Source: Tricharina praecox | Taxonomy: Eukaryota | Direction: 5' to 3' | NCBI RefSeq assembly: GCF_024521635.1 | Contig: NW_026250403.1 | Coordinates: 2,790,001-2,854,000 of the forward strand | Length of the DNA: 64,000 nt | Shown: piece by piece, positions 1 to 64,000 of the stretch | Layout of the letters: the number at the start of each line of letters is the position of its first letter | Position numbering within the stretch: the stretch's first letter is position 1 | Notes under the pieces: generated by a model | Seen by the model: only the letters and a program-made list of their open reading frames with translations | Database searches by the model: none | What the model was told of the DNA's origin: nothing | Program-made: the position numbers and the translations under genes

Positions 1-2475
1 TAACTATCCCGCTCGGGTCAAATCAGAGTGCATCGTCTTGCCGCCGCCGCCGCATAGTCACCTTTGGTTTCCGAGGTAAGGGAACCTGGAGAGCCAACAA
101 CAACAACAACAACAACAGAAAAACAACAACAAAAACAACAACAAAAACACCAATAACAACAACAATGACAGCGGCAGCAGCAGCAGCAGTGACAGCAGCA
201 CTGGGGTTCGGATGGCTCTGGATCCTTCCTTCCAACGGAAAACAAACAGGCGGTGTTGCCGCCATGGGAAGGAAAGGCGGAAATCTGACACATTCCGCCT
301 GTGGCCTGTGGCGTTGGTGTGAGGCCGAGCCACCGGGTACCCTACGATCCAACACCACCATAGAGTAGGTAGATTCATCGTATGTAGAGCACGACGTTGC
401 CTGTGGAACCGTGAAGTTTGAACGGCGATGGCAGGGCATGAAGTTCCATCCTGATTCCTCACTGCGTTGGTCGACGGTGGTCGTGATACTCCAACCACCC
501 ATCCATCCATCCAACTATCTATCGATCCATCCTATGAGCGGCACACGGCACTTCCCCTCAATCATCAATGTCGCACTCCTCGGCGGCTGGACCTTTCTCC
601 CAAGATCCACTGCCGATGATTGGGCTTATTTCCGGCACGACATCTAAATCCGCGGTAGAAGAAGCCGCCAGCCTCGTTGGCCCGCTGAATGGGTAGGTGG
701 GTGTCGTTCCGTGCTCACTGCTGATGTGTTTATGCAGTTTCTATTCTAAAGTAATCCCAAGATATGTACCTGCTACATACCCGGGATGGATGCGCAGTGC
801 GCACTGTTGTACTGTTGCTTCGTGGCAGACTGGCAGTTCAAAGTTATGGCCGCTCGTTCTGCATGTGTACCTGCTATGTTCCATACCGTACCGTACATAC
901 ATACTGCTCCCGCAAATGTGCAGGCTTCGGCTTCGGCCTCGCCTATGCATCCCAGTTACAGGCTTATACACTGTATATAACAGTTTCGACTCGATTTGAC
1001 GACACAGACGGAAAGGTAAGGTTATCTAGGTAAGGTAAGCTGTCGACTGACTCGCGATGCTATAAGTGCCATAGGCAAGTGGTTCCGTCTCGGCTGGAAT
1101 TGGGTCAACATTTTAAGTATTTACTAGGAGAGGAGAGCCGTCGCGACAGCTGCCGTACATAGCTCCAGGCCACCGCGGCTGCGCATGCCTGGAGGTGGCG
1201 TGTAATGGTTTAGACGCACGTTTGACAGCTATCTCCGCGCTCCGCGCTCGATCGCAACACGTCAGATGCATAAGATATGGAAGAGGAGACGGCTACTGGG
1301 TCACTGCGTGGGTATGTAGGGAACTGCAGTCTGCGGTGGAGGGGCGTTTATTTCAGCTACGTACAGTACCTACTCTACGTACAGATCTTCTACCCATACG
1401 GTAGAGGCCGTGGTTTGAAGATCTCGGGTACAGTTGTTTTTTTGGTGTAGCCATCAATCAGTGATCAGTGATCACACCCATTCTTTCGAGGGAGGCGTGA
1501 AGGTGTGGCGGTATGTATGGATTTCGAGTTTTTACCCCCGTGGTTCTAGAAGATCTCCCACCGAAATTTTGTACCCAATCGGACACTCCGTGGGAAAGAG
1601 CGATTTCATGGGTTCTCGATTTCCAGTCACCAGTATCGTATCCAGTGTCCACAACGGTCCCCGCCGGAATAGAGATAGAGTAAACAACCTAGTCTCGCGG
1701 ATGTGTGAAGTCACAACCGAAGGTAACGTAGGTACTCTACTCTAGAGATACTTCCAGAGACGTGTGCTTTTACGTGGATATCCTCGGTGGGGACGTCCGC
1801 CCACCCCCGATCCGACCAGAAACGGCAGCTTGTGTCAGCCACCGGGGCGGCGATGGATATGGGTGTGGGTATGGGTATCTTGCGCATTTGCCATCCATCC
1901 ATCCATCGCTCGCACTCTGCCTGCCTGACTGACACCTATCTAGACAGTTCAATTCCATATGAGCGCTGTGTTGTTACTCCAAGACTCCAAGACTCCAAGC
2001 CAGTCAGTCAGTCAGTCAGTTCCTTGAAAGAACGAAAGAACGAAAGAAAGAAAGAAAGAAGGAAAGAAGGCAAAGAAAAAAAGCTCATCGTCCGTTCCTG
2101 GCTGTGATTGCCATTCCCATACCATTGCCAGCTTATCTCCTGGCTGGCGGGCGGTAGTAGGAGGTAAAGCGTGGGTCGCACAGCCAATCGCCGCCCTACC
2201 TACCCTCATCTGACCCAACCCAACCTTTTTTTCCACCACCACCACCGCCGCCGCGAAACAGAAAGCAACTTGCCGGCTGGCTCTGCTCTCAGTGCTCTGC
2301 GGCTGAACAGTAATAGGTTCTAACGTCAGTTAGCTGGCAGCTGGCTCCTCTCCCAGGAATCCAGGATAGGTATGTCGGTATTCCTCCTTGAGTTGGAACG
2401 GTTGTTTAGTCCAGTCCTCGTCCTCGTCCTCATCTCGTCTCGCTCGGGGGGCGGGCGGCGATTAAGGAAAGAAGA

Positions 2476-2476
<1 letters not shown>

Positions 2477-2525
<49 letters not shown>

Positions 2526-2536
2526 GTAATAATAAT
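2477..2536. repeat. (AAT)n microsatellite
   Basis: About 16 perfect AAT units plus an interrupted tail. Confidence 0.95.
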
Positions 2537-5240
2537 TACCGGGCTTGTTTTGTCACGACTCACTCACCAGGTGCGGTGGGGTCTGTGAGCCTGGATATCT
2601 GGCCTCATCCGATGCCATCCTCGCGGGCATTCCTTTATCTATTGGCGGGGGGTACCTAGGGTAGGTAGTGCTACGGTATGGCGGCCACAAGTCGCCCGAA
2701 CACCGCTCTTTGATCTTTGATGCCCGATGGTGGTGGTGGTGATGACAGTAGTGGTGGTGGTGGTGGGGTCTCGTCGGTTCTGATCGTCCGGTCCGAGTGC
2801 CCTCCCAGCACCTCCACTCCACCCCCTCTCAAAGACGACGGGGTGGTGCGGCTGGATTGGATTGTGGATTGTGGGTGGATTGTGGATTGGATTATTGGAT
2901 GGGATTGGTTACCAACCACCCGTTAATATCGAGCGTGATGCGTGGGGCTAATTAACGTGGCGGGCGTTTATTGGCTGGTTTCGATATGTCACCCACCCCC
3001 TCCACTCCTCCACAATCGTGATTCGTGACTGACAAGGAAAGATCATCATCAAACAATACATACGGGTTTTTTCTTTCTTTCTTTCTTTCTGGAAACTGCA
3101 GCAGAGCACGGAGCATGGAGCAGAGCACGCCCCGTAGGATTGGAACGGTTATCTCACACCTCACACCTCACACACCCCGTGAGAGGCACACGCCAGGCAG
3201 ATTAGATGGATCGAAGGGGGATGAGGGCTCAGTGGACGGGGTTATCCGCCATCAGACACAGGAAACTCTTCAAAGGAAGGAAGAAGAAGGGGAAAAAAGC
3301 AAGAAAGCAAGAGAAAAAATCCCGTGAAGGTTACAGATCATTGCACTACCAATGCACTGGCGGTATCGGCATCACTCGCGACTGGCAGCCAACTTATGCC
3401 GCGGTTGCACAAGGTAACTCGGACTCCTGGAGGTATGTATGTAACCAGGCAACAGTCGTCCAGATACTCTAGATATTCTGCTCTACTTTCCGAATAGTGG
3501 CAAGTCCAGCCCCATGGCGGCAGGCATGTCGTCGATGGTGGTGGTAGGGGAGGGTTGATATCTGGCAGTGGCATCCTCTAGGTATCTACTAAGGAAAGTA
3601 TCGAGATCCGATGTTGCTCCGTATGTATGTAGCACTCTGTAGCACTCTGGAGTATTGTTGCTGACCGGCCGGAGACACACACACACACTCCCGAGTACCT
3701 ACGGTAGTAACACCTCGATCCATCCATCCATCCAAATCCAACGCGTGATTCTTACTCACTGAGCGGGATATCGGGATATCTCGCAACTTGTGGTTCGTCC
3801 GTTGGACACTGGACAGGTCACCTCGTGGCAAGCTCAGGTACATACATATATACATACCGGTATATACATACCAGTAACGCTCCAGTGCCGCTCCAGTGAC
3901 ATTCCACCAACTCGTGCTCTGCCCGCCGCTGCCCCGCCGCAGCGATGACTGAGTACTAGGTGGTATGTACATCCGGTATGTATGTACAAAGGTACACGGG
4001 TTTTTTCACTGGCAAACGAGAATGGATGGATGGATGGATGGGGCAAGTGGGCTGGGCTGAGCTGAGCAAGCACGCGAGCAAGCTTTCAAGCTTTCATACG
4101 ATGATACCGGTATCGTCGATTTTGATGATGTATTGGAAGCAACTCGGGAACATCTATCAGACTTCGTGATTCATCCTACATCCCATACCCGAATAGGTCC
4201 TCTCAGCTCTGGGCAATCGAATCGACGGATGAGCTCGAGCTCGAGCAGATGCGTTTTCCGACTATCGATCGATGATGGAACCAAGTATGTAAGCATGATG
4301 CCCGCATCGGCCAACCAGAAGGATCAAGGATCCCTCCAAAGACTCAAAGTCACCGGTAGTCACCTTACCGTTAGTCACACATACCGGTGAACTGCCACTG
4401 CCACTTTACAAGTGTATACATGAATATTTGTTTTTTTGTTGGTTGGATGGGGCAAGATCGCTGGGCCTGCCTGCCTGCCTGGCACCTGCGGTGATGATTA
4501 TTTCTATTCGCCACCAGTTTGGAGTGCCTACTCTACTCTATCTATGTAGCTGTTCATCTGTTCATCTGAGGTAGTAGGTACATACGGCCACGAAAAACTA
4601 CCGGATGCATCTTGCGATCCCGCAGTACTAGACTCTGGAGTAGAGTGGTAGTAGTGCATGCCTGCTTCACGTTGCGGGTTTTGCCATCGGAATAGGTGTG
4701 TCAAGGTCGAGTGACTTGACGGGAGTAGTGGTGTCTAGAGTATCTACTGGTGTGTACTGGTATATACCGCCCAGCGCGTAAGTCATGGACCTGAGCGGCG
4801 ACGGAAACTTGTCGGACATATCATACCAGTACTACATAGACTCTGGGAGCTCTCCCAGTGGGCGGATTACTACTCCACGGCCGCCGCACGTATCTATACC
4901 CATAGGTGGGTACTTTGTTGCATAGAGTAGATAGCATGGTTAGAATACACACATAGAACGCAAGCAAGCAAGCCAGTAAAAAGCTACGAAAGCCGGATCC
5001 CTACTGAGCCACACTCCATTTTTTCCATGCCATGGTCCCTCCCTCCCTCCCTTCTCTCCCGCTCCCTCGCAGGAAGTTTGAAAGGAAGGAAACGAGATCA
5101 GCGGGTTCTGCTGCTGCTGCTTGCTGCTTGCTTGCTTGCTTGCTGCGTGCTGCAGCTGCACGCGGATTTTACATACGCACACCATTCTGCGTGACGCAGC
5201 CCCAGCGCCCTGCAGGGCTCGTGCATCATGGCATGGGTGT

Positions 5241-5300
5241 GGGGGGGGGGGGGGGGGGGGGGAAAGCCTGGGGGGAGGGGGGAGGGGGGAGGGGGGAGGG
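5241..5300 (+). repeat. Poly-G tract followed by G5-6A repeats
   Basis: 22 consecutive G then GGGGGGA-type units. Confidence 0.9.
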
Positions 5301-8300
5301 CGTGCACGCTGCAGAAATAAAGAAATATATATGATCTATATACGATCAATACTCTACCTACGTGTATCTCGCCGGCACCAATGGATTTTGCAGTGCTAGG
5401 TAGTAGCCTGTAGGGGTGGTGGATCGCTTCAGCGTTTTGGGATTCCGGATATCCTTGACTTGGTCGTCTTTGGTTTGGTTTGGTTTTTTGGGGGAGGGGG
5501 AGTGGGTGGAGGTGGGTAAGGATGGTGATGAGGGGTTCCTTCTCACGCTCGCAGCTCGGCCATCGGCCTCTTTGCTTTGCTTTCCTTCCTTCTTCTCTTT
5601 CTTTCTTCACGTTGGCTCGCTCGGGTAATGTAAATACTAGTACTGGTACGGTAAACGACTGCTCCATGCAGAAGCGGAAGCCGACCGGTTCGTTCACATG
5701 GGAGGACGAAGAAGAAGGACGATGGGGTTTGGCGAACGGACAAAAGAGCCCACCTGTGAGAGATCGTACGTATATACGGTAGGTACATCACATACATTTG
5801 ACGACTGCAAGTCTGCAAGTCTGCAACGGCAAGAGGGGGAGGGTCTGTCTATCTGTCCGTCCGTATGGTCCGTATGGTCCGTGTGGTCCGTGTAGTCTGT
5901 CCGTCTGTCTGTCTGAGGTCTCGGGTTTTGGGTATAAGGCTGCAGAGGTGGAGCGGGAACCTTCCTTGCTGCAGGCGTTTTAGTGTGGCAGACATCCATC
6001 CATCGCGGGAAGACGCAGTTTGTGCTGAGTACAGTATCGCCGTCACGCGTTTCCTTTTTGTTGCCCACCACCATCAGTGGCCGCCACCACTGAGTACAAC
6101 CATCGTCACCGGCCGGCTCGAGCGCTCGCTCGATCGATGACGTTTCACTTCTTACCAGCTGCTTCCTCCCTCCTCCTCCTCTTGTTCCCCCTTTGTGCGA
6201 GGGCAGACGGGCAAAGCGGCCGTGTGAGCTCGCGGGGGGATGGGGGAAGGAAAGTTGTTGGACGGAAGCTGGAAGCTGGAAATGAAGCACTGTACCATAC
6301 GATGATGTTGGGTGGGTAGGTGTGTGGTCGACAACAGCCCAAGCTCCAGGCGCATGATCTGGCATGATCTGCTGTAACGATGGATTGACTTTGTAAGTTA
6401 CCTACCGTATCTACTGGAGCATTGCGGTGCGTGCCCCCCGCTATACGGTAGTATAGGTATAGAATAGAGCAGGTATATGGTAGGTATAGCCACAGTGTCG
6501 TGTGTATGCTACGAAAGTCAACATGGCCGTGAATGTTTACTACGGTACCGCCGGAGGGGACCATACGTTACGGTTACAGTTACAGGAGGAGGGTGAGCCC
6601 TTACCCGTCTCTCCGTCCCGCGTCCCCCGTCCCCCCGTCCCCCCGTCCCCGTCGCCGTCCCCCGTCTCCGTCCCTTCCCCGTCCTCCATCGCCCGTCCCC
6701 GTCGCCGTCCCTTCCCATCCCCCAACCGCGACCCCAACCCCGCGGAACGATGCAGAAGTCCGGAGAATTCTTTTATTTATTCTTTTATTTATTTATTTCT
6801 TGTTATATTTCAAGGGGGGGGGGGGAGAAATCAAAGTTGCAGCGCATGGTGCAGCAGGCAGCATGCGTGCGTGCTTGCCTGCTTGCTTGCTTGCAGATGC
6901 GAGTTTCGCGGCGGTCGGACGGGCGTTCGGGCGTTCGCAATAACACCACCACCACCATCCATCACACAAACCTAGAGTGCCGAAGCACTTGCTTGGGTAT
7001 GTAGGCGGATCTTATCTGCCCTGTAGATACATGATACATAAAGTACATACGTGAGATAGGTGGGTATGGGCGCTCGTCCGTCCGTTCGTTCGCCTCGCCT
7101 CTGTCGCGCACGGTCGGTTTGTATGTATATAATATGTACCTAACAATCCGCCCGGGTGTCGGTATGTGTGTACCTGGGGAAGCACTTGGTTACTTGTAGA
7201 GTAGATGGATACATCTACGCACTCTACAGTACGGCACGGTGGTAAGCAACTACTGACTTGATGTATGTACTCTAGAGGCACCATGATTCCGCCGCCGCAG
7301 GCCCGCAGTACTCTAGGTACTCTACTCTACTCTGGGAGGGGAGTTCCTACTGCGCCCTGCCCTGCCCTGCAATCAAAATCGATTAATTAGAGTACCTAGA
7401 GTACCCAACACGGATCACATCACACGCAAGGCACAATATGGGAATAGGCAATGCAAGGAAGCAGAAGGGAAGCGAAAGAGGAAGAAGCAGGCTGCGGAAG
7501 GGATCCGGGCTCCACGAGTGACGAGTGACGAGAGTGACGGAGATGATCGATACGATCGATACGAAGCTCCCCCTCCCCTTCGCCGCCGCCGCCGCCGCCG
7601 CCAGTGTCGACGCCGTTGGCGCCTCCCCCTGGTATCTCCGACATCTCTCGACGGGAGACGGAGATGGAGAATTGTAATGAGAAGGGGTTGGAGAACGAGA
7701 GTGGCGGCGGAGGAGCAAGTGGAGGAGGAAGATGAAGAAACCAGTGTCTCAGCGCGGAGTCACCGGGATAATTACGCGAAGTACGTCCGTTGCCAGGGCA
7801 TCGTATAGGTACTGGGTACTAGGTAGTAGGTATATCGTTTAGATTCCCATGCCGCGTTTGTCATGCTGTTTTTAGGTGGTGATGGCCAGCATAGACCATG
7901 GTGCCAGTGCCAGTGCCAGTGGCACTTGGTCTTTTTTTTTGTGTGATTTCCGATTGCCTTTTCGGGCCGGGGAGGTGGTGGAGACAAGGAATCCCCTCCC
8001 CCCCATCCATCGTCCCAACTTTCACGTCCTCAGCTGCGCAGGTGAATGGAGGGGTGTGCGTGCGTGCGTGGGTTATCGATATCATGATCACAGGTAGGGT
8101 TGGGGGGGGGGGGGTCTTGAGTTGATTGATCGATTGTCCGATTGTCCGATTGTTCGATTGTTCGATTGTTCTTGCCGCCATCGAGAACACTTCTTTGCCA
8201 TCCATCCATCCGTCCATCTACATACGAGTATCTATCGCGAAGGCGAAGCCCTTCTTTCTTTCTTTCTACCAGTCATACCGGTACTCTAGAGTGGATGTTC

Positions 8301-11300
8301 GAATCCGTCACGGATGCGCGGTGATCCATCACCCAGCAGCCACCAGCGTGCGGTGATAAGTAGAGTACAAGCGCGGTATTATTCGGCAGCACTAGTTGGG
8401 CTGTGGCTGGCTCGCTGGCTCGCTGGCTGGAGTTATCGAAACCTCGGGAAACGAAACCCCCCAACCCCCAGTAACTAGCCGTGGCCCGTTAGTTAGCTGG
8501 TTAGCTGGTTAGTCCCGTGGAGGAGAGGGGGAGGGAAGATGCGAACGAACGAAAGCCACCGGTCCTTTTCTATCCATATCTCGCGCAACAATTACCACTT
8601 GTCGCGCTTGTAACGCCAAAATCACTACCGGCGCACCTACCATACACACCTAACCACCTAACCTACCCACCTCACCTACCTATCGCACATGCCCTGAGTT
8701 ATCGGCAGTGATGGATAGAGTAGAGTGAGCGAATACCCACACGGATCCGGCCAATCCAATCCCCTCTCCTCCCCTCGCGAAACTCCTGGATCGATACTCT
8801 CCACTCTGCTCTAGATACTCCACTCTAGTTTCTGATGGCCTCGAGCGTCACGCGTGGATGGCACTAACGAGCTAACGGGTAGAACCTTTTTGGCTGGTTG
8901 GCTGGCTGGCTGGCTTTCTAACGCAGGCTCTCCCACGCAGGTTCCGAAGAGAAGTGAAGTGAAGGGAAGGGGAAGTGAAGGGGAGGGGAAGTGAAGGGGA
9001 GGAAGGAGTTGCCTTTTCCCATGTGCGTTGTAGTAACGCCGCCGCCGACGCCGCCGACGACGACGATGACAACGCAGGAGGAGCCGGCTCACCTCTTGGA
9101 TGGGTGGGCGGATGAGCATTCGTCCTACCGTTTTGGGCCCGGCGAATCGGCCGCTCCCTTGCTTCGTTCGTTCGCTCGCGACGGCGCTTGCTGGGTACCT
9201 GGGCAGTGGGCACTTCTAGTCGCTCGCTCCGGCGTCACGTCAGCGGGCAAAAATACCTTGCGAACGGGGTGGGTCGGTCGGTCGGTCGGGAGAAGGAAAA
9301 GAAAAGAAAAGAAAGAAGGTGGCAGGCAGGAAGGCAGGCAGGTGGAAGGGCGGCCAATTCGAAACAAAATTAAACCTTCAACTACGCCGCCACCGTGTGA
9401 ATGGGAGTGTCGTGGTCTGTAGAAGTACGTTTCGACTGCCTGCTGACTGGTCGTGCGAGGGCACGAATGATGAGCTGATGATGGTGATGATTGTGATGTT
9501 CGGTATCACAGCCGTCTATCTAGAGTATTCTACGCCAGCCACGCCAGTCCGACCCCGTGCTACTGTCGTTGTTGTTGTCATTGTAGACGCCTGGGAATGT
9601 TTGTTTCTCTGGCCAGACAGATGCTCCAGTGTCCACCACCACAGCACGGGACAGCACAGTATCAATTATTACGGTACATATTCTTCAGAAAGATCTCCGG
9701 AGCTGTCGCTAGCCGCTCCCCTCCAATCAACGCGGGGGCTTCACGGGGCGCCGCGGAGCTAATCACCGTGCGCCGCTGGGGGGGCATTTCTGTCTCACTC
9801 TGAAGCAGGCAATCCGGCGTGGGACAAGTCTCACTTCCCTTTCGAGGTCACGCCAAAATCATAATAACAGTGATAATGGTGATGATGATAATCCCCACAC
9901 TATCATACCGGTACTACCATGTCTGTAAGTAAGGAAGTACAGGTACCTGGTACATACACACTGCGAAAGCTATGTAGATATCCCATCAATCGGCGCGGTC
10001 CACGCGATTATCTGGCCCTCCCAGCCAGCTGCCGGCGGAGTCTCGCCCGCTAAACTACTTCTCTAGATGTCAACAATTGATCACGGAGGTTCATCTTTCG
10101 TCTTGCTGCTGGTGGTGGTGGTGGGCGGGTCGGTTGGGTTTCAGGCTTGCTTGCCCGCTTGCCTGTGCTTGCCTGTGCTTGCCTGTGCTTGAGCTTGTGT
10201 GTGCTTGCTGCCTCGCTCGCTCGCTCGTCTCCCCTTGCAGGTTGCCCTAAGTACCCTTTTGGCAACTAGAGTACATGCTTACCTAGAGTACGGTACTTGC
10301 CTTACCTACCCTACCGGTATCATCCAAGTACTCTACACACTAGTAAGCGTTCGTTTTCACGGTGGCGGCAGGGCGGCGTAGTTGATGGTGGTGGTGGCGG
10401 CGGATGGGGTTGTTGTTGTGGTTGCGGTTGTTGTGGTTCTGGTGGTGGTGGTCCTGTCCTTCCTGACTGTCCTTCCTGGTCCCGTCCTGTCCTTCCTGGT
10501 CCTGGCCGGTGGGTTCGTTGGGCTGGCTGGCGGTGGACGTACGATGCCATCCATCCAAGACAACCACCGATACCTATCCCGTTCGTTCTGTGCGATGATG
10601 AAAACGATGATGATGATAATACTGGTATCGATGATGGTAGGTTAAGCGTGTGCGATGTTGCGGCAAACCTCCAGCATGGTATCATACCGGTATGTATTAT
10701 ACCTACTCTGCCTATCTACCGTACCGTGTCCTACCATACTTCCTTCTATCCCACCTTGCCTGCCTGCCTACGTGTTGTCGTGACCGGTATGTAAGTTCAT
10801 ACATACATAACTCTACCACACTCTACTCACTCTATTGCCATGCCATACGGCCGTGACATGACCGCCGATGGATGGATGTCTATCGCTTCTGGCCTGCCGT
10901 TCACGGCGTTGCGTGATTAAATGGGGACGATACCTGCCCGCTTGCCCGTCTGCTTGTTTTTCCGTCGTGTTAGTCCTCGTCGACCACGACGACTACGACG
11001 ACTACGACGACGACGTCCATCGTCCCCACCATGGCCACCACCATCACCATCAGCACCCCCGTCTCTCACGGACATGCCCCGGTTCATCACCAATAAGAGG
11101 CACGATAATGCTTCCATATTTACACACGCAATCCTTGGAGGGTGGAGGGGACCTTGCCAGCGCACACTCCGCCCTAGCCTCTTTCTGCATCCGACCTACT
11201 CTGCGACAGGCCAAGCTTGCTGTGTTATTTTTTTTCTCGTTCCTCTCTGTCTGCTCTCTGCTCTCTCTCTGTCTGTGTGTTCTTCGATCCCCTAACCCTG

Positions 11301-11689
11301 CTCCGCTCCCTCTCTCACTCTCTCGCACAAGAGCACGCTATACCGTGAGCGGCCTAGCCGTGCGTGTCGTCCCTTCTCGTCGCTCGACCAAAACCTCGCG
11401 GAGTCGCTGCCCCCCTCCCCCCTGCCCATCTCTGCCAATCCGAACACGGCACCTTCGCCCCAGCCAGCCAACCAGCTGTCCGCTGCTCGCCGAGCCCTGA
11501 TCCCCATTCCCTGCTCGCCCTCCTTCCTCCCTCCCTCCACACCACCTACCCCTTCCCTTCACCCCCCCCCGACCCGAACAGAACGGCTTGCGAGTGTCTG
11601 TGTGGTATGGGTTGGGGTGTGGATGCGTGTGTGGGTGGGCGGGTGGTGTGGGAGGGTGTGTGCTGGCTGGGGTTCGCCAGTCCTCCCCT

Positions 11690-11730
11690 CCCATCCATCC
11701 ATCCATCCATCCATCCATCCATCCATCCAT
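11690..11730. repeat. (CCAT)n microsatellite
   Basis: About 10 CCAT units. Confidence 0.9.
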
Positions 11731-12995
11731 CACTCCTCGCTTGGGACAAGGGACAAGACAGGCCGACCGCAGACAGTGGGGGCTTTTTCTTGGGGAGTGG
11801 AGGTGGGGGAGGGGGCTCAGTCAGTCAGTCAGAGACAAGGTGAGTGAGATCGAGTGCAACGGAATTCGATTCGAAGGGGGCAGCCATTGCGATTGGGGTT
11901 TTTTTTTTCTTCTTCTTTACTTTTCCTCTGCCTTTCCTTTGCCGTTTTCCTTTTACTGCCTTTTTACTTCTTTTTTTTATGGGGGGGGGCTTTCGTTCTT
12001 GACGGGTTGAGGTGAAGTCGAAGCAGTCGCGCGTTTTTGGCTTCCCGGGGTTTCTGGCTGGTCCGGATGGCACTAACCGCCGGCACGGGTAGACTGCCAG
12101 TGGGGATGCAGAGAAGAGTGGGTGGGCAGTGGGAATGTGGTGGGCACTGGGAAGTCTTCCTCCTCGTGCTGCTGCTGCTGCTGGTGGGCATAATTATCCT
12201 ACTGACCGCACACCCGTACCGGACCCATACGGCAATTAACTATTGAGTTCAAGGCTGCTCGCCCGCTGCTCCATCCTGTGCTGCATGAGAGACATTCAGG
12301 CTCAAGGCTTCATCGGCATCAGCATCAGCATCAGCACCATCTCATCACTCAGCAAGTGGCATCAGTGCTACCGGCTCGGTGGTGGTGGTATTGGTGGTAG
12401 TAGTGGTGATGGCGGCGGTGGTGGCGCCATGGGCCAATGTACTGTGTACCTTGAGCATCACGGAGCAGAGTACCACAGAGCAGAGTATCACCGCCTGCGT
12501 GGGTGTCGAGCAATCGGTAAACAGCATATCTCGAGTAAACGTACATGCATCGGGCGTGCGTGCGAGTGTGCGAACGAACGGCTGGCTGGTTGGAGCTCGC
12601 CTTCTTGCAGTTTGCCATTGCCGCTGCCGCAGCTGCTTCTGCTGCTGCTGGTGTGGATTGGATGGACATAAGCTTGTTTCGACGGGGGGCGGCATGAGAA
12701 CGGCGGAATCCCATTTATTTTCGAGGTCCGTCACTGGCCGGCGGCCGCCCATCCCATAATCAACCTTCAAGCCATGGCCATCGGCGCATTATTATTACAT
12801 ACATCCTATCGTCTGCCATACTGCTACTGCTACTGCGGCGCGCGGGCGTGATGGTAGTGAAGCGTCCGTGTGATTGAGCAGTAGTGGTAGTATGTAGTAT
12901 CTAGCAGTAGTACTATGTAGAATACCTATCGGCCAGTGATCCTCCAACCGCATGCGTAGATGGAGTATGGAGATACTCTATCCGTATGTACTCTA

Positions 12996-13026
<31 letters not shown>

Positions 13027-14238
13027 CATCACTCTACTACGGTACTCTACTCGCATCCATCTGTCCTATCGATATAGATTGCGGGTCGTCCGTCCCGTGT
13101 GCTTCTTTACTTGCTTCCGTAGGGTAGAGTAGAGTACATGGAACACGGTGGGCTTTCTTTCTTAGTCCTTCGGCGGTTGCATCTCACACGTCCTCACTCC
13201 CGAGCGTGCGAACGGTCAGAGGGGAAGGGAAGCCCGCCGACTTGTCAGCGCCGGTATGTATGTAACAAGTAGTCTCACGCAGACGGGTAGTGGGGGGAGG
13301 GTAGTGGTGGTGTTGGTGGTGGCCGTAGTGGCAGTGGCAGTGGTATCTAGTGGTAGTGGAGGTGGGCGTTGGATTTCTGGGTTTGATGGTTGCGCTGCTG
13401 CCAGCTGCCAGCTGCTGCTCCTCGTGCTTCTGCTTCTGCTTCTGCTTCTGCTTCATGCTCTCCAGACTTTTTTTCCCCGTAGTCTGTACCTGCCTTTGTG
13501 CTTTGGTGGATTTCGTTCGTTTGTTTGTGTGTTTGTTACTCGAACTCGAACTCGGCATCGGCATCGGCGGTAGGTATTTAGGCAGACAGACAGGCAGCCA
13601 GCAGCATACTCTAGCCAATCTCTGTGTGCGTGCTTGCTTGCTCGCTTTCTTGCTTGCTTACCGGTAAAAATCACAATACTCCGGGTCCTCTGCTGCTACA
13701 GGAAGGACTCGTGGAGAGAGGCGAAGTAGAAGCCGGAGCAGAAGCCGGAGGGATGGGAGCAGACAGACGGGCAGGGCGAAGCAGCCGCTAGAGCGAAGGG
13801 ACACGGGGAAAGAGGTGATGGTAACCGGAGCGAGAAAAGTCACCATAGAATCCGCCTGAAGCTTCGGGTATATCCAGTGTCCCATCGAAAGTCAAAAATC
13901 ACCTCCAGTCAGCCCGCTCGCCCCCAATTCCGCCGCCCCACCTCCCCCGCCACTCCGCCGGCCGCCCCCCCCCCCCCCCCCCCCCCCGCCCGTCGAATCC
14001 TCCCCCTTCGCTGCCCCTCCCGCCCTTGTAAAACGAAAAGGGCAGAAGAAGAAGACGAAGAAGAAAAGGAAGTAGATGTAGGAGAAGAAGAAGAAGACGA
14101 GCGGGATTGAGAAGAAGAAGAAGAAGAAGACATTGCTGTTGGATAGCCGTTATTTATCTCTCTTTACTTATTTCATTTTCGACTGCTCGTCCTGCTCTCT
14201 CTCCGCAGCCGCTTTCTTCTGCTCGTCTCCACCGCCCA

Positions 14239-14269
<31 letters not shown>

Positions 14270-16014
14270 TCTCCCAATACCGTACCGTACCATACCACCA
14301 CCACTGCCACTACCACCACCTCCACCACCTTCTCCTCCTCTTCCTCTTCCTCCTCCTCCTCCACCACCTCCTTCGCCCACTACCACCTCCTCCACCACCC
14401 TCCCATCTCGATCCCTGTCCCGCCCAGCCATCCACCAACCACAGCCGGTCCAGCCTCTTCGTCTCCCTCCTCCTTTTCTTCTCCCCACACCCCCAAAAAA
14501 GTCCCATCGTCCAACTTCCTGTTGTTGTGTGCGCTACTCCCTGCAAGTCGCCCCGACCCGCAGCAGCGACTTCAAAGTCTACATTCGCTCCGCCTTTCCT
14601 CCTCCATCTTCTCGTTCAACCTCCTCAACCACCAACTATCAACATCACCACCACCTCCACTACCACCACCACCGCCATCAACACCACCGCCCCTCCCCGT
14701 CGTCCGTGCTCACAGCCTCTCCACACGACACACCCTCTCTCTCCTCTCCAAAACACCTCTCCCTTCCCCACCCAAAAAGAAGGTGCTTCTCTTCCGCCAT
14801 CCATTCATCCAACCTCCCCCCGTCGGCCATTAGTTTGTCGCCAATTCTGCCCCCCCTCCCAACCCCCCAATTCCCCACCACCCCCCGGCAGTCTCCACCA
14901 CAGACAGACGACAACACACGCCTTCTCGAATATCTGCATCTCTCGCTCTAGTACGACAGGCTCTCATCTCGGCAGCGCAGCCCGTACTCACTCAGGATCA
15001 GCGCTCAATCGACCGTCGGCACCTATCATTGGGCCAGTCCTGCTACGGGAAGAAAAAGATTTCGACTCGGTTCACCCCGGGAAGAACGCAGAGCAGGAAA
15101 GAAAAGAAGGTGTGCACTTGAACGACGATCAACGAGGAAACGACGCGAAACGACATTTAACGAACCCCGACTCACCACCCCCCCAATTGGCGCAACCAGC
15201 CATTTGGAAATCTGCAGCCAAAAAAGCCATAATAGGGTACCAGCATATCACGACGTGAAACGAAGCAACGATCAAATAGTTTTTTGTGCGGAGTCAAAAA
15301 GTTCAGAAAAGTTGCCCCCCTCATCATCGGTTTTTTTTTACTTTTCTCAACTCGGTGTCGTCTTCTGCGTCCTAGCATATTCTCGTACACAATACCCTCG
15401 ACATTTGCATTCCCCTCCCCCCACCCTCCCCCCCGTTCATCAGTTCGGGTCTCGCATCTTCCCCAGAGCTAGAATTGCTTGAGTGGTGGTTCCGGTCTCT
15501 GATTTCGACGGACGTGTGATTTTCGCTGCGATTTTTTGCCCTTTCTGCTGCCTTGCAGCCGCATAAACGGCCAACTATCCGGTCGGGACGCGCCGTCAAT
15601 CTCTGCATTGTGCTGCTGCAAGTAGTGTTCTCCACCCGCCATCCTCGGTCTCTGCATTTAGGACGACTTGCGGCCATCTCCCAACCGTCCGGACCTGCAT
15701 CCCCTCGCAACACTACACCACTCTCTCTGTCGGAAGGCCATACTTAGACGACCCTCAATTACCAGTGGAATTGGGCGGCCCCTTCGTTGAAGAAATCTCA
15801 TCGAAGTCTTTCTACATCACCCCTTCCAAACAATAAGAGAAGCACAGAAATCGATTTCTTTGCTTCCCACACCCCAACCTTCACAATAGCAGCGCTACTT
15901 CACGCGACCATCAGCAAGCTGGAGCTACCGTCCCTCGCATCGGTTCAGACACGAGCCCCCACCGACGCCTACCCGTCTTGGTCTGGCTACAACGCCCATT
16001 ACGCCAAAGGGGGC

Positions 16015-18654
16015 ATGTCCAGTGACAAGCTCCCATCTGCGTTGTTCTCACCTTTGGCTAGCCAACAACAACAACAGCAGCACCATCACGCATCTTCGCC
16101 GAGAGGACTAAGCAGTTCAATCCTTAACGGCTCGACGTACCCCAACAAGAAGGATTCCACCCAAGTCCTCCCCAGCCCCTCTCAATCACAGAACGGAGCC
16201 CCGCAGTACTCCACCTCCAACAATCAATTCGCCTACGGAAACGAAGGAACCGGCTTCATGAATACACAAAGCAATTCGTCGTACGGTGCGCTAGACTACG
16301 GCCACCAGCACCATCTCTCGCAGGGACAGCCGCCTACTCCCCAGACGGCGACCTCGGGCGGCATGGGCAGCTTTCCTCCGCAACCGTCACTGCTACAACC
16401 CACATACCACCAGCCGAGCCATGGGTTCCCGCAGTTCTTCCCAGGCTCGAATTCGCCGGCGAACCAGCCTCCGATGGGCGTGCATCCCCAACAGCCCATG
16501 CTCCCGCTGCCGCAGACCACCGCGCTGAACACAAACCACTCCCCGTTAAGCGCCGTCTCGCAAGGAGGCCCGCAAACCCCTCAATCCGCCACAACAGGTG
16601 GTTACAGCAATCATTCATTTGATGCGACCGGCCAGATCGCGCCCCCGGGAATGAAACCCCGTGTAGCGGCAACACTCTGGGAAGATGAAGGCAGCCTATG
16701 CTTTCAGGTCGAAGCTCGAGGTGTTTGTGTAGCCAGACGAGAGGGTAAGAATGACAGTCTTGATAACGATTATTATTATTATTATCATTATTTGAAAATC
16801 TTGGTCATCCCGCTAACGGTTCTGTTTCGTCGCAAAAAACAGATAATGCCATGATCAATGGCACCAAACTTCTCAACGTGGCGGGAATGACCCGTGGTAG
16901 ACGTGATGGTATCCTGAAGAGCGAGAAAGTGAGACATGTCGTAAAGATCGGTCCGATGCATCTGAAGGGCGTATGGTGCGGCATTCCTCCACCAAAATCC
17001 CGATAGTCTCGTGGGCTTGGACTAATGTTTCGATAGGATTCCATTTGAGCGTGCATTGGACTTTGCGAACAAGGAGAAGATCACAGAGCTCCTATATCCG
17101 CTGTTCGTCCACAACATTGGTGCTTTCCTCTACCACCCAACAAACACCCACCGAACAAACGCGGTCATGGCTGCAGCCGAGCGTAGGAGAGCGGACAGCA
17201 CCGTGTTGACCCAAAGTCAAGCCCTCAACCAAGGCCAATTGCAAAGACGGGCGACAACCGATATGATTCCCTCATCACAGGCGCCGCAGATGCACCATCA
17301 AGGCATGCATAACCCCATGCACCACCAGTCCCTTCCCCCCAATCTTTCTCAGCCTCGTCCCGAGTTGCAGAGGAGCATGTCGTTCCCCACCCCCCCTTCT
17401 AGTGCGTCGAGTGTGATGGGAGGCGGCCCGGATTCTTCGTTCTGGAGCGGGAACATGGTGCCGCAAGGAAACAATGGTCCGTTAGCCATCGACACGGTCA
17501 TGAACAGTGCTCGTTCGATGCCGACAACCCCTGCGACAACCCCGCCGGGAGGCATCCAGCAGTTGCAATACCCTCCCCCACCGTCATCCTTGTATCCACC
17601 CCAGCAAGGAAACATGGGCCAGCAGAACATTGCGCAGCAGAACATGCAGAGGTTTAACCAGCCCCTACCCCAGCCGCAGTACATGAACCAGAATAGGGAC
17701 CAGAACAACATGGGACCCCCGACATCAAGGGGACCGCCGCCAACCTTGTCAAGGCCGGCTTCGCGACAGGATGATGGACATGGGCATGGAAAGGAGGAAG
17801 GTGCTGAGGAGCAGAATGGATTGGCAACCGAAGGTGAGGATCACGGAGTCCAGGGAGTTCATGGAGTAGTGTCCGCCGAGAATGAAGCTGAACATCATCC
17901 AGAGGAATATACGACCCATGAGACCAATTATGCCAACGGTCACCGACCCGTCTACTACCCTCCTCTTCAAACAGAGCACACGCCGCATCTGTCGCCGGAG
18001 ATGAATGGTTCCCCAGGACAGGGCCCATCCACGCCAGCACGTGCGTACGGTGCTCCGAACGCCAATGTTCCGCGCACGGTTGATGGTGCAAGTGGAGCCA
18101 CTCCGCGAACCACCACCACCCCGCAGCAGCAATGGGTCCAGAACGGCAGTGGATACTCGACTCCGCCACGATCCAACTCCGCCAGTGGAAATGCCATACG
18201 CCAGCCTCCGCAAAGAAACGTCTACCAGCTCGTTGGCGGTGACACTCCTGCCGACCAGTCGGATCCCAGCGCTGCTCCCGGCGCGTCCGATGGCACTTAC
18301 GCTACCCAGGCCGGACTCAGCGGTGTGCCGATGCCTTCCCAGACGCCTCCGCAGAGCTACGTTGTCAACGGAATCACCACGCCGTCGTCGTCCAACAAGC
18401 GCGTGCGCGACATGGATGATGACGAGGAGCACAACTCGCGACCGTCGAGCCGGGATCACGATGACCGAGCTGGTGCCGATGCCGATGCTGCGATTGGTGG
18501 AATGAAGAGGCGCAAGACTGTAGGCCGTGAGGGTGCACCGGCAGTTGCTCCCGCGGCCGGCATGGCAGCTGGCAGCTTCGACAGGGCAGCTGATGGTCGG
18601 CTTAACCGCACACGATCAGCCGTCAACCCGGGCAGAGTTGGAGGAAGAAGATAA
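16015..18654 (+). CDS. stuA: APSES-domain developmental transcription factor StuA/Asm-1; join(16015..16744,16843..16975,17037..18654)
   Basis: Spliced translation gives the APSES domain [102 protein letters not shown], plus StuA motifs [25 protein letters not shown] and KRRKT. Both introns are GT..AG with CTAAC/CTAAT branch sites. Start codon uncertain (see findings). Confidence 0.97.
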
Positions 18655-21600
18655 TATAGTTTTAGAGGAGGGAGGTGTTTTTTTTCTCTTGCTCTTTTTC
18701 TTTTCATTCGATTCCGGTACAAACTCATCGAGCCCGTCGACCTCATAGTCCTCTACGACCGGACAGATGACGGGCCCACTTCCTTCGTCCTAAACGTTTG
18801 TTCTGTGGGTTTCTTTCGACGTTCATTTTGTTTTCACTGGGTTGAAACAAAACGGTGGGCCACGTCTGCTTTTGGTTTTCGTCTGGTAAAAGCCATGAAG
18901 TTACGCAGCGTTTGTTTTTCTCTTTTCTTCTCAACTATTATTTTCTCTTTGCCTTTTTGTTTTTCATCAAGTCATACTTGTGCGAGATCGGGTCGGTGTT
19001 TGTCTGGGATATAGTTTGTGATTTTTTGCGCGTTTGATTGCTCCGCTTACCATATTCTTCTCTTTGTTCATCAGGGATTCTCATCTGGTTTGTTGCTCCT
19101 AGGTGTGGGGCGGTTTGGGTGGGGATCATTTGACTTGACATGCGTTTTGCCAATTGTAAGTGCTGTTTGGGGGGCGCTTTTTGGCTTCTGTGGATACTTC
19201 TTCGCGCGGGAACAACGATTTTTTCCTTTTTTTTTTCCTTTTTCTTCTTTTTTTTCCTGTTAACGTCTATACCAGGCTTGTTGTGGGGAAAAGGTGGCTG
19301 GAGATCGGGAGGTTGGGGGGAGTGACTGTGATTTGCTTTGCTTTGGGGACATGCCCGTGTCTTTTTTTTGCTTTCGAGGTCAAGTCGGATCGGGGCTTGC
19401 AGAAGAAGGGGGGAGGGTGGACGGCCTTTTCTCTTTTTTTCTTTTCTTTTCTTTTCTTTTTTCTTCATCTTTCTTTTTCCTTCTCATGATTGCGATTTTT
19501 TTCTCTCTCGTCGCATCTTAACGACTGTTATGACTACTACTACCATCAACCATCATCGATTCGATTCATCCATCCAACCAACCATTCAAATTTTCCTATT
19601 CTTTTTTCCTTTTCTCTTCTTTTTCTTCCCTTCGGTTTTTACTTTTACAATAGGTTAGTGTTTTCGTGTCTAGTGGTACGGTACGGTCACAGGTTTTTTC
19701 TTAGGGAATGTAACTACGGGGTTCGGGTTCGGCGGGGCGTAACGGGGCTGGCTGAAAAGATATGGATATGGATAGCATGGGTGGTGGGATGGGAGGAAAC
19801 GGATTGGCATGGTACCGGGGGTTTAGGGGGCGGGGGATGGGGGGGCGGGGGGGATGGGGATTTTTTAGGGAGTGTGGGGGAGATGGGGAAGGGGGATGGT
19901 GGTTGGGGGGGATGGGCGGATTTGTAGGATGGAATTGGAATTAGGAGGGGGCTTATACCACTGGAGGAATTCGACGGGACTGTACGTACTTACTGGACAC
20001 CAACGCTGTATGTTTGTTTGTGGAGTGGGTGCGCGGAATGGAAAAGCGAATCGTCTTCTACATCATCATCTTCATCTTCATCATCACGCTGCGATACTGG
20101 TAGTACTTTAACCACCACCACCGCTACTGTCTACAAAGGAACCACGATCGCGATATACCTAGCCATTTTTACTTCCACTGTACCGTTCGTTACCCAGAGG
20201 ATGCGGATGAGGATGATGATGAGGAGATTAAATCACACACACACACAAACACATAGACAATACCGTCCGAAAAGCCCCTGATCTGCGCCCGCCGCCCGCG
20301 TGTGAGCGGCAGCAAATTGTATGCGGCGGCGGCGGCGGCGGCGGGAAGTGCACATGTTTGTGGCTGCGGCGGAGGCTTCGGTGGCTTTGTTGGCTGCGGC
20401 GGGGGGGATGCGGTGAGGGTGCATGCGGACCTGTGGACCTGCAGTGTGGCGGTCGAGTGTTGTTATATGCCTACATACATACAGCAATACCTATAGTCGT
20501 GAGGAAGGTTTGCGAGGCGGGGGGCGGGAGGCGGGAGGCGGGGGAGATTGAAGACCTGGATGGATGCATCGAGGGAGGGGGGAGGGATGTGGAGATCGGA
20601 CCCAGGACCGCTGGGCATATGCTATATACGCCGTGGTTTCGAATAGGTGCATACTTCTACTTAGATATTGTCCCACGACGACGGCGGCAGTGTTTTACGC
20701 ATACTATACATGTGTAGCGACCGATCAATGTCCTGACACCTGAGGATGGATGGGCCCACAGTGCTGCACTGCATGAGATGACATGAGATAGTCCTAGGAC
20801 GTGTTTCAAATCCGCTCATCATCCGTACATATCTCCAGTTTTTACTATCTATGTCTATATCGTAGGTACTTATGTATGTGTGTGGTTGGATTGGGCTATC
20901 TCAAATCCAATCCTGTGTTCGCCGGGTGAAAAATCCATATTGTTCAAGCTGTCGGATATCGGGGGAGGACTACATATTCGTTTGTCTGGGTCTTGTATGA
21001 TTTGTGAAGGAGTTTTCTGGTTAGACCTTTGTTTATTACTGAAGAATTAATGCATCCTGAACATGAGATTATCGCCTTCAGGAGGATATGGATAACACGG
21101 GCATCACCCCTTTCACTGCACTTTTTTAATGCGAAGAGTTGACGGTCAATCGAGTGATACTACAGGACCTAAGACTGCCTAGCCAGGAATGCGTCGTGCG
21201 GTATCTATTGGAAGGGAAAGAACTATAGCGAACCACACGGTGATAATCTGCACCTGAATGCGGATATAGAGAGATTAGGGACACATTAGGGCAATGGAAA
21301 TATCTGTAATCGAAGTGTTCTATACACGATATGAGGTGATTATCTCCCGGACACGGGCGCGCTGGGGACTGCTGGACCGATCAAGAAGCCCATAGGCTGT
21401 AGATAAATAGCCGGGCTGCCTTTTGGGAACTCGGAATACCCTCTTATTCCAGAGGTAAGCCGCAGTCCTTGTCTGTGGACTGGTAGTGGTCTGTATCATA
21501 TCCTCCCGTGAAGCTGCATCCTCACCACGAGGACGGCAGCAATTCATTGCTCCCTCCAGCTCTACGCTCTGTGAGATCTAGGTAGGCCCGAAGGAAGGCT

Positions 21601-23420
21601 GGAACAGTGATTATCGGGTACTATCAAACTAGTGAAACGCGCCCAGGCAACATATACTTGACCGCATCTCCATCCATCCCCTAATCGACAGCCGCTTTCG
21701 GCGAGGAAGATGTCTGGCTACTTCGCTCCCTGCATATCACAGTCTCGGAGTAACCTACGGCCGGTCTGGAGGATTGCAACACACGCTCTCAATCGCTTCC
21801 TGAAACTAAAACTTCAACATGATGGGCGGACTGAAGCTTGAGCCATTGAGCCGTTGAGCCCCAAGGGCCGTCCGGTTTATATTACCGGTAATTGGGAATA
21901 CTCAACTCCATTGCATCACGCATATCCAGACCTGACGACGAGTAACGGTGTCTGTGACAGTGTAACCACGTAGGTAGGCTTCCAATGGCGGCGGTCCGGA
22001 GGATTTACTTCCTTATACCTAGCAGTGGATCGGAGTGGATGAAAATCGTCTTCCACCACCACCCCTCCTTCACTCTGCACTCCAGCACAACCCATTTCGT
22101 ACATATGTGGCAAAAGCCCCATCCCCAAGCCAACCTAGCCCAGCTCAATGTCCAGATACCCGCATCATCAATGACGATGCCAACCCTCCACCGTGCCAGC
22201 CCAGTGTTTCCAATACCTAGGCCGTCTTGCCCGCCTGCCCGCCTACCCGCCCGCCACGGCGGCCCATCGCCATCACCGGCTGTCCCATCCGCTCCCCGCC
22301 GAGAATAACACCGGCGAGCGGGCTGCGGGCTGCGGGCTGCAGAATACATACCGTATCTGACGGCTCCGCAGACGGTGCGTGGTGCCGTGGCCTTCACGTG
22401 AAGGTATTTCCCATCAGAAGAAGAAAGAAGGAGAACCCCGTATGTACGTTGGTAGCATCAACAGCACCGAGGAATGCCGCAAGACCGCGCCTGGCCCGGA
22501 AGATTGTAGGCCCGGGAGACTTGTACTATACATAGGACGGATAGAGTGGCGGGAACACTGAGTGCCGCAACAGCTCCGGCGGGATGGATGGACAAGTGGC
22601 GGATGCCTCTGACGACGCTCTTCCCCCCACCACAGTCGCCATTTCCGAACGCTGCTATACTCATGTACAGACGATACAGGTGCTCTAGTTCCGAAGGTTG
22701 GGGACGCTGGGACGACATACATACGATTAAGATGGCGGTGGTGCGATTTTGCACTGTTCAGGTGATATTTATTTGTAACAGACCCAGCCGCACTGAGTAC
22801 CACATTCCGGACGAGACCTCATACAGCTCATCGAGCATCCTGCTGACCGAGAAGCCAAAACCGCCGATCATCCTGCTCGTCCTCCAACCCGAGTGACATC
22901 CACCGCATCCACCGCACCACCGCATCACAAGATATCACTCTTGTTTTGCAACCCAAAGTCTCATTCTCAACGAATATTTCCCATCTATAATCAACCAACT
23001 ACCGTAGCACCCGCCGCTCATCATCATCTAAATCTTACAACATGTAGTTAAGGTGAACCTCCTCACCCTGCGAAACTCCCAGACCCCCCGCGCCCCCCTC
23101 ATCCAAGCCAAAGACTTCTTAAGAAGACAGCACGACTCTCCGACTCTTCGAACCCACAAGTCTAATATAAGTGATGTATATATACAACGCCGCCAGGCGA
23201 GCCCCCAACCCCCAATGCCCCATCTTCATCTCTCCCCACCAGCACCAGCACCAGCACCAAGCACCAACCATCATCAACCTCTCCGGATATACAATGAAAA
23301 AAAACAGAGACCCAACGTCAAGGAAAAAATGGCAAAGAAAAAAAAATGAAACCAGCAAAGGAACCAAGAAGTGGAGAATACATTTGTTTTTTTGTCAGGC
23401 TGATTGGTAGTTGGTTATAG

Positions 23421-24841
23421 TTACACGGGTTCGCCCTCAGCATGCGAGGATTTTTCCATCTCCTTGAGCAGGCTCTGATACAACACGAGCATAATTCCGC
23501 TCTGCACGCTGGTCCACACGGCGCGGGGGCCGACGCCACGGAACCAGCCTGCTAGTCCCTCCGTGCGGTAGATTAACCGGAGGCCCATGAATACGCTGGA
23601 GGTGTTGAGTTTGAGGGCGCCGGCTCTCGGCGGGGGCGCTGTTGACGGAGAGCCGATCGAGGTTGGGCGGGGCGTTGTTGTGTGGAAGCCGCGGGATTGG
23701 CTCTTGAGCGTGGCGGCGGGGGTGGATGGTGGGGTGGTGGTGCGCACTTGCGTTTGCAATCGGGTTTTGACGACGTCTACATATGCGTACGTGACTCAAT
23801 TAGCCCAGTTTCCGGCAGTGAAAGAAGGAGAAATAGAAGAGAGCGTACCAAGAGGACAGGTGATGATTCCCGCCAACCCACCCGCCATCGCACCTGTACC
23901 GATCTCAAATCCGAGTCCGATATCGTTTCCAGGACCGCAATACCGCTTAGCCCACTTCCGGAACTGTTCGTAGAACGCAAACTGCAGAGCGGAGAACGGA
24001 AGGTCTCGCATGATCGTCGCTTTGTACCCGTAGAAAAGTGCAGCCGGGCCCTCGACCCTAACAATAGTCTTTGCGGCGTCCAGAGTGCTACGGTAATTGT
24101 ACCCACTCTTGAAATAGGGATTATTATACCTTCCCTGGAGCTGTAGCCGTGTCTTGAGGACCTCGGACGGCACGTAAACAAACGATGCAAAAAGATCACC
24201 GATGAAGCCACCAGCGAGGTACGCCAGACTGTCGGGACATCCGGAATCGATCAGGTAGCGTTTCGAGTACTCGTACGTCCCAAAGAAGATGACAGTTCCC
24301 GGCAACGAGCCCATGAAAGCCGGCGTGACCCCCGAGTACAACCCGCGAAACAACCCTTCCTCCATAAAGATAGTCGCATAGGCCTTTGGTGTGGTGGCGT
24401 ATTTGATAGCCGTGGGCGCGCCCTGCTGCCGTGTCTTGACTGTGTCGAGCGAGTGCATCAGCATGTCGCCTGTGCTTCCACCGAGGCCGCCTGCAATCAT
24501 CGCCTGTGTGGGGTGTCAGTTCAATTGACCACTTGTCGTCGTCGAGGGAGGAGAAAAAAATGTGCGGGGTCAGTCAGTCGGTGGGTGGGACAACAGACAT
24601 GCAAGTACGGCGGTCTTCCCTCGCGTTCCTCAACCTCCGCAGGTCGCGCTGCAGCAACCGGCGTTCTATTGTCCATCGGGATATCATAATCTCTACCGAT
24701 GATCCCCAATTGGTGTACGGAGGTACTGGTGACGGCGGTGGTGTTGTTGTTGGTGGGGCGTACCGATACGGAGGAGTTGTCGCCGCTGTCGTTGCTGCTG
24801 CCGCCGGAGAACAGGTTGCTTATCCGGGAGCCTAGGGACAT
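23421..24841 (-). CDS. MME1: Mitochondrial carrier family protein, MME1/YMR166C-like (Mg2+ exporter); complement(join(23421..23776,23849..24503,24599..24841))
   Basis: Three carrier signature motifs (HSLDTVKTRQQG, VPSEVLKTRLQLQG, CPLDVVKTRLQ) and the segment GRYNNPYFKSGYNY...GYKATIMRDLPFSALQFAFYE characteristic of the yeast YMR166C/Mme1 subfamily; canonical introns. Confidence 0.9.
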
Positions 24842-25781
24842 GGCAAACCCGCCGCTGCGGGCAAGTCGAGGTGGAGGGAGAGGTGGTGGACGAGTAGAGG
24901 CCGCGGGGGTTGCAGAGGGTTGTGTGTCGTTTGTTTCGTTGCTTTGACGGTGGTTGAAGGTTGTCACAAGAAATTGTAGGCGTAAACCCGGGAATCTTTT
25001 TTCGACCAATCCCGCCGAAGTGGGGCAAAATCGACAATGTAAGAAACTATGATTTGAACAGTCGGAATTGGCTCAATTAGGAGCGGCGTTTCTAGAAGGT
25101 ATCCTTTTCGGCGGTTTTATCTATTCGTAGAATTCCATTGTCGGCGGGACCCATGGGCACGTGCTATCTATGAGTCGTCACTCGATGACAGTGCGCCTAT
25201 CTAAACGTAGACGAGGTTCAGTGGCGATATTCAGCAACGATGCAACTCCCTTGGCAAGGCAAAAGCTGGGAAGTCTACCGGGCCGCGTAGGTAACTAAAC
25301 TTGGAACCGTTGAGATCAAGGTGGCTTTAGAGTAGTGGGGGATTCACGGTGGGCAGGTGGGCGTTCGAGGCTACAGACAAGAGGAAGACCAGGTTAAAGC
25401 AAATGATGCCACTCGCGATCCAGAACACAGTAAAATATGAGACCGAGTAGACCATAGGGAGAGACATGTATATAAAGAGAGTGAATGAGAACCAGCATGC
25501 AAAAATACCCCCAAAACGACCGACAGAAAGGAAATATGACACCGTGCCCAAAAAACCCCATGTAGAACGACAAAAGTAAAAAGTAAAAAGGATATACAAG
25601 TGCCCCAAGGCGAGTGTAATAAATGATTGTAGGGAAAAGACACATGAGTAGATACAGCACGATCATTCCTCATTCGTTATTGATGGGGGGTGAGGATACA
25701 AAGTTGTTTCACCAGAAATGAGAAGACAAGGTCCAAGCACGCTCGGAAAAGAAATCAAGCGACGGACGCATCCCTTAAATA

Positions 25782-27011
25782 TCAGAGAAACCGGCCCCTT
25801 TCCGAGGGATGTATCGGTAGTGGTGGCTCCATGGTCCGTATTTCAGGTACCGCATTGACTGCGTATGAGACACCGTCATCCGAAAGATATGACGGTGGTC
25901 TTGGTGACATCGCCATTGATCTCCGAGAGCCAGTGTGCGGTGATGTTGGGGTTAATGCTTGCCCGGAACTTTGCCGTCGTATCCAATAGAACTCATTGGG
26001 ATTAACCCGAACACTATATAGACAGTCTGGTCAGCTTCATGCATTCGCCCAGTGGATTTCATGGTCACATACGAGCATCTCCACAGCCCATAAACTGGCG
26101 GTGGCTCCTTCATCCCTGGGATGATATCTGGTGCCTGGGTATTGACTCGTATGGGCTCGCGAGGCATCGCATAGCCCCCGGGACCAGCTATGGACGGTAT
26201 CCGCGAGAAGTCTGTTGATCCTCTCCTCCGGTCCGAGTCACCACCGCCGGTAAGATCCAAGCACAGCCTGACCAACGAATGGCAGAAAAACATCGTCGTC
26301 ACAAGAATGATCAATACTAGGAGCACATGCCACTCTTGCTTCAGTTGCAGTTGCTTTGAGAGAGCCAGCCCAAGATCTTTCCAGCATCAGCGTTGAATCG
26401 CCATCGTTTCAGGAAGGGGTGTACCCACATACTGATAGTACGATCACGCACATCGTGCACGCAATCATCACCGTAACCAATCGGTTCTGAACACCCTTCC
26501 ACCGAGGTTTCTGCCACCACCACTTTTTCCGCGGCGACACAGGCTCCCGCTGCTGTGCTTCTGCGTCTGGAATCCGTGTCTCCTCAAGATGTCCGCTTTG
26601 CAGCCTTTGTACTGAATAGCGTATTTGCTCCATGGCCTGTGAACTTCGATGCCCTGGTTCCTGTTGTAACGTAGGCGTGCCATGGGTAGTGAAATATCCC
26701 GTCGTCCTCGGCGATACCGGAGTGCTCGGGCTAGTCACAAACAATCCACTTGAGCGGTTCGACATCGAGCTTGCCAATGGCGTTCCGACCAGCACGGCCT
26801 CGATGCGCCCCATCTCTTGAGTTTGGGGCAGAACCGGTGTTTTGGGCCCACTTCCTGTACTACTCAGAGAATCTCCGCGTATCCGACCATCAAGCCAGGG
26901 TCTCATCCCACTCGCACTCTGACCACCGGTCATTTCTATTGGCGCATTGAAGTTGTGGGCCATATCTGGGGGCTGCTGGGTTGTGATCCGGGGAACTTGT
27001 GGAGGCGCCAT
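25782..27011 (-). CDS. Hypothetical fungal membrane protein with two TM helices; complement(join(25782..26013,26073..26376,26429..27011))
   Basis: Splicing joins ORFs into one frame: hydrophobic LVTVMIACTMCVIVLSVYLGLAL and WHVLLVLIILVTTMFFCHSLVRLC, then PPPVYGLWRCSVRVNPNEFYW and RPPSYLSDDGVSY...PIHPSERGRFL*. Introns GT..AG with branch sites. Confidence 0.8.
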
Positions 27012-28406
27012 TGTGCCGTGTTGATAAAGAGTACAAAAAACGGATCTGTCGCGCGGAAAAACAGAAGGGCAATGTGAAGATTATTCTGCTGCTTTGCCCG
27101 GCCCAGAGATATTCCCCACTCCTGCCCCCGTGAGCTCGGATCCTTTCAAGGTTGTAACTAAGCGCGCCCACTGCAGGTCGAGATGTATGTGTGATGGGTA
27201 GCTGCAAGGCCGTTGTGTACGTACGTGTGGGCCAATGACGATGCGAAGGGGGTGCTGACAGCGCGTATCAACGATTCGATGGAGATCGGGTTGTGAGGCG
27301 GCGACGAGGACGACGACGGATAAACGAAGGTATCAACTAATCAGCAAAAGCAATTTCACTCCGTCCGGAACACTCGGATACAATTCCGGCAAGCTGTGGT
27401 GCTGAAATCGAGATGTATCTCTAGTTGTCGATTACGAAGAAGCAGTTATTCTTCACAAGAGCGCCGTCCGGTGGAGACTCGCTCCCAGAGGATGCAAGTG
27501 CGTGTGATTTGATGTAAGAAGAAGAAGAAGAAGAAGAAGCGCCAGTTCTAACATCCAAGGTCCACCGTCCGGGGCGTGTGGGTATGTATTGTTCCTGGGC
27601 TGGGTAATCCGGATAAACGGTGTAATGCTGCGCGATTGAAGGAAGGATTTTTGGTATGTGTGCTTCGAGCACGGAAATGAGTGAGAGGTCGGACACCTGG
27701 TGTCAACAAAAAAGAGAGAGAACAGACGACGACGACGCTCGAGAAGGAGCGGGGTGATGGTCGAGGAGGTGGTGGACGACGAATGACGGACGTCGGAAGA
27801 AGGTGTTTTGGATGTCACAGACAGGCATGGATGAGGTATGCATACAGAAACATGTTAGGGATCTTCAGGGGCAAGTTCTTCTCTGACTGTTTCACACTAC
27901 TCTGAGGACTTACGCAGGTACGGCGGGCTAGACTCTAGACAACCTTCAACCCGTCAGAATCTGGATGGTCACCTGGAGCTGCTGGAAGACTGGAAGGCAA
28001 ATTAATGGCATCATCTGGGATATTCCGACATTCTCTCCCCTCACAAAAGTCTTCACGGGTAACGACGAGAACCGCCGCCGGAAAGGGCATGCAGGCATAA
28101 GTGCACATAGCCGCAGTATATACCCCTTTTGTCCGCAGCCTTTACACTTCAAACCCTCAGAAAATGCCTAGCCGTAGCACCGGCGTTCAGTTGTTTCACA
28201 TTGTAGGGGCATCTGTACATAATACAAGAGACGCACCAAGGGACCTTCTAACTAATGTCAACACACAGAATGCTTCAAGAACACATCTGGAGGTAAGCGA
28301 CTTCCTGCGTTCCATAGCTTCATCCGCTCAACCATACGCGAACCATGGATCAAATCGCCGGCATGCATCGATCCCGCCCGCTAGAAACAAGCTTCTCCTC
28401 CTTTCG

Positions 28407-29911
28407 CTATTTACCCAGCTCGCCAAGAATCAAGCTCTTGTCCGATGATGCCGAGACGACTATAGGAAAGGTGTATCAGCATCAGGTCGGAGATGGGGCG
28501 CTAATAAATATGCACTTACTAATAGGTTCCGACACAACTGGCGAGAATCGCATGTCGTTGACTGTGCCTCTGTGGCCGGGCAGCTTGTACAGCAGCTTCT
28601 TGGACTCAACATCCCACACCGCCACGCTGCCGTCCGCACCTCCAGCCCCAATCTTTTCACCATTGGGTGACCAACTGGCACGAATCAGATTTTTCTCAAT
28701 TCCAGCCGGCGCTCCTTCGTATCTGAATCGCAGTTAGAAAGAGGTTCGACGAGGAAACAAAACAATCCGTCTTACGTGTTGATGTTGCGTGTTGAGGCGG
28801 CAAACGGGCGGATGTCCCAGGTCTTGACAGTGCTGTCCATGGAATTGGAGAGAAGCGATTGACCGTCCGGTGATACGCCAAGAGACGTGATTGTGTCTTG
28901 GTGGCCCCGTAACGTGTACGATATAGCCTTTTTGCGCAAATCCCAAACCTGTGAGACGGTTAGCCTAGCCCTTTGGCGGCACTTCGAGGGGCGGGTAAAG
29001 CTACTTTTATATCATTGTCTATTCCACCGCTGAAGATCTCATTCCCTGCCTCGCTCATTGTCAATGCCGTGACAGGAAAGCCGGTCTCGATGTAGTCCAC
29101 CGACTCTTTCTGCCGAGGATCCCATATCTATGCCACTGGTCAGCAACGGCGTTGAGAGGGGCGCTGCTAGAGAATTGATTACCCCAATAGTTCCGTCATC
29201 GCTCCCACTGATCATCACCTCGGGCCCTCGTCGGGCGACATCCATCACATTGATAACATCTTCATGACCCACGTATCTCCGGACCCTGATGCCGCCTTCT
29301 ATGTCCCAAGATGCCAACAGAGTATCCGCCGACGCCGAGAAAACTATACGGGAGTCTCTTGACCAGTGTAGATCGAGAATAGCTCCTTTATGGCCATTAA
29401 GTTCCAGATAATTCGCGCAATCGCCATAGGTTTTCCAAAGCACTGAAAAGCTGGCGCATCAGCATCCGATTGCCGCGTCATATAGGAAGGAAAAAGCGTA
29501 CGGATTGCACGATCAAAGCCGGCGGATGCGATGTTTTGACCGGTGGGATCGAAGCGCACGGCAAAGACCTCTTTCTACAACCCCATTAACTTGCATTCCA
29601 AACACGCAAGACAAAACAAGCGAGCCACAATTACGGAGGAAGACATACCCCGTGTCCCGTGAGCTCCATAATGGGAGCCTGCAGCCCGGATGTCCGAGGA
29701 ACCTGTAGACGCGCAAGTCAGATTCACTCTCTACGGGCCTGTATTCACGCGATGGGCTGCAACATACCGCTTGAATGAGCGCGCCACCGCTCGCCGACTG
29801 GTTGACTACTGATACGGCGGACGAGCTGCTTGGAACAGCATCAGGCCTGGTGCGCTTGACGAGCTGAGATGTGCCGAAGTGTTCGGGCGCCTTGCGCTTA
29901 TCGACCGACAT
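28407..29911 (-). CDS. spf38: U5 snRNP 40 kDa WD40 protein (SNRNP40/Spf38/Cwf17); complement(join(28407..28459,28520..28722,28776..28948,29005..29127,29183..29442,29502..29574,29649..29702,29768..29911))
   Basis: Eight exons give VPRTSGLQAPIMELTGH, EVFAVRFDPTGQNIASAGFDRAILLW, GHKGAILDLHWSRDS, SGSDDGTIGIWDPR and C-terminal SASSDKSLILGEL, typical of SNRNP40 orthologues. Confidence 0.92.
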
Positions 29912-30239
29912 GACAGCGATCTAGGGTACGCGGTATCTGGGCGATTCAGAAATGCGACGTGGTGGAGGAAGGTTCGCTGCTGGTGATGCAATTCCGACGT
30001 GTAGGCGAAAGCTTGTATGCGTGAGGTGAGGCGCGAACGCGGATTTCAGGCGTGTTGGTGAAGAGCGCCTGATGGTCACGCTAAAGCCTATGTTGGACTA
30101 GCGTCCGGTCACACTCTCATCGGGTCCTCCTGCACGCCTATTCCAACGTATTATCTATCGCATCCAACTCCATCTCCCTCCAAGTGCCCCCACCTCCCCC
30201 CACATTACATCGCCTCCTTGGGGCTCAGAGTTGCTCGAC
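29912..30239. promoter_or_regulatory. Short divergent (putative bidirectional) promoter region between spf38 and BET3
   Basis: Two start codons on opposite strands separated by only 328 bp. Confidence 0.6.
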
Positions 30240-31243
30240 ATGTCGTCCACGAAAGCAGCCCGCATCGGCGAAGAGTGAGTTCTACCTTTCCCCGTCGGCT
30301 GCTACAGCTGTTCACAGTTAACGAGTTCAAAGGGTTTGGAAGACTAGAATCGACAAAGTGGTTCGTTCGACCCGTCGCATTCCATCCAGCCGTACTGCTT
30401 TTCGGTAGCTAAAGCTTTTCCGATTCACAGAACGCCGAGCTGGTCACACTCACCTACGGATCCATCGTTGCGCAGCTATGCAAGGACTTCGAAGGCGACT
30501 ACATGGAGGTCAACAAGCAGTTAGACAAGATGGGCTACAACATCGGTTTACGTCTGATTGAGGATTTTCTGGCGAAGACAAACACCGGGAGGTGCGCAAA
30601 CTTCAGAGAGACAGCCGAGACCATCTCGAAGGTATGCACTCATACGCCCACCAGAACAGTTGCATTTAGAGGTCCAGTAGCTACCTCTTGAGCTTCATCT
30701 CGCACACACGGATGTGGAAGATGCGGCGAAACCGCTGTTTACCAGTTCAGATGAAGTTCACCTAAAATATGACGACTAACTCTGGTGCTATCAGATCGGA
30801 TTTAAAGTGTTTCTGAACATCACTCCTACGGTTACAAATTGGACGTCGGATAACAAACAATTCTCTCTGATATTCGACGAGAATCCTCTAGCAGACTTTG
30901 TCGAGCTACCGGATGATGGAAGGGCACAGAACGAGCTTTGGTACTCGAACATCCTTTGTGGTGTTTTGAGGGGATCATTGGAGATGGTCGGTACCCCCAT
31001 GCGCTTGTGTAGCTGACCGCGACCGCAATGTCATTGTCGATTTCAATCACACATGACATGTTGCGCAACCGTCCAGCAACCCCGATACATTTAGCTGACC
31101 GTTGTGCTGGTAAATACGAATAGGTTCAGATGCAGGTCGACACACACTTCGCGAGCGACGTGCTGCGGGGCAACGATTCTACAGAGATGAGGGTATCTCT
31201 CATCAGGATCATAGACGATGAGTTGCCTCCAGGAGAGGATTGA
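30240..31243 (+). CDS. BET3: TRAPP complex subunit Bet3 (TRAPPC3); join(30240..30274,30333..30360,30431..30631,30795..30986,31124..31243)
   Basis: Spliced product MSSTKAARIGEEVWKTRIDKVNAELVTLTYGSIVAQLCKD...LDKMGYNIGLRLIEDFLAK...ENPLADFVELP...LWYSNILCGVLRGSLEMVQM...DELPPGED*, matching Bet3 family motifs. Confidence 0.96.
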
Positions 31244-32916
31244 GCAATTGTCGTTGTTTTGTTGTTGCCGAATCGAATACCGCCAATGAATACCAGTATC
31301 ATACGAGCTCGGGGGCCACGGGTGAATGCATTCTATTCGTGACTATGATTCGTTCAGACCCATCCGTCTCTCCTACCCAATACGGCCGTGAAGCTTTCAA
31401 CTGAGGTGCAAACGTTGGGACGACCACTTTACAAGGGAACCCCCAGATAACTCGACGGACGCAGGCTGTAGTTAGCTATGTCGTACATACCGGTAGTGTT
31501 GACTTGTGGGGAAACGCGAGACGACGGTCGTCAAAATAAACCCAAGCCCAAGATCGTCCATCGTTGCTTGCCGGCTGACTGCTGCGCCTCGCACCTGATG
31601 ATTTCCGGCTCCCGAGAGCAGCCCTGAAGTGCCTGCGGGAGCTTGTAGCAGGCTAAAGACATCCGAGGAAGCCCACAGCTCCACGACCACACGCTTACTT
31701 GACGATCCGTACGGTGTTGCAAAGCGGGACAGATTCAACCATGTATCTTTCCTAGTGTATCTAGAGTACTACCTCTCAGGAGCAATCATCGGAACGGCAG
31801 CGCCCCGCCCTGCTCCGAAAACACCAAACGCACACGGCCGCCACGAAGGTTCGGTTCGGAGCTGTTGAGCTCTGGCCCCTTTCTTGTCATTAACTATTAG
31901 ATTCTGGGCTTACTTCCCATGTACCTGGATTGTTTACCTGTTCCTGATTCGTTGCAATTGGGATGCTCCTCCATCCTCCGATAACCCACTTACACGTCGT
32001 ACACGTCTTTTTTTCTTTTCTTTTCGCGTTAAAAACTCAGAGCCAACGATTGTGCGGATGAACAACGAGGACAGCTCTTCCTTCGCGGCCTGTTCCACTC
32101 CAGATATCACGCCCACGATTTATGCGTCTCCTCCTCCTTACACGGAGGACTTTCCCCGAGGAGTAGCACGACAAGTGACGAGGATCGAATGTGTGGTGGC
32201 ATTATGTATTTCCCTGATTTTGTGCTGGCACGTCGTTCCTCTCTCTCTCTATCTCGATCTCATGTGAGCTCCTCATGATCAGTCCAATTGGGGGGTTGGG
32301 TCGGTGAAAAAAATTCTTACTCCTACGTGCGCTGCATTCTCACAACCCTAACCCACGACCACCCTCCACCCTCCCACCTCGAGCTCTTCCCCCCCAGGAC
32401 TCCAGGAGGCTTGCCGGTGCCCTTCGCCTTCTCTCCCCGTTGCACCCCAGCCCGATATCTCCGGATACCTCCCCATCCCATTGACCCAGAACGCGTGGTC
32501 GAGAGCAATGTCTCTCCTCTGCGCGCGCTCCCTTGGATGCCGATGCTTCGTCTCCTGCTGCTGCTGCTTCCCTTCCCCCTTCCTTTCTTCTCTTCCCCTT
32601 CGATCCGGGTGAACATGGCCACTCCGGTCTCCGGTATATTGTTATTATTCCGCACTAGTCTCGTAGTGAAGTAGAGTACTTAAGCAATAAGTTGTGCCTG
32701 TCGTTCCCAGTTAGGGGATGGATGGACGATGGCAGCAGGGTGGATGGTTCGCCCCGTCAAGACAACAACGAAGCGCGCAGCTGGCAGTAGGGAACGTCAA
32801 CCCAACTCCACTGTTTTACCCACCAGCGGTAAGGCGGTACCGTTACCAATAGTTGACGAAGGCTCCAAGCCCGGAGCCGTCAAAGTCTGAGGAGGCACTC
32901 ACCTGCGCTCTCACTC

Positions 32917-32990
32917 TCTCTCTGTCTCTGTCTCTGTCTCTGTCTCTGTCTCTGTCTCTGTCTCTGTCTCTGTCTCTGTGTCTCTGTCTC
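32917..32990. repeat. (TCTCTG)n hexanucleotide microsatellite
   Basis: About 11 TCTCTG units upstream of som1. Confidence 0.9.
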
Positions 32991-33633
32991 TTTCTCTCTC
33001 TTTCTCTCTGCATCTAGAACGCATCAATTGGCATCGCCCCGTGTGAAGTTTAACCTAACCGTCCGCACTCGAGGCCCACCGACATCAGCAGGAGTAAGAA
33101 GCATGTATGATATGTACCGGTAGCATCAGATGCGCCATCTTCTCGCGGGACCGTGGCCACGCACGCAACTACTGTACATACATACAGCGAGGCGTCGTCT
33201 TTTCTCCTTCTCTTTGCGCTTTTGTATTTGTTCTCGAAGCCTTGCGCCTGGATTGAACCAGACGAACAACTGCAAGACCCTGAAGAATAATATCAGAAAT
33301 AATCAAAAGTAATGCGGATTTTCGGTATTTGTGCTGGATTTACCCTGTCTGCTCCACAACCAGACCATACACCCTTTCCCTTTTTCCCCCTTCCCCTAAA
33401 GAGTAGTGACGGGGCGCGGATTCAACTTGATCTCTCTCTCGCTCTCTCTCTTTCTCTCTTTCTGACTGAGCGAAGGATCCTACATACACCTGTGAGAGGT
33501 ACCATACCAGACTCTATGCTCCCCCCAGCCCCTCTAAACACGAGAGTTGCTTGAGCTCTTCCTGGAGTCTCTCTCTTCCTCCTACTGCCTGCCTGTCTGC
33601 CTGCCTGCCTACTCCTCCTCTTCCCTCCTCCTC

Positions 33634-33636
<3 letters not shown>

Positions 33637-33668
<32 letters not shown>

Positions 33669-33750
33669 ACCCACTGCTGCTGCTGCTGCTGCTGCTGCCA
33701 CTACTACTACTACCTACTACTACTACTACTACTACTATTACTACTACTAC
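33637..33750. repeat. Compound microsatellite (CA)n-(CTG)n-(TAC)n
   Basis: Three adjacent simple repeats upstream of som1. Confidence 0.9.
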
Positions 33751-34982
33751 AGCCCCCCAAGTAACCACCCACCAACTACTACCTTACCAACCCGCACCAC
33801 CAACCCGCCGCTCCCCCCCCCCCATCCCCCGTCCCCCGTCCGTTCACCACCCCCCACTCCTTCCGCCCCCAGGGCCCTTTTCTCCGAACCACAGACAGAC
33901 GAACAAGCACAGGAAAAAAGAACGCCAGAAGAAGAAGAAGAACATCAGGAAGAAGAAAAAGAAGAACACGAAGAAGAAAGAAGTGAAGATCCAGAGCTGG
34001 AACAAGAAGAAGAAGTGACCCGGCGATTATCCTGCCACCTTCCACTATCCCTTCGCCTAGTCTGTCGCCTGCTCTATACCCAGCTCGTTTCTCTCTTGAG
34101 AAATCAATATCCAGTACATACAGAGTGTCCCCCATACATACTTCCTCCGCTGTATGAGTACCTGCCTGCTGGTCTCCCATACGAACTACGACTCCCAGAA
34201 ACGACCTTCCACACTGCCCTTCCTCACGTTGCCTTCTGCTTCTCAGGCAGCAACCAGCAACCACACACCCCATCGCAAACCTTCCCCCCTCCGCAGCAAC
34301 TACCACAACCCACCCAACCACACCCAAAACTAAAACCAACCACCCGCCATAACTATCCCTCCACTCACACTCCCCTCCCCCCCGGCAACCCTACTCTTCC
34401 ACCGACCGCGCGGGCGAACTCCCACCTACTCCCACCCCTCGGTCGCTTCAAGCTCGCCAACCCCCTCGGCATTCTCAACCGGTTATTCTGGACGTCTGCT
34501 CATCCGTTTCTTGACGCTCCATCGCGACCGGTTCCACCAAGTACCCCCCTCCGTCGGTCGATCGCTTCAATCATCTAATCCGTCCCGACCCTGCCGACTT
34601 ACACGCTCCCTCCCAACTATACCGCCCAAAAGTAAAAAAAAAACGCACCTTCGTTGTCGGTTCGGTGGCGAAAACTGGCTAACTAAACAGTCCTCTCGCC
34701 GAACTCGCGTGCTCCTTTCCGCCAGGACCCTTCGTGGTGTAGCAGCTGCTTACTTCGCGCGACGTTACCGTGCGGTTGCCGCCTGTCCACGTTTCTTTCC
34801 CTCGCTGGGATAGGCTCAATTTGCATCCGATCAACGCCTGCATCTGGGTCCTCTGCCTCCTTGTCCTCCTCTTTCTCCGAGCAGCAGTCGCTTGCCGTTC
34901 ACATCGAGGGCGGCAAACTCGAAATCACGGGCGCCACAGGCGTCGGCTACGTTATCAGTTCGAATTTCCTCTCTCGGTCACC

Positions 34983-37845
34983 ATGAGCCAACCGGATCAG
35001 AAACCTCCACAAACTGGCCCGAACATGAACATGAACCTAAACAATATCGGGGGGGTCGTCGGCGGAGCACCAGGCATGGACCACGGCGCGGCTCGCGGTA
35101 ATACAGGCGCCGGTTTCGACGGACGACAAATGCTGAATACATACATTTACGACTATTTTTGCAAGAACGATATGTTCGACTGCGCGAACGCGTTATTGAA
35201 GGCGCCGGATGCGGAAGTCCAGGTGGACGCCAACTTTCGACCCAGTCCATCGCGTAGGCCGCAAAAACACGAAAATGATGGCAATGTCATGAACGGCATC
35301 GACGAAGAACCGATGGACGGTGACGGTCAAAGGCAAGACGACGGCGACGAGGCCAAAAACATCAAAGATCTACCACCAGCAAAGGTGCCTACATCTATTT
35401 CAGGGTCATTCTTACTGGAGTGGTGGTGTTGCTTTATGGATATCTATTGGGCGCGCACCAAGGGCAACGCATCCATTGCGGCAAACGCCTATGTGAATCA
35501 GACGCAGGTTTGTGATCCAAAGCTGGGGAGTGAGGGGAGATGAGGTGGGAGGGAAGGGGGCGTACTTGCAGGATATTCGGATTAACACGATGGTCAGACC
35601 CAACAACGGTTTCGGAACGAGCAATTCATGCGGATGAACCCGAACAACCAGGCAGCTCTCATGGGCCAGCAGATAAACTATCCCGCTCGGATGATGCCCG
35701 GAGGGATAAATGGTGTGCACGCTGGCCAGGAAGGGACGGGCAGTCCTGGCGACATGGCGCATAAACCGGGTCAACAAGGGCAGCTACAGCGCTCTGTGTT
35801 GCAGAAAATGACTGCGGCGGGGAGGTAATTGGAATCTTAAATCCTTCGTGCAGTACATGAATGTCGATCTAACGAATGGGGTTTCGCCCGATGCAGAGGA
35901 CCACACCAGATGACGCCCCTCGGTCGCCCACAACTGATGCAGCACATGGCCAGCCGGGATGAAATCAATGAGATGAACGGGCAACAAAGACCTCAATCAC
36001 CGGCGGCTGCAGTTGCAGCTGCGTCGCCTGGCAACAAGCGAGTACGCTTAGAAAATGGACAATATGAGCAAGTCGGGAATGGAAGAGGCGGTACACCCCA
36101 AGGCGTTCCCCCAGGCGCCGCGGCACAGAGCGCCACTGTCAATGCGGCCCAGCAGATGTTGATCGCGAACGGCATTAACCCCAACACACTGTCCGCGAAC
36201 CAGTTTGCGGCCTTTCAAGGTCAGCCTCCTCATTCTCAGCAGCGTTCGATGCAGATGTATGCTCAAAACATGGCTGCAGCTACGGGCAAGAACATCGCGC
36301 AGTTGCAGGGTGGGCCCAAGGGAATGCCGCAGAATTCAGGACAAGCAGGATCACCAATGATGCCGCAGACATCAGAAGGCGGCCTTGGTGGAAGCATGAA
36401 TGAATTCTACGCTGCTCCTGGCGGTGGAATGCGCGCTGGTGGTTTGGGTGGAGCCGGAAACCATGCTCTGCAGGACTATCAGATGCAGCTGATGCTGCTT
36501 GAGCAACAAAACAAGAAGAGGTTGATGATGGCGAGGCAGGAGCAGGACAACATTGCCACCCATAACGATGCGAACCGGCCCGGCTATCACCCGAGCATGT
36601 CACCCAACAGCCGAGCGGTGCCCTCACCAGGGCCCGGTGGGAAAGCTAGTGGCATGGCGGGAACGCCCAAGATGCCGAATCAAGTTCCTGGCTCACCACT
36701 ACCCGACGGCCAGATGGGCGGGCGGTTGCAACAAGGGAACTCGCCCGCAGCTGCGGGTTTCAACGGTCCGATGGCGGAAGGCAACCATCCAATGATGTAC
36801 AGTCAGATGGCCAACAACGGTGCTGGTGTACCCAACGGTGTAGGCATGATGCGACCGCCTGGCTTCGAGGGTCAGATGCAGCCGGGGATGGCCGCGCAGA
36901 TGAACCCGAACATGCGGGCGCAACAGGCTGGTCGAGGGCAGCCGGCAGGTGGCATGTGGCACCCGCAGCAGCAGCAGATGCAGCAGCAGCAACAACAAGC
37001 ACAGCAGCAAGCGCAGCAGCAAGCACAGCAGCAAGCGCAGCAGCAAGCGCAGCAGCAAGCGCAGCAGCAAGCACAGCAGCAGGCGCAGCAACAAGCGCAG
37101 CAGCAGCCACAGTCCCAGCAGCCCAGCCAGCAGCAGCCCAACCAGCCTCCCCAGCAAGCCGGTACACCGCAGCCTCGCCAGCAGACCCTACCACACACGG
37201 CTATGCCTCCTCCTCAAGCACCTGCCAATCCTCCCGGTGCAGGCCGACCAGCGCCGGCTTCTCCGCAGGTGAACAACCAGCCTCCCACCCCTACCCAGAC
37301 GAACAAGGCAAATCCGAAGGGAAAGAACGCCCCGCAAACCAAAAAGGTATCATTGCGTGTTTGTTCGTTTTGTCTGTTGAGCGCTAATTCTAAAATAGCA
37401 GCGACCAAAGAAGGGCGCCGCTCCGCCCACCGCGCCAAGCGTCGTTACGCCAACGACATCAGAGCCGCCGACACCGACAACACCGACGATCCCGCAACAC
37501 CCTCACTCGTTCAACGGTCCCAACAACGGTCGACCAAATTTCACATCGGGCGGGCCAAATCCATCGGGAAACACTTCTGCTGGACAGTCTGTACAACAGC
37601 CCACACCGAACCCCGCGCCTGCGGCGCCACCAGTACCGAACGACCCGATCCAGCCCGCTTCCACTTTTGCTGGCATAGACATGAATGTGGATTTCTCGGG
37701 AGACTTTGGCAACGGCGAATCGGATCTTTTGGACAACTTCGATTTTGATTCATTCTTGAATACCACGGAGGATAGCTCTGGCGGACTTGGGTTTGGGGAT
37801 AACCTGCAATGGGCAGACGGTGGTGAGGTTGCAGGAGACTCGTAA
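34983..37845 (+). CDS. som1: LisH/LUFS-domain transcriptional regulator Som1/SomA (Flo8/Mss11 family); join(34983..35507,35598..35824,35897..37346,37399..37845)
   Basis: LisH/LUFS segment LNTYIYDYFCKNDMFDCANALL...SFLLEWWCCFMDIYW; conserved NHALQDYQMQLMLLEQQNKKRLMMARQEQ; NLS-like SPGNKRVRL; C-terminal LDNFDFDSFL. Three canonical introns restore one frame. Confidence 0.93.
36966..37106 (+). repeat. Coding 12-bp tandem repeat encoding polyQ/(QQQA)n in Som1
   Basis: Repeated CAGCAGCAAGCR units translating to QQQQMQQQQQQAQQQAQQQA... Confidence 0.9.
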
Positions 37846-40521
37846 TGGGGGGCTACTGGCCCAGGTGTTATGTTTTTGGGCTTTTCCTTTTTTACGTGCT
37901 TTATTCTCTTCTTCATTCTCGGAGGCGGCTTTAACTCCTTGGTTCGTTTTCTTATTCTGCATTTAACTTTTTTTTACATGTTCCTTGCCGGACGATATAT
38001 AAAGTGGCTGGTCTTCTGGGAAAGGTTTTTGCTTTTTGTCTGATTGCTGCTGTTCTTTGCTCAAGTGGTTGCCTCTCTATCTTATCGATTTTTCTTTTTA
38101 CCCTCAAATGTTCGATTATTTTTTGATTTCCCTCCTCCTCATCCTCCCTCCGCATTTTCTCACCGCGGATGGGTTTATGAGGGGAGGGTGTGAGGGGTGC
38201 TTTGTGTGGATTGAAGAACAACCTACCAAACCCTTCGTAGTTGTTTGTGTTTGTGTTTGTGTTGCCGCTTTTTTTTCTTTTTTCCTTGTCTTTTCCACAA
38301 AAAAAGTAGGCTTTTATGAGGGAGGGTCATGCTTTTTTTCTTCTTCTTCTTTTTGTGCTTATCTCGCGTGCGTTTGTGATTTTGGCGAGTGAGTGAGGTG
38401 GGGTGTATGGCAATTCCTACTGTTGGTGATGTGTATGCTGTTTTGCTGCTTGGGGATCGTGTTTGGGATCGTTCGTCACTGTCACGGGGTTGTCACGGGG
38501 CTGTCACGGGGCTGTCACGGGACCAGTCACGGGACCAGTCATGTCCTGTCCTGTCTAAGTCCAGTCCAGTCCACACACGTAAACACGTAAAGTGACTCGG
38601 CGGCGGCGGTCTGGTGGCAGAGGTTTGGGGGGTGGTGGAAACTTCGTAGTTACTTTCGTATGGATGGATGGGTGGGGGAATGCAATACCTTTTTATTTTA
38701 CTTTGCTACATCGGAGAAGGGTAGGTGAGCTATGGCTATGGATGGCTATGGATTTCCGGTCGGTTCGTCTGTAGTACTGGTGGTGCTAGTGTTTTCATTT
38801 CATTTCATTTTATTTTTTTTGCTTTTTTGTGTACCATTCGCTCGCCTTTTTTTTCTTCCTTCATTTCCTTGCTTTCTATTGTGGGATAATTCTTCGTTTT
38901 ATTTTCTCTTCTTTTTTACCTTCTTCATCATCATGTTCTTCTTCTTCTTCTTCATTGACTGTTGCATCGATTGTTGCATACTACGTTGCATTCTACGTTG
39001 CGTGCTACCATATCATATCATACCTATCATACCTCACACTTCACTCTGTTTTGCTATGATACTTATCATATCGAGGTTTTGATATGCTGTTCTACCTATA
39101 CTGTTCCACCTACCTATGGCCCTGTGTGGGCAGATTTGTTGGTGGATTATGTTGCGACTGAGAATGGGAATAAACCTATTCACTGAACCCTCTTATACTC
39201 TTTGAAAATCGAGCCATTCCGTTCCTTTATTTGTAGCTTTAGCTCTGGCTTTGGTTTACCTTCTTGGGTTTTGGCTTAAGTTTTGGCTTTGGTTGATGTT
39301 TTTGGGCTTGCTTGCTTTTTTGGGGCGGCCGTTGGGAACAGAACACGGCCGTTGGAGAAAACGGGTTGAGATGCGGATGGGATGGGATGATGTGCGGAGG
39401 AGGCTAGAAGACCGTGCGGAGAAAGAAGGGTTGTTTGTGTACCGTACCTAGTATGAACCTACTCGGTGCTTGCTGCAACCCGGTTGATGACAGGACACTT
39501 GAATTGGTACATACATTATAGGGCACTTCGCCATTGCGTCCTGGAACGTGCTGTTACACATATCTAGTAGATACGGTAGGCAAGATGATGAATGGCGGGT
39601 AGACCGTAGATGAGTCGACATATTCATTACGCAGCACTCGCTGGTCACGGGATCTGGTGCAAATGTACCTAGCACCTGCCATGCATCCACTGACAGGTCA
39701 CAGGAGAAGGGCATAAATCCTTATGTACGTTGGGTTAAACCTAAAAAATAGCATGTACCTTATACTTGGTAGTAATATGCAGAAATGAGAAAGAAAAATG
39801 TAAAGAAGAAACAAAATCGTTTGATCGAAACGGTGCTCGTATGATACATGAATGCCTGAATTTAGCTGCTTTATCCTCTCCGGAATATTACTTGCCAGCT
39901 AGATGGTTTCAATTCTTGTACTGAAGACGGTCCTAGTCCTCCTGTGCAGCTCTCTTCATCTTCCCACGGCGTTGGCGGGTAGTCCGCCAGCGCTGGACAA
40001 TTGTTGGATGTGGTTGTTGCAGTCACGCAGCGCGCTCGGAAAGCCATCGTTATTTTTGCTGTCAGCCTTGCATTGCAAGTACGATGGCCAGGGCGCAAGT
40101 GCGCAAGTGGCAGCGCCGGGGCCGGGGCCGCCATGTTTCCGGATCCTCAAAACCTGTCTCGACGTCCCGTACCTACTCCAGTGCCAAACGTCATTTCGCG
40201 ACCCGACCCCGTATAGCCTGGCACGCACGGGTGTGTAGCCCGCTCAGCCTCAAGCCCTGCCGGCTTCTCTGTCGCGTTTAACTATGATAGCCTTGATATG
40301 TAGGGAGGGGCCAGGTACTACGTCAGTCTGTGTACCTTAACGTGTTGTAACTTGTCGTTGCAGGGTAAAAGCGACAAACCTCTACGTCATACATCCCCAA
40401 GTGCCAAGCCCAGAGCTAAACCCTGGCAGGAGACCTGGCGGAAGACCCTGAGTTCACGATACAGGACGTCATCGATTGCGGACCCTGAAGTGCCTGAAGT
40501 GACGGGAAGCATTGACAGCTG

Positions 40522-40527
40522 TATAAA
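40522..40527 (+). promoter_or_regulatory. TATA box of the Hsp9/Hsp12 gene
   Basis: TATAAA ~135 bp upstream of the ATG, followed by a CT-rich tract and a CA-rich leader ending in ATCACCATG. Confidence 0.6.
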
Positions 40528-40657
40528 GAGGTCGTGAATCCCCTCCCCCCCCTCTCTCTCTCTCTCCATCCACACAACCACACAACTATATCCTCTATCT
40601 GCACCCAACTACCACACACAAACAACACAAAACTCACAAACAAACAACACAATCACC

Positions 40658-41062
40658 ATGTCCGACACTTTCCGCAAGTCCTTCTCCGACCGCGCCGAGG
40701 AGAAGATCACGCCCGACTCTTCCAAGTCGACCATGGACAAGGCCAAGGAGAACGTTACTACCACTGCTGACAGTACGTCCCCCCTCCGAGGATGAATGAA
40801 TGAATGCTGATGATGCAACAACAGAAGTCGCCGGTGAACTCCAGACCGATTCCTCCAAGAGCACCTCCCAGGCGGGCTTCGATAAGGGCCGCCGCGAGAA
40901 GGAGACCGTTGTTGACAAGGTATGTGCTTTCCACTCTTCTTCTTCTTATACTTCTTCTTCGAAGGAAACATAGTACTGACAATCGAAAAGCTCAAGGACG
41001 CTGTCGGTCTCGGTGACAAGCACACCACCACTTCGACTACCAATACCAACACTAGCATCTAG
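40658..41062 (+). CDS. hsp12: Small heat-shock/LEA-like protein, Hsp9/Hsp12 family; join(40658..40772,40825..40919,40991..41062)
   Basis: Not visible in the ORF track; spliced product MSDTFRKSFSDRAEEKITPDSSKSTMDKAKENVTTTADKVAGELQTDSSKSTSQAGFDKGRREKETVVDKLKDAVGLGDKH... has the Hsp9/12 pattern (MSD.GRK.FS.KA.EK..PDS.KS); biased codon usage. Confidence 0.88.
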
Positions 41063-42626
41063 ACACGATGCGGTGGATGATTGATGATCGATTGATTGAT
41101 GGAGATACCTGGAGTCTTGTTTTCTTTCTTTTACATTTTTCGTGCCTGCGGCGTAGCCAGTTTTGGGAATTGATTCTGGCCCACTCCTACACGCATCACA
41201 TACCAGTACTTGGAGGGATTTGTGACTTTGTAAATTGTCGGACGTGAATCAAAAAAAACAATTCGGTTTTCGGGTTTCTGACGGTTGTTGGTTCTCGTCC
41301 CGTGCAAATGGCCGTCCAACCGAACCCAACGGAGCCCTGCCAGCCCTGCCCTGCCAGTCCTGCCAGTCAACCCGTATCTCCGGCCCTCGGCCAGAAACGT
41401 ACTTCCAACCCCGACCCCGCAAGTTGTAAGTTGCAACGCCCCTGCATCTCCAAAGCAAATGGGATATACCAGTAGGGAGACAGGAACGGAGTCCGGACGA
41501 ACCTTCGTCGGGATTCGGGATTCGGGATTCGGGCGGCCTTCGTTTCCCGGCCGGATCGCCGTGCGTGCGTGGACAGCCACAGATATCGCCACCGCCACTG
41601 CCACAGATAACCCCCGCCACAGATAGAGTACCGCCACAGATACCGCTCAGATCGCGCACGGAACGGTGGCCTGGATTCGTTCTTCTCTTCTCCTTCGAGA
41701 GGGATATACTTGTTTCCCGCGAGCCCCCCTCGAACTCTAAGGGGTCCATACCTCCCACTCTACTACCTACCGTAGTAGTTGCAGACGCCACCCAAGTTCC
41801 AACTACGCTCCGCCCCTTGATCGTCGTGATCGTCGTGACTCGTGAGTGCGCAGCGAATCCTCACCTCCCACCATCTTACCCCCCCCCCCCCCCTCCCGGG
41901 CCCGGGCCCCGGAATGCGCAGGCGCAGTATGCTACGACAATTCCGCCCAGACGCGCAGTCATCCTTCTCACTTGTCGCCATATCTAAGATGTACGTGCTA
42001 TAGAGTGCGTAAGTGGGTAGACGGCGAACTTCCTTCCTTCCTTCCTTCCCTGGCTGGAATCCTGTACTCTATGTAAGTACAATATATATCGCACTCCATT
42101 TCATCCAACTTGTCTAACGCGGGTGTCTTGAAGCTTGGACGTGCTCTACATGAATAAGTTGTATGTAGAGCTATTTTAGCCCCCTCCCCCCGCACGCGCA
42201 CGCGATAGATAAACAAGGAGCGCATGATCCATATCACAGTCTCCAGTCCCCATGAACGTGGAATGAAAGTAGTAAAAAGTAGCGAGCGCGGCACAAGTGA
42301 ACTCCATGCAATGTATTCACACCCTTCCCATCCCCCCTCCCTCCCACTCCCAAATCCCTTTCCCTTTCCCTCTCCCTTTCCCTCTCCCAACCAAAATCTC
42401 TTTTCCTGCCCGCAGCAAAAAATAAATGAAAAAATAAATAAAAAAAACACAGACGCCGAACAGAGAACAACAGAGAACAAGAACAATCATTACAAACTAC
42501 CGTAGAAGTCCGATAGATAGATAAAAATCAAATTTTTTTTGCTGGAAGAATCATCGTCACACGGGAGTATAGAGTATAGGTAGTAGAAGGTTGGTGGGCG
42601 GGTGGTGGGTGGTGCTGGATGGTGGA

Positions 42627-43280
42627 TTAGGCGTGGATGAGAACGTCGACGCCGCCGCTCTTGTGCCATAACGCCAGCGGCACCGCACAGTTTCCGCACG
42701 AGTGCTGCACGTCCTTGAACGATTTGACGACGTAGGGGACGCACGGCGCGCACAGGAGGCAGCAGAAGATTAGGGCCCAGAGACTGGTGTGCGTTGGTTA
42801 GCATCGCGCCAAACAAACAGACAAACAAGCAAACAAACAAGCGAGCAATAGTAGATTGGGAGCGTACTGGGCGTTATCACCGCTCTGATACGAGCAAGCG
42901 GTCAGCGCCCTCGCACCACACGACGGACAATCGACGGGCGCAGGACTCCTCGAGAGCGAAGCGAGCGGCATGGCGGTAAGGAATTGATGTCCCTGGGCGC
43001 CGGTCTGCTGCGGCTGCAGGTGGTAGTCGGGCGCCTTCTCGCCGTACATGGGCGCCGGAGTCTGCGATACTGGCATCGGCTGCGATGGGTCGTGCACGTA
43101 TTGCTGCTGCTGCTGCGCGTTCGGGTCGTGCTGCATGTACGTCTGCTGGTTGGGATCGTGAACGTAGCCTTGCTGGTTGGGGTCTTGGACGTAGGACTGC
43201 TGGTTGGGGTCTTGGACGTAGGGCTGCTGGTTGGGGTCGTGTGCGTACGCCTGCTGATTGGGGTCTTGCACGTAGGCCAT
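42627..43280 (-). CDS. LITAF-like zinc-ribbon membrane-associated protein; complement(join(42627..42783,42868..43280))
   Basis: Two CxxC pairs (PAPVDCPSC and DVQHSCGNC) flanking a hydrophobic Cys-rich segment HLWALIFCCLLCAPCVPY; N-terminal Y/Q/P-rich repeats; GT..AG intron with GCTAAC branch. Confidence 0.88.
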
Positions 43281-44959
43281 TGTGATGGGTTGGTTTGGGG
43301 GGTTGTTTGGATGGTTGTTTGGGGGTTTTTGTTGGTGGGTGGAGGTGAGTGATGGCTTATGCGTGCGTGTGAAGGGGGTGGGAAGGGGAGAGGAGGCAGA
43401 GGGAGAAGGGAGGAGAACACGGAGGCTTTATTGATTCTGCTTGCAGGTGCGGCTGAGCTCGCTGTGCAGCAGGTGCTAGGTACGAGACTTGCATACACGC
43501 TCATGCTTTTTTCTTGTGTGTGTGTGTCACATAGACATACACATTGCCATGATTCCGTGGGTGGAAGGGGGTGACTGAACTGGGGGGGGTGCCAATTCGT
43601 TGCTTGTCCTCATCCCTCCCGGCGGCCAGCAAATGTCCCTACCAATTCTCCACAGCGCCTGGCGAGAGACAGCGCTTTACGCTTTACTCTGCTCTAGCCC
43701 ACTCTGTGTCTCGCTTGTTTTGGGTGGTAGGTGGTACCGCATTAACTAATGTCAATACGAGGGGTGTGTTGGAAACGCTGGGGTTGTTGTTGGAGGTAGG
43801 AAGTCCGGTGGACGGGTGCCTGGAGCCTGGAGGGTGGGTGGGATCGGGGGGCTCGGGTGTGGCTGGGGCTGCTGCTGTCTGCCTTCCATCGAGTGCGGAT
43901 ACCACATTAGTCAGTTGTCGGTGGTCGGTGGTCGGCGCTCTATGTAGAGTATGATGCTTGATGCAGGCATTGGGTGATCGAAATAGAAACCTCCCCGAAT
44001 GATGAGTCCACTTCCCCGCCGATCCTGATTCCTACATACCTACAGAACTAGCACTGCAATGACTGCTCTCACCAGACGATTAGTTAATGATCACCTCCAA
44101 CCCACTCAACGCAAGCAATGCACCTAACTTCCTTACCTCATACCCACCAGACTCACAGAGTACCTGCTTTTCATTTAAGGCTATCTGCACGGCGTATCAT
44201 AGATGCAAACCCACCCCGCTGCAACACCCGGTGAGGAGCGGAACTGAGCTGCCGAAGTAACCCCCGACAGGGCAAATATTTCATCACGTGACGCGGTGTT
44301 CGCGAGATGCCGTTTGGGCTGGCAGTGCACGTATGTAGGACGATTCGTGTGGCGAGAGTGAAGTCATCGGCGGGGTCGGCGTCGTAACTGCTGTCGTACA
44401 GGTCCTGTGGCAACTTGCAAGGACGGAGGCGCGGCGTACCGTATCGACGAAACCATCACTCCGCCGCAGGCCCGGCGTTCCCATTCCAGGGGCTCACGTG
44501 TTGCACAATCAAGTGCAACATAACCGGAGTACAGACGACTACTATACACTTCTGCTCAGGGCACTGTCCTGGCTGTGCACTCGGCGTCTGTCGCGGTTGG
44601 CGCAGCTTAGTTGGTTAACTCAGCCTTCTGCTCGACCGTTAAGCTTAACTTCGCGCTGACTGCAGCCTGCTTAGCATTGTGGTAGCGATCATTACGAGGC
44701 CCCCTCGTTGAGGGTCCATGCTGAATTCTTCAACAACTACACTCTTGGCGGGTTCTGACATGCATGCGGTTCGGTTTCTTGGCGACAACTAAACGTGTGC
44801 TTGGGATTGAGAAGCTTGGAATTGCGGAGGGAGGTCGGTACTCTAGTTCTGTGAGTCGTCTGCGACCGTCGCGGATTATGGATGCATATTACCACCGAAT
44901 GATCCCGAATGGATATGAGACCCGTCAAAGCTCGTCCGACGTAGATATATACGATAGTC

Positions 44960-45345
44960 ATAGCGATGTTTTATGGCTTAGCTTGCGATTCTCCAGGAGC
45001 CCAAGTTTTCGGCTGAACAGGGTACCAGAACCTATGCGCAGGCTCACATGATTCGCTTTTATATTCCTCCTGATGGTGCATAGATGGAGAGCCTTCCCCA
45101 CCCCACTGTTCAAATGACTAACCTCTCTATCTCTACTCATAGATGTTTTTACATAGCAGTACGCACCCACCCGCATTCCGCTCTCGCGTAAAGTGTCGAC
45201 TACGGAACTGCCAGTCTCCGGAATGAACGGGAACGTCGTTGAAGGATCAGTGTATACCAGGTGGTTCTTTATGATTGCCGTGCCACTTGTGATGGTGGTC
45301 GTGCTGGCGCTGTGGTGCGGATTTGGGTATGTATGGGGGGATAGG
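44960..45345 (+). pseudogene. Probable decayed CorA-like Mg2+ transporter C-terminal region
   Basis: Fragments MA*LAILQEPKFSAEQGTRT / MRRLT*FAFIFLLM / SGMN...TRWFFMIAVPLVMVVVLALW resemble the CorA stalk-TM1-GMN-TM2 arrangement, with in-frame stops (44979, 45049) and a frameshift. Boundaries approximate. Confidence 0.45.
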
Positions 45346-45853
45346 AATACCAAGGCGATTTCGAGTGACATGTTCCATTGCGAACGGGCTGTCATATCAT
45401 GGAAGTATGTGTGTAAACGATGAATTCGGGTACTTGCTCTATAATCCGAACTTACTCGTGAAGTCATATGAACAGTGATTCTTCGTCCTGAATTGGGTGC
45501 TCCAGGGTGAATGAAACGCACAAGCCTGGCTCAAGACAAGTGGTTGTCGATTATTTGGCCATGAATGGAGGCCTCGAGACCTGGATCGAAAAAGCTCTCG
45601 ATTTCCCATTCTCGCTGGTGCAACTCCATCATATTTAGCGCCTCGTAGAACGGATTGCCGAATTTCTGTATCTCACCGTTGACGGAAACACTGTGGCCCT
45701 GAGCCAGACGGAGAGGAGACCACTGACGTCCACCAACAAGCAGTCCTACGCATCACGCTAAAATCCGCGTCTCTACCCCAGACGGAACATCCCGGCAACA
45801 CCCACCGTCGGCCATGACCACGTTGACAACCTCCCCTTAACCCCTCCAACACC

Positions 45854-46846
45854 ATGCCCAGCACCTCCCACCCATCTACCCCAAACCCGAGGAAGCAGAC
45901 AATAATCTTCCTAGGAGCCCCTATCCTCGACCGGATTAACCTTGAGGAAAGCAACCTCGAAGACGTCGATACGACCAATCCACGGCGCCCATTATTGACG
46001 GCTCCAGACAGCACCAGCGCGCCCAAATGGCGGGTCCTCCACGCCTCGAAGCGGCTCAAAACCGGGTACACGCAATCGTTCACGGCGGACTCGCCGTCCG
46101 CCAGCGCGGCCAGCGCAGAACCAGAGCACTCCTACGGCCACACCCAGCGCGGCGACGCCTCGGACGCAGGCGATGATGACTCGGCCTTCCTCTCGACCGC
46201 CTCCTCGACCTTCTCGTCATACCTGGACGCCTCCACGATCCTCCCCACCCCCAGCGCGGATCTACCGCTCCCCCCGCTCCCCCCGCTAGATTCCCTAACA
46301 TCCCTCGACTCCCTCCCGCCCGCCCGCCTCATCTCCCCCGCCAGCCGCGTCACCCTCCTAGTCGGCATCATCGCCATCACGCCCACGCGCACCATCACCA
46401 CGCGCTACCGCAAAAAGGCCACGGTGACGACCCTGACCGTGGGCGATTTCACGCTCGCGCCCTTCCGTATCGACATCTGGCTCCCGTGCCACCCACAGAC
46501 CGTGGACGAGATGGAGCTGCGCGCGGTGGTGCAGGAGCTTAGGGTGCTGGATGTCGTAGTGGTGAAGCACTGTCGGTTGGGCGTGTTCAAGGAGCAGATT
46601 TTTGGCACGGCGGGCAGTAAGGGCGTGGGTGGGAGCGAGATCTGGGTGCTCCATAGGATTAGGTGCGTTGATACGCAAGAGAGGAGAAGGTGGAAGTGGA
46701 GGTGGGGGGAGGGGCTGGTGGAAAGAAGGTTGCAGAGGACGGCGGAATGGGTTACGGAGTTTGGTGGGGGGCCAGAGGTGATGATCGGTGGGAGGGGGAA
46801 GGAGGAGGAGATGCCGCAAGATACCCCGGGGAATGTCAGTTTTTGA
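45854..46846 (+). CDS. Nucleic-acid-binding OB-fold protein (SHLD2-like features), single exon, 330 aa
   Basis: ATG in ACCATG context, coding-like composition; beta-rich segment RVTLLVGIIAITPTRTITTR...VTTLTVGDFTLAPFRIDIWL...LRVLDVVVVKHCRLGVFKEQIFG has OB-fold patterning (VGD.T...I.IW; L...DVV.......F). Confidence 0.8.
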   Translation: MPSTSHPSTPNPRKQTIIFLGAPILDRINLEESNLEDVDTTNPRRPLLTAPDSTSAPKWRVLHASKRLKTGYTQSFTADSPSASAASAEPEHSYGHTQRGDASDAGDDDSAFLSTASSTFSSYLDASTILPTPSADLPLPPLPPLDSLTSLDSLPPARLISPASRVTLLVGIIAITPTRTITTRYRKKATVTTLTVGDFTLAPFRIDIWLPCHPQTVDEMELRAVVQELRVLDVVVVKHCRLGVFKEQIFGTAGSKGVGGSEIWVLHRIRCVDTQERRRWKWRWGEGLVERRLQRTAEWVTEFGGGPEVMIGGRGKEEEMPQDTPGNVSF

Positions 46847-47154
46847 CATGAAGACAGCCAGGCACAGGCTGGCACTCGATTTTCAACGCGAAGAGGGCCC
46901 AAGAATGTACTAGTACGTGATCCAATTACCATCCACCATACTTGATACAATAGGTATTACCAAACCAAAACAGAACAGAACAGACGAACGCCCATAATAC
47001 CAAGTACATTATCTCCTGCCCACACCTATCTACCATGATGCGAACCACACCAAATTCCCAGAAGAAGAAGCAGTAGCGATCTATCAATCCCGATATAAAG
47101 CGCGCCCAAAAAGAAAAAATCAAACCAAACCAGTACCAGTGCGAGCAAGAGAGA

Positions 47155-48334
47155 TTAAAACGTAGTAGCTCTCGCAATGGTTCCCTTCCTCTCGTCGAGG
47201 TCCCTTTGACGGTGGCTATTCAACTCGGCATCTTTCCAATCCCCCTCACGCCTGACTTCCACCAACCCCGCCTTCTCGAGCCTCTTGCGCTTCACGCCCC
47301 AGTCGATCAAGATGGGCAGAAACCGCCAGATATCAAACTGCGGCCAGAGACAGTCGATGAACACGATCTCGGTATCCTTATGGCACTGCCACAGCATGAA
47401 ATCGCTCAGCCTGCGCACGCCACTAGTGCGCACGACGAGGTCGAGCGGAGGACACCCAGCGGTGAACAGGTGGTCTTCGAGCGTTTGCTGCGTGATGGAC
47501 TCGAAATCGGTCAGGCCGGGCGTCGCGGTCTTTTCCGACGACGTCGAGGAGTCGCTGAGCCCCGGGGAGCCGGGCGCTGCCGCGTGCACGGACGTGCTGA
47601 GCGCTACTACGTCCCGGATCGATGAGGCGATCTCGTGCCGCGAGGTGTACGGGAAGCACACGTTCAGGATCGAGCTGTCGCTGTGTCAGCGCGCACTTTT
47701 CCCCCCTCCTACCCTTCACGCAAGACGAGGGCGCTGTGTATGTACATACCGGTCGTTGTTTTTCGTCAACTCGACGGCCTCGTCTATCACCTCCAAGACA
47801 TCGGGGCGCACCAGTTCCCGCTCGCCGAGGATCCGCAGACTGGCACCGTACCGCTCCAGCAGATCCCCGTGTTGACACAGCTGCAGCAGCTTGATCTTGG
47901 CAATCTCCATGAGCGCATTCACCTCGTGCATCGGCCGCTTGAAGTTCTCTATGCTGAACGCGTAGACCGTTACCACTTTCACGCCGGACTTGTAGCACAC
48001 TTCGAGAATCTATCCTCCCTCCCTCCCGAGGCTCAGTTAACATGCGAACGAACGCAAGGGGGAGGGGGACGGGAAGAAGTGGGGCGGAAAAGGAAAAGGA
48101 GAAACCAACCTTCGCGAGAGCTTCAAAGCCCATATTGTGTCCCTCGGCGGTTTCGATGTGGTTCTTGCGCGCGAACCGGCGGTTGCCGTCCATGACGAAG
48201 GCGATGTGCTGCGGCACGGGCCCCTGACGCACAGAGTGGATAAAGAGCTCCTTGAGCTGTGTAGACGCCCATTCGATCGGCGGGCTGGAAAGCATCCAGC
48301 GGCGCATTCGCGCGGTGGGGAGATCGGACGGCAT
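47155..48334 (-). CDS. RER2: cis-prenyltransferase / dehydrodolichyl diphosphate synthase; complement(join(47155..47674,47750..48009,48110..48334))
   Basis: Signature motifs PQHIAFVMDGNRRFA, GHNMGFEAL, VTVYAFSIENFKRP, LNVCFPYTSR, LDLVVRTSGVRRLSDFMLWQ; two canonical introns. Confidence 0.95.
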
Positions 48335-50083
48335 CGTGCGAGGAGGAGTTGTGTTGTGCTGTGCTGCTGTGTGTGTGTGTGTGTGTGTTGGGGAGCGGAG
48401 GTGGTGGTGATGGTGGTGATGGTGGTGATGGTGGTGGTGGTCAGGACAGCTATACACTTTTGTAAAGTATGTGAGCTGCGGACTTGATGTAGGTTGGTGA
48501 TGGTGGTTTGAGGTGGTACCTACGGGGGAGTGTACACGAGTCGTGCTACGAACGCCAAGGGAGGCGCTGTTCATACATCACATGAAAAACTTCTGACGGA
48601 ACTCTACGACGGAAGTGGCTTTGCGATTCACTACGTGTCCACGAATCATGGTTGAAGAGAAGGTTGTTCACGGTGATGCAAAAGTCAATCAAGCACGGAT
48701 TTATTGTCTATGTGTCTAGATAAAGTGCGTGTTGACACGTCTTGCCACCTGGTCGCAACGTCTCCATGTGAAGTGCAATTGCAGGGCCACTCTCAACAGG
48801 GCTGACGGGCACTTTCAGGACCGTGTCAGCCGAGCCCCGGAGCCGGTCTCGGTGCAGAGAGTGGCATACATCACAGCCGAGCATTGCCAAATGCCATGGT
48901 GCCTCGTGAAGAACTTGAGGAAAATCTGCAAAGCTTCTCAACACGTCAGTGACAGGCCTTTCGACAAACAGCGCGCGTGGGAATTGGGTATTAAAAGAGC
49001 AAGCGGTGAAGAGTCAGGGTATCAAAACTAAGGAACATCAAGACGACATTGCTGCCGTTAAGATCGAGGAATTCCATTTTCTCTAGTTTGATTTCATCAT
49101 AAAAGCCGGGGGAGGAAGGTGACGTGAAGTTTGGAGTTGTGCTGTGCTGCCGGAGGAGGAGTGTATCATACCTTTGACGGGTTGGGTTCCCTAGCCGAAC
49201 GGACATCGTCAGCCATTCGTGGCCATCATGCGGTGAAACGCAGGTGCTGGGTGGTGAGAAGGAGAAAAGGTCGTGAAGTCCGAAAGGCAAATGAAGGGGA
49301 AGAAGCCGGAAGAAACAGTCACTGCGGAAAAAGTGCAAGAAAAGCCCCACCGATCCATGGCCACTAACTAACCCGGAACCGGCCGGTAGATGCCGCTGCT
49401 AAACTTAGCCCGGCCGAGTTGACTGTTGAACGGTAAACCCCACCCTGCGAGTACGAGCCGCAACCAGCCATGCTCTACCCCATGGCTGAGAGCATCCATC
49501 TCGGACTCGTGCTTTGCTGTCTTTGCGGCTGGGTCCTCAACACGGTACACGGTACATCTCTATCGGAAATCCCCACCGCAGCCGCAAATAGAATCCAAAA
49601 ATAAGCACCGAGAGTTCCCTCCACTGCCTCCAGTGTCCACTGTCCAGGAGTCCAGGTAGGCATACAGGTACCGTACCTTCTCCGCACTCACAACCCGAGG
49701 ACTGACTGAAGCCGCAGACCTCAAGTTCCCACTGGGTTACAACCTTTCTACCCACCATCAGCTGCGCCTGGCATCCCGCATCTCGTTCATTATTTTAGGC
49801 TCGCCCTATCAAGATGCTGGATCACAACAAGTCATTTCCAGCCTGGCCATGGGGCAGAGAAACAATCAAAACAAAAGAACAAAAAGAGCCTGCCTGCCTG
49901 TCGTTCTCTTCATTCTTTACGCCCCGTCGGAATGCCTAACCTTATTTACATTACACGCGAGACCGACGTTAAGGGGTCTGACAACAACAAGTGATATTCT
50001 AACCTGACGCCTTCCACTTTGTCTTTGTCTTCTACCTACTTCACTCAGGGCTCGGTCTGTCTCAAGAGCCCACGGTACCATAC

Positions 50084-50509
50084 ATGCTGCCGATATCAAC
50101 CCGCACGATGCCCAGCGTCATCGGTATCCTATTCTGTCTGTTGTTCGTTACTGCGGCCAGAGCGCAGGACATCCTCCTCTTTGGTGACAACGGTCTTCCG
50201 GATTGCGCACATGCCTGTGAGGATCTCTACTCGGCACAATATGATTGCCAGAATGTCGTGAACAGCGTAGCTTGCTTTTGTGAGAGCAGCTTTATCACCA
50301 CGAAGTCGAAGGATTGGAGATGCGATGAGGCTTGCACCATGGAGAGCGAGAGGGAGAAGGTTGTCACCTTTCTGGCGGCAACATGTGGAGGTTGGGAGGG
50401 TGTTGAGGTCGAGGAAACTGTCGACAGCAAGGTTGAGGATATTGTCGATCGGAAGGACAATGGCACAGCTGTACCCAGCGGTACAAACTCCACCACGACC
50501 GCTACTCCA

Positions 50510-50549
<40 letters not shown>

Positions 50550-51186
50550 CCGTCGCTCCCGCCGACGAGCAAGCCGGGAATGAACCAGAAATCCCGAAGG
50601 CAACGAACTGGTACTTCCCTATAAGCTCCTCTATAGATCAATCCAAGTGCTAACCTCCCACAGGCCGCGCAAAAACTGGCCTTACTTCCTCGCCATCTTC
50701 CTCCTCGTTGCCTTCACAGCCTTGGCCTTCGTCTTCGCTGGGCCAGTACGAAAGTACGCTCGCCACCAGATCGCCAAACACCACACACATAAATCTGGAG
50801 AGGGTACCTCACCTTATTGGGAGGCGTCGACGTCCCACCTCTCCAGATTCTCTAGCGAATACCCTCCTACCCGGCACTCGGCTGCACCATCATCACGCGG
50901 CGGCAATGCAGCGGTGAGAGCACCTCTACGAGGAGGGAAGGATATCGAGAGGCAACGGCTCTATGAAACCATGAGGCCACAGACTATCGGGGTTTCCACT
51001 CCACCGCCTATACGCACGCTATTTGCAACACGAGCGGCGTCGGAGAGCAGTAGGACACACGAAAGCTGGGTGCAGAGAGTGCGGAGGAGATATGAGGAAG
51101 GAATGAGATTTTCTGAGAAAGGGTCGAGACTGGCGTTCTGGAGGCGGAGCGGTAGCGAAAAGAACGCCTCGAGCGATGTTGTGTGA
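50084..51186 (+). CDS. Single-pass type I membrane protein with signal peptide and Cys-rich (CFEM-like) ectodomain; join(50084..50610,50664..51186); alternative start 50108
   Basis: Signal peptide VIGILFCLLFVTAARA, eight-Cys region LPDCAHAC...C...CFC...C...C...C, Thr-rich stalk, TM WPYFLAIFLLVAFTALAFVFAG after a GT..AG intron with GCTAAC branch. Confidence 0.8.
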
Positions 51187-51709
51187 TTGATGTGTTTCCT
51201 GGGTTGGGTTGGTGTTATGGGATGTTTCTCCTTTCAGCGAGGGTGTTCTTGGTTTCTGGGGTATAGTTATACTGGGACTCACACCTATGGTGGGATCTTA
51301 CGGGTGATATATCATGCTATGCATAGCTAGAAGCTGTTGAATAAAGATCGCCTTTGCGCATGTGGGACAATTTATTTATGCAAGGCATTTGCACACTCCA
51401 TGTGCCGTCACTCCATGCGATGGTGATTGTGGCAAGCGGGTAATTCACCGCACGCCCAAAAGCAGACAAAGTCAACCCCCCAAGTCCGCCAACCTTGCAG
51501 CTAACTACCGCCATTGTAGTTAGAGTCCATTCTAGTTCAGTACTGGTCCTCTGGAGTCTGGATCCTTTCTCAGCCTCAACGCCAAAATTTCTCCCACCAA
51601 AATTTTAGACGCGCTTTCCACGCTCGTCACTCAATCCCACTCCCTCCACTCCTACTGGCCCGCTGAACTCAATTTCTCCCCTGATTGATGTATCACGCCC
51701 GCCTTCCAA

Positions 51710-54700
51710 ATGCGCCTCCAAGTCCATGTCTACCCCACCTCTGCTGCGCAGCAGTCACGGGCAGCCTGCAGCTTCCTCGAGATTGCAGCGCCCCACTTGA
51801 CTCTTGAGCAACTGAGTCTGTCGATCTGTCGACGGTACAGAAGGCTGTATCCACACCGCGCGTCGGTCCCCTCCACCCTTCCCCCCACCCGCTTCCATCT
51901 TCATCCCTGGCTAACGCCCGGGAAGAGAATTACAAATCCACAAACTCCAGGATAGCGAATGCAACGACCTGGACCTGTCGTACACAGTGTCGGATGTGTT
52001 CTCGGACAAGTCGGCAAACAAGGTCGATTCCGTCGTGCGCGTGATCCAGGCCAGCAACCTGCGCGAGTCGAGCATCCCGCCGGAGTCCGCGCTGCGACCG
52101 AACTCCTCATGGAAGAGTCACACTGCGTATAAGGGCTCGGTTCTGGGGCCGCTGGACGAGGAGGACCTACTCGACGAGCAGGAGCCGCATGAACAGCGCT
52201 CCAGTAAGAGGCAGAAACTGCAGGAGAAGGAGATGGTGGAGGACTCGTTGGAGGAACGCGATGAGCAGGATGGTCCTAATGGGGTGGGCGCGGAACGCTG
52301 GTTGGGAGACGATGAGGACGAGGCCGAGCATGATGATGACGATGATGACGATGATGACGATGATGACGATGATGACGATGATGAGCATTCGGTGCTGGAG
52401 GATACTTTTCTGCGGATGCATAGTCCTGAGCTGGGCGAAGGGATCAATGGGCTCGCATCGGCTAGGTTCTCACTACCCACCCCCGCCGGCGATGATATCG
52501 AGATCGTCAGTGCCTCACAAACGTTCGTTTCCTCCATGCAGCAATCGAACAGCATGAACGGTGGACCTCCAGCCGAGTTGGAGATCAAAGACGAAACCCA
52601 ATCATCACCTATGTTCCGACGCATAATGGATCCAGTGAGCGCCGGCATAGAATCTCAATCACTGCCGCCCCTGCCACAGATCGAAGTTCCCTCCTCGCAA
52701 TCGACAAACCGTTTACGCTACAGACCTTCTCCGGTCCCCGCGCAGTCTTCACGCCTCCACAGGAACTTCGCTTTCACCACCAGTAACGGGGCAAAACGGA
52801 AGGGCCGCGATATCTATGATTTCCCTTCCACCGACGACGATGTCGAAGAGAATGAAACCCCGCGTCCGCGTATAGGACGCGGAAAGAAGGTCAATAGTGC
52901 TAAGCCTACGAAAGCTGTTCCCGAATCACCGTCTGTGCAGCTGGAACACGAGCATCTCACCTCTAGCCAAAAGAAAACAGGTAATGGGAGCGCTCGCAAA
53001 GCGCGGATGAGAAGGCCGGCCGCGCAACTTGCTGAGGAGGATCATGTTGAGAAGGGGACAGCCGAGAGGGAGGAGACTGAAGCTATTGCTACCGCTGCCG
53101 CTGCCGCCGCCAAGGAACAGGAGCGCCAACAGAAGGAAGCAGCAGAGGCCAGACAGAGAGCTCTTCAAGCTGCCGAAGAGCGCGAGCGTCGGCAAAAAGC
53201 TGAGCAGGCGAGATTGGCGAAGGAGGAGGAGGAACGGCTTGCGAAAGAAGAGGCCGAGAAGGTGCGCCTGGCTAAAGAAGAGGCCGAGAAGCAACGTCTA
53301 GCGAAACAGAAGGACGAAGAGGCAAAACGGAAAGCCCAAGAGGAGGAGAAGGACCGTCTGGCGGCAGAGGCGGCTGCCGAGGAGGAACCCTTGGTGAAGG
53401 AGAAGGCCGAACAAGAACGTTTGGACCAAGAAAAGGAACGTCTTGCAAAAGAAAAGGCTGAAAAGGAACATTTGGCCAACGAGAAGCCTGCCGCGGAACC
53501 TGTTGCGGAAAGGAGGGCTGAGGACGGGCGATCAACGATAGAGAATGAAGAGCGGGAACGCCTAGAAAAGGAAAAGCAGGAAGCAGCCGAGGAGTCTGGA
53601 ACTGATGCCATAAAGAAGCTACAAAACGAGTTGAGGAAGAAGAAGGCTGCTGGGAAAAAGGAGAAGACTCCGAAGGCAAAGGACCGGAAGGCCAACGAGC
53701 TCGAAGAGCAGAAGGCGAAGGAGCTCGAAGAGCAGAAGGCCAAGAAGACGAAGGAGCTCGAAGAGCAGAAGGCCAAGAAGACGAAGGAGCGCGAGGAACA
53801 GAAGGCCAAGAAGACGCAGGAGCGAGAAGAACAGAAGGCCAAGAGGACAAAGGAGCTCGAAGAGCAGAAGGCTAAGAAGACAAAGGGGCTCGAAGAGCAG
53901 AAAACAAAAGAGACAGTTCAGAAAGCTAAGGATCACGAGCAGCAGAAAGCGAAGGGAAAACATGTGAAAGATGAAGTCACCCCAACAGCTACCAAGTCTG
54001 AAGCTATGACTGTCAAACCAGAAGTTACGGCAACGAAAAAGCGTGCTAGAAAGGACAGCCTGCCTACTGGGGATGGCAAGATATCTCCGGATGCGAAGGT
54101 CTCCAATAAGAAAGTACGGACGCATTCACCCGTAGCTGTACGCCAAAGCCAGTCATCTTCTACACCCTCAGCCGAACGAGATATGGGTCCTCCTCCAGTT
54201 CCGAACTCCGCCATGAAACGAAGCAACCTTAAGAAGGAGCTATCTTCCCAAGAGCCCCTGTCAGCCAGCAAAAAGAGAAATTCCGTTTCCTTTGCCGAAA
54301 ACATGCCCAGCAGTCAAGGGTTTCCTGGTTCCTCGGCTCCAACCATGAGCTCAACCCCTACTCCGATTGCTCGTCCCTTAAAGCGGACACCCATTGTATG
54401 TCCATTGCCCGCCGCAACCCCAATGTCCTCTATAAACCCTTCGCTCCGAACTGTCACACCAATTCTCCCTCCCGGCTCTGTCAGACCTTCTGAAAAGAAG
54501 GAGGTTGTGACAGCGAGAAAACCGCCGACCCACAAGCCCGAATCTAGTTCTGAATCGGAATCCGAATCAGGATCGGGCAGTGAATCTGAAAACGAGGCAG
54601 TTCCCAGGGCGTTGCTGTCAGCCAAAGTCGCCGCTCCTACTAAGCCAAAGGTAAGCAGAAAGCTGCTGGTGGTCGAATCCAACCTAAAGGCCTCCACCAA

Positions 54701-55523
54701 GAAGGCAAATACTCCTACAGCGGGCTCTGCACCGGTCCCAACAAATAACAACGGTTCCGATGTCGAAATGCAGGATGCTCCTCCTCCTTCCACCGCCCCA
54801 GTCTCTTTGAAAGCGACGAGACCAAAGACGCCCTCTGCTACCGCTAGGGTCTCACATGCTGCCCCGGTTGCCAAAAGTGCGCCTCACGTCGTTTCTAGTG
54901 ACTCGGAATCAGAAGACGACGACGAGATGAAGCCACCTCCGTCAGCGCAGATTTCCAAGTCCGAGCCGCCGCAGAGCTCGCAAGCCTCTAAGTTGGTTGG
55001 CGCCAAAAAGCCAGTGGCTGCCACTGTGGCGGATGACTCGGACTCGGGTTCAGACACCGGCTCAGAATCCGATGACCACGATGATGAACCGACTAGCACT
55101 AACAAGGCAGCTTCTGCGCTGAATTCCCTTCTTGGAAAAGCCAAATCCACCGCACAGTCGCTCGTCAAGTCGAAAGCGATTTCTCCAGCAATGACCAAGA
55201 AGCTCAGCTCCCTTGGAGACCTAGAGAGCCGAGTGAAGTTTGACGTCCGAGAAATTCACCCATCTCAACAGGTAACGCAGCAAGCATCGCAATCCACTCC
55301 AAGTTCCCAATCGACAGCCAAAAACGTCAACTCTGTAACGAAACGAGTCATCGAGCCGGAGTCGGAGTCGGAGTCTGGGTCGGAGTCGGAGTCAGCCTCA
55401 GATTCTGACAGTGATGCCGACTCAAAATCGAAGGCAGCGATCCCGGACCACAAGAAGGCTGGTTCCAACAAAAAGAAGCCGGCGGGTGCAATGGGATTCG
55501 GACGAATATTTTCGGGGGTATGA
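51710..55523 (+). CDS. Dnt1/Net1/Tof2-like nucleolar protein (Cdc14-binding-type N-terminal domain); join(51710..51861,51926..55523)
   Basis: Spliced N-terminus MRLQVHVYP...FLEI...LTLEQLSLSICRRYRRLYP...LQIHKLQDSECNDLDLSYTVSDVF fits the Net1/Tof2/Dnt1 N-terminal domain; then acidic tract, long E/K/A coiled coil, S/D/E blocks and a KKKP..MGFGRIF tail. Confidence 0.78.
53695..53910 (+). repeat. Coding 33-bp tandem repeat (KELEEQKAKKT)n
   Basis: About six imperfect copies of AAGGAGCTCGAAGAGCAGAAGGCCAAGAAGACG within the Dnt1-like CDS. Confidence 0.9.
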
Positions 55524-56366
55524 AGACAATCAATCTCCACAGTCCATAGTGACTGACCCAATACTGCGGAAAGTTATTTGAAGTCCTGTTTCGCTCCTTT
55601 GTGTGAACATCTGTGGGGAATGGAGCGTGCATCAAAAGTACTATGTTTTTTTCTCTTCTTCTTTCTTGATTTCTCTTTCCTTTCTGTTTTTCTGTGTGTG
55701 TGTCCATTGTGTATTTCTTAATGTGACATTGGAGGCGAAGTGGGCGTCTTTTCTTCCCAGCGGGTTGCTGCTGTAGCTTGAGGCGTACGAAGGAAGTGGG
55801 GTTTGCATGCAGGGTGAGTACGAAGATAATGTACCTAGAGTATCTACCAGATAAGGGGTGATGGTTGAACGAAAGTGGCTAGGAACCCGATCGCTCTTCC
55901 CTTCATACCTCGATGAGTGATGCCACGTGATGTCAATGTAACAGCTTTCACTTCTGCTTGATCAGAACGCTGGACAGTCACGAGACAATTCATTGTGAGC
56001 CTGTGTCTCCTGACTCCGGCCCCTTCCCGGATCATGATGTGGATCTTATTTTGTCTTCATTCCATCCTGTCATGTTTCAAATGGCATTCCTGTGCCACCC
56101 GATGTCTCAGCCCGCCTGACGGGGGACGCCCGGGAGATCAATTCTGACAGACACATGCCGGCTAGTAGCTATGATCGATGGCGGGAAATCACTCGGTCCG
56201 TGTTTATTTATGTCTTACTGTTGCGTTGTGTTGGAAAGTATGAACAAATATTGTAGATATTGAGACTCGAGAGTCTGAAGGTCTCGAGAGAAGACAGAAA
56301 AGAGAAGTGGTAGGCGGCCAGTGCTTCCCGCTGTCATGACTGAGTAACCGACTAAAGAACGAAAGA

Positions 56367-56416
56367 CTAAGAAACGGACGCCTAAGAAACGGACGCCTAA
56401 GAAACGGACGCCTAAG
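56367..56416. repeat. 15-bp tandem repeat CTAAGAAACGGACGC x3
   Basis: Three near-perfect copies in the intergenic region upstream of the YTH gene. Confidence 0.9.
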
Positions 56417-57519
56417 GAGCGAACGACTCGATATTTCAACACGTTGCTTGCCGAGTGGCCCGAGTCATTGCCCATGAATGCTTCCGGCCGAAGGGGCGTT
56501 ATTTGGACATGTCTCCTCGATGTTTCTGGACACCTTATGGAGTATCTGTACTTCCCATACATCCCAAGCTACTGGTAGCTATGGTGGCGAGACCACATCG
56601 TGTAAATACTTCTTCGGCCTCAGTTCCTTCCAAATGCCTCACTTACCCAGATCTTTGTTTGTCCCCTGCCGCTCCAATACAGATGATCTGCACAGTGGCA
56701 GTATAGAATACAGCACATGTAAGTATGAACCGGCACTCTATCTATATACCATTCTTCACTTTTCCTCTGCCAGGGGTCGAGCAGCTTTCGTGTAACGTGA
56801 TTTGACATGCAAAATCCGCTGCAATGTTGGGAATCTCTATCCATTCATCCATAGATCTCGGGCATTCCCCTTCACCCCTCTCATCTGTTGTCCCCTCGCC
56901 TCATCCCCCCACCCCACCCCCCCGCATACATCTCTGAAAGTCCTCTGTATTCGCATTACTTACCTCTTCTTCACCACCCAGCTCGGAAATCCGCCTGCAC
57001 CCGCAGAGCAAAGACCTCCACCCGCACGCGAACGTCATTGCTTAGGGTTCCTTGTCCGTCTTGGGCCGTTACCTGAACAGGCGAAACTAGCTCGCTCGCG
57101 GGCAACGCTACTCTTAATTGCAACTGCTCCCACCCTCCATTTTTCGCCTCCCTGAGCGCTTTGGCTTGTTCTCCCTCCCCTCCTGCTACACGCACTTCTG
57201 TCCTGTCATCTGGACACTCAACTCCAACACCCCCCAGCAGTTGCCGTCGCAGTACCAATCGCGTCTTTCAGTCTCACTGAACCTCGCTACCCTTCCCGCA
57301 AGCCGTCTGTTCGCTTTACGAGAGCCAACTCGAGCTCTCAATTGAGTTTGCCAGCCGTTCTTGAACATACCGAAAAGACTAGACACGTCGTTGAGATCGA
57401 GCACTATCCGCATCCATCGAATATATATCTGCGGATGCGATTGTCCGATATCGACTCCTTAACCTGGGAACAGTAAGCAAGAACACTTCACACAATTCAT
57501 TCACACCCGCAAAGTCGTC

Positions 57520-60500
57520 ATGGTGCGCAATAAACACATATCTGACGAAGGTACCTCGAATTCTCGTAGAGAATCGTCGTATCGAGGTCGTGGCCGAGGC
57601 CGTGGACGGGGGAGGTACTCTAAGAACTACCGGGGCAACTACCACAATAGCAGCGACCAGTCGGATTACCCCCAGCAGCATTACAAGTCAAAAAATTACG
57701 CGGATAACAGATCGTACCCGGAAGACGAGGATCAATACGAGGAACAAATAACTGCCAGAGGTGAAAGCATGGAAGACCTCTACGACGATAGACCTAACCA
57801 AGACAACATGGAAGGCGTCAACGAGGGTCGCTCTCTGCAGGATCGCATTTCCATGCCCAAGAACGACCACTATTCTGGTCACGAGGGTGCAGATGATCAT
57901 GCAATGGTATCGTCTATCTGATATCCCCGTTATCGCGTGACGCGGAGCTCTGATCTGACCCTGTGCGACGTTTGAGCAGGATGATGCGTCGAGGTATGAG
58001 AACACTGTTGAGAGCGAGTACCGCACCGGACAACTGCCGCCGGCTCGCGATGATGGTACTGGAGGCGCCAACAAGGAATCCGGCGCCTCGAAGAAAGAAG
58101 CAAACCCTGAGGAATTGAGGCAGAAAGTTCTGGAATCGTTGGCAGAGAAGAAAAAGAAAGCAGCAGAGTTCATGAACATGGAGAAGGAAGGAGCATCCAT
58201 ACACAAGGACCAGCCTACTGTCAACAAGGCCACTGGCAGCAATTCCGGTGAGGGCAACGGAGAACCGATCAATCCCGAGAGAGACGCTGCTGTTGATGCA
58301 CTCTTGGCCACTTTCGGACCGGGCAAGGACAAGAACGGTGCAGGAGAAACCGCCAGCAGGAAGAATTCCGGCACAGATGCTGCACCGATTCACATCTCAG
58401 ACACAGCGGATGCCCAACAGTCGAAGCATGAACAATACAAATTGGATGAGCCTAGGCCGTCTTCTCGTGGCGATAAAAAACAGGGATCTAGACGGGCCTC
58501 GGACTATGGCCACAAATACGATGACCATGACAGACACAGAGACAGTCGAGAGACTCATGGCAGATCCAGAGATCCGTCACTTTCATCCGGCAGACACGAC
58601 CAACGTGGAGAGGGTCGAAAGCCGTTTGGGTACGACGATGATGAGAGAAGGGGTGGCGGTGGCGGTGGCGGTGGCGGTGGCGGAGGAAGACACGACCCGC
58701 GCTACCGCTACGATCGTGACAGATTTGAGGACGCAAATTACTCAAAGGAAACCAAAGGTCCAGGCAGTTCGAGCGGCCGTAAAGCTGTGATTGATCGCTA
58801 TCAACCCGTCACCGACGATCGCAGGGACCCAAGAGATCCGCGAAATATCAGAGACCCCGCAGGCACCCGCGAAATGGTACCCTTCAGGGGCCCCGAGGGT
58901 TCTAGAGTCGATCACTCCAAGGGTGCTTACGGTGCAATGAAGCCTCCACGGTATCCAACTGATCCGAATGTGCAAGATGTTGAGTACAACGGCATAGGCC
59001 GGGAGTATCCTCCTGTCTATCCAAGTGCTGCTCCGCGTTATCCCCCACGCGATGACCCCCGGTACGCACCAACGGCGGTGCCTCGCCCTGCCGAGACGGA
59101 TTATGCGGTCATGTACTACAGAGACCTTACTGAATGGCTTGAAATCACTGGTTACCACGATTACGCTTATCGGCAAATGCACCTTCAGCGCAATCGCGAA
59201 GCGCGTGCGCTTGAGGAAAGCCGTTACGCTTTGGAACCTGGATATCCCCCTCGAATCGGTAGGGTTGAGGAATCAGGACTACGAAGCTCTATGTACGCTA
59301 TGCCTCCTCCCCCGCTCACACCCGGCACCTGGGATGACAGAGAGGCTGCCGCCAAACGAGGTCTTCCTGCAATTCCTCCTATCCGATCGGGTTACCCACC
59401 AATGCCTGATGATCGGGGAAGCTACCGTGGAGACGAATTGCTCTCCGGAGGAAAACCAGGTGTGCTTAAGAGGCGCCCTAGAGAAGAAGAATTTGGAGAG
59501 CCACCGCATTCTGCCAAATCAGCGCGTCACAATTACGAAAGCTCTCACCGATACGGGGCAGATGGTGGTTCCAGACAAGGAGATGATGCTGGTGACGAAA
59601 CCGAAGCAGTGCGTCAAGTTCTGTCTCGAAGGATCGCCTCTGCTCGCGATCGAGATGCATCTCCCAGCGCTGCCGATCGAGCTCGGAGGCGTAGCATGAG
59701 TCCCCGGGGAGCTTCATATGACGACCACCAGAGGGACTTCTTCAAAGGCAATAGAAGTCCTAATCCATCTCCGAGGTTTGAGCATGGAAGGGGCCGGGCT
59801 ACTCCAAAATACACGCCCCGGGATGATTTCAAAAAGCCATTCCGTCCGAGGCGCGATTCGCTAGGCGAGTCGTCGGCCCCCTTTGAGAGAAAACCGTATG
59901 GCCGTGGCAGGGGAAGGGGCATGTACAAGGACCACATGCAGTACGATAGGAATGAACACCACTTTTACGACAGGAGAAACAACCAGAACATGGGAGAGCT
60001 TATGGAGATAGACAGACCTTCCGGATTCCCAGGTGGTGAGCTACACTCTCAAATTTAGTTGGATTCAGCAATAGACACGCAAGTATGGACGCTTACCATC
60101 ATGCCAGAATCAACGAGGAACTCGGAAATTAGATACTTCATGATCAAGAGCTTCAATCAGGATAACGTCAAGATGGCTCAGCAAGATGTAATGAATTTTC
60201 TCAAAGCCGTCTCCGTTATCTCTCATGCTGACCAATGGCTTGCTTTTCACTGGAATAGAACATCTGGGCCACTCAACAGAAGAATGCCGAAGTTCTTGAA
60301 CAAGCCTTCAAGGAATCCCGTGATGTCCTTCTATTCTTCTCCATCAACAAGAGCGGGAAATTCCAGGGCTACGTGCGTATCCTGTCTAGGTCTCTACCTC
60401 GCGAATGAACCGTACTAACTCTACTGATCCAGGCACGTATGGAAGGACTGCCTGGATCGGCACCTGTTCCTATGTGGGCTAAGAACCTGCTTTGGGAATC

Positions 60501-60723
60501 ATCTGGACCGTTCCGCATCAAATGGATATCCATCACTGACATCAGCTTCCATCGTGTGGCCCATCTCAAGAACCGTCTCAACGAGAATCAACCCGTGTTG
60601 ATTGGACGTGATGGTCAGGAGATCGATCCGGACTGTGGAGCCGCTTTGTGCAAGACCATTGATGAGGCGTCAGCATTCAGGAAGCTCCACGGGGGCAACA
60701 ATCATAAAAACAACGACGAATAA
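57520..60723 (+). CDS. YTH-domain RNA-binding protein (YTHDC-type); join(57520..57906,57980..60035,60108..60187,60259..60372,60433..60723)
   Basis: Spliced C-terminus RYFMIKSFNQDNVKMAQQDNIWATQQKNAEVLEQAFKESRDVLLFFSINKSGKFQGYARM...PMW...GPFRIKWI...HLKNRLNENQPVLIGRDGQEI is a YTH domain; long disordered N-terminus with RGRGRG boxes. Confidence 0.93.
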
Positions 60724-62439
60724 TTTCAGGAGAACAAGGAGCAAGCTCAACGTCACGCTGCATGAAATTACTCCACGTCACTTTTAAATGTCAACAAGTT
60801 GTTGCAACAGAAGGGAAATACATTCGGAAGGTATAACTTCGAACTTGTAAGATCATGGTTTTAGGGACTCTTTACCCTCCCAATCGATATGGCGGAAATC
60901 GATCGTTTTTGCAGGAGGTTTTATGCCCGGCATCTACTCAATTTACCGCGGTTGGGCGTTCTCCTTTTCATGGAACCAAAGAAAACGGATGGATGGATAG
61001 AGTGATTGAGGGAGCGAGCGAGAGCTTCCTTCATTCAGATACTTGTACCGCGAATTTCGCCTCTTGCTTGCTTTCGTTTGGGTTTTGTTTTTTAGTTGTA
61101 GTTTCACGTTGTAATTCATCTTTTTTTTTCCTTGCATTTTTTTCTAGGGTCTTGCGATCGCTTCTTGCTTGAATGTACTTTTCTACGGGGCATCGAACTG
61201 TTTCGGTGTCATGGTGCGTACCGGTAAGTACGATAATTTACTCGATTCCATTACTTGTAGTAGTTTTGATCGATCACTTACTTACATACTTCTTAATTAT
61301 TGATGCCGTGTGCTTGAGGTTTGATTGTCAGACGGCTGGAAAAACGAACACTTGCTTTGGTGGGTGACCGTGTGCAGAGCGCAGGACGCAGATGGTTCTT
61401 GCTACCCCGTAATACCTGAAGGAGGGCATTGAACCAACGGCCGATCTGCTCTATCGGCTCGCATATGTACCGGCGATCCACACTCAACGAACGGACGAGT
61501 GAGGCCAGCGGCTAGCGGCCAACCAAGCCCTCCGAGTCTGACGCACTTGATGCATTTTTTTTTGATTAGACTGTATGTACCCGATCATGAATCATGATAT
61601 GTAGCCCCAAGTGCAACAAATACTGTCTCCCTCAGGCAGAGTCAGGCCGGGCAAAGGCGGTTGGTCTGTCCGATGGGGTTACCTCATCCTCATCCCCGGC
61701 ACCCGCAACAACAGAAGGAAAGAAAGATACCTAGGTGAAGGTAATGACGCAAGGGAAGTCGCACAGTTTGCCCTTGACGGCTGGCGCATCTGTTGGGCAT
61801 CCGCAGCTGCATCCGCATCCGCGTCCTCGCCGCCCTCGCCGTTCTCCCTTCGTATTGTACTTATGTACGGACCTACGGACCTTCCGACCTCCGTCCGTAC
61901 TCCTCAACAGTTCTGGTACCTAGTTCTGGTACAATTAGAGTTTGGGCTGCATCTTCCGTTCACGAGTCACGGCGATCTTGATTATCTAGACACTTCCACT
62001 TCCACGGGCTTCAAGCTTTTTTGGGTTTTTGTTTAATCATTGATTGCATGCGACCTAGTTACTATAGAGTAAATCGTGGCACAATATGCAAAACGCCCTT
62101 CAATTTTCAAAGCCTCCCATCCATCTATCCACAACGTGTCACCCGTTGAACCGAGTGACATAATGTGTAAACAAAACTTCCCCCCCCAACCTGACCCCCG
62201 GGGTTTTGGTAATGGTAATCATGGGTGATGTCCCCAACAGTGTGCCTATACATATGTCAGCTATTTGAGGCTCTCGTGATGCCGTCTTAGTGGAACTTGG
62301 GCTCGGGACCTCGGGTACGGCATCCTGACTACCTACCTGTGTACCAATCATGCATTCCCGTACCGAGCCCCGACGGTACATATAAAATACTGCTCTGCTG
62401 ATAGTTATGGCAAGATCAAGATACTACCCAGTTTTATCC

Positions 62440-62920
62440 ATCGTCTGGTCGGGACGGCCGTCCGGGCGGGACAGACGGCCAAAACGCCGTCCCGTCCGAG
62501 CCTGGGACGGACGGTTGCAAAAGTTGTCCGTCCGGTCCGAGGCGGTGCCGGACGGGGCCGGTTCCCATCCGACGGTAGAGGACGACCGTCCAAGTCAGGT
62601 GAATATGATTCAACTGATTGATGATTTCTTAGCACCGATATCCTTCACACCACCGCGTCAGTTCATCCCTCGCCGCTCCAGAAGCTGTGAAAAGTAGCAA
62701 TATTTAGGCTCGGACGGACGGGACAAAAGTAGTCTGTCCCTTATATCCGCCAACTTGCTGGACGGGACGGGATTAGACTGTAGTCCGTCCCGTCCGACCT
62801 TACTGGTGGACTACCTACCGGTAGTCCGTCCACCAGACACCTCCGGAGTCCGGACGGACTGGATGTACCATGTTTGCAGTCCAGTCCCGTCCGTGGGTCC
62901 GGACGGACTGGACCGGACTA
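62440..62920. mobile_element. Possible degenerate fold-back/MITE-like element rich in GGACG/CGTCC inverted repeats
   Basis: Many GGACGG(G)AC and GTCCGTCC units in both orientations forming local hairpins (GGACGGGACGG...CCGTCCCGTCC near 62760-62795; CTGGTGGAC...GTCCACCAG near 62803-62836); no TIR/TSD pair established. Confidence 0.35.
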
Positions 62921-64000
62921 GGTATGTAGAACACCGCATGCAGGAACACTTTTTGACCTTTGGTGCCGCTGGCTATGGTTCGGGAGAGAGGGGGGGCAGG
63001 TTGGGCCCTGTCACGGGCTCGATCGTGCACGCTTTCCAAGTCTAAGTGACTGCTACATACATATCACCGTCGGGGGGCTTCGACTGAGCAAAAGCCGCCA
63101 CTCTTATAGCATACATAGCCACAACGAAGAGTTCTGGCAGCAGCAGTCTGCACGGAGCGGCCCGGTAGGCAGCGACTTGATGATACATACCTGTAGACTG
63201 CGTTCTGTCGAGCACGCACGCAGATTTTGTCACCGGACTGGACTGGACTGGATTGGACTGGATTGGACTGGGCGTCTGATGGGCGGTGAATGATCATTGA
63301 TACCCCGTGATGAGCCAGACACGGCACAGTATAATACAGCAACCGGTTGGTCGGCCTGCTGAGCACTAACACGGTTTGTACACTCGGGAGGGGGTTGGTC
63401 CTCTCATACCCCGCGGAATCCCGAAGAACCGGCTTTTACCAGTTCCATTCCAAGTTCTTCGGTCCTGGAAGCGATCGCCTATCAGCACATGCTATGGGGT
63501 AATCTGATAGGTATAGATAGGGCCTAATCTTCCGCTGTCATGCCCCGGATACCGTATCTGCTTCCGCCGAAGCTGTGGACGGCCTGTTGTGTTGTCAGGG
63601 CACCCGGTACTTCGCTTTCACCCCGCCCCGCCGGAATCGGACTGATAGGTAGCTCCAAACTTCAATCATTTCGAAACGTAGACCGCCGCGTAGGTATCTG
63701 GGAATTAACTTTGAGGACCGCCGATCCAGACCTACATTGGGAATATGGGGGAACCATCTGAGCAAACGTCCTCAACAGCCATCACGCCTTCGCACGCCCA
63801 CAGCGCCGTCGCCGTCGCCCTCGGGAGATGGAAGCAGCAGCAGCAGCGTTTGTGCCGAGCATCCTTCGTATCCAGATTCGACGGCGACGGCGGCAGCAAA
63901 ACATTGAAAGTTGAAACCGCCGATGCCGCGAGATCCCCTCCCTCCCCGCAGCGATAAATGCACATTGCACATTGCAGGGCGGATCTGCCAATGAACGTCC

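Follow-up and report, generated by a model that had tools for sequence, protein, structure and literature searches.

A probable CUG-initiated N-terminal extension, deeply conserved, of the fungal developmental regulator StuA

StuA (also called Asm-1 or Mstu1) plays a central part in controlling how filamentous fungi sporulate, develop sexually and produce secondary metabolites. In the stuA gene of Tricharina praecox we identified what is in all likelihood a deeply conserved N-terminal extension initiated at a CUG codon: a leaky CUG start would give a protein of 835 residues and the first AUG one of 803 residues. The gene lies in a 64,000-nucleotide stretch of contig NW_026250403.1, called the window hereafter, for which an earlier reading of the letters (the original prediction) had proposed a CUG-started StuA extension akin to that of cpc-1. 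The invariance of the codon, its frame, the dN/dS of the extension and RNA contigs in which the leader has no intron all speak for this proposal. Papers are cited by PMC number; the role of Aspergillus nidulans StuA as a developmental regulator is treated in PMC3749384.

Results

A CTG codon at the end of a long AUG-free leader

CTG 15919 lies on the forward strand in the context AGCAAG CTG G, with A at -3 and G at +4, and is in frame with the stuA ATG 32 codons downstream. The frame is open from 15748, i.e. 57 codons further 5'. The forward-strand gap between the ATGs at 14076 and 16015 (1939 nt) is the longest on either strand of the window, the next measuring 829 nt, and the nearest ATG upstream of the CTG is 1.84 kb away. 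The optimal context, the ATG-free leader, the coordinates and the peptide were all as originally predicted. The relevant features are listed below.

14077-16014 (+): ATG-free stretch holding the stuA 5' leader (ATG listing and RNA contigs)
15745-15747 (+): nearest upstream in-frame stop, TAG (frame reading)
15886-15888 (+): ATA with A at -3 and G at +4, in frame, 11 codons before CTG 15919; possible second, family-restricted near-cognate start
15910-15918 (+): upstream initiation context ATCAGCAAG (ACCG-NN-AAR in other classes)
15919-15921 (+): conserved CUG, putative start codon of the 835-residue long form (75/76 loci, 42/42 clusters)
15919-16014 (+): 32-codon extension with motif 1, (M)[ED]LPS[IL]SxVx[TA]R, in its first 13 codons (alignment, pN/pS)
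15919-16744 (+): coding exon 1, with the APSES domain from residue 248 (about 16660) (RNA contigs, spliced frame)
16015-16017 (+): ATG1 (GGC ATG T), putative start of the 803-residue short form and start in 6/8 named NCBI Pezizales models
16024-16044 (+): motif 2, DKLPSAL (elsewhere D[KR]LP[SA]LxLP), retained in the ATG1 form (conservation)
16258-16260 (+): ATG2 (TTC ATG A, poor context), in frame, equal to the MN start annotated in other classes; its 722-residue form is doubtful here
16745-16842 (+): intron 1, 98 nt, GT-AG (joint in 4/4 RNA runs)
16843-16975 (+): coding exon 2, APSES/KilA-N (domain search, RNA contigs)
16976-17036 (+): intron 2, 61 nt, GT-AG (joint in 3/4 RNA runs)
17037-17833 (+): coding exon 3 (RNA contigs, spliced frame)
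17834-17902 (+): intron 3, 69 nt, GT-AG, in frame (joint in 2/4 RNA runs)
17903-18654 (+): coding exon 4 with TAA stop (spliced frame)

Only one of the 16 CTGs in 14860-16014, CTG 15919, has A at -3 and G at +4. Since the window contains AnnCTGG at a rate of about 0.9 per kb and strand, a single CTG in good context is not beyond chance, and the case rests on transcripts and relatives. ATG-free leaders were also seen upstream of the CTG in three Pezizales relatives (L001, L004 and L007), where they measure at least 1740, 1760 and 2241 nt.

The gene was assigned to stuA because its C-terminal part matches named StuA/Asm-1 proteins, the best being those of Geopyxis (67%) and Pyronema (65%); the named matches comprise StuA, Asm-1 and SOK2-type proteins, which places the product in the StuA/APSES family. 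Exon 2 alone scored below the cut-off against KilA-N (E 1.8e-4), a cut-off passed by P0178, the closest named full-length relative, and a PDB search using exon 3 gave no match. The spliced frame encodes 835, 803 and 722 residues when read from the CUG, ATG 16015 and ATG 16258, respectively.

RNA contigs cover 14405-14845 and, as a single unspliced piece, 14860-16743. Those of two runs, X1 and X2, skip all three introns and show no joint within 14860-16743; the runs are labelled as different studies, but their nearly equal depths (178.9 and 179.2) indicate that they are possibly not independent. As the contigs are colinear with the genome over this interval, at least 1059 nt of leader together with the extension are exonic and AUG-free in the dominant mRNA, with the reservation that assembled contigs drop rare splice forms and that coverage of leader and extension comes from X1 and X2, not from the two soil runs, X3 and X4. 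No leader intron linking an upstream ATG appeared in the RNA contigs, in which no joint lies upstream of 16743, so that the splicing of this segment to an upstream ATG exon, named in the original prediction as one of the threats to it, finds no support here. A branch-point consensus occurs only at 15498 in the interval 13400-16740.

Other features were noted elsewhere in the window. The second and third longest ATG gaps (638 and 829 nt, at 33517-34983 on the forward strand, with one ATG at 34154 between them) precede a gene starting at about 34984, whose first exon resembles that of a LisH-domain Flo8/Som1-type regulator. Pfam matches were found to a mitochondrial carrier (23799-24515, reverse strand), weakly to a cis-prenyltransferase (47426-48577, reverse strand) and to Cytokin_check_N (51915-55520, forward strand).

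The CUG is invariant as a codon

A metagenome scan seeded only with APSES peptides gave 308 confirmed stuA-like stretches, of which the best 80 were kept, the ranking being by resemblance to a query containing the extension. Adding the window locus and removing L011, L012, L044, L047 and L071, whose contigs end before the extension, left 76 usable loci. In a motif-free MAFFT protein alignment, the column of the window CTG holds CTG with A at -3 and G at +4 in 75/76 loci, a figure that is not a prevalence, because the ranking favoured extension-bearing loci. The ranking scored amino acids, however, and so cannot account for an invariant codon. CTG is present in 42/42 clusters formed at 93% nucleotide identity, which are related to each other, so that the counts are not independent trials. 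As a control, the share of CTG is 16-38% (6/38 to 13/38) at seven other conserved leucine columns and 26% (130/496) among all downstream leucine codons. The remaining locus, L062, is StuA-like, with a divergent N-terminus and no in-frame extension, which reflects either a loss or a paralogue. Assigned by best score against named proteins, the loci fall into Pezizomycetes, Eurotiomycetes, Leotiomycetes, Sordariomycete-like and less certain groups; these labels are rough, most so for the T-V-K group. The extension measures 105-139 codons outside Pezizales; neither this length nor the spread over several classes had been part of the original prediction. The conservation of CTG, frame and dN/dS in relatives that the original prediction had called for was thus found (75/76 loci, 42/42 clusters, pN/pS 0.16-0.51).

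Upstream of position -3, amino-acid conservation drops from 75-100% to 15-40%; an in-frame methionine upstream of the CTG occurs in 0/75 loci and an in-frame stop in 70/75, within 10 codons in 13 of them. In five loci, three of them in spliced contigs, the stop lies only 4 codons up, directly before ACC-GNN-AAR-CTG. Among the codons that follow these stops only CTG is both near-cognate and invariant, so translation of the extension would have to start there. Two hallmarks of cpc-1-type extensions are present: a near-cognate codon conserved as such in an A-3/G+4 context, and a reading frame that stays open 5' of the annotated AUG while the mRNA offers no AUG in that frame (0/75 loci, 0/21 spliced contigs). 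The T-x-K preceding the CTG outside Pezizales was ruled out as translated residues because the stops directly precede it and its middle triplet varies (GAA, GTA, GAT, GGA, GTG, GCA).

Two cases at the 5' end deserve mention. In P0162, a Penicillium hispanicum model, a methionine immediately precedes the LELPS motif; it stems either from a tiny exon of the gene prediction or from an AUG naturally present beside the CUG. The spliced loci L066 and L070, 99% identical downstream, have 5' ends that differ about 210 nt before the CTG; these are alternative first exons, neither of which brings an in-frame AUG.

Rival upstream starts

The extension could instead owe its translation to an AUG on an upstream exon that splicing joins in frame, the CTG being an ordinary leucine codon. 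Leader introns do occur in other classes, most of the 41 long database proteins matching the extension carry an AUG-started piece ahead of it, and five Penicillium models share with locus L032 one 12-residue mini-exon with plausible GT-AG signals. We nevertheless consider this reading highly improbable. Besides the unspliced T. praecox contigs and the distance of 1.84 kb from the CTG to the nearest ATG upstream, an in-frame stop was found in 17/21 spliced contigs. Beyond that mini-exon the annotated front pieces show no homology with one another, and four carry a partial label; NCBI models put unrelated N-termini, or none, ahead of motif 1, and mostly unrelated or partial-marked front ends in 41 matching proteins are the usual sign of a missed start. 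The AAG before the CTG was rejected as a 3' splice site since it is AAA or ACG in 6/42 clusters, and a start in an upstream exon leaves the invariance of the CTG unexplained. In the Penicillium-like L032, the ATG lies at -608 in the apparent mini-exon, with a donor at -572 and an acceptor near -82. The five Penicillium models splice the mini-exon ATG in frame, although its context would be poor and the CUG is retained; judging from these gene models, an AUG-started longer form may arise in Penicillium through such splicing.

A second rival retains non-AUG initiation but assigns the main upstream start in the family of T. praecox to another near-cognate codon, ATA 15886 or AAG 15916, the CUG being secondary. 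In the window, L001, L003 and L004, an isoleucine codon (ATA or ATT) with A at -3 and G at +4 precedes the CUG by exactly 11 codons, isoleucine at equal spacing is implied by P0003, P0007 and P0008, and pN/pS is 0.22 over codons -14 to -1 in the four closest sequences. With this constraint in the closest relatives, initiation may occur further 5' than the CUG here, but only four DNA sequences stand behind the comparison. Moreover, the isoleucine codon is absent from Tuber-like and Kalaharituber-like loci and from P0011, L014 has stops at -14 and -15, and the AAG position varies as described above. Either codon thus appears very unlikely to be the main start; ATA 15886, which the original prediction had passed over, could serve as an additional minor start, a possibility towards which we lean less than half-way. 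The ATA G at 15886-15889 also holds a U-A-G triplet which, speculatively, A-to-I editing would turn into one read as AUG. Such editing occurs in fruiting bodies of some ascomycetes. No A-to-G difference at 15886-15889 is listed in the RNA contigs, and L004 has ATT there.

The extension is under coding-type selection

In order to compare selection on the two sides of the CUG, pN/pS was calculated in four sets of sequences. It was 0.38 in the extension against 0.76 upstream (codons -40 to -15) for four close relatives, 0.51 against 0.82 for seven Pezizales, 0.16-0.25 against 0.92 for 15 Leotiomycete-like sequences and 0.21-0.33 against 0.81 for six others. Among 13 pairs, 28/39 indels downstream of the CUG are divisible by 3, compared with 6/39 upstream. 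The extension is under purifying selection of the coding type, a third feature of extensions of the cpc-1 kind. That the stretch is a conserved, untranslated DNA or RNA element deserves almost no credence: synonymous sites of the first 30-40 codons are indeed more conserved than those further down (pS 0.19 vs 0.49-0.60 and 0.47 vs 0.67-0.80) and ACCG at -9 to -6 is conserved at the nucleotide level, but low pN/pS and frame-keeping indels extend over up to 139 codons, no conserved RNA fold is seen (mean z +0.5 to +1.0 for windows that span the CUG or follow it directly), and the predicted fold has three pairs at -0.5 kcal/mol. On the same fold values, a downstream hairpin aiding the CUG was discarded, as was pairing of the CCG at -8 to -6 with the CUG region (3 bp, energetically negligible).

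Out-of-frame ATGs between the CUG and the first AUG are depleted, with 34 observed for 85.5 ± 6.4 expected; 0/500 codon shuffles were as low, the sequences being related and so not independent. This depletion is consistent with selection for unobstructed scanning towards the start of the short form. The few out-of-frame ATGs that the extension does contain belong mostly to an AUG-UGA start-stop located +76 to +97 nt from the CTG in 13 loci (L015, L016, L020-L022, L026, L027, L030, L031, L043, L049, L064 and L079), often followed by a second AUG, at a position that coincides with the in-frame ATG1 of Pezizales. It may damp the short form or just reflect Tyr-Val-Asn codons.

Downstream AUGs and the upstream context

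The first AUG of the Pezizales-like clusters follows the CUG at a distance of 30-45 codons and has a purine at -3 in 7/7, and the MN codon equivalent to ATG 16258 has U at -3 in the 5/5 that retain MN. In 31 of the other 35 clusters, 105-139 codons separate the CUG from the first AUG, which has a purine at -3 in 30 of them; the remaining four have a weak AUG at +29 or +30. Two close relatives (P0003 and P0004) retain the extension but have Thr or Pro in place of ATG1, which makes ATG 16015 dispensable there. From these contexts we infer two main products, a CUG form and a first-AUG form, arising by leaky scanning. The original prediction had envisaged three isoforms: those from the CUG and ATG 16015 are the better supported, while that from ATG 16258, which does equal the usually annotated MN start of other classes, is unlikely to be abundant here, given its U at -3 and its place behind ATG 16015. 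The Pezizales short form would lose motif 1 only; elsewhere the short form would lose both LP motifs and the SSPR and KTPSP stretches. Models from Orbilia, Drechslerella and Dactylellina (P0253, P0264, P0268 and P0272) have a short S-K-L-P-L-P motif after the Met, resembling motif 2 after ATG1.

Outside Pezizales, positions -9 to -6 read ACCG in 34/35 clusters and GCCG in one, and the next two bases vary; the window has ATCA. The mammalian NAT1 motif is GCCGCCRNN-XXX-G, with C-7 and G-6 as key positions (PMC13754004). The stuA context resembles it in having CCG at -8 to -6 in 35/35 non-Pezizales clusters and A at +5, so that other classes match at C-8, C-7 and G-6, but it differs in its consensus, ACCG-NN-AAR; the window, with ATCAGCAAG, matches the motif only at C-7, C-4, A-3 and G+4. 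ACCG-NN-AAR might act as an initiation enhancer.

Discussion

Comparison with known non-AUG systems

The closest parallel is cpc-1 (CPC1), whose near-cognate extensions in Pezizomycotina were described by Ivanov et al. (2017, PMC5487733). Both are fungal transcription factor mRNAs with an AUG-free in-frame extension and a conserved near-cognate codon with A-3/G+4, and in both automated gene models include the extension without resolving its start. Unlike cpc-1, where several near-cognates bypass uORF2 (ACG 98/100, CUG 73/100) and none is conserved in Tuber (PMC5487733), stuA has one invariant CUG that reaches Pezizales, with stops right before it in some lineages. The cpc-1 starts were tested in vitro (PMC5487733), whereas the stuA CUG is known here from sequence and RNA contigs. 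Nor does the stuA leader hold the uORF1-uORF2 pair of cpc-1/GCN4: there is no AUG in 14077-16014, and other classes have short uORFs with no such pair. The spliced Leotiomycete-like leaders L021, L023, L049, L056 and L064 share a short Met-His uORF of 5-9 codons, about 303-329 nt upstream of the CTG. This Met-His uORF may be the counterpart of a micro-ORF that Wu and Miller reportedly described in 1997 for the stuA leader of A. nidulans.

Two further systems are brought up in the discussion of PMC5487733. Podospora anserina IDI-4 is likewise a fungal transcription factor with a proposed conserved CUG start, but it is a bZIP protein in which the CUG is proposed to replace the AUG, whereas stuA retains a downstream AUG and signs of a maintained short form. 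In C/EBP, the LAP activator and the LIP repressor are N-terminally different forms of a developmental transcription factor, made from one mRNA and sharing a DNA-binding domain, as would be the StuA forms; C/EBP is however an animal bZIP with demonstrated isoform functions, those of StuA being hypothetical. The main text of PMC5487733 yielded no mention of stuA or asm-1. Our literature search, with key older papers outside its reach, found no report of a non-AUG start for StuA. Wei and co-workers are said to have published in 2013 a list of near-cognate codons conserved in N. crassa leaders; asm-1 could be among them.

Possible function of the LP motifs

Motif 1 would form the extreme N-terminus of the long form, with motif 2 about 30 residues later, and both LP motifs are conserved. 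Our best guess, held tentatively and by analogy, is that they are co-repressor docking sites, a role for which the original prediction had named LPS[IL]-type motifs as candidates. The guess is prompted by the yeast APSES proteins Phd1 and Sok2, which recruit Tup1-Cyc8: co-precipitation links Phd1 to Tup1-Ssn6, and Tup1 binding at IME1 requires both Sok2 and Phd1 (PMC3084262, PMC7210989). It is also prompted by the N-terminal domain of alpha2, which binds the Tup1 WD40 repeats (PMC10163088). Phd1 and Sok2 are relatives of StuA, but the available text of PMC3084262 and PMC7210989 maps no binding motif in them, and our literature search found no paper linking an LP[SP][IL] motif with Tup1. Complex prediction for the 44-residue N-terminus and the Tup1 WD40 scored 0.01; because the WD40 region of T. 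praecox Tup1 was supplied as three chains, each from a single exon, and lacked its last blade piece, this score speaks neither for nor against binding. A search with the 44-residue peptide against cluster representatives returned one true relative and four repeat proteins. T. praecox has Tup1-like and Ssn6-like genes, L084 and L100 (G000 contigs C72 and C50), both multi-exon.

Proposed mechanism and significance

We propose that ribosomes scan the long AUG-free stuA leader and that a fraction would initiate at the CUG in its near-optimal context, giving the 835-residue StuA that begins M-E-L-P-S-L. The remaining ribosomes would leak to the first AUG, which is ATG 16015 (803 residues) here and, in most other classes, the MN AUG 105-139 codons downstream. 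One mRNA would thereby supply two APSES factors, one long and one short, that share their DNA-binding domain, in a ratio expected to track start-codon stringency. A bolder scenario seems improbable as a whole: that the CUG form is the ancestral full StuA of Pezizomycotina; that M-[ED]-L-P-S-I is a Tup1/Ssn6 docking site; that stringency (eIF1, eIF5, nutrient stress) switches between a long form that represses and a short form whose output differs, in the manner of LAP and LIP; that ACCG-NN-AAR is a fungal CUG enhancer parallel to the mammalian NAT1 motif; and that the Pezizales AUG moved up, cutting between the LP motifs.

To the family as a whole the window contributes an early-branching member, from Pezizales, and direct mRNA structure. 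The annotated StuA protein very probably begins downstream of its most conserved N-terminal part. Should the CUG start prove real, 30-45 residues are absent from gene models and AUG-based constructs in Pezizales and 105-139 in other classes, among them the best-conserved region outside the DNA-binding domain, and tagging, over-expression and domain studies would have addressed the short form. The CUG would then also offer a single-codon handle on whether the choice of translation start steers fungal development.
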